Shown one piece after another: positions 1 through 64,000 of a DNA stretch of 64,000 nt. Every line of letters starts with the position of its first letter. Position 1 is the stretch's first letter. This DNA is from a virus (lineage: Duplodnaviria > Caudoviricetes), in IMG/VR virus record IMGVR_UViG_3300007214_000006. One strand, written 5' to 3'. The position numbers and the translations under genes are program-made. A model generated the notes under the pieces. That model was not told the origin of the DNA and searched no databases. It saw nothing but the letters and a program-made list of their open reading frames with translations.

Positions 1-66
1 AGCGGGGATATCGTTTATGATGAATCGGTTTCTATGGATTTGAAATTGGAACCTATCAATGAGTAA
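1..66 (+). CDS. 3' end of a CDS entering the window (partial)
   Basis: Open frame from base 1 (SGDIVYDESVSMDLKLEPINE) to TAA at 64-66, overlapping the next ATG. Confidence 0.4.
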   Translation, partial: SGDIVYDESVSMDLKLEPINE

Positions 67-181
67 TGGAAAAGGAAGTAAACAAAGACCTAAAAGTGTA
101 GACTATAAAACTTGGGAAAAAAATTACAATAATATTTTTAGAAAAAATGAAAAGTCTAATAAAATTTCAAAATCAAAATGA
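59..181 (+). CDS. small basic hypothetical protein, 40 aa (not in ORF track)
   Basis: ATG 59-61 to TGA 179-181: MSNGKGSKQRPKSVDYKTWEKNYNNIFRKNEKSNKISKSK; fills the gap between overlapping neighbours; GKGSK.RP..VD motif resembles small phage proteins (from memory, unverified). Confidence 0.6.
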   Translation: MSNGKGSKQRPKSVDYKTWEKNYNNIFRKNEKSNKISKSK

Positions 182-422
182 AATATTATTTTTTATATGT
201 AACTGTTATAATGAAGTTTTAGTTATCAATTATGACAAAAGCTATAAAATAGCTGATTTGTGTATTTATGAAAGTTATAATTCATATTCTCATAAGCTGT
301 CATTTTGGCATAAAATTAAAACCATATTGCATATTTTAAGAACAGGTAAAATATATAGTGATCAAATTTCATTGGATTCTGATCAAATAGAAAAGTTAAA
401 GATGTATTTATCATACCTTTAG
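147..422 (+). CDS. hypothetical protein
   Basis: ORF track 91 aa, co-oriented with neighbours. Confidence 0.55.
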   Translation: MKSLIKFQNQNEILFFICNCYNEVLVINYDKSYKIADLCIYESYNSYSHKLSFWHKIKTILHILRTGKIYSDQISLDSDQIEKLKMYLSYL

Positions 423-468
423 GTGTAATAAAACATATCTAATTCCATTACCTATTAGGAGTTTGATA

Positions 469-681
469 ATGATAATGAAAAATTTTGTTTCTAATGAAAT
501 ATCAGAAGATATTTATTTTGCTAATAAATTATTGCAAACTCTAACTAACACAATAGATTTTTTAGAAAAAGAAAATAACGCTTGGAAAGACACTTTTGAT
601 AATCTAGTGTCTATAAATTATCAAGATTATGATACTAGTTATGGTGAATTAAGTGACACAAAATACGCACATTCGGCGTAA
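469..681 (+). CDS. hypothetical protein
   Basis: AGGAG 457-461 favours ATG 469; coiled-coil-like. Confidence 0.6.
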   Translation: MIMKNFVSNEISEDIYFANKLLQTLTNTIDFLEKENNAWKDTFDNLVSINYQDYDTSYGELSDTKYAHSA

Positions 682-910
682 AAATAGTGTTATAATAACT
701 CAGATTAATAATACTGAATACTTAATTGAGGGCAACTTTGATATAAAACTTGGTTGCGTTGTTGATCCTGTCATAGTTTATGCAAATATCATAAACGGTC
801 CATTTATTCATGTTGGAAAAGATTTTCTTGGTAAGGGATCGGTATCAAATATTGATATAATTGAAAATACAAAAAACAATATCATAATTAAAATAAAATT
901 ATATGAATAA
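653..910 (+). CDS. hypothetical protein
   Basis: ORF track 85 aa overlapping neighbours. Confidence 0.55.
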   Translation: MTQNTHIRRKNSVIITQINNTEYLIEGNFDIKLGCVVDPVIVYANIINGPFIHVGKDFLGKGSVSNIDIIENTKNNIIIKIKLYE

Positions 911-1091
911 ACTTTATAAAAGTAAATCAAATAAAATATTTTTTGGTGTTTGTGCTGGTCTTGGTTACTCATTCAATCTTGATCCAGTATTAATTAGAAT
1001 TTTTTTTATATTAGGAACTATTTTTAGTGGAAGTTTATTGTTTTGGATATATCTAGTTTTAGGACTTATTTTGCCAACACGCGACGAATAA
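903..1091 (+). CDS. pspC: PspC-domain membrane protein
   Basis: LYKSKSNKIFFGVCAGLGYSFNLDPVLIRIFF...LFWIYLVLGLILP matches the PspC domain pattern (GVCAG(L/I)A..F..D...VR, TM helix ending in P). Confidence 0.85.
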   Translation: MNKLYKSKSNKIFFGVCAGLGYSFNLDPVLIRIFFILGTIFSGSLLFWIYLVLGLILPTRDE

Positions 1092-1099
1092 ATTTCTCG

Positions 1100-1156
1100 C
1101 AAGGTCAAAAAAATTCAAGGGTCGGCTATTGACAAGCCGATAGAGTAGGATAGAAT
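1100..1156 (+). promoter_or_regulatory. sigma70-like early promoter, copy 1
   Basis: TTGACA 1129-1134, 16-nt spacer, TAGAAT 1151-1156; shares CAAGG.CAAAAAA...GGCTA.TTGACAAGCCGATA with 4471-4512. Confidence 0.75.
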
Positions 1157-1233
1157 GAAAGAGTTGATGCGAGAGGTTCAATCGCTTGATTGACTTGCAC
1201 CAATAGGAATTGGAAATGATTTGGAGGTTGATT

Positions 1234-1515
1234 ATGGCTGAAGTTACTACGGTTGAGAAGCAGAAGCGTGTTCGTTGCAGCGATGAGCAGTTTCTTGAGG
1301 CTGTTTTTTCTAGCAAGACTTATGCTGAGATTGCTACTAAAACAGGACAGAAGATCGCTAGCACTATGGCTCGTTATGCCAGAGTGAAGGCGGCTCTTGC
1401 TAAGAAGGGTGAAACTCTGCCCGCTATGGAGCGTGCGAAGCCTGCCAAGACAATTGATAATGTTGAGGCTATGGCAGATGTTGTTCGTCGCCTCAAGGCT
1501 CACGCCAACGGCTGA
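1234..1515 (+). CDS. hypothetical protein, possible HTH DNA-binding
   Basis: GGAGG RBS before ATG 1234; TYAEIATKTGQKIASTMARYAR resembles a helix-turn-helix. Confidence 0.65.
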   Translation: MAEVTTVEKQKRVRCSDEQFLEAVFSSKTYAEIATKTGQKIASTMARYARVKAALAKKGETLPAMERAKPAKTIDNVEAMADVVRRLKAHANG

Positions 1516-1528
1516 TTTTTAAATTAAC

Positions 1529-1607
1529 GATAGTCGGCCACAGTGGTCTAAATGGTAGAGGCACACACTAATCAACCTCTAATCATGGATCGCTGTGGTC
1601 GATTATC
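1529..1607 (+). ncRNA. long RNA hairpin (20-bp outer stem plus inner stem)
   Basis: GATAGTCGGCCACAGTGGTC 1529-1548 pairs fully with GATCGCTGTGGTCGATTATC 1588-1607 (4 G-U); inner TAGAGG/CCTCTA stem. Confidence 0.6.
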
Positions 1608-1611
1608 TTAT

Positions 1612-1899
1612 GGGGAATTGGCGGAATAGGCAGACGCAACGGACTTTTTAATTGGAGTGCTTAAAGGGAAACTTTTAATGTAGAACCTGTCAAAGTCGGT
1701 GAAACCTGTAAAATGGCAATACCGAACCAAACCTAATTTATTAGGGAGGCGTAGAGACTTGACGGCAGGAGCCTAAAATATGAAAAATATTATGGCTAAG
1801 GTAAAGTCCAGACCACAAACTGTAAAGGTAACGAAAGTTATAGTGGTAAGAAAATCCGTTGGGAGTAATCCCGTGTGGGTTCAAGTCCCACATTCCCCA
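1612..1899 (+). tRNA. trnL: tRNA-Leu(UAA) interrupted by a group I intron
   Basis: Exon 1 1612-1646 GGGGAATTGGCGGAATAGGCAGACGCAACGGACTT; exon 2 1851-1899 AAAATCCGTTGGGAGTAATCCCGTGTGGGTTCAAGTCCCACATTCCCCA; spliced anticodon arm ACGGA-CTTAAAA-TCCGT, long variable arm, T-arm, acceptor GGGGAAT/ATTCCCC; CCA not encoded. Confidence 0.92.
1647..1850 (+). ncRNA. group I intron (trnL(UAA)-type, ORF-less, 204 nt)
   Basis: Inserted after U34; P1 exon ACUU pairs with intron GAGU giving the U-G splice-site pair; GAAA-capped P2; P/Q/R/S-like cores AAAGTCGGTGAAACC, AATACCGAACC, GTAGAGACTTGACGG, AAGGTAAAGTCCA; terminal G at 1850. Confidence 0.88.
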
Positions 1900-1925
1900 C
1901 TGTAGTATAATAGTAGAGAAATAAA

Positions 1926-1965
1926 TCCTTTTGGTGTATGTTACTTTGAACTACACCATTAGGAG
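1926..1965 (+). promoter_or_regulatory. hairpin sequestering the RBS of the HNH gene, containing GGTGTA
   Basis: TGGTGTA 1932-1938 pairs with TACACCA 1952-1958; TCCT 1926-1929 pairs with AGGA 1961-1964 of the SD. Confidence 0.65.
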
Positions 1966-1974
1966 TCTACTATA

Positions 1975-2445
1975 ATGAACATATGTCGTAAATGCGGATC
2001 AGAATTCAAAAACAGAGTAAAAATTAAGGGATCAATAAAGGTTTTAAATCGTCGTAAATATTGTTTAGATTGTTCTCCGTTTGGAAAAAGAAATACCAAA
2101 AGATTGCATTTACCACAAAGAAATAAAAATTCAAAAAAACAATGCACACAATGCGGTAAAGAATTTAAGTGGAATAAAAATAATGTATGCTGGACTTGCA
2201 GATCGTATAATAGAAGAAAACAAAACAGAAACAAAGCCATAACCCATCTTGGTGCAAAGTGTGGGGATTGTGGATTGGAAGATAAAGATGTTTTAACATT
2301 TCATCATATAAGCCAAGACAGTAAATATGATAATCTTTCTAGTTTGTGGCACAGAAAGTGGTCAGTAATAGAAAAAGAAATTAATAAATGCAAAATATTG
2401 TGTGCTAATTGTCATATGAAACTACACAGAAAGGAAAACAAATGA
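1975..2445 (+). CDS. free-standing HNH endonuclease with zinc-binding repeats
   Basis: Several CxxC pairs; C-terminal KCGDCG...LTFHH...EINKCKILCANCHMKLH HNH signature. Confidence 0.85.
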   Translation: MNICRKCGSEFKNRVKIKGSIKVLNRRKYCLDCSPFGKRNTKRLHLPQRNKNSKKQCTQCGKEFKWNKNNVCWTCRSYNRRKQNRNKAITHLGAKCGDCGLEDKDVLTFHHISQDSKYDNLSSLWHRKWSVIEKEINKCKILCANCHMKLHRKENK

Positions 2446-2660
2446 GCAAAAACGTAATCGAATTGAACAAGATCGGTAGCAAGGTTAAGTTAACGGATGA
2501 TGTTTATGGAACCATAGTTGGTATTAATATTTCTGGAGAAAATACTGTTACTTATAAATGCGGGTGGTGGAATGGTCGTTCGTATTCAACAGAGAGTTTT
2601 TCTCCTAGCGAAATAGAAGTTATGGTTGCTGAGAAGTTTAAGATAGGCTTCGGAACATGA
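2442..2660 (+). CDS. hypothetical protein
   Basis: AAGGA RBS and ATG 2442 overlapping the HNH stop; beta-rich (SH3-like pattern). Confidence 0.65.
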   Translation: MSKNVIELNKIGSKVKLTDDVYGTIVGINISGENTVTYKCGWWNGRSYSTESFSPSEIEVMVAEKFKIGFGT

Positions 2661-3013
2661 ACGAAATTACAGATCCTTTGGATTATCTCATTCAATGTTG
2701 TGAAAGTGCTATTAATACTGGTAAGTGGCGACTTACTAAATTCACTATTCTTAACGCTAAAAACGAACTTTCTAAGTTGAGACAAACCAAGAAAGATTTG
2801 GCTAAAGAACTATTTGACGCTAATCAATCTCTGGTAGAAGAAATTAATCGTGATTTAGCATTTAAAAATGTTGCTTGGGCAACTATAAATGGCAGGGGTG
2901 ATATGTTTAACATCAGTATGATATACAATCAATATGCTGATCCTAAGTCCACCATTCCTTTGTATCGAAACGAAAAGGAGTATAAAGAAAAATATGGTAA
3001 GTTATCCAAATAG
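2657..3013 (+). CDS. hypothetical protein
   Basis: ORF track 118 aa, ATGA overlap. Confidence 0.65.
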   Translation: MNEITDPLDYLIQCCESAINTGKWRLTKFTILNAKNELSKLRQTKKDLAKELFDANQSLVEEINRDLAFKNVAWATINGRGDMFNISMIYNQYADPKSTIPLYRNEKEYKEKYGKLSK

Positions 3014-3326
3014 ATTATTTAGAGGATGGTGTTCTAATGAAGGTAATTCACGATCTCATATTCTTCATTATCATATTTATACTATTAGAGACATTAGTGA
3101 CTATAATGGCGGAACGATTCCAGAAGAAGTAGATTCATTAGAAGAGTATTTCAATACAGATCTTTTGTCAGTAGACGATCCATACTACGCCGTTTATGCA
3201 ACATTTAAGATGGATATCCCAAGAGGGCCAATCAAAATTTTTGAAACTCCAGATTTAAAAGTAGCAGTTTATATTGTTGAACAACTAAGCGGCAATAAGG
3301 TTAAAGAAGATGAAATACACAATTGA
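2994..3326 (+). CDS. hypothetical protein
   Basis: AAGGAG upstream favours ATG 2994. Confidence 0.6.
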   Translation: MVSYPNRLFRGWCSNEGNSRSHILHYHIYTIRDISDYNGGTIPEEVDSLEEYFNTDLLSVDDPYYAVYATFKMDIPRGPIKIFETPDLKVAVYIVEQLSGNKVKEDEIHN

Positions 3327-3849
3327 TATTAATTATTTTGATGAGGGTGGTAGTGCTGAATTCTATCATATAAAAGAAGATAAAAATCTTGGATTTAAAC
3401 AATTCCGAAATAAAAAATTCGCCAATACTGCGTACAACAAACAAAAATTATTGAGCAAATTCGGTCTTGCTCCTAAAGTTTACGGCAAGGTTTGTAGGCT
3501 AGAGATGAAGATTGAAAATTTTGGTGGTGAAGGACACGATTATTTGGATTATACTAATTGGGGATATGTTACAGAAAAAGCGAGGGTCGCTGATGAAAAA
3601 GTAATGAAAAAAAGATTACGAGAAATACAATCTCTTGTTGAGTCTATTGAGAAAAAAACCAAACTAAAATTCTGGGATTGTCATTACTATAACATGGGTT
3701 ATATTAAACGAAATAATAAGGCTAAATTAGTTTGCATTGATACTGGAATTGAAAGTTTTAATCGTGATGTGGACGCTTGGGGAATGGGAACTCCTGGCCC
3801 AAAATGCAGTTATTGTAAAAAGTATCAATGCAGATGTAGCATATACTAA
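3310..3849 (+). CDS. minimal protein-kinase-like phosphotransferase
   Basis: Gly loop EGGSAEFY, VAIK-like LGFKQ, hinge YVTEKA, catalytic-loop-like DCHYYN, DFG-like IDTG. Confidence 0.65.
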   Translation: MKYTIDINYFDEGGSAEFYHIKEDKNLGFKQFRNKKFANTAYNKQKLLSKFGLAPKVYGKVCRLEMKIENFGGEGHDYLDYTNWGYVTEKARVADEKVMKKRLREIQSLVESIEKKTKLKFWDCHYYNMGYIKRNNKAKLVCIDTGIESFNRDVDAWGMGTPGPKCSYCKKYQCRCSIY

Positions 3850-3881
3850 TGGTGTATATCCTTAATATAAGGAGATACATT

Positions 3882-4241
3882 ATGTCAAGAGAATTTGATC
3901 AGATAATTAGAGAAATTAACAAACAAAATAAAGAACTTCATAGTATAGATAGCCAAATTTCCAAAGAGGTTATCAAGGATATTTCTGATGTTAAAAAGTC
4001 TGTAAAAACAATAGAAAACAAAATTGTATTGATGGAAAAGGTTCTGAACCAATTATTTGAACTGATCAATAATATAACCATATTTATAGACGATGCCGAA
4101 GATATAGTGGATGGTATAGATGATGAAGATGAAGAGGATTGGACTCCTTATGATGAGCGTAATTTCCAATATGAGGATGACAACGACGAAGAAGATATAG
4201 GTGGAGACAATTATTGGAGTAGCCATGAGGATGAAAGTTAA
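3882..4241 (+). CDS. coiled-coil protein with acidic C-terminal tail
   Basis: AAGGAG 3869-3874 before ATG 3882; heptad pattern then D/E-rich tail. Confidence 0.65.
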   Translation: MSREFDQIIREINKQNKELHSIDSQISKEVIKDISDVKKSVKTIENKIVLMEKVLNQLFELINNITIFIDDAEDIVDGIDDEDEEDWTPYDERNFQYEDDNDEEDIGGDNYWSSHEDES

Positions 4242-4498
4242 TGGGTAGTTTAGCACTTGCAGCATCAGTGATAGTATTGGTTACGATTATAATTGGGCCA
4301 CTAACATATTTATTGGCTAAGTTAGGAACTCCAAGGATTATTATTTATCTATTAAGTATATTTTCTATATTTTCGGGAATATCTTTTTGCACACTCGCTA
4401 TACCGATATGGTATATAGGATTAATTCCGATATATTTTGGATACATAAGCATACAAAAAACCAATAGCCTCAAGGCCAAAAAACTAAAGGAAGGCTAG
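4241..4498 (+). CDS. small multi-pass membrane protein
   Basis: Three hydrophobic segments, basic C-terminus. Confidence 0.6.
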   Translation: MGSLALAASVIVLVTIIIGPLTYLLAKLGTPRIIIYLLSIFSIFSGISFCTLAIPIWYIGLIPIYFGYISIQKTNSLKAKKLKEG

Positions 4499-4526
4499 TT
4501 GACAAGCCGATAACGTATGGTATGAT
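4471..4526 (+). promoter_or_regulatory. sigma70-like early promoter, copy 2
   Basis: TTGACA 4499-4504, 16-nt spacer, TG-n-TATGAT 4518-4526. Confidence 0.8.
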
Positions 4527-4568
4527 GGAACTATCACAGGAACGATTCACAGATTTTGGAGAAAAACG

Positions 4569-7235
4569 ATGAAGTTGGCAGATCGTGTTATTGAGACTCA
4601 TAGTGCTGGTGTTCAGAGTGCGTCAGGATTCACAATCGCACAAACCAGTAAAATGTTTAAGATCCTTTCGGATTCTCTGTATTCCGATAAGGTTATGGCA
4701 GTTATTCGTGAACTGTCTACAAATGCTTATGATAGCCATATTAGTGCTGGCAATAAGAATCCATTCAAAGTAGTTTTGCCAACCGCCGCCAATCCTAATT
4801 TTAGTGTGCGTGATTATGGCACTGGTCTTAGTCAGGCGGATATGGAGAATCTCTATACAACCTACGGGGCCAGCAACAAGAATGATAGTAACGATTTTGT
4901 TGGTTGTCTTGGTCTTGGAAGTAAGAGTCCGTTTGCTTATACCAAGAGTTTTACCACAAGTTCATACTATAATGGTATAAAGTATACTTATATTGCTGCT
5001 ATTGACGATAGTGGTGTTCCTACTCTAAATCTCTTTAATTCCTGCGAAACTGATGAGCCTAATGGTCTTGAGATTAGTTTTGCTGTTAAGCAATATGACT
5101 TTACTGAATTTAGTCAGAAGGCTATTCGTATCTTTCATTACTTTAAGATGAAGCCGATTATTGAGGGTGGTGTTATTACATCCCTAAAGGATCATGCTTA
5201 TAGCAACAAGAATATTGTGATTAGTGGGGATGGTTGGAGAGTTTGTCGTTTGGCTAATGATAACAATCAGTATCCTAGTGTTTACCACAAGATCGACAGC
5301 GGTATTGTGGCTCTTATGGGTAATATTGCTTACCCTGTTAATGCAAACCAACTTATTGGCGAACAAAAGGCCGAACAACCCGATCATATTGCCAAGTGGA
5401 ATCGTGCTTTTGGCAAGGCAGATATTGATTCTTGGAAGAGTTTCATCACAGAAATTCTAAACCAAAACCTTTATCTTGAACTGGATTTTGGTATCGGTGA
5501 ACTTGAGATGGATGTTAGTCGTGAAGGATTGCAGTATACAAAAGCCGTTATCAAGACTTTGCGTGAAAAGACTCAGGGTATTTATCTTGAGATGAAAGAA
5601 GAATTCAGCAAAAAGATTCAAGCAGCAAAGACCAGAATAGAGGCTATTACCACATACTATCAACTGAATGATCTTGCTGGCGGTTGGGGTGTTGGTGCAT
5701 CTTGGACTGATGCTAATGGTAAGGCTCATAGTATCAATAGCGGAGAGGACTTGGAATATAAAATTCCAGCCGGTAAAAGTCTATATGTTTTTAACTATAG
5801 AACTGCTGGGTATCGTTCTCGTCGCATGGTTTATCTAACAGATAAATTGCATCACAATACTCTTACTGGTAAGGGTGAATACTATTGGAATAGTAGTCGT
5901 AAAACTGGACCGCTAAGTTTCTTTGTGTGTGATATTAAGAGCGAAGAAACAGCCAAAAAGATTGTGACTCGTTATTGCAACGACAAGGACTGTTTTGCTT
6001 ATCTAATGGTTGATACCAAAGATATAACAAAGTCGGACAAAGGATTTGATGATCTTATTAATGACGTTGGAACAGATAAGATACTGAAAGTCTCAGACTA
6101 TAAAGATCTGATCAAGAGTAATAGTCCAAGAAAAGCGGGGACTCGTTCTAGCAAAGGTAGTGTTAGCGATCAAGATGTATTCTTTATTTATGGTGCATCT
6201 AAGGATAGTGATAGTCTTACTATCGAATACAATGATGCCCCTCATCTAAACACTCTATCAGCAGAAGAACTTGAAGAATTTGAAGATAGCAATGAAATTG
6301 TTTATGTTCCTATTACCAGATATGCTTCTAATGAAGGCGAAGGTTTGCCTAGCATAGAGAGTCTAGCCGTAATGTTTACTGATAATAGTTTGAGCGATCT
6401 TGTTAAGCAAATGTTTGGCAAGACTAAAATTTATGCTATCAAGAATAGCGTTGCAAAGAAAATGGTTGAGGATGGTGAACGTACTATGATTCCATTCAAT
6501 ACTTTCTTTAAGGATAAACTAAAGACTATTGCAAAAGATCACTTCAAAAAGGTTTCTTCCTTTAATGGTATCGTAGAATTTTGCAAGAAAGAAATGAGTG
6601 ACAGAGATACTGATAGTCGTTATTATTGGAACAATTATGGTGATGTTATTGGTCAGTTCTGTTTTCATGTTCTAAATTTCTTTGGTCTTGACTATGGTAA
6701 GTTTATGAAGAATGATAAATTGGTCAAAATCGTTGACAACTATTTGATTATGGAATTCTTTAGTGATACTGTGCATAGACATAAGTATGACATTGATCGC
6801 TTTAAGATGGTCGATTACTATAGTCATATCAATAATCTTCTCAATGGAATTGGTATCGATAGTATCAATGCCGAGGATATTAAGAAAACCAATGTCGCTT
6901 ATATTCAATTGAATAATCTTATTGAGCATAGGCTTTATGCAAAGTCGGATTCAAAGCAATATCTTGATATAATCTCATCAGACGATAAGACTAAGTATAA
7001 CTTGCCCAAAGCGAGTGAACTTAGAAAAACTATGAAAGCAGAGGTTGACAACAACCCGATGCTCAAGTATATTATGGGAACTGTCAGTGCGAAGGTTGGG
7101 ATTAGGAATTTGACCTCAAAAAATCCTATCGTCAATTCTACTGATGCTTATAATAGAACTAGCGATTGGTCTAGTAAGATGAGCGATGATATGGTTGATT
7201 TGTTTAAGATTCAATTAAGTAGTCTAATTAAGTAA
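4569..7235 (+). CDS. rIIA: RIIA-like protein (N-terminal GHKL/HSP90-type ATPase)
   Basis: ILSDSLYSDK..AVIRELSTNAYDSH, VRDYGTGLS, GCLGLGSKSPFAY motifs; directly followed by rIIB-like gene. Confidence 0.85.
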   Translation: MKLADRVIETHSAGVQSASGFTIAQTSKMFKILSDSLYSDKVMAVIRELSTNAYDSHISAGNKNPFKVVLPTAANPNFSVRDYGTGLSQADMENLYTTYGASNKNDSNDFVGCLGLGSKSPFAYTKSFTTSSYYNGIKYTYIAAIDDSGVPTLNLFNSCETDEPNGLEISFAVKQYDFTEFSQKAIRIFHYFKMKPIIEGGVITSLKDHAYSNKNIVISGDGWRVCRLANDNNQYPSVYHKIDSGIVALMGNIAYPVNANQLIGEQKAEQPDHIAKWNRAFGKADIDSWKSFITEILNQNLYLELDFGIGELEMDVSREGLQYTKAVIKTLREKTQGIYLEMKEEFSKKIQAAKTRIEAITTYYQLNDLAGGWGVGASWTDANGKAHSINSGEDLEYKIPAGKSLYVFNYRTAGYRSRRMVYLTDKLHHNTLTGKGEYYWNSSRKTGPLSFFVCDIKSEETAKKIVTRYCNDKDCFAYLMVDTKDITKSDKGFDDLINDVGTDKILKVSDYKDLIKSNSPRKAGTRSSKGSVSDQDVFFIYGASKDSDSLTIEYNDAPHLNTLSAEELEEFEDSNEIVYVPITRYASNEGEGLPSIESLAVMFTDNSLSDLVKQMFGKTKIYAIKNSVAKKMVEDGERTMIPFNTFFKDKLKTIAKDHFKKVSSFNGIVEFCKKEMSDRDTDSRYYWNNYGDVIGQFCFHVLNFFGLDYGKFMKNDKLVKIVDNYLIMEFFSDTVHRHKYDIDRFKMVDYYSHINNLLNGIGIDSINAEDIKKTNVAYIQLNNLIEHRLYAKSDSKQYLDIISSDDKTKYNLPKASELRKTMKAEVDNNPMLKYIMGTVSAKVGIRNLTSKNPIVNSTDAYNRTSDWSSKMSDDMVDLFKIQLSSLIK

Positions 7236-7255
7236 TTTTCACAGGAGTTATAATC

Positions 7256-8134
7256 ATGGCTGTTCCGTTTATGTTTGTTGATGGCAACCTCACGGTTGTT
7301 CTGAATAATAAGAGTTATCAGGTTCTTCCTGATCATATTAACTATAAGATGATCTTGGAAAAGTTGCCAACCGCAACCTCTGATGAGTTGCTAGAAATTG
7401 TTGATGTTCAAAAGGCTATTGCTGTTTTTAGCGATGGTCTTGTTGAGATCAAGAATGGTCAGGTAACTTATGAGGGCGAAGTTGTGCATGGGGCGATTAG
7501 CAAAAGGATTTTGGAGTTTATGAGCAAGGGTCTGCCTTTTCAGCCTCTTGTTAATTTCTTGAATAATCTAATGGAGAATCCTAGTATGCAGAGTCAAAAG
7601 GAACTCTATGATTTTCTGGAACATGAGCATCTGCCAATTACTGAGGATGGTCATTTTCTGGCCTACAAGGCAGTCAGAGCAGATTATATGGATAAGTATC
7701 GTGGCACATTCGACAATCATGTTGGAAAGATTTGTCAGATGACTCGATCAAAAGTTGATGATGATCGTGCTAGAGGTTGTTCCAATGGGCTTCATGCTGG
7801 AGCATTGAATTATGTGGCCGGCTATGGATCTCTTGAGGCTGGAGACAAAATTGTGATTGTTAAAATCAATCCAAAGGATGTTGTTAGTGTACCATCTGAT
7901 TGTAACTGCGAGAAACTTCGCACTTGCCGATATGAAGTGGTCGGAGAGTATCAAGGCGAACTTCTCAAGCCTCTTTATTCTTCAGTTTTTACTGAGGATG
8001 ATTATCGTGATGATGAGGATGATGATTATGATAATGATTATGATTGGGGATGGAATGATGAGGACGATGAGGAAGAAGCATACTATGACGACGAAGATGA
8101 GGATGACGAGTACGACAACTCTTATCCTGGTTGA
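7256..8134 (+). CDS. rIIB: RIIB-like protein with acidic tail
   Basis: PLVNFL..LMENPS, ELYDFL...LPITEDGHFLAYKAV, VDDDRARGCSNGLHAG motifs; AGGAG RBS. Confidence 0.85.
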   Translation: MAVPFMFVDGNLTVVLNNKSYQVLPDHINYKMILEKLPTATSDELLEIVDVQKAIAVFSDGLVEIKNGQVTYEGEVVHGAISKRILEFMSKGLPFQPLVNFLNNLMENPSMQSQKELYDFLEHEHLPITEDGHFLAYKAVRADYMDKYRGTFDNHVGKICQMTRSKVDDDRARGCSNGLHAGALNYVAGYGSLEAGDKIVIVKINPKDVVSVPSDCNCEKLRTCRYEVVGEYQGELLKPLYSSVFTEDDYRDDEDDDYDNDYDWGWNDEDDEEEAYYDDEDEDDEYDNSYPG

Positions 8135-8145
8135 TTGAATTTTTA

Positions 8146-8250
8146 AAGGAACTGTCTGGTGACAATTCGATCCTGTGTGGAAAGATTTGGGGTTCGATTC
8201 CCCATTTCCTTTTTTATCGCTAATGATAGTAGAGGTTGCTATCCCGATAA
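8146..8250 (+). ncRNA. tRNA-like structured element plus downstream hairpin
   Basis: T-arm TGGGG-TTCGATT-CCCCA 8188-8204, acceptor-like AAGGAA/TTCCTT, TGTC-TGGT-GACA hairpin, no canonical anticodon arm; second stem 8214-8250. Confidence 0.4.
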
Positions 8251-8282
8251 TTGGTTATTTATTTACAGGTAATAGGTGAAAT

Positions 8283-9506
8283 ATGTTTAAGATGGAACTT
8301 GGTTTTAATCCTTATGACAAGAGCAATAGTAATACTGGAAAGCGTCATGTAAATTCGTGGAGTAGAATTCAACAACAGTTTCTTGATTCTTTTCATCTTG
8401 CTGCTGGTCATATTTTTTGCTACAATGGAGATCCTCGTAGAAAGATTAGCAGCATGAAGCATACCAGCAATCTAGATGAAGTGCATGATGCTAATGAGAA
8501 TGGTAACTCTGATGCTTACTTCTATGTTAACGGAGGACGCAAGCAATATGCTATCAACACCATCAGTTGTTGTTTTGTGGATATTGATGCTGGACGAGAC
8601 TCTAGTGGAAACTATCTGCCAAGCAAGGAAGTAATGAACTTTAAGAGGTCAGCATTAGACAAGATCAATAACTTTGCTGTTAAGCCAAGTTGGGTAGTTG
8701 ATACTCGTAATGGATACCAGATTTATTGGATTCTGGATGATGAGAGTCGAACTCTTATCAATAAGACAACTTGGAATGGTATTCAGAAAAAGTTGGTCAA
8801 CTACTTTGGTGGTGATGCACGAGCCATCAAGATTAATCAGATTTATCGAGTTCCTTATACTTGGTGGCGTAAGTGCTGGGAGAAGAAGGCTCCGTATTTT
8901 ACTAGTGTCCTCACCGGCTCAACTGGTCAGAGCATTAATGTAAAAGATCTAATCTCTGCATTAAATGGTCAACCAGCAACAGTAACCATTGTTCCTAATG
9001 CTACTAGTGATGCTTGGTTTGAACAGTGGAGAAAAACCTACAAGAATTCTGATTCTACTGGACTTCCTGTGAGCGTGGATGCTGCTCAAAAGATTTTGAA
9101 TGAACTTTCAAATTCTATGGGTCGTTCTAATCCAAACCATCCGCAGTCTGTTTATACTAATTGTTGTGGTCAAAAGAATAGCAAAAGTTCCTTAAATAAT
9201 TTTAAGAGCAATGCTTGGGCAACATATAATCTTAAATATGAAAAGACTTCTGATAATAACCAGACTTGGGAAAAGGCTTATGGCGATCCTATGCCAGTTA
9301 ATCATGTAAATACCGGAGATATGGGTGTTCCGCATGACACTGGTGCTGGTTTAGTTCTCACTGGGGAGCAGGCCAAACTTTTAAAAACGGTGGTCGAGTA
9401 CCTCAACCAAGCGTCCACAGCGTTGTATTTCAGCAACAACCGATTCCTTTCTGGTGCTGCCCGTGACTTGGCAAACCAGATTAGCGATAAGTTTTGTGTT
9501 GGTTGA
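8283..9506 (+). CDS. RepB-like DNA primase (archaeo-eukaryotic primase superfamily)
   Basis: DAYFYVN, CFVDID, PSWVVDTRNGYQIYW, QIYRVP motifs of RepB-type primases. Confidence 0.65.
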   Translation: MFKMELGFNPYDKSNSNTGKRHVNSWSRIQQQFLDSFHLAAGHIFCYNGDPRRKISSMKHTSNLDEVHDANENGNSDAYFYVNGGRKQYAINTISCCFVDIDAGRDSSGNYLPSKEVMNFKRSALDKINNFAVKPSWVVDTRNGYQIYWILDDESRTLINKTTWNGIQKKLVNYFGGDARAIKINQIYRVPYTWWRKCWEKKAPYFTSVLTGSTGQSINVKDLISALNGQPATVTIVPNATSDAWFEQWRKTYKNSDSTGLPVSVDAAQKILNELSNSMGRSNPNHPQSVYTNCCGQKNSKSSLNNFKSNAWATYNLKYEKTSDNNQTWEKAYGDPMPVNHVNTGDMGVPHDTGAGLVLTGEQAKLLKTVVEYLNQASTALYFSNNRFLSGAARDLANQISDKFCVG

Positions 9507-9512
9507 TTAAAA

Positions 9513-9557
9513 CCGGATCAGTCGGGGGATGCTTGTTGTGTCCCCGATTGATTCTGG
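9513..9557 (+). other. strong intergenic hairpin
   Basis: CCGGATCAGTCGGGGG pairs with TCCCCGATTGATTCTGG (about 16 bp, G-U pairs), no U-tract. Confidence 0.6.
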
Positions 9558-9574
9558 CCTAGTAGGAATAAATT

Positions 9575-9847
9575 ATGGCAAGACACACAAATAAACTATT
9601 ACAGCATTTAATTGATAATGAATCTTCAAAAAGAGATTTTGTGGACTTGGTTCAAAAAACCAGCAGCAATTGGGAAATGGCTAAACTGCTAACAGAAGGT
9701 AAGTTTGAGAATACAACTTGGTATGTTAGTGGTCAAACAGTTGGCAATATCATGAAACGATTAGGATATCAAGGTAAGCGTGGACGCAAAGCCACTCGAC
9801 CAAATGTAGTTGCTAATACTGGGCTGAGATGGACAAAAAGGACTTGA
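9575..9847 (+). CDS. hypothetical protein, possible HTH
   Basis: VSGQTVGNIMKRLGY resembles a recognition helix; basic tail. Confidence 0.6.
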   Translation: MARHTNKLLQHLIDNESSKRDFVDLVQKTSSNWEMAKLLTEGKFENTTWYVSGQTVGNIMKRLGYQGKRGRKATRPNVVANTGLRWTKRT

Positions 9848-9851
9848 TATA

Positions 9852-10211
9852 GTGAACAATCCAGACGATCCAGAATACAACGATGATCCATACAAATTCT
9901 ATTTTCAAATAGATACCGAATGGATACAAAAGTATATGGATAGTCTGATTAAAAAATTGTCAGAATCTTATCAAACTCCAGAAGGATTCAAACCGATTTC
10001 GTTACCTGTGAATAGTTGGATCTCCAGTATAGCGGGGGAGAATTCCTCCCTATACTTGGGGAACAACTATTGGAACGAGGGAGTGTGGAAAAAGAAACAT
10101 TTTATAGAGGATAAACTACAGAGGCAATATGTCAATCATTTACAAAGTCATGCTGGGTATTTTTTACACGAGCCTAGATATTATAAAGGTCTTTACGAAA
10201 TACTTAACTAG
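9852..10211 (+). CDS. hypothetical protein
   Basis: ORF track 119 aa. Confidence 0.6.
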   Translation: MNNPDDPEYNDDPYKFYFQIDTEWIQKYMDSLIKKLSESYQTPEGFKPISLPVNSWISSIAGENSSLYLGNNYWNEGVWKKKHFIEDKLQRQYVNHLQSHAGYFLHEPRYYKGLYEILN

Positions 10212-10228
10212 AAAGTATAAGGAATTTT

Positions 10229-10657
10229 ATGAATGAAGACAATAGTAATAGTTTTATTATAAAAGATATGATAGGATTCATAGAATCAACAAGAGCATTA
10301 GTATTCAATAGCTTTGGTAAAACAGAAAAAGATATAAAAGACGATATTAATCTTAATATAGACCCAATAGAAAAAGACGAGATAGATAAAGTTCTATCGT
10401 TCGACGAATCAGAAATAATATGTAAAGAGTTTCTAAAAAAACAAATAAACAAAAAAACAAAATCAATTAGATACATATTAACGGACGATATATTCTTATC
10501 TATAGTAGAATCTTTAAACGATAGAATGGTCAGTAATGTATTAAATAGCTTAGTCAACAAAGGTCTAGTAGAAACAGCTTATGATAGTGAATCGAACGAC
10601 TTTGTTTTTTGGGTAAAAGATAAAAATGAAAATGACCAAAAACCAGAAACCGACTGA
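10229..10657 (+). CDS. hypothetical protein
   Basis: ORF track 142 aa, AAGGA RBS; winged-helix-like C-terminus (LNSLVNKGLVETAYD). Confidence 0.65.
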   Translation: MNEDNSNSFIIKDMIGFIESTRALVFNSFGKTEKDIKDDINLNIDPIEKDEIDKVLSFDESEIICKEFLKKQINKKTKSIRYILTDDIFLSIVESLNDRMVSNVLNSLVNKGLVETAYDSESNDFVFWVKDKNENDQKPETD

Positions 10658-11030
10658 CATTTCTCTTAGTCTTAAATATATTTGTCCAAATAAAAAATGT
10701 CGGTATGATCATTGGATCTCTTTAAGAGAATCCAAAATAAAAAATTTTAAAATAGTTTGTGATTGCGGCCATATATTCTGCCCAAAACCAATACAAAAGA
10801 TTTGTATAAAATATAAAAAGGAAATTAACCAGGTTCTTGAGGCCAAAAATAAAACTGTTACTGAACATATTATACCACAGGATTTATTAGAAAAATCTAG
10901 TAGAATTATGCAGACATTTGGTTTTAGAGCAAAAGAGGCTAAAGAACTTTTATCTCAATTTTATAAGACCAATCCGATTAATGATTATAAACAATTAGTA
11001 CAAAGCACTTTGGCTATTAATGGAGGTTAA
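10626..11030 (+). CDS. Zn-ribbon protein with RuvA domain III-like C-terminus
   Basis: CPNKKC...CDC; C-terminal IMQTFGFRAKEAKELL...YKQLVQSTL resembles RuvA domain III; immediately upstream of ruvB. Confidence 0.55.
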   Translation: MKMTKNQKPTDISLSLKYICPNKKCRYDHWISLRESKIKNFKIVCDCGHIFCPKPIQKICIKYKKEINQVLEAKNKTVTEHIIPQDLLEKSSRIMQTFGFRAKEAKELLSQFYKTNPINDYKQLVQSTLAINGG

Positions 11031-11031
11031 A

Positions 11032-11937
11032 ATGTCAAACTCAATGAGACCAGTATGTTTCGACGAAATCATAGGCCAGAACAGCGTTATAACTCGTTTG
11101 AGAGTCTCTGTGGCCGGTTGTAAAAACAGTGGCACGGTGATGCCTCACGTTTTAATAGATGGGCCTCCCGGCCTTGGTAAGACCACCATAGCGAGCGCTA
11201 TAGCAAATGAATTGGACGTTAACTTATATACTGTAAATGCGGCTAGCATAAGAAGCATAAAAAATATAATGCCATATATTATGGGATTATCTCCAAGATC
11301 AGTCTTATTTATCGATGAGATTCATAGGCTACCAAAAATAGTTGAAGAATTTTTGTATCCTGTTATGGAAGATTTTGCTATTAGTATAACTTCGAAGGAT
11401 GAAGAAGATAAGGATATTGTTGATCAAATAGATATTCCTTTATTTACACTAGTTGGAGCAACAACTAGTGGTGGTAGTTTAAGTCAACCATTTTATGATA
11501 GATTTACAATTAAAGAACATTTAACTTTTTATACCGACAATGATCTAGCTAAAGTAGCAAGGTTGAATTGTGACAAGTTAGGCATAGTCATAAGCGATTC
11601 AGACCTCTTTGAAATAGCAAAAAGAAGTAAAGGAACTCCAAGAATATTAAATGGTAGATTGCTTTGGTATAGAAATTATTTATCTTGCTACCCAGATTCT
11701 ACAGCATCTATTGACGAAATCTTTTCTATACAAGGTATTGACAAAAACGGATTTGATATATATGATAGAATGTACTTAGATGTTCTTAAAAAATCAAAAG
11801 GTAGTCCTCTTGGGCTAAAAAGCATATCATCAATTACAGGAATAGCAATAGAAACAATAGAGAATAGTATAGAGCCATATATGGTAAGAGCAGGCATCGT
11901 TATAAGAACATCAAAAGGAAGAATCATAAATGTTTGA
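11032..11937 (+). CDS. ruvB: Holliday junction branch migration AAA+ motor RuvB
   Basis: GPPGLGKTT, LFIDEIHRL, FTLVGATT, DRF, GTPRI, C-terminal IEPY...RTSKGR; GGAGG RBS favours ATG 11032. Confidence 0.92.
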   Translation: MSNSMRPVCFDEIIGQNSVITRLRVSVAGCKNSGTVMPHVLIDGPPGLGKTTIASAIANELDVNLYTVNAASIRSIKNIMPYIMGLSPRSVLFIDEIHRLPKIVEEFLYPVMEDFAISITSKDEEDKDIVDQIDIPLFTLVGATTSGGSLSQPFYDRFTIKEHLTFYTDNDLAKVARLNCDKLGIVISDSDLFEIAKRSKGTPRILNGRLLWYRNYLSCYPDSTASIDEIFSIQGIDKNGFDIYDRMYLDVLKKSKGSPLGLKSISSITGIAIETIENSIEPYMVRAGIVIRTSKGRIINV

Positions 11938-12709
11938 TATTATATTATCCACAAGAGATAATATAGAATGGATATCAATTTATTTAGATTCATACAAAAA
12001 ATATACAAAATTTATTAATAATTACAATTTAATAATTTTAGATTCTTCTATAGAAAATAATTATCTGAAATTAATAGATATTATAAAAAATTATTATGAT
12101 TTAAATATAACTGTTGTTAGATTTGATAGACATACACATTTTCATGATATATGGCTACAAGGTATAAGTTTAAGCAATAAAAGATATGTGTTAGTTACGC
12201 ATTCTGATATTGTATATTTAATGCCAAACTGGGATATTTTTTTGTTAAACAAAATACACGATGGGTACTCGCTAGTCTCTGTTTCTGTTAGAGAAAAAAT
12301 ATATCCCGAATCGGTATGGATTTGTTGTGAAAAAGAAATTTTTTTAGAATCAAAATTTGATCAATACATATACGAGGACAGGAGTATAGAACACGGAAAT
12401 ATCAAATATGTATATAATAAAAATACCACTAATAAAGAATTTTATATAAATCAATTAACAAACCTAAACAATAAATATGGGGATATAGCAATACTAGACG
12501 GTAAAGAATTTATATATCATAATTATTATTCTACTAGAATACAAAAAGATTCTTTGTGTCCAGTACCAGAAGGGGTAGAAACAATCTATCTTCATAACAG
12601 AGAGTCATTCGATAAAACAATAGAAAAAATTCGCCAATATCTTATTTTAGACAAAAACGATATATCTCTTGCAGAGTATTTATTGAATTATAATCAATTT
12701 ACCAAATAA
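11930..12709 (+). CDS. glycosyltransferase family 2-like
   Basis: IILSTRD start, LIILDSS, YVLVTHSDI (DxD-like). Confidence 0.55.
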   Translation: MFDIILSTRDNIEWISIYLDSYKKYTKFINNYNLIILDSSIENNYLKLIDIIKNYYDLNITVVRFDRHTHFHDIWLQGISLSNKRYVLVTHSDIVYLMPNWDIFLLNKIHDGYSLVSVSVREKIYPESVWICCEKEIFLESKFDQYIYEDRSIEHGNIKYVYNKNTTNKEFYINQLTNLNNKYGDIAILDGKEFIYHNYYSTRIQKDSLCPVPEGVETIYLHNRESFDKTIEKIRQYLILDKNDISLAEYLLNYNQFTK

Positions 12710-12761
12710 TATAATAAATATATATAGGGTGTAATTATATAGCATAGTACCCGGAGGTAAT

Positions 12762-13457
12762 ATGGCTATATACAATATATTAATAGATAAATCAGATAAA
12801 TTTGATATTAATTTCAACCAATTTCAGAATACTCCTATATCAACTGGAAATATATCAAATAATATCTATATTAGATATAATAAGTCTTTTTATGATCAAA
12901 ATTTGAACCAAGAAATTTATAATGAAGGTCCAGGCACCACAAATAATTCAATAAGATCTATATACTCTACTCTGTCAGGAAAAGGTATTAGGGAAAATAA
13001 ATACGATATATTGACAGGAAAATGGGATAGTGGATATCCTCAAAATGCGTATTATGTTATATGTGATCAAAAACTATCAACAGTCTATAGTCTAGGTAAT
13101 TCTTATGTTAGTAGAGACGAAACAGTAGATACTGCTTTTCCTAGAAATCAGAATTATTCTTTTATAGAAAATAATATACATAATGATTGCGATAATAATC
13201 AGATAGCAACTCCAACACCAACTCCAACAGCAACACCAACTCCAACAGCAACGCCAGCACCAACACCAACTCCAACACCAACTCCAACGCCAACAGCAAC
13301 GCAAAACGCATTTTTAACTTTTGATAGGAACGATGGACTTCTAACCGTTGGAGAATATTCAAATAGTGTTCCACTAACTTATACAACCAGTGGGATCAAT
13401 TGGGGATTATTAAGATCAGTCATACCTTCTAATATTCCTAACTGGGGACAATCATGA
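12762..13457 (+). CDS. probable virion protein with Thr-Pro repeat
   Basis: (TP)n/TATP tract; GYPQ...CDQKLS.VYS motif shared with 58874 ORF. Confidence 0.6.
   Translation: MAIYNILIDKSDKFDINFNQFQNTPISTGNISNNIYIRYNKSFYDQNLNQEIYNEGPGTTNNSIRSIYSTLSGKGIRENKYDILTGKWDSGYPQNAYYVICDQKLSTVYSLGNSYVSRDETVDTAFPRNQNYSFIENNIHNDCDNNQIATPTPTPTATPTPTATPAPTPTPTPTPTPTATQNAFLTFDRNDGLLTVGEYSNSVPLTYTTSGINWGLLRSVIPSNIPNWGQS
13205..13301 (+). repeat. coding Thr-Pro/Thr-Ala-Thr-Pro microsatellite-like repeat
   Basis: ACACCA/ACTCCA/ACAGCA tandem units. Confidence 0.9.
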
Positions 13458-16336
13458 ATAAATCTAAATATATTATAGTTTTAAATAAAAATTGTAATAA
13501 AGATGAATTTAAATCAGAATTACAAGGAGTATCCAATCAAGAATATATTCCAAATAGAGAATGCGAAATAGTAGACGATGTTGTGGATACCAGGGGTTTG
13601 GTATCAATTTTATCAGAACAAGAAGCGGTTCAATTGAGCAAAGACCCGAGGATTCAAGGCATTCAAAGAGATATGCCACAAATATTAACTAATATTCCTC
13701 CTATTCTTACGAATCATCAACTGTTAAATAGTGGATTATGTCCAAAATTAATAGATAAAAAAGTAAATAACGTAAGCATATTAAAAGAATATGAAAGTAA
13801 AGAAAAAATAAATGAAAACAATATAAATATTCAATCTCTTACACATGATGCTAGAATCAACGATTTACCAGACGGTTCTGGCGTTGACGTTGTTATTGTT
13901 GATACTTTAATTGGTTGTATCTTAAAGCATAATATAGATTGTAGTCCAGAATTTTTTGGAGTTTTGAATCCAGAACTAGTGTATCGTGCAATATATAGTG
14001 GAAATATTGTACATCCTGATCTCAGAGACAAAAACGGGAATTCTAGAGTAAATCATATTAATTGGAATTCTTATGTTGGAGAACCAGGTGAATACGATTA
14101 TGCTGCTATGGCATCCGGCTCACTTGATATACAAGATCATGGTTTACACGTTGCTGGAACAGCGTGTGGAAATCGTCAAGGATGGGCAAAAAATAGTCAA
14201 ATATATAATATCGCACCAAATTTAAGACAATTTAATAATACTCCATTTTTATTTAATAATTTTAAATTTTTAACAGCGATAAAAAATTGGCATCTTGATA
14301 AATCTAATCATCCAGAATCATCAGGTAGACCAACAATAACAAATCATAGTTATGGTTATTCTTCAGATTATTTTTATGATATAAGATCAATATTGAGTGT
14401 CACAATTAGTGGAATAGAAATGTTAGCACCAAGAGAAACATCGGTAGCTACAGTCGAAGCAACAATTAATAGTAATGGATTTATAGACTCATATACAGTA
14501 ACAAATAGTGGCGAGGGATATACTAACCTTCCAACTATATCTTTTAATGGCGGAGGAGGGGATGAGGCAGAATTTGTTATGGGTAGTGGATCAATTAAAA
14601 CAATAGTTGTAACAGATATTGGGTCCGGCTATGATCATACTAATCCACCAACAATAACATTTGATGCTTCTCCGGATGGAAATACTGCATCTGGTGTGTG
14701 TGTTGTTAATAGTGGAGATGGCAGTATATCAAGAATTATTATGTCAGACAGAGGAACTGGTTATTCAGAATCCTCTCCTCCGAATATTACTTTTTCCGAT
14801 CCTGTTTCTGGAACAACAGCAGCAGCATATTGTATTATAAAATCTAATTTTATTAGTAACATTAAAATTATTAACTGGGTAGATAATAACTATTGGAGAC
14901 CTGCGATTGGATTCTTTTGTGATCCACCACAACTTGTAATAGCAGGCGGATCTCCAACTAAAGAGGCTATGTGGAGAATTAATCCAGATCCTGCAGTAAA
15001 TGGAGGATGGCATACAGGATCAACAATGACTGACCTCGATACATTTTATGAAATAGTAGAAAAAAGAACTCAATTAACATCAACAAGTTTTAGTCAAAAT
15101 TTATTGGGCGGAGAATACCAAACAAAACCAGCAGCATCCTTTTCATATAATCTATTTAAATGTTTTCATGGTGGTCCTTATGCATGGGCTTCTATAGTTG
15201 ATGGAAAAATTGTTGCTGTTAGCGGAAACTGGCACCCGGATCCGGCAGGAGGGGGTTATTGTCAGCCAGGCAGCAGAGATTGTTTATCAGCAGAAGATTG
15301 TCCCTGTCCAGATACTGCTGAAGGATATCGCACTGATCCTGATTATTATAATTTTGACAATGATTTACTTAATCCAATTTCATGTCCATCTGGATGGTTT
15401 ACTAGCAATCCTCAAGTATATATTACTAATGGCGGAGGATTTACTGATCAATATTTACAAAATTTAGGAGTTAGAGTAAACACAGACGTTTACGCCTGGA
15501 CTTTTGCGGGAGATCGTTGTTTGACGATTAGTGATAAATATGTCACTAAATATATAGGATATCATAGCGTAAGAAATATTCTTATGGATTCTATTATAGA
15601 AGATTTAGTTGATAATGGTGTTGTCGTTGTTGGCGCTGCTGGAAATTTACCTGATATAGCATACAGAAGCGAAGATGATATGTTTAATACAAAATTAACT
15701 ATTAATTTTTGTTATTTTTTAAAGCAAAATCCAACAATTCCATGTGATGGAGATAACATGGTATATGAAGGTGATGCATCAATAGGGAGAACATATGCAA
15801 CATGGATGGGTGGGTTACCGTGGGGAGATAATATATATGATGATTATCCTTTGCAGGGATCAAGTCCTGGGGCAGCAAATGGATCTATTTGTGTGGGTTC
15901 ATACACAAGATCATCCAATCCAGAACAAAAAAGCTCATTTAGTGTTACTGGACCGCGCATAGATATTTGGGCTCCTGGAGAAAGCATAATATCTTCCACG
16001 TACATAAACAAACAGTGTAGTTACAACAATGTACCAAATAGTTCTATAAAAGATCATAGAAACTATATGCTTTTTGCAAATGATCCTGTTGATCAAAGAT
16101 TTGGCTTGGCTAGATTGAATGGAACAAGCATAGCTAGTCCTCAAGTTTGTGGTGCTATAGCTAGTTATTTTACTGATGGGAATGTTACAAGATCAAGCAA
16201 CATTCCTGAACAAGCACTCAATTGGTTAACTAACAGTGTAGTTAGTTATATAGCAGAATCTGGTTTTCCTAGAAATCTATCTGGTGGGACTAGCGGAATT
16301 TTACATTTTCCGGGAATCACAGTGACATATGCATAA
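13454..16336 (+). CDS. S8 subtilisin-like peptidase with large internal insertion
   Basis: VVIVDT (Asp), DHGLHVAGT (His), AAGN (oxyanion Asn), GTSIASPQV (Ser); internal G.GY...P.I.F repeats. Confidence 0.85.
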   Translation: MNKSKYIIVLNKNCNKDEFKSELQGVSNQEYIPNRECEIVDDVVDTRGLVSILSEQEAVQLSKDPRIQGIQRDMPQILTNIPPILTNHQLLNSGLCPKLIDKKVNNVSILKEYESKEKINENNINIQSLTHDARINDLPDGSGVDVVIVDTLIGCILKHNIDCSPEFFGVLNPELVYRAIYSGNIVHPDLRDKNGNSRVNHINWNSYVGEPGEYDYAAMASGSLDIQDHGLHVAGTACGNRQGWAKNSQIYNIAPNLRQFNNTPFLFNNFKFLTAIKNWHLDKSNHPESSGRPTITNHSYGYSSDYFYDIRSILSVTISGIEMLAPRETSVATVEATINSNGFIDSYTVTNSGEGYTNLPTISFNGGGGDEAEFVMGSGSIKTIVVTDIGSGYDHTNPPTITFDASPDGNTASGVCVVNSGDGSISRIIMSDRGTGYSESSPPNITFSDPVSGTTAAAYCIIKSNFISNIKIINWVDNNYWRPAIGFFCDPPQLVIAGGSPTKEAMWRINPDPAVNGGWHTGSTMTDLDTFYEIVEKRTQLTSTSFSQNLLGGEYQTKPAASFSYNLFKCFHGGPYAWASIVDGKIVAVSGNWHPDPAGGGYCQPGSRDCLSAEDCPCPDTAEGYRTDPDYYNFDNDLLNPISCPSGWFTSNPQVYITNGGGFTDQYLQNLGVRVNTDVYAWTFAGDRCLTISDKYVTKYIGYHSVRNILMDSIIEDLVDNGVVVVGAAGNLPDIAYRSEDDMFNTKLTINFCYFLKQNPTIPCDGDNMVYEGDASIGRTYATWMGGLPWGDNIYDDYPLQGSSPGAANGSICVGSYTRSSNPEQKSSFSVTGPRIDIWAPGESIISSTYINKQCSYNNVPNSSIKDHRNYMLFANDPVDQRFGLARLNGTSIASPQVCGAIASYFTDGNVTRSSNIPEQALNWLTNSVVSYIAESGFPRNLSGGTSGILHFPGITVTYA

Positions 16337-16988
16337 TAAAACTTTATGCTCATCGATACCTAATACAAAAATATTGATAATTGGCGGAACTCAAATGATT
16401 GGCAGAGATTTTGTAGAACTATGCATCGAAAATAATATATATCCAACTTTAGCAAATAGAGGGGTAACAAATACTAATTTATTTTTAGATTTAAAAAAAA
16501 TTTTTATAGATAGAAATGATAAATTTAAATGTTTTAATTTAAAAAATAAATATTTTGATATAGTTATAGATTTTTCTTGTTATAATGTAAATCAATTTTT
16601 AAATATTTATGATAATATTAAATACAATAAATATATAATTATTTCAACTTTATGTGTTTTTTCAGACTCGGTATTAAATGATGAAAGTCACTGGCTGCAT
16701 AATTATTGCAAAAATAAACAATTATTGGAAACTTATATAATAAATACAAAAATTAATAATATATGTATAGTTAGACCTTGTGTTTTATATGGGAAAAATG
16801 ATTATACAAATAGATTCTATGAAAAAAATAATAGCATATATTGGAAAAATTCTGATACTATAGTAATACCAGACAAGTACCATATGCCTGTTAGAAAATT
16901 TTCATTATATTTATTGCAATATATTTTAAATAATATTAATAATACCTTTATTCATATAGATAATGATGGATTACAAATTATTCAATGA
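16329..16988 (+). CDS. NAD-dependent epimerase/dehydratase (short SDR)
   Basis: ILIIGGTQMIG, NRG, DIVIDF, IIISTLCV, YCKNK (YxxxK), VRPCVLYG. Confidence 0.7.
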   Translation: MHNKTLCSSIPNTKILIIGGTQMIGRDFVELCIENNIYPTLANRGVTNTNLFLDLKKIFIDRNDKFKCFNLKNKYFDIVIDFSCYNVNQFLNIYDNIKYNKYIIISTLCVFSDSVLNDESHWLHNYCKNKQLLETYIINTKINNICIVRPCVLYGKNDYTNRFYEKNNSIYWKNSDTIVIPDKYHMPVRKFSLYLLQYILNNINNTFIHIDNDGLQIIQ

Positions 16989-17821
16989 AAACTTTATGCA
17001 TATTGACATACGAAAGAACGGGATCTGGTTGGCTATCTTCTGTTTTTGATGTTCAAAATACAATATCCCTGCATGAATTATTTAGCGACGATCCATTATT
17101 ATGGATGTCTAAATGCTATAAAATATTAGCAAAAATATATAATGTTGATACTGAATTAATGAATTTTTTATTATCAGTATATCATTATAATAACTTTTTT
17201 ATAGACACAAATAATTATAATAATATTAAAAACAATATTTTGAAAAAAAATATTTATAATCAAAGTATTTTAAAATTGTTTATTAATATATGTAAAAAAA
17301 ATAATTATAATTTAGTATTCAAATTATTTCCTCAGCATCTAAAATATATTTCTATAGATTTTTTATATGATAATATAGATTATATAATTTTAAATTATAG
17401 ACAAGATTTAATTAAAAATTACTATAGTCTAGAAAAAGCTATGGCTACTGGAGTATGGTTCTCCGATCAAAAAAATAGACAAAATACAAATAATAATACA
17501 GAAATAAAGTGGGATGAAACAAAATACAATATATATGTTAACCAAACCATAAAAAATATTGAACTTTTAATGAATATATATAAAAATTTTAACAAAACCA
17601 AATGCATAATATCTTATGAACAAATTCATGAAAAAGAATTTTTAAATAATAAAGAAAAAATTGAATTTTTACAAACAATATTGCATATTGAAAATTTATC
17701 CTTACCAGTGCAAAACAATGAATATTTTTTAAAACAAAATGATAAATTACAATTTAGTAATTATTTTGATTTTAATAAATCTATTGAGTCTAATAGACTA
17801 AAGAAAAAAATATGTTTATAG
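16985..17821 (+). CDS. PAPS-dependent sulfotransferase (Stf0-like)
   Basis: ERTGSGWL 5'-PSB loop, ELF, FKLFPQH, YRQDLIKNYYSLEKAMATGVW, ISYE. Confidence 0.7.
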   Translation: MKTLCILTYERTGSGWLSSVFDVQNTISLHELFSDDPLLWMSKCYKILAKIYNVDTELMNFLLSVYHYNNFFIDTNNYNNIKNNILKKNIYNQSILKLFINICKKNNYNLVFKLFPQHLKYISIDFLYDNIDYIILNYRQDLIKNYYSLEKAMATGVWFSDQKNRQNTNNNTEIKWDETKYNIYVNQTIKNIELLMNIYKNFNKTKCIISYEQIHEKEFLNNKEKIEFLQTILHIENLSLPVQNNEYFLKQNDKLQFSNYFDFNKSIESNRLKKKICL

Positions 17822-18699
17822 ATCAACAAGAAATAATAATAAATCACAAATATATTTCTAATAATATAAATTTTAAATATTATAATAAACCATTTAATTA
17901 TTTAGTAATAGACAATCTATTTAATAGCGAAACATATTTAAAAATAAGTAAAAGATTTAAATCATTTATAGATAGAACAGTACCTTATAAAGATCAACCT
18001 GGAGCAACAAGCAACTACGAAGGTTACATATCAGGATTGTCAGAACAGGATTGTAATGAGGGATATGATTTTTTTATATCAAATGAGCTCAAAACATTCA
18101 CAGAAAAAACTTTTGACATTAAAGTAACAAAATATATGTCACCGTCTGCTCATTTTCATAAGTCTCCATCAAAAGATGGATTTATACATAGAGATATGAA
18201 TATATGTTCATTCAACAAAAATTATAAAAAAAAATTAATTCTCAATAATTGTTTTTATACAGATGACAGTTTAGGGAAGCAACCAGATTCAGAAAAAGTT
18301 ATACGCAGCATAGCTTTTTTGTATTACTTAAATAATCCTAAAAATTTAGAAGATTATTACGGCGGAGGTACTGGAATTTATGACGGATACAAGGGTAAAA
18401 AAATAGATGAAATTAAACCGGTAAATAATAGATTATTTATATTTGAAATTTGTCACAACAGTTTTCATGGTTATGTTGGTAGTAATTTTGATAGATCGTG
18501 TATTGTTGGCTGGTATCATTCGTCACCAGCATATATAGTTAACAGATACTGGAGGCACTACTATAAAATGGCTAAAAGAAATGAATCTTTAATAGAGAGA
18601 TGGACATCAAATCCAGAAGGTGGATATTGGCCAATTGAGAAAGATCCTTTATATCGTAATTATTTTAATGGTAGTCTAAATGACTTAATGAATAATTAA
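17812..18699 (+). CDS. 2OG-Fe(II) oxygenase (prolyl hydroxylase-like, 2OG-FeII_Oxy_3 type)
   Basis: HRD (HxD), IAFLYYLN, GGGT, NRLFIF, SFHG (distal His), DRS (2OG-binding Arg). Confidence 0.75.
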   Translation: MFIDQQEIIINHKYISNNINFKYYNKPFNYLVIDNLFNSETYLKISKRFKSFIDRTVPYKDQPGATSNYEGYISGLSEQDCNEGYDFFISNELKTFTEKTFDIKVTKYMSPSAHFHKSPSKDGFIHRDMNICSFNKNYKKKLILNNCFYTDDSLGKQPDSEKVIRSIAFLYYLNNPKNLEDYYGGGTGIYDGYKGKKIDEIKPVNNRLFIFEICHNSFHGYVGSNFDRSCIVGWYHSSPAYIVNRYWRHYYKMAKRNESLIERWTSNPEGGYWPIEKDPLYRNYFNGSLNDLMNN

Positions 18700-18733
18700 G
18701 TTAGGTGTAATCTTTTATATAGGATAATTATTT

Positions 18734-19039
18734 ATGGATATATTATCAATATTAATAGTATCATTGTTTATGTCTGTAAATATATTATTTTTTATACTTG
18801 GTTATTTTTTATGTTTTCTATTTAATAAAAATACCTTATCGATCAGCGGGATGAATAGTAAATCAGATAAAAGCAAAAAACAAACACTCAAAAATAGTAT
18901 AGATATAGATGATAAAAAAATTGTAACAAATATAAAAATAGATAATCTTGAGAAAAAATACGAAAACATAGCACAATCGACCACCTCAAATGAAAATATT
19001 TCATCATCAATAAATAAATTAAAGAGCATGAAAGGATAA
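18734..19039 (+). CDS. small single-pass membrane protein
   Basis: Hydrophobic N-terminal ~30 aa; charged tail ending INKLKSMKG; 4 nt before the actin-like gene. Confidence 0.7.
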   Translation: MDILSILIVSLFMSVNILFFILGYFLCFLFNKNTLSISGMNSKSDKSKKQTLKNSIDIDDKKIVTNIKIDNLEKKYENIAQSTTSNENISSSINKLKSMKG

Positions 19040-19043
19040 AATT

Positions 19044-20048
19044 ATGTCAAAGGGTTTAGATGTAGGAACAAGTTTTATAGTTATGTCAGAAGAAACAAAA
19101 TCAGGAAATATATCATATAAAGATTTTAGAGATGCTTTTTATATTATTAAACCAACAACGCCAGTTGCAACAAAAATGATAGAAAAAGGATTGAGCGGAA
19201 AAATATTTATAAAAGATAGTGATGGATCATTTATATTATTAGGTAAAGACGCAATAGAAAAAGCAGTAGAAAGAAATGATACAGCACGGCGCCCGATGTA
19301 TAAAGGAGTGGTATCAGCAAAAGAAAAAGACGCTAAAAGAATATTGGCATTTATTTTGCAAGAAGTAGTACAGAAATCAGAACAAGGAGGAGAAAAACTA
19401 ATCTTTTGTATTCCAGCTCAACCAGTAGATCAAGAAGACGAAGATTTTGATGTTGGATATCATGAAGATGTTGTAAAAACAATATTATCTGAAATTGGAT
19501 ATGATGCAAAAGCTATAAATGAAGCAGAGGCTTTGTGTTATGCTGAGTTAGAGAATGACGATTATACTGGGATAGGAATAAGTTGCGGAGCAGGAATGAC
19601 TAATGTTTGTGTTATGTTAAATGGTGAACCAACGGTAACATTTAGTACTACTAAATCAGGCGATTGGGTTGATAGAATGAGTGCGGTTGCAACAGGCGAA
19701 CCAGACAGTGTTGTTCAAGCAGAAAAAGAGGCTGGTGGTTTTAAAATAGGAGAAACAAACGATAATCCTGTTCTTGCGGCAGTATCGGCTTATTATGAAA
19801 GACTTATTGATTATACGACAAAACAGTTGAGTCATGCTTTAACTGGACATAAATTATTGCCTAAATTTAAAAATCCATTAACAATAGTTGTTGCTGGAGG
19901 AACATCTCAGGCTAATGGATATATAGAAGAATTTACTAAAAAAATAAATGAAAATAATTTTCCTCTACGAATAAAAGAAGTTAAACACGCAAGTGACCCT
20001 CTGCACGCTGTTGCAAAAGGCTGCCTTATAGCGGCTAAAATATTATGA
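19044..20048 (+). CDS. actin-like ATPase (MreB/MamK/FtsA superfamily)
   Basis: Phosphate-1 GLDVGTS, connect-1 INEAEA, phosphate-2 ISCGAGMTNV, adenosine VVAGGTS, connect-2 DPLHAVAKG. Confidence 0.88.
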   Translation: MSKGLDVGTSFIVMSEETKSGNISYKDFRDAFYIIKPTTPVATKMIEKGLSGKIFIKDSDGSFILLGKDAIEKAVERNDTARRPMYKGVVSAKEKDAKRILAFILQEVVQKSEQGGEKLIFCIPAQPVDQEDEDFDVGYHEDVVKTILSEIGYDAKAINEAEALCYAELENDDYTGIGISCGAGMTNVCVMLNGEPTVTFSTTKSGDWVDRMSAVATGEPDSVVQAEKEAGGFKIGETNDNPVLAAVSAYYERLIDYTTKQLSHALTGHKLLPKFKNPLTIVVAGGTSQANGYIEEFTKKINENNFPLRIKEVKHASDPLHAVAKGCLIAAKIL

Positions 20049-21541
20049 AATCATTTAAAATTCAATCAATAAATATACAAAATAATGCTGAAGGAGGTAA
20101 TTGCACATGCTCTAGTCAAAATTGCGTTTGGTTATGCGAAAATGGAAATTGGACAAAAACCAGCGAACCGTGTGGCTGTATAAGTTGTGTTGATATAAAT
20201 CAAACATTGCCATGCGATCAGAATAATGCAGGACAAACTTCTGTATCTATATGTATTGGTTTTGATAATGTATATAGATCATGTTTAAAAGGATATGATG
20301 CTAATGGATGTGCAATATTAGGTGATTGTTCTGGTCCTGGATGTATAAGACCATGCTCTGTCCAGAATCCATGTAATGATACGAATCCTTGTTGTAATAC
20401 TATTACAGTATGCGATAATTCGCCTGGTAGTCCAACATGCGGACAATGTGTTACTGAACAAACCGGTGAGCCTAGCGATTGTTTTAATTGTCCCGAATGC
20501 GATAGTTCTGATTGCGACCCAACTGATCCACCACCTTCACCACCTCCACCTCCTCCACCACCACCGCCCCCACCACCGCCCCCACCATCGCCACCATCGC
20601 CACCATCGCCCCCATCGCCACCATCGCCTAATCCGTGTGAAAAATATGCTACTGGAACATACGAGTATAGAAATTTAACTTGGGTTTGTGTCGATAAAAT
20701 AACTAGACAAGAAATAAGTGCTGATTGTTGCGATTTATTGCCGCCAGAGCCACAATATGCTTCTATTATAGTAACATGGTCCGAACAGAATACTGACCTA
20801 ATCGGATCGTGGTTCGGAAAGTGGAATCTTATAAAATACTCATCATCTGGACAATATATTCCATCGATTAATGAAGCACAAATTGGTACAGATATCGGCC
20901 CACTTATGTTAAGTTGTGCTGGAGGAACAGGAGACACATATGTTAGAGCATATTCTTCTGCTAGTCCTATTGTATTCAATAGAAAAATTGGAATAGCATC
21001 TGGTGATTTATTTCAAGTAAGTCAATCTAATAATCCGGTTACAATTGTTGATTTACCTTCAGGATATGTATCAGATACTCCTATTAGTGGATCTATGATT
21101 TTTAATAATGAATCTATTGACTCTGTTTTTGGCACACAACTAGATAATGGTCCAGTTATTGTCGCATATGATGGCTTTAACAATTCAATACTTTTTAAAT
21201 TAGAAGATACAGAATATCCTCCTCCTCCATCTCCACCTCCACCGCCGCCAACTCCAGAGCCAGAAATATTTGACCCATGTTCTGAATTACAAATATTAGC
21301 ACCAGTTATAGACAATATTGTTTTATTTGAAAAAATCTGTAATTGTAAATGTTATTCTAACTATAGGTGTTTCAATGGATTTTGTGTTCAAGATCCTAAT
21401 GGTAATTTTGATTCTTATTTATCTTGTTTGCATGCCTTGTGCGAAAGCGAGGATTGCGAAAATAATAATCCTTTGCCAGAACCAACTCCTTTACCAAAAT
21501 ATCCTTCGGTATGTCAAGACCCATTAATTATTGATCAATAA
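20045..21541 (+). CDS. Cys-rich, poly-proline (extensin-like) protein
   Basis: Dense Cys N- and C-domains; SPPPPPPPPPPPPPPSPPSPPSPP linker. Confidence 0.75.
   Translation: MKSFKIQSINIQNNAEGGNCTCSSQNCVWLCENGNWTKTSEPCGCISCVDINQTLPCDQNNAGQTSVSICIGFDNVYRSCLKGYDANGCAILGDCSGPGCIRPCSVQNPCNDTNPCCNTITVCDNSPGSPTCGQCVTEQTGEPSDCFNCPECDSSDCDPTDPPPSPPPPPPPPPPPPPPPPSPPSPPSPPSPPSPNPCEKYATGTYEYRNLTWVCVDKITRQEISADCCDLLPPEPQYASIIVTWSEQNTDLIGSWFGKWNLIKYSSSGQYIPSINEAQIGTDIGPLMLSCAGGTGDTYVRAYSSASPIVFNRKIGIASGDLFQVSQSNNPVTIVDLPSGYVSDTPISGSMIFNNESIDSVFGTQLDNGPVIVAYDGFNNSILFKLEDTEYPPPPSPPPPPPTPEPEIFDPCSELQILAPVIDNIVLFEKICNCKCYSNYRCFNGFCVQDPNGNFDSYLSCLHALCESEDCENNNPLPEPTPLPKYPSVCQDPLIIDQ
20528..20630 (+). repeat. coding poly-Pro/SPP repeat
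   Basis: CCA/CCT/CCG runs and CCATCGCCA units. Confidence 0.9.
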
Positions 21542-22557
21542 TGAAAATTTTTAAACTTAACAATATATACCAAATACAAAATAATGAATCAGAAGACAGT
21601 ACATGCTCGCAATGCTGTGCTGTGCCAAAATTATGCGACGAGTATAGCAGTTCAGCGGGAGCCAAGGTATGCATACAGGCAACATCTAAAGCAGATTGTA
21701 CTTCTAAAAATCTAGAGGATTTCGATTTTGAAGAAGATCCTGATTTAATATGTGGTTTTTATAAAAGACCAACTTATGGTGGCATTGTGGATGGCGCATC
21801 AAGTGCGACTTGTTATTTTGATAAAGACGGTAACGGATGCTACAGTCTTTTAACGTGTCGGCAATTAAAAAAACAAGGAGAATCATATACGGAATGCGAA
21901 TGTAAAGAAGAATGCGAAGAAAGAGGAGGAGAATTTAGCCAGCTGCCACCAGGTGATCCAGGATCTCCATGTGCAGGGAATTTTATAAATGGACAGTGCG
22001 GAAATTGCGAAGATAAAGAAGAACCACCGATAGATGATCCAGGTGGAACTATACCGCCACCACCACCGCCGCCACCACCAGGAGTGCCAAGTCCACCATC
22101 CGCTCAAGATCCATCCCCAGAAAATCCTCCTACTTTTCCTCCGTACGCACCGCCTTTTTCGCCGCCATCCGGAGTTCCAGGCCCACCAAGTCCACCACCA
22201 GGAGGACCAGCACAAGAATGTCCTATACCAAAAACACTAGAAGTAGAATCCACAATAGGATTTGATCCAAACGGAGGAACATTAGATATATATGACTCAA
22301 ACAATAATTGGATAACCTCTGTTACATATGACTATATTTTTGGTAATTTATTTATAAATATAATAACCAGTAATTCTATATTAAATAATTATATTGTTAC
22401 ACAGTATATAGTAGCGACTCAACAAACAATTACAACAAAAGCCATAAATACAAGTACAATTGTATATACATCTTGTGGTAATGATATTAATGGAGATTTA
22501 ATATGTTGCCCACAAGGTTGGTCATATACTGACGGTAAATGTTGTCCGCCATCATGA
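21541..22557 (+). CDS. Cys-rich, proline-rich protein (related to 20045 ORF)
   Basis: Shared N-terminus MK.FK...I..IQNN; Cys-rich domain; PPPPPPPGVPSPP tract. Confidence 0.75.
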   Translation: MKIFKLNNIYQIQNNESEDSTCSQCCAVPKLCDEYSSSAGAKVCIQATSKADCTSKNLEDFDFEEDPDLICGFYKRPTYGGIVDGASSATCYFDKDGNGCYSLLTCRQLKKQGESYTECECKEECEERGGEFSQLPPGDPGSPCAGNFINGQCGNCEDKEEPPIDDPGGTIPPPPPPPPPGVPSPPSAQDPSPENPPTFPPYAPPFSPPSGVPGPPSPPPGGPAQECPIPKTLEVESTIGFDPNGGTLDIYDSNNNWITSVTYDYIFGNLFINIITSNSILNNYIVTQYIVATQQTITTKAINTSTIVYTSCGNDINGDLICCPQGWSYTDGKCCPPS

Positions 22558-22569
22558 TTGGAGAATATC

Positions 22570-23337
22570 ATGAAATATTTTTATTTATTAGTTTTTTTAT
22601 TATATAATATATCTACTGCTATGTCTGGAACAATAGATCCTTTAAACCAAGATATAGAGTATATAAATTATGGAAAAAAATTTAATTATGTTGGTAAATT
22701 ATGTGGTATAGGTGGTGACGAAAAACAATATTGTGCTTCTGCTGTTGCTATAAGCGATAGATTTATTCTTACTGCTGCTCATGTTATAAAAGGAGCAAAA
22801 AGCTGTACAATAACAATAAATGATAAAATTATTAATATTGTTAGTTTAGAATATCCTCAAAATTTTAATCCTGATGATTTTGGACATAATGATATTGCAA
22901 TAGGTTATTGTGAAAATATAATTGGTCTAAATTATTATCCAGAATTATACGAAGAAACGGATGAAATAAATAAATTATGTAGTATGTCTGGTTATGGTCT
23001 AACCGGAACTTTTATTACTGGAGCTGTTAAATCAGATCAGCATAGAAGAGCAGGATCGAATATAATAGATGGTATACAAAATGATTTATTAATATGCTCA
23101 CCGTCCGGACAAGACAATAATAGAACATCTTTAGAATTTATGATAGCAAGCGGAGATAGTGGAGGGGGTTTATTTATTGATAATAAATTAGCAGGAATAA
23201 ATTCTTGTGTGATGGCATCTGATAAAAAACCAGACTCAACATATACAGACGAATGCGGCCATACAAGGATTAGCAAATTTAGTAAATGGATTAAAGATAG
23301 AACAATTAAAATTATGGAGAAATATAATGAAAAATAA
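22570..23337 (+). CDS. trypsin-like (S1) serine protease with signal peptide
   Basis: ILTAAHV, DIAI, GDSGGGL; GGAG RBS before ATG 22570; N-terminus MKYFYLLVFLLYNISTAMS. Confidence 0.88.
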   Translation: MKYFYLLVFLLYNISTAMSGTIDPLNQDIEYINYGKKFNYVGKLCGIGGDEKQYCASAVAISDRFILTAAHVIKGAKSCTITINDKIINIVSLEYPQNFNPDDFGHNDIAIGYCENIIGLNYYPELYEETDEINKLCSMSGYGLTGTFITGAVKSDQHRRAGSNIIDGIQNDLLICSPSGQDNNRTSLEFMIASGDSGGGLFIDNKLAGINSCVMASDKKPDSTYTDECGHTRISKFSKWIKDRTIKIMEKYNEK

Positions 23338-24241
23338 AATAGGTTTATTGCCATATATAAGAGAAGATGTGTTTGGTATAACTACAGATACTCAACAAAC
23401 ATGTGGATGGGAAATAAAAAAGTTTAATATACAATCTTTATGGAATAAAACACAAGGAGAAGATGTTATTGTGTCAGTAATAGATACTGGATGCGATATG
23501 GATCATGAGGATCTTAAAAATAATATTATAGATAGTGCAAATTTTGTAGATTCTAGTAAAAAAGCAACAGATGTTGCTGGGCATGGAACTCATGTTGCTT
23601 CTACAATAGCGGCGGAAAATAATGGAACAGGAATAGTTGGCGTTGCTCCTAAAACTAAAATTATAGCAGTGAAGGCTCTTGGGGATAATGGTAATGGAAA
23701 TATTCGTAATATATGTAATGCAATAAAATGGTCAGCAGATAGCGGGGTAGATTTTATTACTATGAGTTTAGGATCTCATCAATCTTCTATTGATCTAAAA
23801 ACAGCTATAGATTATGCTGCAAATAAAGGTTGTATAATTTTTTGTGCTGCTGGAAATTCAGGAAAAGATACAGATATTATGTATCCAGCAAAATATGATC
23901 ATACTATCGCAATAGGAGCAGTAAATGAGAATTTAGAAAGAACAGACTTTACATGTAGTGGCGAATCATTGGATTTTTTAGCACCAGGATTCAATATATT
24001 AGGTTGTGTACCAGGAAATAGATATGCGCTGATGAGCGGTACAAGTATGAGCAATCCGTTTGTTGTAGGATGCGCGTCGTTGTTATGTTCTTACAACAAA
24101 AAATATAAAAAGTATCAACTAAATACATGTGAAGATTATATAGAAGTGCTTAAAACCCAAACAATAAAATTATCAAACCCATTATATCAATCTAAAAAAT
24201 ATCAAGGTTATGGTATTATCAGTATAAATAATTTATTGTAA
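23327..24241 (+). CDS. S8 subtilisin-like peptidase
   Basis: VIDTG, GHGTHVAST, AAGNSG, SGTSMSNP. Confidence 0.92.
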   Translation: MKNKIGLLPYIREDVFGITTDTQQTCGWEIKKFNIQSLWNKTQGEDVIVSVIDTGCDMDHEDLKNNIIDSANFVDSSKKATDVAGHGTHVASTIAAENNGTGIVGVAPKTKIIAVKALGDNGNGNIRNICNAIKWSADSGVDFITMSLGSHQSSIDLKTAIDYAANKGCIIFCAAGNSGKDTDIMYPAKYDHTIAIGAVNENLERTDFTCSGESLDFLAPGFNILGCVPGNRYALMSGTSMSNPFVVGCASLLCSYNKKYKKYQLNTCEDYIEVLKTQTIKLSNPLYQSKKYQGYGIISINNLL

Positions 24242-25159
24242 AATAGTTAATTCTTCTAAGAAATTAAAAATAATATTAAACTGATTAATTGGTAAACAGT
24301 TGTCTACATACCATTCATATGCATTCTGTATTATATTTTCTTTATATTGTAAATTTCGAATTTCTTCTATTTTATTTAATATTTCTATATCTATATTTTG
24401 ATAATTTAAAATTTTATTTGTAATATTTTCATCTATAAAATTAATATAATGTATATTTTCTAGTAATGGATTATGAGTATTAGATTCAAATGGAGACCTT
24501 AAATTTAATACCTTGAGACCAAATAACTCCAAATCTCTATAACAGATATTAGCGGCGCCATTTAAACTCAACCCATATAAGTGTTGAGAAAGTTCATTAT
24601 AATAATCTTTTTTTTGTTTTATAGTATGTGGTTTAATATATATATTAAAATTATCATACTGTTTTAATACATTTAATATATTTTCTCTGATACCATGAGC
24701 CATTCCGGCAAAATAAATTTGTTCATAATTTTTGATATTGTTGTTAAAATTTGATATTAGATCATGATCGGACCAATTTTCTAAATAATATACGGATGGA
24801 CAAACATAAGAATATTTATCTATTAAAAATTTACTAATATTTGATACAGCAGAAAATTTTACAATATTTAATTGTCGTTTATTACACCATTCAATTGTAG
24901 CATTAGAGTAATCATACCAACTATGAACAAAAAACTTTTCTGTGTTTTTATTATATAGTATTAAATTAAACCAATTAAATAAACTATCAGAATTATTATC
25001 TAGCACATGATTAAATCTATTAGCAAATAACGATATCGGTTCATAAGTTAAATTAATATTAAGTTTGGATTGGATACTATTATGAAAATATTTATAAAAT
25101 TCACTAACATACCAGTCGTTATATCCTTGTTCGTAAGATATAATGTATTCTGAATTCAT
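24233..25159 (-). CDS. putative glycosyltransferase (GT-B/exostosin-like)
   Basis: IYFAG...IRENIL...YYNELSQHLYGLSLNG..NICYRDLELFG pattern. Confidence 0.5.
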   Translation of the reverse strand: MNSEYIISYEQGYNDWYVSEFYKYFHNSIQSKLNINLTYEPISLFANRFNHVLDNNSDSLFNWFNLILYNKNTEKFFVHSWYDYSNATIEWCNKRQLNIVKFSAVSNISKFLIDKYSYVCPSVYYLENWSDHDLISNFNNNIKNYEQIYFAGMAHGIRENILNVLKQYDNFNIYIKPHTIKQKKDYYNELSQHLYGLSLNGAANICYRDLELFGLKVLNLRSPFESNTHNPLLENIHYINFIDENITNKILNYQNIDIEILNKIEEIRNLQYKENIIQNAYEWYVDNCLPINQFNIIFNFLEELTILQ

Positions 25160-25160
25160 T

Positions 25161-26021
25161 TTAGTGCTCAGTACTATGTACTATACCTCCTCTGGGACCT
25201 GTTTTATATCCATTTGGAGTAAAAATTTTATTCCATATAGGATGAGTAAAGGAGATATCATAGCTATTAAAACCAGCTAAGTATGCAGATACCCCTATTT
25301 CAAAACCCTCCGCCCATGTACCATAAGAATAATCTCTATTTACTAAATAATCATGAAAAAATTTCCATTGTTTAACCATTTTTTTTAGTTTTTGGTTTGT
25401 ATTATAAAATAATAATAAATATTCTGCAGGGAGGCCGGCGTTACTCCACGGATGATTAGGATAATCTTTGATTATTTTGGTATTTTTATCAACTAAATCA
25501 TAATTAAATAATTTATGCCAAAAAATTGTACATTTATCATAATTTGGTTCTATTTTATCTAAATCCTGTAAACAATTTGATGCAAATGTATCTAGAACGA
25601 TTTGAAATTTTAAATCTGTTCTTGGGCCAAAGAAATCGAATTGTTGGTTTAGCTTATCATTTATAAAATTTATTACAATATCATTATCCCACCAATCGAA
25701 AGAATTATCACAGTCAGTAAAAATGATTAAAGCATCTTCAATATCTTGAACATGCTCTAAACATAAATATCTCATATTAAAATTAAAATCTGAAGAAGCT
25801 TTTTGTTTTCCTATTGGGAGCCTAACTTTTAAAGTTGATCTATCTATTTCTTTAATTTTAATTCTATCATGCTTGCCATAATGTTCTTCTATCACATACC
25901 TACAGTCGGTAGTGATATATATATCAATATTTGAAAGATTTAAGACATCTTCTATCATTCTTAATGTATAATCTCTTGTATAATTTTCGCCTAGACTGAG
26001 TGTTGTTATTATAATATTCAT
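25161..26021 (-). CDS. putative nucleotide-diphosphosugar transferase (GT-A)
   Basis: N-terminal IIITTL..G..Y, IIFTDCD (DxD), WAEG; glycan-cluster context. Confidence 0.45.
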   Translation of the reverse strand: MNIIITTLSLGENYTRDYTLRMIEDVLNLSNIDIYITTDCRYVIEEHYGKHDRIKIKEIDRSTLKVRLPIGKQKASSDFNFNMRYLCLEHVQDIEDALIIFTDCDNSFDWWDNDIVINFINDKLNQQFDFFGPRTDLKFQIVLDTFASNCLQDLDKIEPNYDKCTIFWHKLFNYDLVDKNTKIIKDYPNHPWSNAGLPAEYLLLFYNTNQKLKKMVKQWKFFHDYLVNRDYSYGTWAEGFEIGVSAYLAGFNSYDISFTHPIWNKIFTPNGYKTGPRGGIVHSTEH

Positions 26022-26072
26022 AAATTAATTTTACCTTTTTGTATTAGTTGTATACCAGTAAGAAAGTTATGA

Positions 26073-26771
26073 TTAAAGATTATAGTTTGTTGTATATATA
26101 ATATTATATAAGCTTTGCATTATTTGACATTGTTTACTGGGATTATACTCTGTTTCTATTTTGCATCTAAGATGAAAATTATTACCAATATCTTTTAGTA
26201 TATCTTTATTAGTAGGAGGTTCTGTAAATTTAATCCAATTGGTACGTATAAGATTAATTTTATAATCGAATAATAGCTTACCAACACTCATATCATCTGG
26301 ATAACTATAATTCCATTTATTTTGGTTTTCTACTATATATTGCACTAAATCCCTACTTATAATATAAGCTGATCCAGTTGCAAAGTCTATATTTAAATCC
26401 TCTGTATGATATGGTATCGGATATCCTGCATAAAATTTATTTTTAGGTTTATCATTTAAAAAATTAATTAGATTATATAGATGTATGAAACTAGAGCTAT
26501 TGGTTCTTAAAATAAAATCAAATTCTTTATTTTGTAATAAATATTCAAAAGCTTTAATAGTTTTATGCCCTATATTAGAATAAGACTCTAAGCCATTTAT
26601 AAAAATATTATTGTTTAAACACTTAGTACTATTATTGTCTAATAATTTATTATAGTAAAAAAAAATTTCTGTAAAAGGTGTTTTGACGCCGCCCCAGGTA
26701 GATTTAATACAATCATCCATAACAGAAAAACCATTATTATTACAACTTAATACCAAAATTAAAATTTTCAT
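26073..26771 (-). CDS. GT31-like (galactosyltransferase/fringe) glycosyltransferase
   Basis: KTIKAFEYL, FDFILRTNSSSFI, FATGSAYIISRDLV, DDMSVG. Confidence 0.7.
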   Translation of the reverse strand: MKILILVLSCNNNGFSVMDDCIKSTWGGVKTPFTEIFFYYNKLLDNNSTKCLNNNIFINGLESYSNIGHKTIKAFEYLLQNKEFDFILRTNSSSFIHLYNLINFLNDKPKNKFYAGYPIPYHTEDLNIDFATGSAYIISRDLVQYIVENQNKWNYSYPDDMSVGKLLFDYKINLIRTNWIKFTEPPTNKDILKDIGNNFHLRCKIETEYNPSKQCQIMQSLYNIIYTTNYNL

Positions 26772-27640
26772 AAAAATTGTTTTACTTTTTCTTTAAGATC
26801 TTGGTTATTTTTTAAAAATTCCATAAGTATTTTTTTTGAGTTTGTTTCTGTTTCTATAAATCTACCATGTCTAATTATTTCTCCGTAGTCAAAAACAAGA
26901 TAATTAGAACCTATTGGCCTATCATCAATATTATATGATAGTGGTGGATAATTAATTATTAAATTTGTAAAATTATAATCCAAAGATGTAATATCTGTTT
27001 CATCATAATAATTAGTTTCATAATTTAAATTACGATAATATCCTTTTTTATTTTTTATATTTGTGTTATCTAAAGAAGAAATTGATAATTCTGGATTATA
27101 TTCAAGTAATTCTATAAAAGATTGTTTTTTCCAGATGCATGGCTGGACAGAATATAAGTGCCTATAACTATTTGGAATTTTATATAATGTACCACCAGAC
27201 ATTTGAAACTTATTTAAATGTGTTTCTATTTTTGGCCACTCTAATATAATATGATCACAATAATTTAAACTAGCAAATGAAAAAAAATCACAATTATAAC
27301 TTTTAATTATATTTAATATTGAATAAAAATTATTAATATTAATTTTTGAATTTATCATATAATCATCACAAAAAAATAAAATATATTCTGTATTTATATT
27401 TCTAAGAGCTTTAAGCATAGATTGTGCAAAGTGATTGCCGGATGCAGAAAAGTTTACATTAGCATCAATAACATTTATTTCTTCAAAATTAATAGAAGTA
27501 TTTTTATTAAATTTATTTGTAACAACATATATATTTTTAGTAATATCTTTTAAATATTTTTTAAATCTTGGTAAAGTAATATTAAAAATATTAATATATT
27601 TTTCATTAGTAAAAATTATAGAGCTAATATTAGTGTTCAT
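26768..27640 (-). CDS. putative glycosyltransferase (GT-A)
   Basis: ALRNINTEYILFFCDDY, YSVQPCIWKK. Confidence 0.5.
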   Translation of the reverse strand: MNTNISSIIFTNEKYINIFNITLPRFKKYLKDITKNIYVVTNKFNKNTSINFEEINVIDANVNFSASGNHFAQSMLKALRNINTEYILFFCDDYMINSKININNFYSILNIIKSYNCDFFSFASLNYCDHIILEWPKIETHLNKFQMSGGTLYKIPNSYRHLYSVQPCIWKKQSFIELLEYNPELSISSLDNTNIKNKKGYYRNLNYETNYYDETDITSLDYNFTNLIINYPPLSYNIDDRPIGSNYLVFDYGEIIRHGRFIETETNSKKILMEFLKNNQDLKEKVKQFL

Positions 27641-28217
27641 TTTTTAATATAATTAATCCGTTATTGTTTAAGTATTTTTTATGCATAGTCCAGCCACTAG
27701 AACTTTCTAGAGCTAAAAAATCATCTATTGCTGCAATTAATCCAGTTTTTAAATAATCCTGTTTTTTGATTTTATCACTAGCATGATCATAAATATATTC
27801 ATCATGATAACCAAAAGTAAATGTATCATGGATTATAATAAATTTATTTACTTTTTTTGAATGAGTAAGCAATTCCATAAATAGCTGATTATAAGTATGT
27901 AATGTATCAATAAATAAAAGATCTGTTGATTCTATATCTATAGATAAAACATCTGCTGTTATAAAAGTATAATCAATATTATATTCTTTAGCTAAAGTTA
28001 TTAAATTATTTATTTCATTAAAATAAGGTTTAATATCATAGCTAATCATTTTTACTGGATTAGATGCTAATAAAGCAATCGTAGATAAACCAAATCTAGT
28101 TCCCATTTCAGTTATTGTTTTACACAGTGTTGCATATTCAAATAGTGTGGGTAAATGTTCGTTTATATCGGAATGCTCAGAACATTTTTGATGATATTCA
28201 GTGATAATTTTTTTCAT
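27630..28217 (-). CDS. class I SAM-dependent methyltransferase (Methyltransf_24-like)
   Basis: ITEMGTRFGLST, DLLFIDTLHTY, FIIIHDT. Confidence 0.8.
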   Translation of the reverse strand: MKKIITEYHQKCSEHSDINEHLPTLFEYATLCKTITEMGTRFGLSTIALLASNPVKMISYDIKPYFNEINNLITLAKEYNIDYTFITADVLSIDIESTDLLFIDTLHTYNQLFMELLTHSKKVNKFIIIHDTFTFGYHDEYIYDHASDKIKKQDYLKTGLIAAIDDFLALESSSGWTMHKKYLNNNGLIILKNEH

Positions 28218-28230
28218 ATTGATTATTTAT

Positions 28231-29622
28231 CTAAGAAGTTTTTATATTTTGTTCCAAAAAAAACTGTAAATCTTCTGGCGTTCCCAATCCATACATTTTT
28301 TGTATATTATATGTTTTAATTTTAACTCCAGCTTTTATAGCCTCATTAAAAACAGGACAAACATAAAATTCATTATTAACTCTAATATTTTTATTAATCA
28401 TCTGTTCGGCATATTTCACATAGTCGCATCCATTTTTCCAATAATATATACCAACAGTAGCAATATTAGATATAGGATTTTTTTCTGCTACTTGAGTAAC
28501 AAATCCTAATTCATCTAATTTAGCAAATGACCACTTAGGGTGTATAGATTCGAATGTGACCATACCTGAATCGCAATTAGTTTCATTCATTTTATACATA
28601 AATTCATTCGAATCCCATACTATAAACTGATCAGAATTAGCTATTATAAGTGGATTATTATTATCAATAAATTTTTTAGCTAATAAAGTTGTGCATGCGG
28701 CACCGTCGGTTAAACCATCGGTTTCTACGATTGTACAATTTTTAGATATTAAATTTAGTAAAGTATCTAAATTATATTTTATTCTATGTAATTTTTGAAC
28801 TATAAATATATAATTAGCATCTATATTTAAATTATCAACGACAACCTGTATCATTGGTTTACCATTAACATCAATCAAAGGTTTTGGAAACGTATATCCT
28901 GCTTGTTCAAATCTGCTTCCAGCACCAGCCATAGGTATAAGAATATTTAGTTTATCATCGACCCATTTTGGAGATTTTGTTAAAACATGATTCTTTTCTA
29001 AAGAATTTAATTTATTGATTTTTATTTCTATATTTGAGTAATCAACATCATCAGGATTTGTAATCCTTAATACATTTGCATGAGTTCTACTTGCCGCTAA
29101 TAAACCATGAGGAGAATCCTCCAAAATTAATGTTTCTTCTGGTAAACAATTCATTAATGAAATTGCTTTCCAAAATATTTCCGGATGTGGTTTACTATTA
29201 TTTACATCCTCATTTGATAATATTAAATCAAAATATTCTATTATATCTAATTTATGAAGTACCGATATAACCGTTTTTCTTATGCTATTACTACAACATA
29301 CTATTTTATATGAAGATTCTGATAATTTTGATAAACATTCTATAAGTTTTTTAGATTTTTTTAAATTACCTAATTTTTGTATAGTATATTTTTGTTTTTT
29401 ATTCCAAACTCTATCAAAACATTCCTGTGGTAATCCTTTATTATTTTGTAATAGTTGTAATTTTTGATATGTTTTTAGTCCATCATAAATATTTATATGT
29501 TCATCCCATTTGATTAAAAATTCTGAGCCTTCATTTAAAAGTGCCATATTCAAGCATTCATAATGAATTTCTTTGGTACTTATAAGAACTCCATCTAAAT
29601 CAAATATAATTGTTTTTATCAT
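28231..29622 (-). CDS. HAD phosphatase fused to sugar-phosphate nucleotidyltransferase
   Basis: IIFDLDGVL, SKPHPE, LEDSPHG; then ILIPMAGAGSRF...PKPLI, IANSDQ, GLGTPEDL. Confidence 0.85.
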   Translation of the reverse strand: MIKTIIFDLDGVLISTKEIHYECLNMALLNEGSEFLIKWDEHINIYDGLKTYQKLQLLQNNKGLPQECFDRVWNKKQKYTIQKLGNLKKSKKLIECLSKLSESSYKIVCCSNSIRKTVISVLHKLDIIEYFDLILSNEDVNNSKPHPEIFWKAISLMNCLPEETLILEDSPHGLLAASRTHANVLRITNPDDVDYSNIEIKINKLNSLEKNHVLTKSPKWVDDKLNILIPMAGAGSRFEQAGYTFPKPLIDVNGKPMIQVVVDNLNIDANYIFIVQKLHRIKYNLDTLLNLISKNCTIVETDGLTDGAACTTLLAKKFIDNNNPLIIANSDQFIVWDSNEFMYKMNETNCDSGMVTFESIHPKWSFAKLDELGFVTQVAEKNPISNIATVGIYYWKNGCDYVKYAEQMINKNIRVNNEFYVCPVFNEAIKAGVKIKTYNIQKMYGLGTPEDLQFFLEQNIKTS

Positions 29623-30061
29623 AATTATATTTTCCTATATAATCAGAACACACACCAATACAACCAGATAAAGAATCATTATAAATTTCTGGTGTCACAG
29701 CTATGCTTCCAGATATCGGTTGTTGTCCAGGATATGCCCAAATAAAATTTAATGATGTTAAAGCAATATCATCTTTTTGATGCCAAAAAAAATTAAACAA
29801 TGGATTTTTATTTTTTAGAAAATAATTAACACTAGTCATATCTTTACAATGAATCCATAAAAATTTTACTCTTTGAGTCAACCAAGATATATCGGTAGCA
29901 TACTTTGGAACATCATGACCTAACCAAAATTCATTATTAATATACCAAATATCTAATTCTACATTATAACCTTGTTTTATAGCAGAATCTAAATATATTG
30001 GATTATTTTCTAAAGATTTTATAGGACCATTAATATTTCCTCTATGAGATATTAATATCAT
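29600..30061 (-). CDS. glycerophosphodiester phosphodiesterase/PLC-like protein
   Basis: LISHRGN...ENNP, VELDIW, LGHD, WIHCK, VCSDY. Confidence 0.7.
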   Translation of the reverse strand: MILISHRGNINGPIKSLENNPIYLDSAIKQGYNVELDIWYINNEFWLGHDVPKYATDISWLTQRVKFLWIHCKDMTSVNYFLKNKNPLFNFFWHQKDDIALTSLNFIWAYPGQQPISGSIAVTPEIYNDSLSGCIGVCSDYIGKYNYDKNNYI

Positions 30062-31341
30062 AAATTACCAACTATTCGTTCGCACCAATCTTTTGATTTG
30101 CTATGCGGCCATACAACCCAATATTTAGGTTTTATTTTAGTTTGAAACTCTCTCCAAACTTTACAATACCCATCCGGATCATTTTTCATTCTAGATATTT
30201 CTTCAATATCAGCATCTTGTCTAAAAATAGTTTCATCTTTTTCATCATGAAAAGCTACAACCCAAAAATCATAATCGTTTTCTGGAACTTGAGAATACTG
30301 AATATCTATACAATGTTTGAAAATATACAATAATTTATTTTCAAATTCTTCATATGTTAAATCAGATGTTTCTGGGTCTGGCGGAGGTTTATTATCTTTA
30401 ACTCTTTGTTGTATTGCTCTTTTATTAAAGCTTAATCCAGAATATTGTTCATAGTCTTGTAGTGTTCTAATTGAACCAAAACCATATTTACCAAAATCTA
30501 TATCCCTTTTTTCTCCATCCATTTCAAATAATTTACGATTTTTTAAATGACATTTATCATTTTTAGTTGACCATTGTGGATCATCATCCCATTGTTTTTT
30601 TCTTCCTTTCCTGGTATATTCATGCCAACAAACGACCTTATGAGGATGAAACAAGTCGTACCCATGAGTATAGGCTCTGACAGCTATACTTATTTCTTCT
30701 CCGTGAAAATAGTATTCTGGATCGTGTTGAACTTCTTGGGCAAATTCTCCTAGAGTAAAGCAAAAATGAGCACTATAAAATCTAGCTGGCAATGGTTCTT
30801 TATTATTATCCCATGTATCGAATGAAGCAGGAAGAAAGAACACAGCGCCCTCTGGAATAAATCTATCAAAATTCATTTTCCAGGGTTCCATTACTCTTGC
30901 CTGCGGATCATTTTCTGGATCAAAACTAGGAATATAACCTGTCAATAATGGTTTTTTATGCCCCTTTGCTTGTAGATCTAATATCATATTAATTAATTCT
31001 GTATCCCAATGAGGAATAAATCTATGGTGACTGTCTAGTTGCATTGTATAAGTTTCATTTTTATATAATTGTTGAACAGCGTTTCTTGCCCAACAAACCC
31101 CTTTGCTATCTAGATAATTTACATCTATAATTCTAAATCTATCGTCATTTATATATTCATCTAAATTATCCCATAGGTCATCAACAGAATGCTGCCAACA
31201 TATCCCTATTCTAAGGTTATCTGGATTATCTGCTTTTGATAATAGATCTTTTATTGTTGGTAATAATTGAGGATCTCGATAACTAGCTATTTGGATAAAA
31301 ATAGTATTTTTTTTAGTTTTCTTTTCTTTCTTCACTTTCAT
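30058..31341 (-). CDS. GT60-like polypeptide/hydroxyproline GlcNAc transferase (GlcNAc family)
   Basis: IFIQIASYRD..L..TI, GVCWAR, ETYTMQLDSHHRF..WD..LI, FYSAHFCF, EVQHDP..YFHGEE..AVRAYTHGYDLFHP..VCWHEY, as in Gnt1/OGNT enzymes. Confidence 0.85.
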   Translation of the reverse strand: MKVKKEKKTKKNTIFIQIASYRDPQLLPTIKDLLSKADNPDNLRIGICWQHSVDDLWDNLDEYINDDRFRIIDVNYLDSKGVCWARNAVQQLYKNETYTMQLDSHHRFIPHWDTELINMILDLQAKGHKKPLLTGYIPSFDPENDPQARVMEPWKMNFDRFIPEGAVFFLPASFDTWDNNKEPLPARFYSAHFCFTLGEFAQEVQHDPEYYFHGEEISIAVRAYTHGYDLFHPHKVVCWHEYTRKGRKKQWDDDPQWSTKNDKCHLKNRKLFEMDGEKRDIDFGKYGFGSIRTLQDYEQYSGLSFNKRAIQQRVKDNKPPPDPETSDLTYEEFENKLLYIFKHCIDIQYSQVPENDYDFWVVAFHDEKDETIFRQDADIEEISRMKNDPDGYCKVWREFQTKIKPKYWVVWPHSKSKDWCERIVGNL

Positions 31342-32974
31342 AAAAATGAACCCTATTGTGTGTAATTGGACTCGCTAATAAAATTGCGGGATTAACTATA
31401 TTATCTCTTGTTAATGTGTAAATATGGCTCATCCATGTCTGCTCGAAAGGATGGTCCCATTTTGTATCGAGAAATAATTTTTGATTACCTTCTTGATCTA
31501 TTATATGTGGCCAGTTGGAATAGTATATTTCTCCTTCAGCATAGGCAACACCATTGAAAGTTTTTATACATTTAATATTTGTATTAGGTTTTTTCTTTAT
31601 AGTTCCAAAATATTTTATTTTTTTATCAGAAGGCAAATTGTGCCAGCTCCACTGTTCGCCATTATGTCCAAAAAATTCAGCAAATGAGAATTTTAAAAAA
31701 TCATATCGTTCTTTATTCATAATTTTAATAATATTATGATAAAAATTATTGACATACTTAGATAAACCAACATTACAGACTGTGTTAGACAAATCTAAAA
31801 GCATATCATCCTCAAAAAACAACATATATTTTGATTTTTTAGAATCGAAATCTTCTGCTGCAAATTGTCTAGATCCACATATACCCATATTTCCTTTTTG
31901 AATATGTTCTATAAAATTATATTTTAAACATATATCATTATATTTATTTATTAAACTATCATTAGTAGAGTTATTAATTAATATTTTTTTTGTTTTTGTA
32001 ATAAAATTATTATCATATTTTTCAAAACTATCCATAACCATTTGTAATTGTTCTGGAGAATTAAAAGTGTTTATATATAATAATATATCATTATTTTCAT
32101 ACTGTTTTCTTATATTATTATTAATATTTATTATATTATTTATTGGTATATTTTTTATATCTTCAAAAAATTTATATATTAATCCGTTATCTTCTATCAT
32201 ATGTATTTTATATAAATCTTCATCAAGATATGTCATTATTGTAAAAATACTTTCCTCTGTGCCCATGAATCCTGCGCTTAATGAATCATTTAACAAAGAA
32301 TAATATTGAGCATTAGCTTCCGAAAGATAATCTATATGACCACCGAATAATCCTCCCCTAGCAACTCTTGTAACTTTTGATTTTGCATATTTTTCCATTG
32401 CTGATATACTAAAACCATGTATTTCTGTATTTGTGCTGTATGGAAAACAGATAAATAATAATTTATCAACAATTTTTTCTAATTTATGGATAATCTTATC
32501 GTGACTAAAATATCCTTCATGTATTGTATTTGTTATTCCACCATCCAACCAAAACATATACTCTGTATTAAATGGATTATATATCTTTGCGTTATGCAGC
32601 ATAAACATTTTGCTCATAACCATAGGATTATACATTGGCATCTTTGCTTGAGTGCTATCTTTTAACCATCCAACTTGGTTAATCCATTCCTCTTTTGTTC
32701 TAATTGTTTGCACCTTATCAAAGAATGGAAAAAAATTTCCACCAAAATCTTCTGTCTTTTGATGATATACCACAGTATTAGATCTATTTCTTACAGACCA
32801 TACTATATCCTCATGTTTTTGGTCTATAAAAACAATTACAGGCACATCTTCGCCTAGGCTGGATAACAGTTTCTTGAAATTATTTACATAATGGTCAAAA
32901 TTTCTTGACCAACCATCTGATAGCTCGGACCTACCAAGATCCCATATCCCAGTAACTATAGTGGTATTTATCAT
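31313..32974 (-). CDS. HtrL/YibB-family glycosyltransferase fused to a GT-A domain
   Basis: TTIVTGIWDLGR, YMFWLDGG, GGLFGG, GTEES; second domain NMGICGSRQFAAE..YMLFFEDD. Confidence 0.7.
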   Translation of the reverse strand: MINTTIVTGIWDLGRSELSDGWSRNFDHYVNNFKKLLSSLGEDVPVIVFIDQKHEDIVWSVRNRSNTVVYHQKTEDFGGNFFPFFDKVQTIRTKEEWINQVGWLKDSTQAKMPMYNPMVMSKMFMLHNAKIYNPFNTEYMFWLDGGITNTIHEGYFSHDKIIHKLEKIVDKLLFICFPYSTNTEIHGFSISAMEKYAKSKVTRVARGGLFGGHIDYLSEANAQYYSLLNDSLSAGFMGTEESIFTIMTYLDEDLYKIHMIEDNGLIYKFFEDIKNIPINNIININNNIRKQYENNDILLYINTFNSPEQLQMVMDSFEKYDNNFITKTKKILINNSTNDSLINKYNDICLKYNFIEHIQKGNMGICGSRQFAAEDFDSKKSKYMLFFEDDMLLDLSNTVCNVGLSKYVNNFYHNIIKIMNKERYDFLKFSFAEFFGHNGEQWSWHNLPSDKKIKYFGTIKKKPNTNIKCIKTFNGVAYAEGEIYYSNWPHIIDQEGNQKLFLDTKWDHPFEQTWMSHIYTLTRDNIVNPAILLASPITHNRVHFYESEERKEN

Positions 32975-33038
32975 TAGAATGTCTTACATAAGAATATATC
33001 CAACCGACTGCATAATATATAATCAGATTTTATGGTTT

Positions 33039-33094
33039 TGTCAACACAAAAAATTTTATTTCGGTGTTGACTTTTTGTGGAATGATGATATTAT
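33039..33094. promoter_or_regulatory. divergent sigma70-like promoter pair
   Basis: Plus: TTGACT 33067-33072, 16 nt, TATTAT 33089-33094 preceded by TG-n; minus: TTGACA at 33044-33039; GTCAACAC/GTGTTGAC inverted repeat. Confidence 0.6.
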
Positions 33095-33096
33095 GA

Positions 33097-33318
33097 ATGG
33101 TGAACTTTGGGCATGGAAAAATGAAAAATCCAGAAGATAATACAGACAGAAAAAATCTAAGAAGAGAGAAAATAAAGAAGAAAAATCTAATAAAAGATTC
33201 TTCTTTTGAGGATGAGAAACAGGAAAAAAAGCATCTTCAAAAAAAAGAACTAAAAAAAATAAAAGAAAGTTTTGACGACGAAGAATGGGAAGATTGGGAT
33301 AGATATTATAATCACTAA
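33097..33318 (+). CDS. small charged hypothetical protein
   Basis: 73 aa, K-rich with acidic Trp-containing C-terminus. Confidence 0.6.
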   Translation: MVNFGHGKMKNPEDNTDRKNLRREKIKKKNLIKDSSFEDEKQEKKHLQKKELKKIKESFDDEEWEDWDRYYNH

Positions 33319-33323
33319 ATAAT

Positions 33324-33569
33324 ATGAAATATTTAGAGGAATTGTCGTTTGGTGATTGTTTTATATATAATGATAATAAATATATATTAACAACTGATTT
33401 CAAGAATAATTTTCAAAAATTATGCGTTTCATTAAAAGATGGTCATATGAAATGGATAAAATCAGATCAAATTGTAGATATCATAGATATTTTTATTTTT
33501 GATAAAGAATCAAATGTGATAGCAATAAAAGAAAGAAAGAAACAAGATGATTTTTTTGATAAAAATTAA
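33324..33569 (+). CDS. hypothetical protein
   Basis: ORF track 81 aa, beta-rich. Confidence 0.6.
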   Translation: MKYLEELSFGDCFIYNDNKYILTTDFKNNFQKLCVSLKDGHMKWIKSDQIVDIIDIFIFDKESNVIAIKERKKQDDFFDKN

Positions 33570-33798
33570 AACTTTTTTAAAGTCTTTATTTTTCCATATA
33601 TATGCCGGATCACCAAAATCCACAAAAGATCAGATTATGTATAGATATCAGATCTGTTTATCTTGTCCAGAATATAATTCTAATAAATCTGAGTGTGGGG
33701 TTTGTGGTTGTGCTATTAGTACAAAAAGTATATTTTTAAATAAGTTAGCGTGGGCCGATCAAGAGTGTCCTTTAGGCAAATGGAACAAAATATTATGA
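33547..33798 (+). CDS. small Cys-rich (zinc-binding) protein
   Basis: RYQICLSC...CGVCGC...ECPLGKW. Confidence 0.7.
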   Translation: MIFLIKIKTFLKSLFFHIYAGSPKSTKDQIMYRYQICLSCPEYNSNKSECGVCGCAISTKSIFLNKLAWADQECPLGKWNKIL

Positions 33799-34367
33799 CA
33801 ATTATAAATTCTAAAAACTTAAATAAATTAATGACTACTAATATTGATATATTTGAAATGTCGAAAAATAGAGTTTTGGCAGAAAAAAATGGAGCAACAG
33901 TTTTTATTCCCCATGTTTGTAACAACATCGATTTATTCGGAGCAGGATTTGCCGCAGATCTTGCAGAAAAATTCCCATCTGTAAAAGCAGATTATCATAT
34001 GTTAGGTAAAAATTTCTTAAAAAATAATTTTGGATATTGTCAAATAATAAAAGTCCTAGAAGAACCAAAACATAAACAAAAATTATATATAGCAAATATG
34101 ATTGCTCAAAATGGAATAAAATCCAGAAACAATCCTCGCCCACTGAACTATTTTGCGCTTGCAAAATCTATGGGTGCCATGTCATCTTTTATATTATCAA
34201 ATACTGGCTTTTTAAATAAATCTGAAAATATTGAGATACATTGTCCAAAATTTGGCAGCGGATTGGCTGGCGGCAACTGGAATTTTATAAATGATTTAAT
34301 TTATGATATTTGGGGGAAATATAATGTAACTGTTCATACTTTTAATAAACCAAATCATGAAAGATAA
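33795..34367 (+). CDS. macrodomain (ADP-ribose binding/hydrolase) protein
   Basis: IPHVCNN...FGAGFAADL..KFP, ANMIAQ, IHCPKFGSGLAGGNW; ATG 33795 overlaps the upstream stop. Confidence 0.8.
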   Translation: MTIINSKNLNKLMTTNIDIFEMSKNRVLAEKNGATVFIPHVCNNIDLFGAGFAADLAEKFPSVKADYHMLGKNFLKNNFGYCQIIKVLEEPKHKQKLYIANMIAQNGIKSRNNPRPLNYFALAKSMGAMSSFILSNTGFLNKSENIEIHCPKFGSGLAGGNWNFINDLIYDIWGKYNVTVHTFNKPNHER

Positions 34368-34650
34368 AATTTTTCTATCTTGGCTATTAAATAGGCTAAA
34401 ATTTAAATATAACGAAAAAGATATACAAATATTAGACAGAGTAGACTCAATTATTAACAATAGGCTAATTATAGATTATTCAATAGATCAAAATATAATA
34501 GAAAAAATATGTAAAAAGTATCACCAAGATTGGGATTTTGAAAAATGTGAATTGGGTTTCGGGCATTCCGATGACTCCAGGCAAGAAATAAAAAATTATA
34601 CAACAAATATTATTAAGGATTATATTAATGAAATATGTATTGCTAGATGA
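34357..34650 (+). CDS. hypothetical protein
   Basis: ORF track 97 aa. Confidence 0.6.
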   Translation: MKDKIFLSWLLNRLKFKYNEKDIQILDRVDSIINNRLIIDYSIDQNIIEKICKKYHQDWDFEKCELGFGHSDDSRQEIKNYTTNIIKDYINEICIAR

Positions 34651-35509
34651 TGATGCCATAGAAATAGGTGGCACGAATCTAACTATACTATCAATGTTTG
34701 AAGACAGGCTAAATGAAACTACTAAAATAGCTTGTAAAAATCTCTCCAAACTAGATATTATAAAATATGCTGACCAAATATGGATTATTGGTAATATCAT
34801 GGGTTTGGCACAAAAAACAGATGATACTGTTAAATTCTTATTTGACACTGTGAAAAAATTTGTAAAAATAGAATTTGATTATAATTTTTGTCCATATCGA
34901 GGAGAAATACCTCATCAGAAACTTGGTAAATCTGAATGTTCTTGCCCTTATGGTACAACTGGATTAATACAGTTATCTTTTATTTACGATAAAATCATAG
35001 AAAATAGCAAGCATATTTTTTTTATGTCCGAAAGACAAAGATCAATATACGCTAATCATATGCCATTGCTAGATTTTTCTAAAACTACTATTTTATCTTC
35101 ATGTTTTTCTAAACAATCGTTAAATTTATTTGATTCTTTAAAAGATAGCCCTAAAAATAATAAATATGCTATATTACAAGGTTTCGGGGGATGGCATAGC
35201 GAAGCAAAAGGATGTGATGTTGCCAAAAATTTTTGCACAATTAATAAACTAGATTACGATATTCTTCCTATACAAAAATATGAAGATCATATAAAAACTT
35301 TATCTAAATATAAAGGAATAATATTTTTACCAATAGTAGACGATACATGTCCTAGAGCTATAATCGAAGCAAGATTATTAGGTCTGGATATTATTACAAA
35401 TATTAATAGTCAACATACTACAGAGTGGTGGTGGAAAGATCCAGAAAAAACACTAGAATATATATCATCTAGACCAAAAGTATTCTGGGAAAATATAGAT
35501 AATATATAA
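34628..35509 (+). CDS. putative glycosyltransferase (GT-B)
   Basis: IGGTNLT; KYKGIIFLP...DTCPRAIIEARLLGLDII acceptor-side motif. Confidence 0.65.
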   Translation: MKYVLLDDDAIEIGGTNLTILSMFEDRLNETTKIACKNLSKLDIIKYADQIWIIGNIMGLAQKTDDTVKFLFDTVKKFVKIEFDYNFCPYRGEIPHQKLGKSECSCPYGTTGLIQLSFIYDKIIENSKHIFFMSERQRSIYANHMPLLDFSKTTILSSCFSKQSLNLFDSLKDSPKNNKYAILQGFGGWHSEAKGCDVAKNFCTINKLDYDILPIQKYEDHIKTLSKYKGIIFLPIVDDTCPRAIIEARLLGLDIITNINSQHTTEWWWKDPEKTLEYISSRPKVFWENIDNI

Positions 35510-35511
35510 TT

Positions 35512-36231
35512 ATGATTAATATCGTTACATGCGTGTGGAATTCCGAAAAATATATTAATTTATGTATAGATTCTGTATTAAGCCAAAAAAATCAAAACTA
35601 CAGAATGTTTATTATAGATGATGTTTCGGACGATAATACGTGCTCAATCATCGAAGATAAAACTAAAAATTATCCTAATATAAAATTTATAAAAAACGAA
35701 ACAAAAAAATATAAACTTAAAAATTTTGATGAAATTTTATCCAATAATAATCTAATTAAAGACGAAGATATAATTCTAGAATTAGATGGAGATGATTGGC
35801 TAGCTCATAATAATGTTATAGATATTATATATGATACGTATAAAACAAATAATATCTTAATAAGTAATAGTAAATTTGTTTATTCTAATGGAAAAATCGG
35901 ATTTTCTGATAAATGCAATATAAGTTTGATAAGAAAATCTCCATTTATATTTTCTCATCTAAGAACGTGGAAAACTAAATTGTGGAGAAATATCAATAAA
36001 AAATATTTCATAGATCCAAGATCAAATGATTACTTTAAAATTACAGCAGATATGGCCTATTCTTTGCCTATGCTGGAACTCGCCACACAAGACAAATATG
36101 TACATATACCAGAAATACTGCTAGTATATAATGATCAAAATCCACATAATGATCACAAACCAGGTTCAGCCGCAGGAGGTCAATTGGAACAAGGCATTGT
36201 TGAAAAAATAATCAGAAATACTTTATTATGA
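35512..36231 (+). CDS. glycosyltransferase family 2
   Basis: IVTCVWN..KYI..CIDSV..Q, IIDDVSDD, LELDGDD. Confidence 0.85.
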   Translation: MINIVTCVWNSEKYINLCIDSVLSQKNQNYRMFIIDDVSDDNTCSIIEDKTKNYPNIKFIKNETKKYKLKNFDEILSNNNLIKDEDIILELDGDDWLAHNNVIDIIYDTYKTNNILISNSKFVYSNGKIGFSDKCNISLIRKSPFIFSHLRTWKTKLWRNINKKYFIDPRSNDYFKITADMAYSLPMLELATQDKYVHIPEILLVYNDQNPHNDHKPGSAAGGQLEQGIVEKIIRNTLL

Positions 36232-37130
36232 AAAATATAATACTCATTAACACCCCAACGCTGCCATGCCCAGGTAGTCATTATTTTACTTCTTCAAAAT
36301 TTTGTCATGGATTTTTACATAATGGATTTAATTTTTTAGAAATAAATGATATAAATAATTCATTATCTAAATATAATAATCAAGATAATATTTTTTTGAT
36401 ATCTAATCATTTTGTATCGCAAGGAAATAAAGAGGATGCTTACAGACTAGGAAAATTATTACCAAATGCATATTTTATTTGTTGGCATTTTAATTTTGAA
36501 AAAGAACTAATTGATAATATGCCGTTTAAAAAATTTATTATAACAGGAGAGCATTATTTATATCCTCCCAAATCTTCGGATAGACATATCGAAGCTTATA
36601 ATTTTAGCAAATCTTGCAATGAATGGGAGCCATTTATTTTTTCTAGTAATATAGATCCTAACCGAGTTGGAAATTTTACAAGAAATATAATATATGATTC
36701 ATTTTTTATAGGATATCCTTATAAAACAGAGTGGACATCTCTATTACAAAATAATTATGTTCATAACAGTAATGGATTATTTCTTCCAGAAAATGATAGA
36801 ATTCGCATTTATTTATCCAGTAGGGTTTGTTTGGGGTTTCATAGCGATGCAAATATAGCTAATTCTTGTGTTGTAGAAAGAGTATTTGAAGGAATGGCAT
36901 ACGGTTGCGCTGTTATTAGCGATAATAAAGCCGCAACAGATTACACAGATAATACTGTTAAATATGTACAGTCATATGATGAAGTAATATCCTATATAAA
37001 TTTTTATAAAAATAATAATAATGAATATATAAAATTACAAGAACAAGGTTACAAATTTATTAAAGAAAAAGGAACTTACTATCATTTATCTCAAAACTTT
37101 ATTAAAAAAATAAAACACTTATATGAATAA
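36228..37130 (+). CDS. glycosyltransferase (CgeB/GT-B-like)
   Basis: IYLSSRVCLGFH...VERVFEGMAYGCAVISD. Confidence 0.7.
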   Translation: MKNIILINTPTLPCPGSHYFTSSKFCHGFLHNGFNFLEINDINNSLSKYNNQDNIFLISNHFVSQGNKEDAYRLGKLLPNAYFICWHFNFEKELIDNMPFKKFIITGEHYLYPPKSSDRHIEAYNFSKSCNEWEPFIFSSNIDPNRVGNFTRNIIYDSFFIGYPYKTEWTSLLQNNYVHNSNGLFLPENDRIRIYLSSRVCLGFHSDANIANSCVVERVFEGMAYGCAVISDNKAATDYTDNTVKYVQSYDEVISYINFYKNNNNEYIKLQEQGYKFIKEKGTYYHLSQNFIKKIKHLYE

Positions 37131-38058
37131 AAAAATATTAATTACTGGCGGCTGTGGTTTTGTCGGTAGGCACTTTGCTAGTTATTTTTCTAAAACAAAT
37201 GATGTTACTATCGTCGATAATATGTCATCAGAAAGCTCTCTATATCCAGAACAATGGATGGATAGATTGCAATGTTCAATAAAATTTATTGAGTCTGATA
37301 TTATAGAATATCTAAAAACAAATATAGAGCATTTTGATATAGTAATCCATTTAGCAGCAGTAGTGGGAGGCAGACAAAAGATAGAAAATAATCCAATGGA
37401 TATTGCTCAGGATTTAAATATAGATTCGTATGTTATAAATTGGTGTGCAAAAAATAATTCTAGGCTAATTTTTTTCTCATCTAGCGCCGTGTATCCTGTA
37501 TCACACCAAACATATAATACTCATCAAAAACTTCACGAAGATTTGATGAATTTCGATGATAATTTTGGTGTTCCAGATTTGACATATGGCTGGGCAAAAA
37601 TGACTGGAGAATATTTATGTAAAATAGCACATCAAAAACTTGGACTAAAATGTATTGTATATAGGCCATTTTCTGGATACGGAGAGGATCAAAATGAAGT
37701 TTATCCATTTCCAGCGATTATAAAAAGAGTAATTCATCAAGAAAATCCTTTGTCTATTTGGAGTAACAGTATTAGGGATTTTGTGCATATAGACGATATT
37801 GTTAAATATGTCGATAAAACTATGTTTGATTTTTCTGATGGTAGTCCATTAAATATCGGAACTTCAATAGCAACATCTTTTATGGAATTAGCAAACCAAG
37901 CAGCTATTTTATATGGTTATAATCCAAAAGTTATTGTCCTAAATGATAAGCCACAAGGAGTTTATTATAGAGTATCAAAATCGTCAATCGACTATTCCAT
38001 AAACTTGACCAATGGAATTGAAAAAAGCATAAACCATTTATTAAAAAGAACAATATAA
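37123..38058 (+). CDS. NAD-dependent nucleotide-sugar epimerase/dehydratase
   Basis: ILITGGCGFVG, HLAA, FSSSAVY, YGWAK, RDFVHIDD. Confidence 0.9.
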   Translation: MNKKILITGGCGFVGRHFASYFSKTNDVTIVDNMSSESSLYPEQWMDRLQCSIKFIESDIIEYLKTNIEHFDIVIHLAAVVGGRQKIENNPMDIAQDLNIDSYVINWCAKNNSRLIFFSSSAVYPVSHQTYNTHQKLHEDLMNFDDNFGVPDLTYGWAKMTGEYLCKIAHQKLGLKCIVYRPFSGYGEDQNEVYPFPAIIKRVIHQENPLSIWSNSIRDFVHIDDIVKYVDKTMFDFSDGSPLNIGTSIATSFMELANQAAILYGYNPKVIVLNDKPQGVYYRVSKSSIDYSINLTNGIEKSINHLLKRTI

Positions 38059-38684
38059 TGTTAATTACCTTTAATTCAATAGTACAAAAATATGGAAAAC
38101 CCAAGGGCGTTATACATATCGGCGCCCATCTCATGGAAGAAAGAGATGATTATATTAATGAAGGCATAAACAATATTATTTGGATAGAAGCAAATCCGAG
38201 TGTATTTTCTGTCATAAATAAAAAGCAGATATCCAAAAATGAAAAAGTATTCAATTATACCATATCTGATACAGATAATCAAATAATAAATTTTTATATT
38301 ACAAATAATGGCCAATCATCTTCTATTCTAGAATTAGATAAACATAAAATCTATCATCCATCGATTTTTATCACGGAAACTATACAAACGCAAACTAAAA
38401 GAATGGATACAATAGTATTAGAAAAAAATATCGACATAGGATTATATGACTTTCTAAATATAGATATTCAGGGTGCCGAGCTACTAGCCTTAAAAGGATT
38501 TGGTGATTTAATTAATAATATAAAATATATATATACTGAAATTAATACAAATACACTATATGAAAATTGTGCATTAATTAATGATATTGATGAATACCTG
38601 AATAGCTATGGATTTAAAAGAGTTGAAACAGAACTGACTGATTTTGAATGGGGGGATGCTTTATATATTAAAGGAACTCAATAA
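38058..38684 (+). CDS. FkbM-family methyltransferase
   Basis: VIHIGAH..EE, IEANP, SSSIL, FLNIDIQGAEL..LKG, WGDALY. Confidence 0.88.
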   Translation: MLITFNSIVQKYGKPKGVIHIGAHLMEERDDYINEGINNIIWIEANPSVFSVINKKQISKNEKVFNYTISDTDNQIINFYITNNGQSSSILELDKHKIYHPSIFITETIQTQTKRMDTIVLEKNIDIGLYDFLNIDIQGAELLALKGFGDLINNIKYIYTEINTNTLYENCALINDIDEYLNSYGFKRVETELTDFEWGDALYIKGTQ

Positions 38685-38686
38685 CT

Positions 38687-39430
38687 ATGTTTAATCAATG
38701 TGATTCAAATATGATAACACTTGCAATACCTAATTATAATAGATCTGAACTAGTTATAGAAAGCTTTGCTCATGTTATAAATGACAATAGAATAAATGAA
38801 ATAATTATATTAGATGATTTTTCTGATATAATAATATATAATGACTTAAAAAGTAAAATACAAAATATTAATAATCCAAAAATTAAACTTTATAGGAATG
38901 ATAGCAATCTTGGAGCTTTTTTGAATAAAAAAAAATCTGTTACACTATCAAAGAATGATTGGATAATATTATTAGATTCTGATAATATAATTGATATAAA
39001 TTATATTGATGCTATTATAGATAAAAAAGACACCAAAACTATCTATTGTCCGTCACATGCTATTTGTGACTCATCAACACTAAATTATAAACCATATGTG
39101 AGTATATTATCTAAAAAAGATTATAAAAATATCATTTGTAATGGAAGAAGTATTTGGGATTGTATTTTTAATACTGGCAATTATTTTTTTTATAAAAACA
39201 CATATTTGGAATGTATAGATAAAGAACAAAAAATAAAAAATCCATTTGCTGCGGATGCTTATTATATGATTTATTTACTATTTAAGAATATAGAAGATTC
39301 AAAATTCGAAGTTGTTGATGGTCTATCATACTGTCATAGACTTCATTCTTCAAGTTATTTTTTAAATAATAGTCACAATAGTGAAAAATTTATAGCTGAA
39401 ATAAATGAAGATATTAAAAAATGGTTATAA
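38687..39430 (+). CDS. glycosyltransferase family 2
   Basis: ITLAIPNYNR, IILDDFSD, NLGAF, ILLDSDN. Confidence 0.82.
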   Translation: MFNQCDSNMITLAIPNYNRSELVIESFAHVINDNRINEIIILDDFSDIIIYNDLKSKIQNINNPKIKLYRNDSNLGAFLNKKKSVTLSKNDWIILLDSDNIIDINYIDAIIDKKDTKTIYCPSHAICDSSTLNYKPYVSILSKKDYKNIICNGRSIWDCIFNTGNYFFYKNTYLECIDKEQKIKNPFAADAYYMIYLLFKNIEDSKFEVVDGLSYCHRLHSSSYFLNNSHNSEKFIAEINEDIKKWL

Positions 39431-39433
39431 GTT

Positions 39434-40270
39434 ATGTTAAAAATTAATGAAAGTTTTAGACCAAGAAACATATTAGAATATCCACCAAATAACAAACAAA
39501 CATTTGAAGAATATTTTTATGATCAATATATTATAGACAATACAATAACAGATAGAATCTATATTCCAATATTTTGGACCAACTATTATATATCAAAAAA
39601 TTATGGACAAGCAGAGTTATCTGAACTACAAGAAGTTTTAGATAATTTAGACAGAAATAAAAAATATTTTACTATTATTCAATATGATGATAATATCTTA
39701 AATAATTTAAAAGATCTTGATATAATAATTTTTGCACAAGGTGGATATGGCAATTTTAAAGATAAAAGTTATGCTATATCATTAAATTGTCAAGGAAATT
39801 ATCATACTAATACAATAGATAAAAATATATTTGCTTCTTTTGTCGGTAGACAAACCCATCCTATAAGAAGTATGATTTTCAATCAATTTAAAGATAAAGA
39901 GAATTATTTTATTTCTAATCCTATAGACTATAGCTCATATAGAGATATTATGAATAGAAGCTTGTTTTCTCTTTGCCCTAGAGGATATGGTCTAACATCA
40001 TTTAGAATATGCGAATCTTTACAGTTTGGGTCTATACCTGTATATATTTATGATGATGAATTTATTCCTTTTAAAAATGAATTCGAATTTAATAAGATTG
40101 GAATTTTAATAAAACAAAATGATATTCAATATATAGATGAAATATTAATATCTAATAAAAATAATATTAAAACATTTAATGAAAATAGAAAAAATATATA
40201 TAATAAATATTTTAATTACAGTGGTACAAAAAATTCTATTTTGGAAATCTTAAAAAAAAGTAACATATAA
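39434..40270 (+). CDS. exostosin-family (GT47-like) glycosyltransferase
   Basis: ASFVG..THPIR, MNRSLFSLCPRGYG..SFRICESLQFGSIPVYI..D..IPF. Confidence 0.82.
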   Translation: MLKINESFRPRNILEYPPNNKQTFEEYFYDQYIIDNTITDRIYIPIFWTNYYISKNYGQAELSELQEVLDNLDRNKKYFTIIQYDDNILNNLKDLDIIIFAQGGYGNFKDKSYAISLNCQGNYHTNTIDKNIFASFVGRQTHPIRSMIFNQFKDKENYFISNPIDYSSYRDIMNRSLFSLCPRGYGLTSFRICESLQFGSIPVYIYDDEFIPFKNEFEFNKIGILIKQNDIQYIDEILISNKNNIKTFNENRKNIYNKYFNYSGTKNSILEILKKSNI

Positions 40271-40334
40271 AATGGTAGTGGTTCAAATATAAATGGAACC
40301 TCATACACAACTAATAATAGTATTGCCATAAAAA

Positions 40335-41045
40335 ATGAAATATATTAAATTTACTGAATCAGAGATTAAACTTTTCTATTCAACTATTATTAAAAAAGAT
40401 GAAACATATCTTACAAGATATGATATTTTATCAAATGAAGATAAAGAATTTTTAGATAATATCTTATCTCGTCCAAGTTACAGATGGGATGTTAGAGATT
40501 ATAGTAGAGTTAGAACAATATTAGATTTTAAAAATTGGATCAATAAATACCAAATAAATATTGATAAATTAGCATATACATATGAGGATGATCCCGAAAT
40601 TAAATTATTAAATTATAATAGCAAATTTCTAATAAATTATGACGGAGTAAATGGAGATTTACATGAAATAGATTATGATAATGAGTTTGATTTTTTCTTA
40701 TTCAATCAGACAATAGAGCATTTGTATAATCCCTTTGTGTGTGTTCAAAATATTTACAAATCACTAAAATTAGGTGGTTATGTTTTTACAAGTGTTCCTA
40801 CTATAAATATACCGCACTCTACCCCAATACATTTCAATGGATTTAATACTATGGGTTTATCAATGCTATTCAAAACGTGCGGATTTGAAATTTTAGAAGT
40901 CGGCCAATGGGGCAATTATGAATATATAAATAAACTTTTTAGTACACATATGTGGCCAGGATATTCAAATCTATCTGAAAATGGTATCAAAAACGAAGAA
41001 AAAAATATAGTTAGTTGTTGGATTTTAGCAAAAAAAGTAACTTAA
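40335..41045 (+). CDS. class I SAM methyltransferase-like (type 11 core, divergent motif I)
   Basis: DLHEI...FDFFLFNQTIEHLYNP...IYKSLKLGGYVFTSVP. Confidence 0.7.
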   Translation: MKYIKFTESEIKLFYSTIIKKDETYLTRYDILSNEDKEFLDNILSRPSYRWDVRDYSRVRTILDFKNWINKYQINIDKLAYTYEDDPEIKLLNYNSKFLINYDGVNGDLHEIDYDNEFDFFLFNQTIEHLYNPFVCVQNIYKSLKLGGYVFTSVPTINIPHSTPIHFNGFNTMGLSMLFKTCGFEILEVGQWGNYEYINKLFSTHMWPGYSNLSENGIKNEEKNIVSCWILAKKVT

Positions 41046-41046
41046 A

Positions 41047-41835
41047 ATGATAATAATAAAACTACAAGGTGGATTGGGAAATCAGCTATTTCAATGGGCT
41101 CTTGGTAAAAGTTTATCAATAGAACTAATCTGTGAAACATATCTTGATTTATCTTTTCTTAATTTAACAATTCCAGGGATAACTAAAAGATATTTCGAAT
41201 TAGACAAATTTCCATACATTACAGAAAAACCTATTATGAATAAATATAAATATTTTAATTTTAATGTTATTAATGATGATTCATCAATTGATAATGTTAA
41301 TAAAAATATGAATTATTATCTTGATGGATATTTTCAACATAAAAAATATATTGCTATATATAATGATAATATATCAAAACTTTTACAACCGGATATAAAC
41401 AATATAAATATTGACAAATCCCTATTAGAAAAAATAATCAATACAAATAGCCTGTCTATACATGTGAGAAGAACAGATTATTTGACATCAAAAGGATTTC
41501 ATCCAGTACAGAGTATCAAATATTATAATAATGCAATTGATCAAGTTAAAAATTATGATAATATATTTATATTTTCTGATGATATTACCTGGTGCAAAAA
41601 TAATTTTATTTATGAAAATATGCATTTTATAGAAGGATTAAGCTCTACATATGACTTATGGCTCATGTCATTATGCAAAAATAATATAATTGCAAATAGT
41701 TCTTTTAGTTGGTGGGCAGCGTACCTAAATAGAAATGTAAATAAAATAATTGTAGCTCCACAAAAATGGTTTGGTTCATCGAAATCAGACAATGACAGTC
41801 TTGTAATGGATGGCTGGATTAGAATTGATTCATGA
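41047..41835 (+). CDS. GT11 alpha-1,2-fucosyltransferase-like
   Basis: GGLGNQLFQ, GYFQ, SIHVRRTDY, IFSDD..W, IIANSSFSWW. Confidence 0.9.
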   Translation: MIIIKLQGGLGNQLFQWALGKSLSIELICETYLDLSFLNLTIPGITKRYFELDKFPYITEKPIMNKYKYFNFNVINDDSSIDNVNKNMNYYLDGYFQHKKYIAIYNDNISKLLQPDINNINIDKSLLEKIINTNSLSIHVRRTDYLTSKGFHPVQSIKYYNNAIDQVKNYDNIFIFSDDITWCKNNFIYENMHFIEGLSSTYDLWLMSLCKNNIIANSSFSWWAAYLNRNVNKIIVAPQKWFGSSKSDNDSLVMDGWIRIDS

Positions 41836-41843
41836 AAAACAGC

Positions 41844-41871
41844 TTGATTCCGCCTGACTATCTGTTATCAT
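41844..41871 (+). promoter_or_regulatory. sigma70-like promoter
   Basis: TTGATT 41844-41849, 16-nt spacer, TG-n-TATCAT 41866-41871. Confidence 0.6.
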
Positions 41872-41889
41872 ATGGAAGAAGGAGATACT

Positions 41890-41979
41890 ATGTCAGAATT
41901 CGTTTTATTTTGCATATTTTGCGCCTGTGTATTGGGGTGGTTTGATGGTGGAAAAAAAATAAAAAATTATGATCAATAG
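41890..41979 (+). CDS. 29-aa hydrophobic peptide (not in ORF track)
   Basis: AAGGAG RBS, ATG 41890: MSEFVLFCIFCACVLGWFDGGKKIKNYDQ. Confidence 0.5.
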   Translation: MSEFVLFCIFCACVLGWFDGGKKIKNYDQ

Positions 41980-42517
41980 ATTAAAAAATCAAAGAGTATA
42001 TCTTGCTGGTGCTATGGATAGGGCTGCAGACAGAGGGAATGGTTGGAGAGACAATATAACTCCATTTTTGGAGTCTCTGAATATTATTGTGTTTAATCCA
42101 ATAAAAAAACCATCCTTAATAGGAAAAGAAGACGAGGCAACTCATCAATTAAAAAAAATATTAAAGTCTGAATTAAAATACGATGATTTGTCTCAGCTAA
42201 TGAAAACGATTAGGTCAGTAGACCTAAGACTTGTGGATATCAGCGATTTTCTGATAGTTAATCTAGATTTAGATATACATCCATGCGGAACTTATGAAGA
42301 AATATTTTGGGCAAATAGACAAAAAAAACCGATTATAATACATATGGTACAAGGAAAACAAAATGCTCCAGATTGGTTATTTGGAACTATACCTCATCAA
42401 ATGATTTTTTCATCCTGGAATGATATCCAAAAATACCTCATTTCTATTGCAAATAATACTGATATAATTACCTATAATAGATGGCACTTTTTTACATGCA
42501 AGGAAAAAAATGAATAA
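41969..42517 (+). CDS. nucleoside 2-deoxyribosyltransferase-like protein
   Basis: VYLAGAM, VFNP, DLRLVDISDFLIV, GTYEE. Confidence 0.75.
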   Translation: MINRLKNQRVYLAGAMDRAADRGNGWRDNITPFLESLNIIVFNPIKKPSLIGKEDEATHQLKKILKSELKYDDLSQLMKTIRSVDLRLVDISDFLIVNLDLDIHPCGTYEEIFWANRQKKPIIIHMVQGKQNAPDWLFGTIPHQMIFSSWNDIQKYLISIANNTDIITYNRWHFFTCKEKNE

Positions 42518-43340
42518 GATACAAATAGAAAATCATGATTTTTATTATTTAGATTCAGATGATCCTGTAATATCTAATCTAAAAACAAAAAAACTATATG
42601 GCTTAAGCAATTATATACTATTAAAACATTTTTCTCAGAATGCACAAGGATGGATTATAGACTGCGGCGCTCACATAGGAACATTCTCTTTTGTGCCAGC
42701 TATAGAACAAAATAAAATACTGCTCATTGAAGCAGCTACTCAGAATTACGAATGCTTAGAATTAACATTTAAACATTTTACTAATGCTATTATAGAAAAA
42801 GCTATAGTATTAGATAAAAAACAGAACTGTAATTTTTCTTCAGATTATGGGCCATTTGGCTCGCCAGTATTGGAAGACTCAGGCTCTGAACAATCAACAA
42901 CAATAGATGAAATATGCAATAAACACAATATAGATTCAGTATCTATGATAAAAATAGATATTGAAGGCTTTGAAGAAGAAGCAATCATAGGCGCTCAAGA
43001 TACAATTAATAAAAATAAACCAATTATGCTATTGGAAATAAATGGACATTGCCTAAGAATTAGAAATAAAAAACCATTAAGTATTTTTCAAAAAATAGAA
43101 GATATGAATTATTTTTCATTTATTATTAATGGTAATATCTTAATACCAATAAATAAAAATGACAAATTCCCATTTTGTGTCACAGACGTTCTTTGTATCC
43201 ATAGAGATAATATTCATAAATATATTGGTTTTTGTAAAATTTCTGATCAACTATCCAATGACGATATAGAAAAAATACTAGAGCATAATTATGCACAGTC
43301 TAATGAGGATTGTAAAAAATATTTTCAAACTATAGTATAA
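42510..43340 (+). CDS. FkbM-family methyltransferase
   Basis: IDCGAHIG.FS, IEAA, IKIDIEGFE, P.MLLE. Confidence 0.88.
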   Translation: MNKIQIENHDFYYLDSDDPVISNLKTKKLYGLSNYILLKHFSQNAQGWIIDCGAHIGTFSFVPAIEQNKILLIEAATQNYECLELTFKHFTNAIIEKAIVLDKKQNCNFSSDYGPFGSPVLEDSGSEQSTTIDEICNKHNIDSVSMIKIDIEGFEEEAIIGAQDTINKNKPIMLLEINGHCLRIRNKKPLSIFQKIEDMNYFSFIINGNILIPINKNDKFPFCVTDVLCIHRDNIHKYIGFCKISDQLSNDDIEKILEHNYAQSNEDCKKYFQTIV

Positions 43341-43346
43341 TAGCAC

Positions 43347-43550
43347 ATGCCAAAATATTATGTCAAATCAGGACAAATTAAATTTATAGTTGACTGTACT
43401 GATCACATATGTGCTATATTAGCTGCGCTAACTCATTATAAGGGTAAAGGTATTTTGACTGGACCAAAGATATGCGTTGGAGAGCAAGGGTTCGAAGATT
43501 TTAAAAAATGGAAATGTTATGATACGGATAAATTTTTGAAAGAAATATGA
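43347..43550 (+). CDS. hypothetical protein
   Basis: ORF track 67 aa. Confidence 0.55.
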   Translation: MPKYYVKSGQIKFIVDCTDHICAILAALTHYKGKGILTGPKICVGEQGFEDFKKWKCYDTDKFLKEI

Positions 43551-44668
43551 TGCAAAAAATAATTAACGAAATTAAGTTAGATTTTGATGATGTTCTAATA
43601 AGACCAAAAAGATCAACACTAAATAGTAGAGCAGAGGTTTGTCTTCAAAGAGAATTCAAATTTAAATATTCTCCAAGAAAATTATTAACTGTTCCTATTA
43701 TGGTTGCAAATATGGATACAGTAGGAACATTCGCTATGGCTAAATCTTTAGGTGTCCAGAGGGCTATTACTTGTCTACATAAGCATTATAAAATAAACGA
43801 ATACGTTGCATTTTATACAGATCCTAGCATAGTCAATAAAAATCTTGCATTTTATTCTATTGGAACAAGTGAAAAAGATATCATGAAAGCTGTTGATGTA
43901 TTCAACCAAATAAAAAGTTTTAAACTTGAACCTCCAAATATTTGTTTGGATGTCGCCAATGGATACACAGAACAGTTTGTAAAAACAGCATATAGACTTC
44001 GTAATTTGTTTCCCGATTCCATAATTATGGCTGGAAATGTAGTCACTCCAGAAATGACAGAAGAATTGATCATTCATGGTCAGGTAGATATAGTAAAGGT
44101 TGGTATAGGATCTGGTAGCGTGTGTACCACGCGGTTAAAAACTGGTGTGGGATACCCCCAATTGAGTGCCGTAATGGAGTGTGCGGATGCTGCACACGGT
44201 CTTGGCGGACACATTTGTTCAGATGGTGGGTGTAAAGTTGTTGGAGATGTTTGCAAGGCATTTGGAGGTAATAGTGATTTTGTTATGTTGGGCAGTATAT
44301 TTGCTGGTGTTGACGAATGTGAAGGAGAATGGAAGTACGAGTACCTTACTGCTCAAGGATTTTGGCAACCATTAAGCCCAAATGACTTGATTGATTGCAC
44401 AAAAAGAAAAGTATCTTTAAAATACTATGGTATGAGTAGTAAAAACGCTATGGATAAACACCACAATGGTATTGCACAATACAGAACATCTGAAGGTAAA
44501 TGCGTAGTAGTTCCATATAAAGGAACAGCTGAAGAAATTATTAATGATATTTATGGAGGAATACGAAGCGCTTGCACATATATTGGTGCTAATAAAATTA
44601 AAGACTTTGGGAAAAAAACAACATTCATGCAGGTAAACAATACACACAATAAAGTATACGAAAAATGA
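43547..44668 (+). CDS. guaC: GMP reductase
   Basis: LDFDDVLIRPKRSTL, ANMDTVGTF, LDVANGY, KVGIGSGSVCTTR..TGVGYPQLSAV.ECADAAHG, YGMSS, RSACTY. Confidence 0.93.
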   Translation: MMQKIINEIKLDFDDVLIRPKRSTLNSRAEVCLQREFKFKYSPRKLLTVPIMVANMDTVGTFAMAKSLGVQRAITCLHKHYKINEYVAFYTDPSIVNKNLAFYSIGTSEKDIMKAVDVFNQIKSFKLEPPNICLDVANGYTEQFVKTAYRLRNLFPDSIIMAGNVVTPEMTEELIIHGQVDIVKVGIGSGSVCTTRLKTGVGYPQLSAVMECADAAHGLGGHICSDGGCKVVGDVCKAFGGNSDFVMLGSIFAGVDECEGEWKYEYLTAQGFWQPLSPNDLIDCTKRKVSLKYYGMSSKNAMDKHHNGIAQYRTSEGKCVVVPYKGTAEEIINDIYGGIRSACTYIGANKIKDFGKKTTFMQVNNTHNKVYEK

Positions 44669-45726
44669 ATATAAATATTTCATGTCCTATTAATAATACG
44701 GGTTATGGATTAGCATCAATAAATATTCTCAAATCGTTATATGAAAAGGGTTCAAATATAACATATTTTCCCATAGGAAATCCGCATATTAATTCTGAGC
44801 AAGACAAAGAAATAATTGTTCAGATGTATAATAATAGATTAAAATGTGATATTTTATCTCCATATATTAAAATATGGCATCAGTTTGATTTATTGGATCA
44901 TGTGGGTAAAGGTAAATATTATGCTTTTCCTTTCTTTGAGTTAGACACATTTAACGATCAAGAAAAAATAAGTCTCAGTGTTCCCGATGTTATATTTGCT
45001 ACAAGCGAATGGGCTAAAAATATTATACAAAATAATATTTCTACTCCTACAGAGGTTATACCTCTTGGTGTTGACATATCTATTTTTGATAGTATAAAAA
45101 TACAAAAAACAAGAAAAAACGAAAAATATATTTTTCTAAATATTGGTAAATGGGAAATAAGAAAAGGTCATGACTTTATATATAAAATATTTAAAGATGC
45201 TTTTCCCAAAGAAAACGATGTGGAATTATGGGTCCTGGCTTCTGAAAAAACAAACAATTACTCTAGCGAAAATGAACTTAAAACATGGAAACAAATTTAT
45301 TCGAATGATCCAAGAATAAAATTATTTAATGGAATGAATAATCAATACGAAATTGCTGAATTAATAGCAAATTCAGACTGCGGACTTTATCCATCTAGAG
45401 CAGAAGGCTGGAATTTAGAGCTATTAGAAACAATGGCTATGAATAAACCTGTTATAGCAACAGATTATTCGGCACATACAGAATTTTGTAACAAAAATAA
45501 TTGCATGCTCATAGATATTGATGAGACAGAAAAAGCATTTGACAATAAAGCATTTGTAGGTCAGGGAAATTGGGCTAAAATAGGACCAAATCAAATAGAA
45601 CAAACTATAAATCATATGAGAAATGCTTATAATAATAGAATTGTTACTAATAATAATGGATTAATAACGGCCAATAAATACACATGGTCTAACACTGCTG
45701 ATCATATATTAAGGTGTATATCCTAA
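44665..45726 (+). CDS. glycosyltransferase family 4 (GT-B retaining)
   Basis: TGYG, IPLGVD, FLNIGKWEIRKG, PSRAEGWNLELLETMAMNKPVIAT. Confidence 0.88.
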   Translation: MNINISCPINNTGYGLASINILKSLYEKGSNITYFPIGNPHINSEQDKEIIVQMYNNRLKCDILSPYIKIWHQFDLLDHVGKGKYYAFPFFELDTFNDQEKISLSVPDVIFATSEWAKNIIQNNISTPTEVIPLGVDISIFDSIKIQKTRKNEKYIFLNIGKWEIRKGHDFIYKIFKDAFPKENDVELWVLASEKTNNYSSENELKTWKQIYSNDPRIKLFNGMNNQYEIAELIANSDCGLYPSRAEGWNLELLETMAMNKPVIATDYSAHTEFCNKNNCMLIDIDETEKAFDNKAFVGQGNWAKIGPNQIEQTINHMRNAYNNRIVTNNNGLITANKYTWSNTADHILRCIS

Positions 45727-45751
45727 TAACTCTAATATTATAGGAATAATT

Positions 45752-46423
45752 ATGCCAATACCAAAACCAGAAAAAAATGAAGATAGAAAAAAATTTATAT
45801 CAAGGTGTATGGGAAATGACACAATGGTTAAGGAATATCCTGATAATAAACAAAGAATTGCTATTTGTCTAGGACAGGCTTCTCTAGTGACGGCGGATAA
45901 CGATTCTGTTTTGGCTCGGGTATGTGAATCTATAGAACTGATCAGATTTATGGAAGAAGCAGATTTCGGTTTCGAAGAAGAACTAACGGCAGAAAATTTT
46001 TATGATCCAAAACAAGAAGACTATGAAGATTTAGGATACCCAGTAGAAGATATAGAAGAATTCGATATCATATTTTCTAAATTTGAATATAGAGATCCAC
46101 AAACCAATGAATTATATTACTATGACAGAAAAGGTATTTATACTAAAGATGGAAGACAACTAATTTACATAGGGAAAGCATCTGAATATCAGGGAAGGAA
46201 AGTTCAATTAAATAAACCATTCAGAACTCCAGGTGGTCCTAAAAAATTTAGCGTTTATGTCAAGAACGATAAAGGAAACGTGGTTAAAGTAAATTTTGGT
46301 GATCCAAATATGAAAATAAAGAAAAATATTCCAGAAAGACGCAAAAGCTTTAGAGCAAGACACAACTGTGATAATCCTGGTCCAAAATGGAAAGCAAGAT
46401 ATTGGTCTTGTAGAGCGTGGTAA
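45752..46423 (+). CDS. hypothetical protein (phage-type conserved motifs)
   Basis: MPIPKP...FISRCM...QRIAIC N-terminus; basic C-terminus KFSVYVKN...VNFGDPNM..RKSFRARHNC...RYWSC. Confidence 0.7.
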   Translation: MPIPKPEKNEDRKKFISRCMGNDTMVKEYPDNKQRIAICLGQASLVTADNDSVLARVCESIELIRFMEEADFGFEEELTAENFYDPKQEDYEDLGYPVEDIEEFDIIFSKFEYRDPQTNELYYYDRKGIYTKDGRQLIYIGKASEYQGRKVQLNKPFRTPGGPKKFSVYVKNDKGNVVKVNFGDPNMKIKKNIPERRKSFRARHNCDNPGPKWKARYWSCRAW

Positions 46424-46860
46424 ATATTATGAAATCTATATCAGAATTATTACAAGAACAAGAGCAAAATAATACCGAAGTAGTTAGCACTTGTCCAGGA
46501 GCTACTCAAGATATTTCTATAAACTTATCTAATAGACAAATATGCGTTAATAAAGCAAACTACGGACCAGCTAATCCTTTGCTGGATAATCCAGATTTTT
46601 GGACAAAAAAAGCTGAATTATTCAAAACATCCATAGAAGAAGCAAAAACTATGAGATGCTATAATTGTGCTGCATTTATCAAAAAAGATAAAATTATGAA
46701 ATGTATAGAAAAAGGAATCTGCGAAGAAGATATGAATGAGGCCGCTAAAATAGTTGAACTTGCTAATCTTGGATATTGTGAATTATTCGATTTTAAATGT
46801 GCTGGCGAACGAACCTGTGATGCGTGGATTGCGGGTGGTCCTTTAACTGATGAGGTATAA
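46417..46860 (+). CDS. Cys-rich hypothetical protein
   Basis: CPGATQD..NL.NR, YGPANP, RCYNCAAF, GYCELFDFKCAG.RTCDAW. Confidence 0.7.
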   Translation: MVNIMKSISELLQEQEQNNTEVVSTCPGATQDISINLSNRQICVNKANYGPANPLLDNPDFWTKKAELFKTSIEEAKTMRCYNCAAFIKKDKIMKCIEKGICEEDMNEAAKIVELANLGYCELFDFKCAGERTCDAWIAGGPLTDEV

Positions 46861-46862
46861 CA

Positions 46863-47333
46863 ATGGATCGTATACATGATATCTTAAATTCTGTAAATGA
46901 AACCTTAAAAAATAAAGCAGAAGAAATGGATTTTACAGAGATAGAACAGATAGAGGAGACGCCAGAAATGGAAATGATGGAATATAAAAAAGATTTCTAT
47001 GAAATGAGTCTTGGATCATTAAGAGCAATCGCTACTCATGCCAATGAAATATTAAAATCTGTGGACATGCCACATGTAAAAGAAAACTTGACAGAAAGCT
47101 GGCTACAGGGTAAAATCGCCATAACAGAGGACTACATGAGAACGATTCACGATTTTATCATGTATGTATCTGAAGCATCCGATAATATATCAGCAGCCGA
47201 TAGACCAGGACTCTGGGAAAACATAAGAAAAAAGAGAGAAAGAATGGGCAAAAAATACAAACCAGCTAAACCTGGAGATAAAGATAGACCAAATCCAGAA
47301 CAATGGAAAAAATTAACCAAAAAAGATAAGTAA
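46863..47333 (+). CDS. hypothetical protein
   Basis: 156 aa; C-terminal PGLWENIRKKRER...KPGDKDRP. Confidence 0.7.
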   Translation: MDRIHDILNSVNETLKNKAEEMDFTEIEQIEETPEMEMMEYKKDFYEMSLGSLRAIATHANEILKSVDMPHVKENLTESWLQGKIAITEDYMRTIHDFIMYVSEASDNISAADRPGLWENIRKKRERMGKKYKPAKPGDKDRPNPEQWKKLTKKDK

Positions 47334-47375
47334 AACTACTTAGATTTATTTTTTATAGGACTTGAAAGGATATTA

Positions 47376-47981
47376 ATGAATACTAAATTTGATTCTCTGT
47401 CTACATATATGTCTCTAGCAAAAAAAACCATATCAAAATTTGCACCAAAATTTTATAATGGACTTGCAAAAGAAATGCTGTCTAACGAAGAAGCTGTCTC
47501 CGATGTTGCTTCAGCAATAATGTACGCAGATTGGCGGTTTGATCCAGATAGACAAGGAAAAACTGGTCTTAAAAAGACGCTCTATTCTTATAGAAACCAA
47601 TGTGCTATATGGGCAATTAAAACATATGTTACAAATAAATATAAGAACAAAAATAAAAAATCTTTGAGTTTAGATAATAACTTAAATTCTGTAGAAGAAT
47701 ATATTAACGCATATGATCTATTAGCGTCCTCTTCTGAAAAAGATCCTTTAGAAAAACTTATAGAAAAAGAAGAAAATCAAGAGATTACTAATAATATTAA
47801 CGAATTATTAACCAAAGCAAATATTTCAGAAAAACAAAAACAGCAAATTATTATGTATTATTTTAATAACCTGACACTATCAAAGATAGGTAAGCATTTC
47901 GGTGTATCTCGTGAAGCCGTAAGACAGAGTATAAAAAGAGCTATAGAAACAATAAAAACTTATGATAAAGCCTATAGTTGA
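47376..47981 (+). CDS. phage sigma70-family RNA polymerase sigma factor
   Basis: Region 2-like RFDPDR...TLYSYRNQCAIWAIK; region 4 HTH TLSKIGKHFGVSREAVRQ. Confidence 0.8.
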   Translation: MNTKFDSLSTYMSLAKKTISKFAPKFYNGLAKEMLSNEEAVSDVASAIMYADWRFDPDRQGKTGLKKTLYSYRNQCAIWAIKTYVTNKYKNKNKKSLSLDNNLNSVEEYINAYDLLASSSEKDPLEKLIEKEENQEITNNINELLTKANISEKQKQQIIMYYFNNLTLSKIGKHFGVSREAVRQSIKRAIETIKTYDKAYS

Positions 47982-48312
47982 ACTATATTGTATTATCTTT
48001 GATAAAGAAAAACAAAAATACCAAGTGTTGTCCGAACATTCTGAAACTTTTATTGTCCTCTCCAAAGAGATAACACAAGATACAAAAAGTATTATAGACA
48101 TACTATCATCATTAATAGATAAATATATCCTTGTGTCTGCTGATTATATAAAATTTATTCATTTAGAATCGACTATATCTGATGGTAAAATTATTATTCC
48201 TTATTTTTGTTTAATACCATACAATTTAGAAATTAAGGATTGCTATAAACATTATACAGAGGATCTGATAAATGATTTTCCGATACTTAGAAAAATTACT
48301 AATATCGCATAA
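47962..48312 (+). CDS. hypothetical protein
   Basis: ORF track 116 aa. Confidence 0.55.
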   Translation: MIKPIVELYCIIFDKEKQKYQVLSEHSETFIVLSKEITQDTKSIIDILSSLIDKYILVSADYIKFIHLESTISDGKIIIPYFCLIPYNLEIKDCYKHYTEDLINDFPILRKITNIA

Positions 48313-48679
48313 TAAACCAAGAAATGCACATAATCATGGCATTATTGGTTCTATCAATTTTTCTATATTAGATAATTATACCATAGATATAAATATTGAT
48401 TTGCCTGACATGTCTAATGCTACTCCAGCTGAAACAGCCATTTTAGCAGAAAGATATGCGGAATTTTTATTATCTATAAACCAAGGATTTCATAAAGATA
48501 CTATTTTACAAATATTGGAGTCTAAAATAAATACTCAAAATAATCAAGAATATTTATTTATAGATAATATTATTACATTTTGGAAATTATTATATGATCA
48601 ATATAAAAAAAGCAAAAAAATATATGTACAATATAACCAACCTGTAGTCAAACCATCGCAAGTTTTTAGAATACAATAG
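48272..48679 (+). CDS. hypothetical protein
   Basis: ORF track 135 aa; exact start uncertain. Confidence 0.55.
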   Translation: MIFRYLEKLLISHNKPRNAHNHGIIGSINFSILDNYTIDINIDLPDMSNATPAETAILAERYAEFLLSINQGFHKDTILQILESKINTQNNQEYLFIDNIITFWKLLYDQYKKSKKIYVQYNQPVVKPSQVFRIQ

Positions 48680-48710
48680 AGTTATACATAAAAATGGTTT
48701 GGTCGATTAA

Positions 48711-49148
48711 ATGAGCAATATAGAAAAAAAACTTATAATGTGGGAAAAGTGGAGAGATCCTTTTGGAGAAAAGGACGATAACGAAATAGATAGTGAAGAA
48801 TATAATAATTTTTATCAAGATGAGGACGAAGAAGAATTCGAACAAACTATAAAAAATAATCTTGGACAAAAACAAATTAAAGTTATTGCTACGCCAATGG
48901 GTATAATCCCGATGAACGAAAATACAGCTAGCGGTAAAATTTTTAATTTTTGGGTTGGACATACAAATTTTGATATTACTAAACAAATTGCTGATATTAT
49001 AGAAAAAATTCGTGGAGTAGAATCTCTAGATATTTTTACTAGGTATAGATTTAGAATCGCTATTGGAAAAGCTTTTTTTGATTCTGATGTAAAAAAAGAT
49101 ATCCAGGATACAATTTACGATATTGTAGAACACGATGAAACTAAATAA
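48711..49148 (+). CDS. hypothetical protein
   Basis: 145 aa; WEKWRDPF, FNFWVGHTNFDIT, RYRFRIAIGK. Confidence 0.7.
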   Translation: MSNIEKKLIMWEKWRDPFGEKDDNEIDSEEYNNFYQDEDEEEFEQTIKNNLGQKQIKVIATPMGIIPMNENTASGKIFNFWVGHTNFDITKQIADIIEKIRGVESLDIFTRYRFRIAIGKAFFDSDVKKDIQDTIYDIVEHDETK

Positions 49149-49812
49149 AGAATCATTAGATTTAGACTATATTCATAATTATAATATAGATATTAATAAT
49201 AGAGAAATTTATTTACACTCTTATCTATCGGATGGAGAAGACGAGAGTGGTGTTGATTACAGAAGTGCTGTAATGTTTGAAAAAAATCTTAGATATTTAA
49301 ATATGGTGTCTATGGACCCTATATTGGTGCATATGCATCTTCCTGGTGGAGAATGGCAAGATTGTCTGGGGATGTACGACGCAATAAAATCTTGTACATG
49401 CAATATAATTATATTGGCTTACGCTAAAGCAGAATCTTCAAGTAGTGTGCTATTACAATCTGCTGATCTGAGAATATTAATGCCAAACACTAATGTTTTA
49501 ATACATTATGGATCTTTTAGTATTAATGAGGAACACAGCAAAGCAGCAGCGAGTTCCATACAATGGAACGAACAAGAATGCGATAAGATGATAGATATAT
49601 TTACAGATAGGTGTATATCAAGTAAGATAGCAAAAGAAAAAAAGTGGAAAAAAATGATCGCAAAAAAACATATAGTTTCTCAAATAGCCAATAAATGCGA
49701 CTGGATTTTAACAGCCCCAGAAGCAGTAGACTATGGTTTTGCAGATGGTATTTTGGGATCAAAACAGTTTCCAAATATAGACTATATCAAACATTATGCT
49801 AAAAAACTATGA
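49135..49812 (+). CDS. clpP: ClpP-like serine peptidase
   Basis: REIYL, LPGG, AESS (Ser), LIHYG (His), DWILTAPEAVDYGFADGI (Asp). Confidence 0.82.
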   Translation: MKLNKESLDLDYIHNYNIDINNREIYLHSYLSDGEDESGVDYRSAVMFEKNLRYLNMVSMDPILVHMHLPGGEWQDCLGMYDAIKSCTCNIIILAYAKAESSSSVLLQSADLRILMPNTNVLIHYGSFSINEEHSKAAASSIQWNEQECDKMIDIFTDRCISSKIAKEKKWKKMIAKKHIVSQIANKCDWILTAPEAVDYGFADGILGSKQFPNIDYIKHYAKKL

Positions 49813-50489
49813 TTTATATAGAGTATGCTTGTCTGGATTATTCTCTAAATGAGATAGAGACAATCAAAAATATTACCGATGCTATAAAAAATGGTATTAC
49901 AAATATTGTTGTATTACCATATAGTTTAACTACTTTAAAAACAATAGATGAAATAAAAGAAAAAAATATTAGCATAGCTTGTCCTGTTGATTTTCCTTTT
50001 GGGCTATCTGATCAAAAATCTAGATCTTTCTCTGTATCTAATTTATGTAAAAGTTATCATAATTTTCTAAAAAAAATTGATTTGTTTATTCCTACAAAAA
50101 TTATTACAAATAGAAAATATGATAAACTAAGAGAAGATATAAAAACTAATTTGGAAATATGTAATGAATTTGATATACAACTTAGATATATTTTAGAATA
50201 TAGAACATATAATCATGAAGTATTAGCTAAAGTTTGTCAAATATTTATGGACTACGGTATTAATACGGTTCTACCTTCTTCTGGTACTATGATTGATGAT
50301 ATTAATGATAATTTAATTGCTTGCAATTTTTTGAACAGCAAAAGCAAAATTAATACTATTACTACTGGGAATATCTATAATGAAAAACAAGCAGCTAATG
50401 TTATCAAAATGACCGATTTATATGGTATAAGATTATTTAATGTTCATAGTCTACATATGTTTATAGAGCATATTAATCTAAAAAAATAA
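49809..50489 (+). CDS. DeoC-like aldolase fold, catalytic lysines apparently lost
   Basis: CPVDFPFG, IDLFI, LRYILE, GINTVLPSSG (cf. GADFVKTSTG). Confidence 0.65.
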   Translation: MIYIEYACLDYSLNEIETIKNITDAIKNGITNIVVLPYSLTTLKTIDEIKEKNISIACPVDFPFGLSDQKSRSFSVSNLCKSYHNFLKKIDLFIPTKIITNRKYDKLREDIKTNLEICNEFDIQLRYILEYRTYNHEVLAKVCQIFMDYGINTVLPSSGTMIDDINDNLIACNFLNSKSKINTITTGNIYNEKQAANVIKMTDLYGIRLFNVHSLHMFIEHINLKK

Positions 50490-50547
50490 AAAATATAAGT
50501 TTTGGGGTACTAAATATTAGTTTAATTATTCTCTATGGAGACATAAA

Positions 50548-51084
50548 ATGTCAATTCATAATGCTCAAATTGATAATACAAATATTGATAACAATTCTGG
50601 AACCGGTATAAATCTTGGAGATTCTTTGGTATTAGATTCTATAAATCAGGGTAATGAAGTAGCAGTTTATTCAATAGGATCGATAGTTATAGACGGAGAA
50701 GATACAGATCCGGCTCTAGATAATGGCGAATTTGCCTATAACAACAGGACTCCTATTGCAAAAAGAATTTCAACAAATTTAGGCGGTGTTGATAATGACG
50801 TTTTATTGAGTGGTGCAGCTGCTCCCGATCTAATTACCGGTATTCATAAATTAGAAAGTATTATTACTCGTAGACAATCCACATCATTTAGAAACGGTGA
50901 TTTTAATAGTTATACCGGCAAATTTACAACAGACCCACAAACCCCGACTGACACTTTTCATAAAGCAGTGGCTTCCAAACAATTTATAGACTTGGCAGCT
51001 AATTCTAGTAGATCAAATACCGGTAAATTGATATATTTTATTGGAGGCAAACCATCTTCTAGGTCTTACGATTCTAAAAGATAA
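50548..51084 (+). CDS. probable structural protein
   Basis: G/N/D/T-rich; GGAG RBS; carries SI.........R...F...TGKF...PQ motif. Confidence 0.65.
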   Translation: MSIHNAQIDNTNIDNNSGTGINLGDSLVLDSINQGNEVAVYSIGSIVIDGEDTDPALDNGEFAYNNRTPIAKRISTNLGGVDNDVLLSGAAAPDLITGIHKLESIITRRQSTSFRNGDFNSYTGKFTTDPQTPTDTFHKAVASKQFIDLAANSSRSNTGKLIYFIGGKPSSRSYDSKR

Positions 51085-51113
51085 TCAAAAATTTAGATAT
51101 ATTTATAGTGTAT

Positions 51114-51144
51114 AATAAGCCAGAGTGATCTGGCTTATTTTTTT
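51114..51144 (+). terminator. intrinsic terminator
   Basis: AATAAGCCAG-agtgat-CTGGCTTATT followed by a T run. Confidence 0.75.
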
Positions 51145-51158
51145 ATGGAGCTTATAAT

Positions 51159-51482
51159 ATGTCCGAACATATAACTCATTTCTGGCAATCTTTAGCTACT
51201 GTTAGTCTGGGTATAATAGTAACACTTATAGGATTCTGGGTAGGCATAGGCAGAAAAATAGTGTCCAGAGAAGAGATTATAGATATAGTTAAAAACGATT
51301 CTCCATATCTACAAGATAAACAATTTATTATGGAACGATTAGCCATTAATAAAGAAACGCAAGCTGCTTTTGCTAATGCTCTACAAAGAAATAGCGATGT
51401 TATGAATGATTTAAAAATTCAATTAGCGACTTTAGGAAAAACCCTAGAGGCTCTAGAAGAAAAAATAGAAAATAAAGCATAA
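51159..51482 (+). CDS. N-anchored membrane protein with coiled coil (holin/spanin-like topology, unassigned)
   Basis: One TM helix then a heptad-repeat C-terminus. Confidence 0.65.
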   Translation: MSEHITHFWQSLATVSLGIIVTLIGFWVGIGRKIVSREEIIDIVKNDSPYLQDKQFIMERLAINKETQAAFANALQRNSDVMNDLKIQLATLGKTLEALEEKIENKA

Positions 51483-51850
51483 TGACTAAAAATTGCTTGT
51501 TGGTATACCCTAATGAATTTATATTTTTTTGTCCTGGTCAAGCACCTTTGACAGACGATAGGTGTCATGGGTCACAAAATCAAAGAATGCTATTCGATAT
51601 CACCGTCCCATCTGGATCAGATTCTGCAGTGGTAGAGATTCAATTAACAAATACTAGAACAACAAAAAAAGAAACATATTTTATATATACGGATCAACAG
51701 TGCTCATGCTCAAATAATTGTGTCATAGATCAAGGAATTAAAAATAATAATAAATATTCTATAGCAATTAATATTGGTAATTTAATTCCTGGAGAACAGT
51801 ATTCTGGCATAGCGTGTGTTAACTATATAGATATTCTAACTGGTGTATAG
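51482..51850 (+). CDS. Cys-containing beta-rich hypothetical protein
   Basis: ORF track 122 aa; NLIPGEQY module like neighbours. Confidence 0.6.
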   Translation: MTKNCLLVYPNEFIFFCPGQAPLTDDRCHGSQNQRMLFDITVPSGSDSAVVEIQLTNTRTTKKETYFIYTDQQCSCSNNCVIDQGIKNNNKYSIAINIGNLIPGEQYSGIACVNYIDILTGV

Positions 51851-51896
51851 TTTAATATACTAGGAATGAGCATCTAACTGGATAATTAGCCATATT

Positions 51897-53549
51897 ATGA
51901 TCATATATTCTAAAAATTCTATATTTACATACGATGCTGAGACTTCGTTTGATCTATTAAACCCACCAAAAAACGATAAATATATAGCTAGTTATAATAA
52001 ATTTATTAATCATGTTTTATATATATATGGTCAAATAAAAACAGATGGATCTATTCCAGTCTTTTTTACGAAAGCTATGGAATCTGGAACACAAAGACAA
52101 GCAGATAGAAACAGCACATTAACTGCTCTAGAGCCAAATAAAACATATTATATTGTTTTATCTTCTGATGAAATTTTACCTTTAACTATCCCAACTAATA
52201 TTACATCCGAAGAATTTTTATCAACCTATTATTGCCATAATGATGATCGGTGCGATAACGTCGATATATGCAATAAAAGTCTTTATATAGTAAAAAAAGA
52301 CCATCATAATATTTCATTAACTGGTAATTATACTTATGATATTAATTTAACAGTTAGTAATCTCTATTCTTCTAATCAATATTATTATGAAATAGAACCT
52401 GTTTATTCTAATTGGCCCGCAAGAATATCGTCACAGTCTGGTTTTATTTCAATACCATCGAACAATATGGATAATCTAGGCTATACTAGCGGTACAATAA
52501 AATCATTCTTTAGTTATTATCCTAGTGGCGAAAATTATGAAAATAGTATACCATACGATAATAATATAGACATATCTAGTAATTTTTATTATAAAAATAT
52601 TTTTAGTATTCTTAATTTATCTATTTATTCTAATAATATGGATTTATTGTTTACGGATTATATAAATATTAAATGCGATAGTTGTTTACCAAATAAAAAT
52701 AGAAAAAATCCAATTTTTAAATTGTCAAACACGGCAGGAAGTTTTGATAAAATTAACCAAATAGATTGCAGCGGATCTGTGCCTATTTATATAAATTATT
52801 CTGGATTAGATCCATCAAAAACTTATTCTTTTGGTTTTGGATCTGTCAATGGTAATTGGCCAGCAAGAATTTTACCTAAGATAAAAAATCTGGTTCCAGA
52901 ATATTTATACGAAGATCCAGAATCTAATATGGTTTACGGAACAGGAACCGTTGTTGCTAATTTTAGTTTTTCTCCAGTCTATAATCCCTTCCCGTCGTGG
53001 CCAAACTTACAGTACAATCTGGAGTCCTTCGCCAAAGAAAAATTTGTAGATGACAATATATACAATATACTCTCATTATCTGTTTCAGAATCTTCTAATA
53101 ATTTATATAAAGAATCTATAATCATTAAAGGAAACATCGAATCAAATAATGAAAATTGTATAAATAGTTTATATATTAAATTTGATAACACTAGCAATAC
53201 ATATCCTTCTGGCGGTTTAACAGAGACATCTCGACCAGGATCAGAAATCAATTTAACAGATAAATTGTGTTGCAATAAGGATCAAATATTAACAGCAACA
53301 ATTAGTGGAGCATGTTGTGGCAAAGAATACGGATATAGATTTTATAATAGTAATCAGTACACTTCTATCACCCCATTATCTGGCACAATTTCTTTTGGAA
53401 ATGGAGTAGGAAAAATTGGCGCTGTTTATAACTTAAATAATAGACCAGCAACTACAGTAAGATTAGTTATTTTTGATACTACTGATAATACTTATGCTGT
53501 AGATAATATTATTTTACGATGTCCAAATAAAATTCCAATATTACCATAA
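51897..53549 (+). CDS. probable virion protein with repeated NWP.RI modules
   Basis: Two NWPARI modules plus a related PLSG module; N/S/Y-rich. Confidence 0.7.
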
Positions 53550-53560
53550 TAGGAAATAAT

Positions 53561-55849
53561 ATGTCATTGCCAATAGGATATAATAGTGCAAATTATAATA
53601 ACCAAGCCGTCTGGAACGGAGTAAATGGTAATGTCACCTCTGTTGGAACAAATGGTGGACAAAGCGCATATGGTACATTAGATCAATCTGGGAATGTATG
53701 GGAATGGTTAGAGTCATTAAATGAAATAGATGGTAGTATTTATGCAGATATTTTTGGAGGAGCATGGAATAGTGATGCAAATAGTATATCTTGTTATGGG
53801 AAAAATAGTATTAATTACAATACTTTATCCAACAATATTGGAGTTAGACTTGTAAGTTTTGTTTCAAATGATACATTTTTATCTTGTGTAGATATTAATG
53901 ATATAAATAATACAAATGATATAAGAACAGGATACGGGGCGGTATCCTATGGCTATAGAATAATGTTGCGTCCTATTACAAATGCGCAATACTCAGTATT
54001 CTTAAATTCTGTAGATCCTAGTGGATTAAATACATACCAGCTTTATTCTTCATTAATGTCAACATTATTAAATGGTAATAATAATCCAAGGGGAGGAATT
54101 AATTATATATCATCTAATCCAGTTGGACAAAAATATGTTGTTAAAAATAATTTTAATAATAAACCAGTAAATTATGTTTCTTTTTTAAGCGTTGCAAGAA
54201 TGTGTAATTGGTTACACAATGGATCATCCTCAAATATAGATACGGGATCCTATACAATATCTCAAAATTCTGTTATATCAAGAACAAACACGCCTGGTAG
54301 CGAAGCTAAGTATGCAATACCCACTATCAATGAATGGTATAAAGCAGCTTTTTATGACACTAGTGGCGGTTACTGGACATATGCTACTCAAAGTAATAGT
54401 CTACCATGTTCTATCGGCACCATAGGATGTGCATCTTTTGATAGCAGTATTGGTGATGGCGGTATCACAAATATTGATCCCACGCCCACGCCTACTCCAA
54501 CTAATACCATAACTCCAACAAAAACAACAACTCCCACCCCAAGTAAAAGTATTGGGGCCAGTCCTACTCCGACACAAACACGGACACTAACACCAACAAA
54601 TACTACAACCCCTACCATAACACTGAGTCCAACACAAACACCAACTATTTCTGTGAGCCCTACGCAAACCCCAACTATTTCGATCACGCCAACAAAAACT
54701 GTTACAAAGACTCCTACAATCACCCCAACTATTACTAGTACTACCACTCCAACAAGAACACAAACAAAAACACCAACAAAAACTCCCACAATTACTCCTA
54801 CTAGGACACCAACTCTAACAATAACGCCTACAATTACTCCTAGTATAACTCCAACTATTTCTTTGAGTCCATCTCCTGAGCCATGTTCTAATCCAGAATT
54901 ATTAGATAAAATATATAATATTAAAGAATATCCAGCTACTGCTTTGACGCCCATATCATTGTTATCTCCTCCAAGCGGATTATCTAATAGTAAAGCTACT
55001 AAAGATTGGCATAATTTAATAAATAGCATATCTACAATTTACAATTCGTCAAATACTTTATTTTTTAATACTGTAACTAGTGGAAATAATATTTTGCCAA
55101 ATACAAAATCAACTCTAACAAATCTTGTACCTGGAGAAGCATATTATTTCATTTTGAAAGAAGACTCGAAGCTACCCGTTAAATTACCTATATATAATAA
55201 AGTAAAAACAGAATATTTATCTAAAAATTTAATAAATAATATAAGCGCATTATCTATAAATGATGCAAAAATCAAAACACTAACAAATAATGAAAAAATA
55301 TCTTTTATAACCGCTGTACAAGCTATCAAAGAAGATATAGAAAAATATAAATATGATAGTTTAAAATTAAATCAATTAGAGGCACTATTTAATGAATTAT
55401 TATTAGAATATTCAAATAATGATTTTGGATGCGATAAAACAATACATTATACAAATATAAAAGATAATTGCTTAAGTTACTATATCTCTAATGCATCTGA
55501 TAATACATATAAAGAAATACCAGGATTTATAAATACAAATTTTAATTTTCAAACTATAGAAATGTCTGGACAAGGAAATCTTACACAACAAATAAATATT
55601 TTTATATCTGGTTTACCAGATACAAACAAATACAATGTTAGATACCACTACAGATTAAAAGATGCGTCACAGGCATGCTCTGTATTTCCATTATCTGGTA
55701 CAATAATACCAGATGCTAATAATTCATCTAATATATCTAGCGTTTTTGAATTTTGTGCCGACGCAATTAGGGGGCAGCACGCTAATTTGCTAAAAGCAAC
55801 CCCATCGCCAACTCCAAGCATAACTCCAACAATAACTCCATCAGTATAA
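53561..55849 (+). CDS. FGE/SUMF1-like (C-type lectin fold) domain protein with mucin-like Thr-Pro linker
   Basis: [42 protein letters not shown]; long TPT tract. Confidence 0.8.
54478..54880 (+). repeat. coding Thr/Pro mucin-like repeat
   Basis: [17 protein letters not shown]... about 130 aa. Confidence 0.9.
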
Positions 55850-55854
55850 TTACT

Positions 55855-64000: not shown

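What the first reader, a model, noticed from the sequence alone, without database searches (positions are those of the whole stretch)
1926..2445. HNH gene with RBS-occluding hairpin and embedded late-promoter-like motif, beside an ORF-less intron
Seen: TGGTGTA/TACACCA (1932-1938/1952-1958) continues past a 2x2 loop into TCCT/AGGA, pairing the Shine-Dalgarno (AGGAG 1961-1965). The 5' arm holds GGTGTA, the motif found before many late-type genes. Established: T4 homing endonucleases such as I-TevI are silenced on early read-through transcripts by an RBS-sequestering hairpin and translated from late transcripts starting within it; cyanophage S-PM2 pairs an ORF-less intron with a free-standing nuclease (collaborative homing). 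Inference: the same logic operates here, with the HNH cutting intron-less trnL alleles.
Basis: partly seen in the sequence, partly recalled or inferred. Interest (0 to 1): 0.72.

Follow-up and report, generated by a model that had tools for sequence, protein, structure and literature searches.

The report
Hairpin-gated homing nuclease beside phage tRNA-Leu
An uncultured freshwater phage carries a mobile HNH nuclease gene next to its tRNA-Leu gene, apparently kept silent by an RNA hairpin that hides its ribosome-binding site, as in phage T4; the neighbouring intron seems to be an unrelated passenger.

Summary
The stated coordinates are exact. The hairpin (1926-1964, -17 kcal/mol, z -3 to -4.8) pairs AGGA of the Shine-Dalgarno. 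The 156-aa ORF has the HNH signature. tRNA-Leu(UAA) carries a 204-nt ORF-less group I intron.

Six orthologous HNH leaders (proteins 59-72% identical) all fold into Shine-Dalgarno-occluding hairpins (-16 to -22 kcal/mol). The outer stem shows compensatory changes, while TGGTGTAT in the 5' arm is invariant.

GGTGTA(T/A) is a strand-specific motif 20-61 nt upstream of genes:
- window: 7 seen, 0.57 expected
- complete 223-kb relative: 19 seen, 2.3 expected; the top upstream k-mer there, ahead of a sigma70 -35-like box

Opening the Shine-Dalgarno is predicted to cost 9-12 kcal/mol on read-through RNA. It costs 1-4 kcal/mol on RNA starting just after the motif. A second HNH family sits in the same slot in reverse orientation; it keeps the motif but has no hairpin.

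So the T4-like gating logic (I-TevI, SegB, Aeh1 MobE) is well supported by comparison. No transcription start site or timing data exist.

Collaborative homing with the intron is not supported. Intron and HNH assort independently (odds ratio 0.94, p=1). Four relatives carry an intact HNH beside an intact intron-less trnL.

Verdict: a new member of a known kind. The same scan noted the motif elsewhere in this genome.

The parts
1129..1156 (+). Sigma70-type early promoter (TTGACA, 16-nt spacer, TAGAAT). It would drive the GC-rich ORF, the 79-nt RNA and tRNA-Leu, and read through into the HNH gene.
   Evidence: 11 of 12 consensus matches. The same promoter is present in L001. No + strand terminator-like site lies between it and 1975 apart from a weak one inside the ORF. 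Function is inferred.
1234..1515 (+). GC-rich 93-aa ORF, the conserved left flank of the variable module.
   Evidence: 83-89% aa identity in the 80 IMG/VR loci kept out of 176 relatives. Only weak HTH / transcription-regulator hits.
1529..1607 (+). 79-nt long hairpin RNA element 4 nt upstream of the tRNA.
   Evidence: -42.6 kcal/mol, z -8.3. The L001 counterpart folds alike with a different stem sequence.
1612..1646 (+). tRNA-Leu(UAA) 5' exon.
   Evidence: ARAGORN with the intron option.
1647..1850 (+). ORF-less group I intron, 204 nt, inserted after U34.
   Evidence: ARAGORN -i. Rfam RF00028, 50.0 bits, E 1.1e-11. Present in 31 and absent from 39 of 70 related loci.
1851..1900 (+). tRNA-Leu(UAA) 3' exon (class II, long variable arm).
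   Evidence: 100% identical to the intron-less L105 allele.
1901..1974 (+). HNH leader. It is part of the cassette and is absent from HNH-less loci.
   Evidence: Alignment of six HNH+ leaders. HNH-less loci have an unrelated spacer of about 20-35 nt.
1926..1964 (+). Shine-Dalgarno-occluding hairpin. The 5' arm is 1926-1929 plus 1932-1938. An inner helix pairs 1940-1942 with 1949-1951. The 3' arm is 1952-1958 plus 1961-1964.
   Evidence: -17 kcal/mol, z -3 to -4. Orthologous hairpins -16 to -22 kcal/mol, z -4.1 to -6.1. Compensatory pairs in the outer stem.
1933..1939 (+). GGTGTAT promoter-like motif at the top of the 5' arm.
   Evidence: TGGTGTAT is invariant in six orthologous leaders while the 3' arm varies. 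Upstream enrichment in the window and in G001. It also precedes reverse-oriented HNH cassettes.
1961..1965 (+). Shine-Dalgarno AGGAG, 9 nt before the ATG.
   Evidence: Sequence. Predicted cost to open positions -15..-6 is 11.3 kcal/mol on read-through RNA and 1.9-2.9 on RNA starting 7-10 nt after the motif.
1975..2445 (+). Free-standing HNH endonuclease gene (156 aa): N-terminal Cys-rich (zinc-ribbon-like) domains plus a C-terminal HNH domain.
   Evidence: phrog_2255, E 1.2e-31. Invariant catalytic and Zn residues. AlphaFold model pLDDT 89. Residues 75-156 best match HNH nucleases, but weakly, Z 3.8-4.7. No Pfam hit. Optional in relatives.
2442..2660 (+). Conserved downstream gene (72 aa), the right flank. 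Its ATG overlaps the HNH stop (ATGA), and the last HNH codons supply its Shine-Dalgarno.
   Evidence: Sequence. 57-81% aa identity in 29 loci. In HNH-less loci the same AAGGAAA..ATG context follows the tRNA directly.

Best explanation
Bases 1901-2445 are a free-standing HNH homing-endonuclease cassette: a 74-nt leader plus a 471-nt ORF. It is lodged between the phage's tRNA-Leu(UAA) gene and a conserved 72-aa gene. This slot is a homing-endonuclease hotspot in a family of uncultured freshwater phages of about 200-220 kb.

Expression appears to be gated as in the T4 endonucleases I-TevI/II/III, SegB and Aeh1 MobE. Transcripts from the strong sigma70-type promoter at 1129-1156 run through the tRNA operon into the cassette. 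They carry a leader hairpin that base-pairs the Shine-Dalgarno, so the nuclease is not translated. This holds even after the tRNA is cut out, because the hairpin lies 3' of the tRNA.

The top of the hairpin's 5' arm is GGTGTAT, the core of a phage-specific promoter class. That class is probably read with phage-encoded sigma-like factors. RNA initiated a few nucleotides downstream of the motif lacks the 5' arm and has a free ribosome-binding site.

The group I intron in the adjacent tRNA is an independent, optional element and is not the nuclease's partner. The nuclease most likely cuts HNH-less alleles somewhere in the trnL-to-downstream-gene region (intron-less homing), dragging the adjacent long-arm tRNA allele with it.

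Shown: the hairpin and its conservation, the motif's distribution, the optional presence of the cassette, and the independence from the intron. Inferred: promoter activity, TSS position, timing, nuclease activity and target.
For: 1. Hairpin conservation. The hairpin is exactly as described and beyond chance. Leaders of six orthologues (HNH 59-72% identical) each fold to a Shine-Dalgarno-occluding hairpin: -15.9 to -21.6 kcal/mol, z -4.0 to -6.1, 0 of 200 shuffles as good.

2. Compensatory changes. When pairs are anchored on the invariant motif, positions -2 to -10 show both-sided compensatory changes, for example C-G, U-G, U-A and A-U at one position. The paired partner always covers -5 to -14 from the AUG.

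3. A constraint beyond pairing. TGGTGTAT is invariant while its partner strand varies (ACACCA, ACAC-A, ACAUCA, or a shifted register in L100). So the 5' arm is under a constraint other than base pairing.

4. The motif is a gene-upstream element.
- Window: 7 sense, 0 antisense, 0.57 expected.
- Complete relative G001: 19 sense, 2 antisense, 2.25 expected.
- Distance to the ATG is 20-61 nt.
- GGTGTAT is the top upstream-enriched 7-mer in G001 (17 of 32 copies, p 2e-14). The only comparable signal is GCTTGACA, a sigma70 -35-like box.
- The two classes lie in different genome regions.

5. Reverse-oriented cassettes. HNH cassettes of a second family (phrog_10822) sit in the same slot in reverse orientation. 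They carry GGTGTAT 42-51 nt before their own ATG, in a divergent spacer only about 27 nt from the neighbour's ATG. The motif must therefore lie at their promoter. These cassettes are not exposed to sense read-through. They have unstructured leaders (z -0.7 to +0.3) and no long-versus-short difference in Shine-Dalgarno opening energy.

6. Predicted gating. The cost of opening the Shine-Dalgarno is 9.1-12.2 kcal/mol on read-through RNA. It is 1.2-3.9 kcal/mol on RNA starting 7-10 nt after the motif. This holds in all six orthologues.

7. Transcriptional context. The upstream promoter matches consensus 11 of 12 and there is no terminator before the HNH gene. The window encodes a sigma70 region-4 protein (PF04545, 45 bits). 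G001 encodes a sub-threshold region-2 protein.

8. Wider use of the design. Motif-bearing leaders in general are more structured than other leaders (mean z -1.31 against -0.06, p 1.7e-4). The HNH leaders are the extreme cases.

9. Cassette mobility. HNH presence or absence changes at least 4 times on the tree of the conserved flank. Five of 20 motif-preceded genes in G001 are HNH- or EndoVII-like.

10. Precedent. T4 I-TevI/II/III, SegB and Aeh1 MobE use the same design (PMC2988022; PMC2330249).
Against: - No transcript 5' ends or expression timing are available; no RNA run was listed.
- GGTGTAT has not been shown to be a promoter, and 'late' is a guess. Most downstream genes have no recognisable function.
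- In the window itself the stem is the weakest of the six orthologues. It has a 2x2 internal loop, and only AGGA of AGGAG is paired.
- About a third of motif-bearing leaders are not structured, so the hairpin is not an obligatory part of the promoter class.
- Nuclease activity is unproven. There is no Pfam HNH hit and structural similarity to HNH domains is weak (Z below 5).
- The cleavage target is unknown.
- The host is unknown, so the sigma70-type promoter call rests on consensus only.
Confidence: 0.6

Rival explanations
1. Collaborative homing. The HNH cuts intron-less trnL alleles at the intron insertion site, the ORF-less intron protects its own genome, and the two spread as a pair, as with F-CphI and the psbA intron of cyanophage S-PM2.
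For: In the window, and in L094/L102, an ORF-less group I intron and a free-standing HNH are adjacent: 76 nt lie between the tRNA end and the HNH start. The S-PM2 precedent is real (PMC6083498).
Against: - Intron against HNH over 70 distinct loci gives [[3,28],[4,35]], odds ratio 0.94, Fisher p=1.0. Intron against any insert in the slot gives p=0.6.
- In 14 phylogenetically independent pairs differing in intron state, HNH changes the same way in 0.5 and the opposite way in 2.1.
- L001, L023, L100 and L105 have a full-length HNH with all catalytic residues next to an uninterrupted trnL.
- L105's trnL is identical to the window's ligated exons from 11 nt 5' of the junction to the 3' end.
- L094 (intron present) and L105 (intron absent) have near-identical HNH leaders.
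- 18 intron-bearing loci have no insert longer than 150 nt in the slot.
Confidence: 0.06
2. The hairpin is a constitutive translational brake or an RNA-processing or stability element, for example an RNase III or RNase E site 3' of the tRNA. Cleavage, rather than an internal promoter, frees the ribosome-binding site, or translation simply stays low at all times. GGTGTAT acts in the RNA, or is a promoter whose position in the stem is incidental.
For: - Stems of 17-20 bp in L001, L094, L100 and L023 are long enough for RNase III.
- T4 segB also has an occluding hairpin, and its authors mapped no nearby promoter and proposed persistent restraint plus RNase E processing (PMC2330249).
- The element lies just after a tRNA that must be 3'-processed.
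- No TSS data exist.
Against: - An RNA-only role does not explain why TGGTGTAT is invariant while its pairing partner drifts.
- It does not explain why the same motif sits at a fixed distance upstream of 26 genes on the coding strand only.
- It does not explain why the motif heads reverse-oriented HNH cassettes in a 27-nt divergent spacer where no upstream transcript is expected.
- Those reverse cassettes lack the hairpin. This fits silencing of read-through RNA better than a general brake.
Confidence: 0.22
3. The inverted repeat TGGTGTA-N13-TACACCA acts as a DNA operator. A dimeric protein, possibly the HNH itself as in I-TevI autorepression at its late promoter, binds it and represses transcription.
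For: I-TevI binds an operator overlapping its own late promoter (PMC2988022). The repeat overlaps the promoter-like motif.
Against: - Arm spacing varies from 12 to 19 nt among orthologues, and the register shifts in L100.
- Several arm changes preserve pairing only as G-U, which is RNA-level and not DNA-level complementarity.
- The conserved pairing extends over the Shine-Dalgarno and beyond it.
Confidence: 0.05

Closest known systems
T4 SegB, a free-standing GIY-YIG homing endonuclease in the T4 tRNA gene cluster (PMC2330249; PMC2988022)
   Same: Both are free-standing endonuclease genes embedded in a phage tRNA transcription unit and optional among relatives. In both, a stable hairpin (-20.2 kcal/mol in T4) occludes the Shine-Dalgarno on the tRNA-operon transcript. 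SegB drives preferential inheritance of the neighbouring tRNA region.
   Different: SegB is GIY-YIG, not HNH. The SegB authors mapped no promoter near the hairpin, although a later review marks a predicted late one. Here a recurrent promoter-like motif sits in the 5' arm. SegB's target (tRNA T-psi-C sequences) is known; this one's is not.
T4 I-TevI, I-TevII, I-TevIII and Aeromonas phage Aeh1 MobE: a hairpin hiding the ribosome-binding site with a middle or late promoter at the hairpin (PMC2988022)
   Same: The regulatory design is the same. Early or middle read-through RNA folds over the ribosome-binding site. A promoter just upstream of or within the hairpin gives RNA that lacks the 5' arm and is translated late.
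   Different: The I-Tev enzymes are intron-encoded. The T4 late promoter is TATAAATA, read by gp55. Here the motif is GGTGTA(T/A), TATAAATA is not enriched upstream of genes, and the sigma-like proteins differ. The gating has been demonstrated in T4 and is only inferred here.
F-CphI and the psbA intron of cyanophage S-PM2: collaborative homing (Zeng et al. 2009, cited in PMC6083498)
   Same: In both, an ORF-less group I intron lies next to a free-standing His-Me-type endonuclease gene in a phage.
   Different: The defining dependence is absent here. The HNH coexists with intact intron-less alleles in four relatives, and the two elements assort independently.
T4 MobE and trans homing of the nrdB intron (PMC2790892)
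   Same: A free-standing HNH near an intron could mobilise the intron passively by co-conversion.
   Different: There is no evidence here of linked inheritance. On the flank tree the intron state changes at least 22 times and the HNH state at least 4 times, without correlation.

Membership tests
HNH (His-Me finger) endonuclease | beta-beta-alpha-metal motif with a catalytic His (HH), Asn and a metal-binding His, often framed by two CxxC zinc ligand pairs | tested here: met
   C96, C99, H110, H111, C143, C146 and H147 are invariant, and N145 and H151 nearly so, in 21 homologues. phrog_2255 'HNH endonuclease', E 1.2e-31, plus six more HNH PHROGs.
HNH (His-Me finger) endonuclease | Match to curated HNH profiles, or clear structural similarity to solved HNH domains | tested here: inconclusive
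   No Pfam or NCBIfam hit and no PDB sequence hit. The model has pLDDT 89. Residues 75-156 best match Cap5, the GVE2 HNH, Cas9/IscB HNH domains and T4 EndoVII, but only at Z 3.8-4.7 and Foldseek E above 0.1.
Free-standing homing endonuclease gene (intron-less homing) | Optional gene inserted between genes that are conserved and adjacent in close relatives | tested here: met
   Present in 7 and absent from 63 distinct related loci that share both flanks. The junctions are precise. At least 4 state changes on the flank tree.
Free-standing homing endonuclease gene (intron-less homing) | Site-specific cleavage of the endonuclease-less allele near the insertion site, with co-conversion of flanking markers | not testable with these tools
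   Only a hint. All 7 HNH+ loci carry the long-arm tRNA allele against 12 of 63 HNH- loci (Fisher p 4e-5, not phylogenetically corrected). In 4 independent pairs, 3.6 go the same way (sign test p 0.125).
T4-type hairpin-gated late translation (I-TevI, SegB, MobE, e, soc) | A stable RNA structure that base-pairs the Shine-Dalgarno on long transcripts | tested here: met
   Conserved in six orthologues with compensatory changes. Opening cost is 9-12 kcal/mol.
T4-type hairpin-gated late translation (I-TevI, SegB, MobE, e, soc) | An upstream early or middle promoter that produces read-through transcripts containing the whole hairpin | tested here: inconclusive
   A consensus sigma70-type promoter at 1129-1156 and no terminator-like site before 1975. 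No RNA data exist.
T4-type hairpin-gated late translation (I-TevI, SegB, MobE, e, soc) | A promoter at or in the 5' arm, so that its transcripts lack the inhibitory arm | tested here: inconclusive
   GGTGTAT in the 5' arm is a strongly enriched, strand-specific upstream motif. It also heads reverse-oriented cassettes. Promoter activity and the TSS were not measured.
T4-type hairpin-gated late translation (I-TevI, SegB, MobE, e, soc) | Late timing of the internal promoter | not testable with these tools
   No RNA runs were listed. Most downstream genes have no recognisable function.
Collaborative homing (F-CphI / psbA intron type) | The endonuclease targets the intron insertion site of intron-less alleles, and the intron protects the carrier genome | tested here: not met
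   This was tested by comparison only. Four relatives have an intact HNH beside an intact intron-less trnL. L105's junction region is identical to the window's ligated exons. No biochemistry was done.
Collaborative homing (F-CphI / psbA intron type) | Intron and endonuclease are inherited together | tested here: not met
   Odds ratio 0.94, p=1.0. No co-variation in independent pairs.

The most novel reading that the evidence does not exclude
The GGTGTAT-in-hairpin leader may be a portable, self-contained expression module that homing-endonuclease cassettes of this phage lineage carry with them. The occluding stem would be added or kept only when the cassette lands in the sense orientation inside an early operon. 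In addition, this HNH may target the tRNA gene itself. That would drive replacement of a short-arm (class I-like, 74-77 nt) trnL(UAA) allele by the canonical long-arm allele through co-conversion. On this reading a selfish nuclease decides which of two structurally different tRNA-Leu genes a phage population carries.
Probability: 0.2. Interest if true: 0.6.

Novelty: new member of a known kind. Interest (0 to 1): 0.4.

Why it matters
The finding extends the T4 way of taming homing endonucleases to an unrelated, uncultured freshwater phage lineage. That strategy is to silence the gene on read-through RNA with a hairpin over the ribosome-binding site, then express it from a promoter buried in that hairpin. 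This lineage uses a different promoter word (GGTGTAT) and its own sigma-like proteins.

The relatives provide a natural control. Forward cassettes have the hairpin and reverse cassettes do not. This argues that the hairpin exists to deal with read-through transcription.

The work also corrects an attractive but unsupported link to the neighbouring intron. It flags the trnL slot as a hotspot holding two HNH families, an optional intron and two tRNA architectures. That makes it a compact system for studying how selfish elements reshuffle phage RNA genes.

Tried and rejected
- RNA evidence: no RNA holder was listed for 1100-3100 or 1200-2660. TSS mapping from public reads was therefore not possible and read laying was not used.
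- Default ARAGORN and the whole-window Rfam gathering scan found neither the tRNA nor the intron. A local E-value scan and ARAGORN -i did.
- No cultured phage is close. rIIA is at most 37% identical to any phage record, and the DNA matches only the intron and tRNA region of two huge phages.
- No whole genome is held for the window. The complete relative G001 was used instead.
- RNAalifold on a MAFFT alignment of the leaders gave a weak consensus (-5.3 kcal/mol) because the alignment is not structure-aware. I replaced it with a motif-anchored pair table.
- A T4-like late promoter was considered. TATAAATA is not among the upstream-enriched words. The AATAAAT stretch in the leader is part of the extended stem in relatives and is not conserved in L100 or L023.
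- GGTGTA as a -35 box or an extended -10 was considered and rejected. No consistent partner hexamer exists, and only TA(A/T) follows GGTG.
- Terminator role: no U-tract follows the hairpin.
- Searches for capsid families PF05065 and PF07068 in G001, meant to label late operons, found nothing. The PF07068 control rang nowhere.
- A literature search for GGTGTA as a phage promoter gave nothing relevant.
Full report
WHAT IS THERE

The window is an AT-rich (about 30% GC) phage-like sequence with rIIA and rIIB genes and no close cultured relative. The layout around the finding, read from the sequence, is as follows.
- A near-consensus sigma70-type promoter at 1129-1156 (TTGACA, 16-nt spacer, TAGAAT; 11 of 12 matches).
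- A GC-rich 93-aa ORF at 1234-1515.
- A 79-nt, very stable hairpin RNA at 1529-1607 (-42.6 kcal/mol, z -8.3).
- tRNA-Leu(UAA), 1612-1646 plus 1851-1900, split after U34 by a 204-nt group I intron. ARAGORN with its intron option finds it, and Rfam Intron_gpI scores 50.0 bits, E 1e-11.
- A 74-nt leader, then a 156-aa ORF at 1975-2445.
- A conserved 72-aa gene whose ATG overlaps the ORF's stop codon (ATGA).

The minimum-free-energy fold is the described hairpin: 1926-1929 pairs with 1961-1964, 1932-1938 pairs with 1952-1958, and there is a small inner helix. It is -17 kcal/mol with z between -3.0 and -4.8, depending on the flank and the shuffle used.

The ORF belongs to PHROG HNH families (phrog_2255, E 1e-31). 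It keeps an invariant CxxC..HH..N..CxxCH..H signature across 21 homologues. It has no Pfam or PDB sequence match. A confident model (pLDDT 89) resembles solved HNH domains only weakly, at Z 3.8-4.7. I therefore call it an HNH on motif and profile grounds.

GGTGTA is not enriched in the window overall (16 copies, 16.6 expected). However, seven copies lie on the coding strand 30-55 nt upstream of start codons, against 0.57 expected and none antisense.

RELATIVES

Searches with the two flanking proteins retrieved more than 100 IMG/VR loci from uncultured phages. DNA holders of the stretch are mostly freshwater metagenomes. One relative is a complete 223,437-bp genome, G001.

After removing duplicates, 70 loci with a detected tRNA could be classified with ARAGORN -i and tblastn. 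All four states exist:
- intron present, HNH present: 3 loci (the window, and L094/L102);
- intron absent, HNH present: 4 loci (L001, L023, L100, L105);
- intron present, HNH absent: 28 loci;
- intron absent, HNH absent: 35 loci.

The slot between the tRNA and the 72-aa gene is a hotspot. A second HNH family (phrog_10822) occupies it in reverse orientation in eight loci and forward in one. Several unrelated ORFs occur there too.

THE HAIRPIN IS A CONSERVED, SELECTED RNA STRUCTURE

The six distinct HNH+ loci have HNH proteins only 59-72% identical to the window's. Even so, each leader folds into a hairpin of -15.9 to -21.6 kcal/mol (z -4.0 to -6.1, none of 200 shuffles as good) that buries the Shine-Dalgarno. 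In the relatives the stem is longer (17-20 bp) and continuous.

Anchoring the pairs on the invariant motif shows both-sided compensatory changes at positions -2 to -10 of the outer stem. It also shows G-C to G-U changes in the inner stem, which points to RNA-level rather than DNA-level selection.

The 5'-arm word TGGTGTAT is invariant while its partner strand drifts and even changes register in L100. The word is therefore constrained by something other than pairing.

THE MOTIF BEHAVES LIKE A PROMOTER CORE

- In G001, GGTGTAT is the most upstream-enriched 7-mer (17 of 32 copies, p 2e-14). The only comparable signal is GCTTGACA, a sigma70 -35-like box. TATAAATA is not enriched.
- Nineteen sense copies and two antisense copies lie 20-61 nt before start codons, against 2.25 expected.
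- The two classes occupy different genome regions. The sigma70-like sites cluster before small ORFs at 118-183 kb.
- Five of the 20 motif-preceded genes in G001 are HNH- or EndoVII-like.
- The reverse-oriented phrog_10822 cassettes in the tRNA slot carry GGTGTAT 42-51 nt before their own ATG. The motif sits in a divergent spacer only about 27 nt from the neighbour's start codon, which leaves nowhere else for their promoter.
- The window encodes a sigma70 region-4 protein at 47376-47981 (PF04545, 45 bits). G001 encodes a sub-threshold region-2 protein. These are plausible readers of the motif.
- None of this measures transcription.

THE GATING LOGIC

Predicted cost to open positions -15 to -6 before the AUG:

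| Locus | Read-through RNA | RNA starting 7-10 nt after the motif |
|---|---|---|
| Window | 11.3 kcal/mol | 1.9-2.9 kcal/mol |
| All six orthologues (range) | 9.1-12.2 kcal/mol | 1.2-3.9 kcal/mol |

Because the hairpin lies 3' of the tRNA, removal of the tRNA from the precursor would leave it intact.

The reverse-oriented cassettes cannot receive sense read-through from the early promoter. They keep the motif but have unstructured leaders (z -0.7 to +0.3) and no long-versus-short difference. This natural contrast is what the T4 model predicts.

More widely, motif-bearing leaders are more structured than other leaders (mean z -1.31 against -0.06, p 1.7e-4). Several (window 3882, 18734, 45752; G001 8076) place an anti-Shine-Dalgarno stretch right after the motif. 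The HNH leaders are the extreme cases.

The design matches what is established for T4 I-TevI/II/III, SegB and Aeh1 MobE (PMC2988022; PMC2330249).

THE INTRON IS NOT THE NUCLEASE'S PARTNER

- The contingency table gives odds ratio 0.94, p=1.0. Counting any insert in the slot gives p=0.6.
- On a tree of the conserved left flank, the intron state changes at least 22 times and the HNH state at least 4 times. In 14 independent pairs differing in intron state, the HNH does not follow.
- Four relatives carry a full-length HNH, with all catalytic residues, beside an uninterrupted trnL.
- In L105 the tRNA is identical to the window's ligated exons from 11 nt before the junction to the 3' end.

The defining feature of collaborative homing is that the intron shields the carrier from its own nuclease (PMC6083498). 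That feature is therefore not met. DNA modification as an alternative shield cannot be excluded.

WHAT THE NUCLEASE PROBABLY DOES

The cassette is optional and precisely bounded.
- The first dozen bases after the tRNA resemble the empty-site spacer.
- The last HNH codons recreate the downstream gene's Shine-Dalgarno.

That is the signature of intron-less homing. All seven HNH+ loci carry the canonical long-arm tRNA-Leu, against 12 of 63 HNH- loci (p 4e-5, uncorrected). In four independent pairs the two traits move together (underpowered). This hints at co-conversion of the tRNA with the cassette, as SegB does for the T4 tRNA region. The target site is unknown.

VERDICT

The regulatory interpretation is supported by comparison but lacks RNA data (confidence about 0.6). 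The collaborative-homing interpretation is not supported (about 0.06). This is a new member of a known kind: a T4-style hairpin-gated free-standing homing endonuclease in a new phage lineage with a new promoter word. Other first-stage notes on the same genome had independently listed the GGTGTA motif and the sigma-like proteins. I tested the motif statistics and the sigma domain call here.

Noticed in passing
window 1612-1900; loci L025-L131: Two structurally different tRNA(UAA) alleles occupy the same slot in closely related phages. One is a canonical class II tRNA-Leu with a long variable arm (83-87 nt). The other is a 74-77-nt form with a 4-5-nt variable loop. The intron occurs in both (10 long, 21 short). 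Loci with identical left flanks (L057 and L063) differ in tRNA type, intron and HNH, so recombination breakpoints sit right at the tRNA.
   Followed up: partly
window 1529-1607; L001 3766-3840: A 79-nt, near-perfect 21-bp-plus hairpin ends 4 nt before the tRNA 5' end (-42.6 kcal/mol, z -8.3). In L001 the stem sequence differs but still pairs, and the A/C-rich loop (..CACA.CA.UA.UCAACCUC..) is conserved. There is no Rfam match. It could be an RNase III processing site or a small RNA.
   Followed up: partly
L024, L062, L063, L065, L071, L091, L095, L119 (reverse) and L085 (forward), between the tRNA and the 72-aa gene: A second HNH family (phrog_10822, E 1e-39 to 1e-42) uses the same slot, mostly in reverse orientation. 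Each copy has GGTGTAT upstream. The 'empty-site' spacer of many HNH-less loci contains the palindrome GATAATTATC, which is also the 3' coding end of this reverse HNH. Empty sites may therefore be deletion scars.
   Followed up: partly
window 47376-47981; G001 L137:14595-15257 (-): Phage-encoded sigma-like proteins. The window's 201-aa ORF has a sigma70 region-4 domain (PF04545, 45 bits). G001 has a 221-aa ORF with a sub-threshold region-2 match and a Cys-rich insert. They are candidate readers of GGTGTAT promoters.
   Followed up: partly
window 1234-1515: This 93-aa ORF is GC-rich (the surrounding kilobase is 41.5% GC in a roughly 30% GC genome). It is 83-89% identical in the 80 viral loci kept out of 176 relatives and is driven by a near-consensus sigma70 promoter. 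It gives only weak HTH / transcription-regulator hits. It looks like an unusually conserved early gene.
   Followed up: no
window 1619-1857: The intron-containing tRNA region is 78-80% identical in DNA to stretches of two records of a 735-kb uncultured phage (LR756501, LR756503) and of Agrobacterium jumbo phage Atu_ph07. Similar trnL introns therefore circulate among very large phages.
   Followed up: no
G001 151548-152336 (+), 172521-173159 (-), 142655-143263 (-), 134476-135030 (-): Four further HNH- or EndoVII-like genes in the complete relative are each preceded by GGTGTAT 28-44 nt upstream. Three of them lie antisense inside the early region.
   Followed up: partly
window 3851-3884, 18704-18736, 45713-45754: Other GGTGTA-headed leaders place an anti-Shine-Dalgarno stretch (CCTTA, ATCTT, TCCTA) within 1-4 nt after the motif. 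Pairing of the Shine-Dalgarno region is predicted to drop from 0.69-0.84 to 0.22-0.38 if transcription starts after the motif. The promoter-in-hairpin design may therefore be used beyond endonuclease genes.
   Followed up: partly
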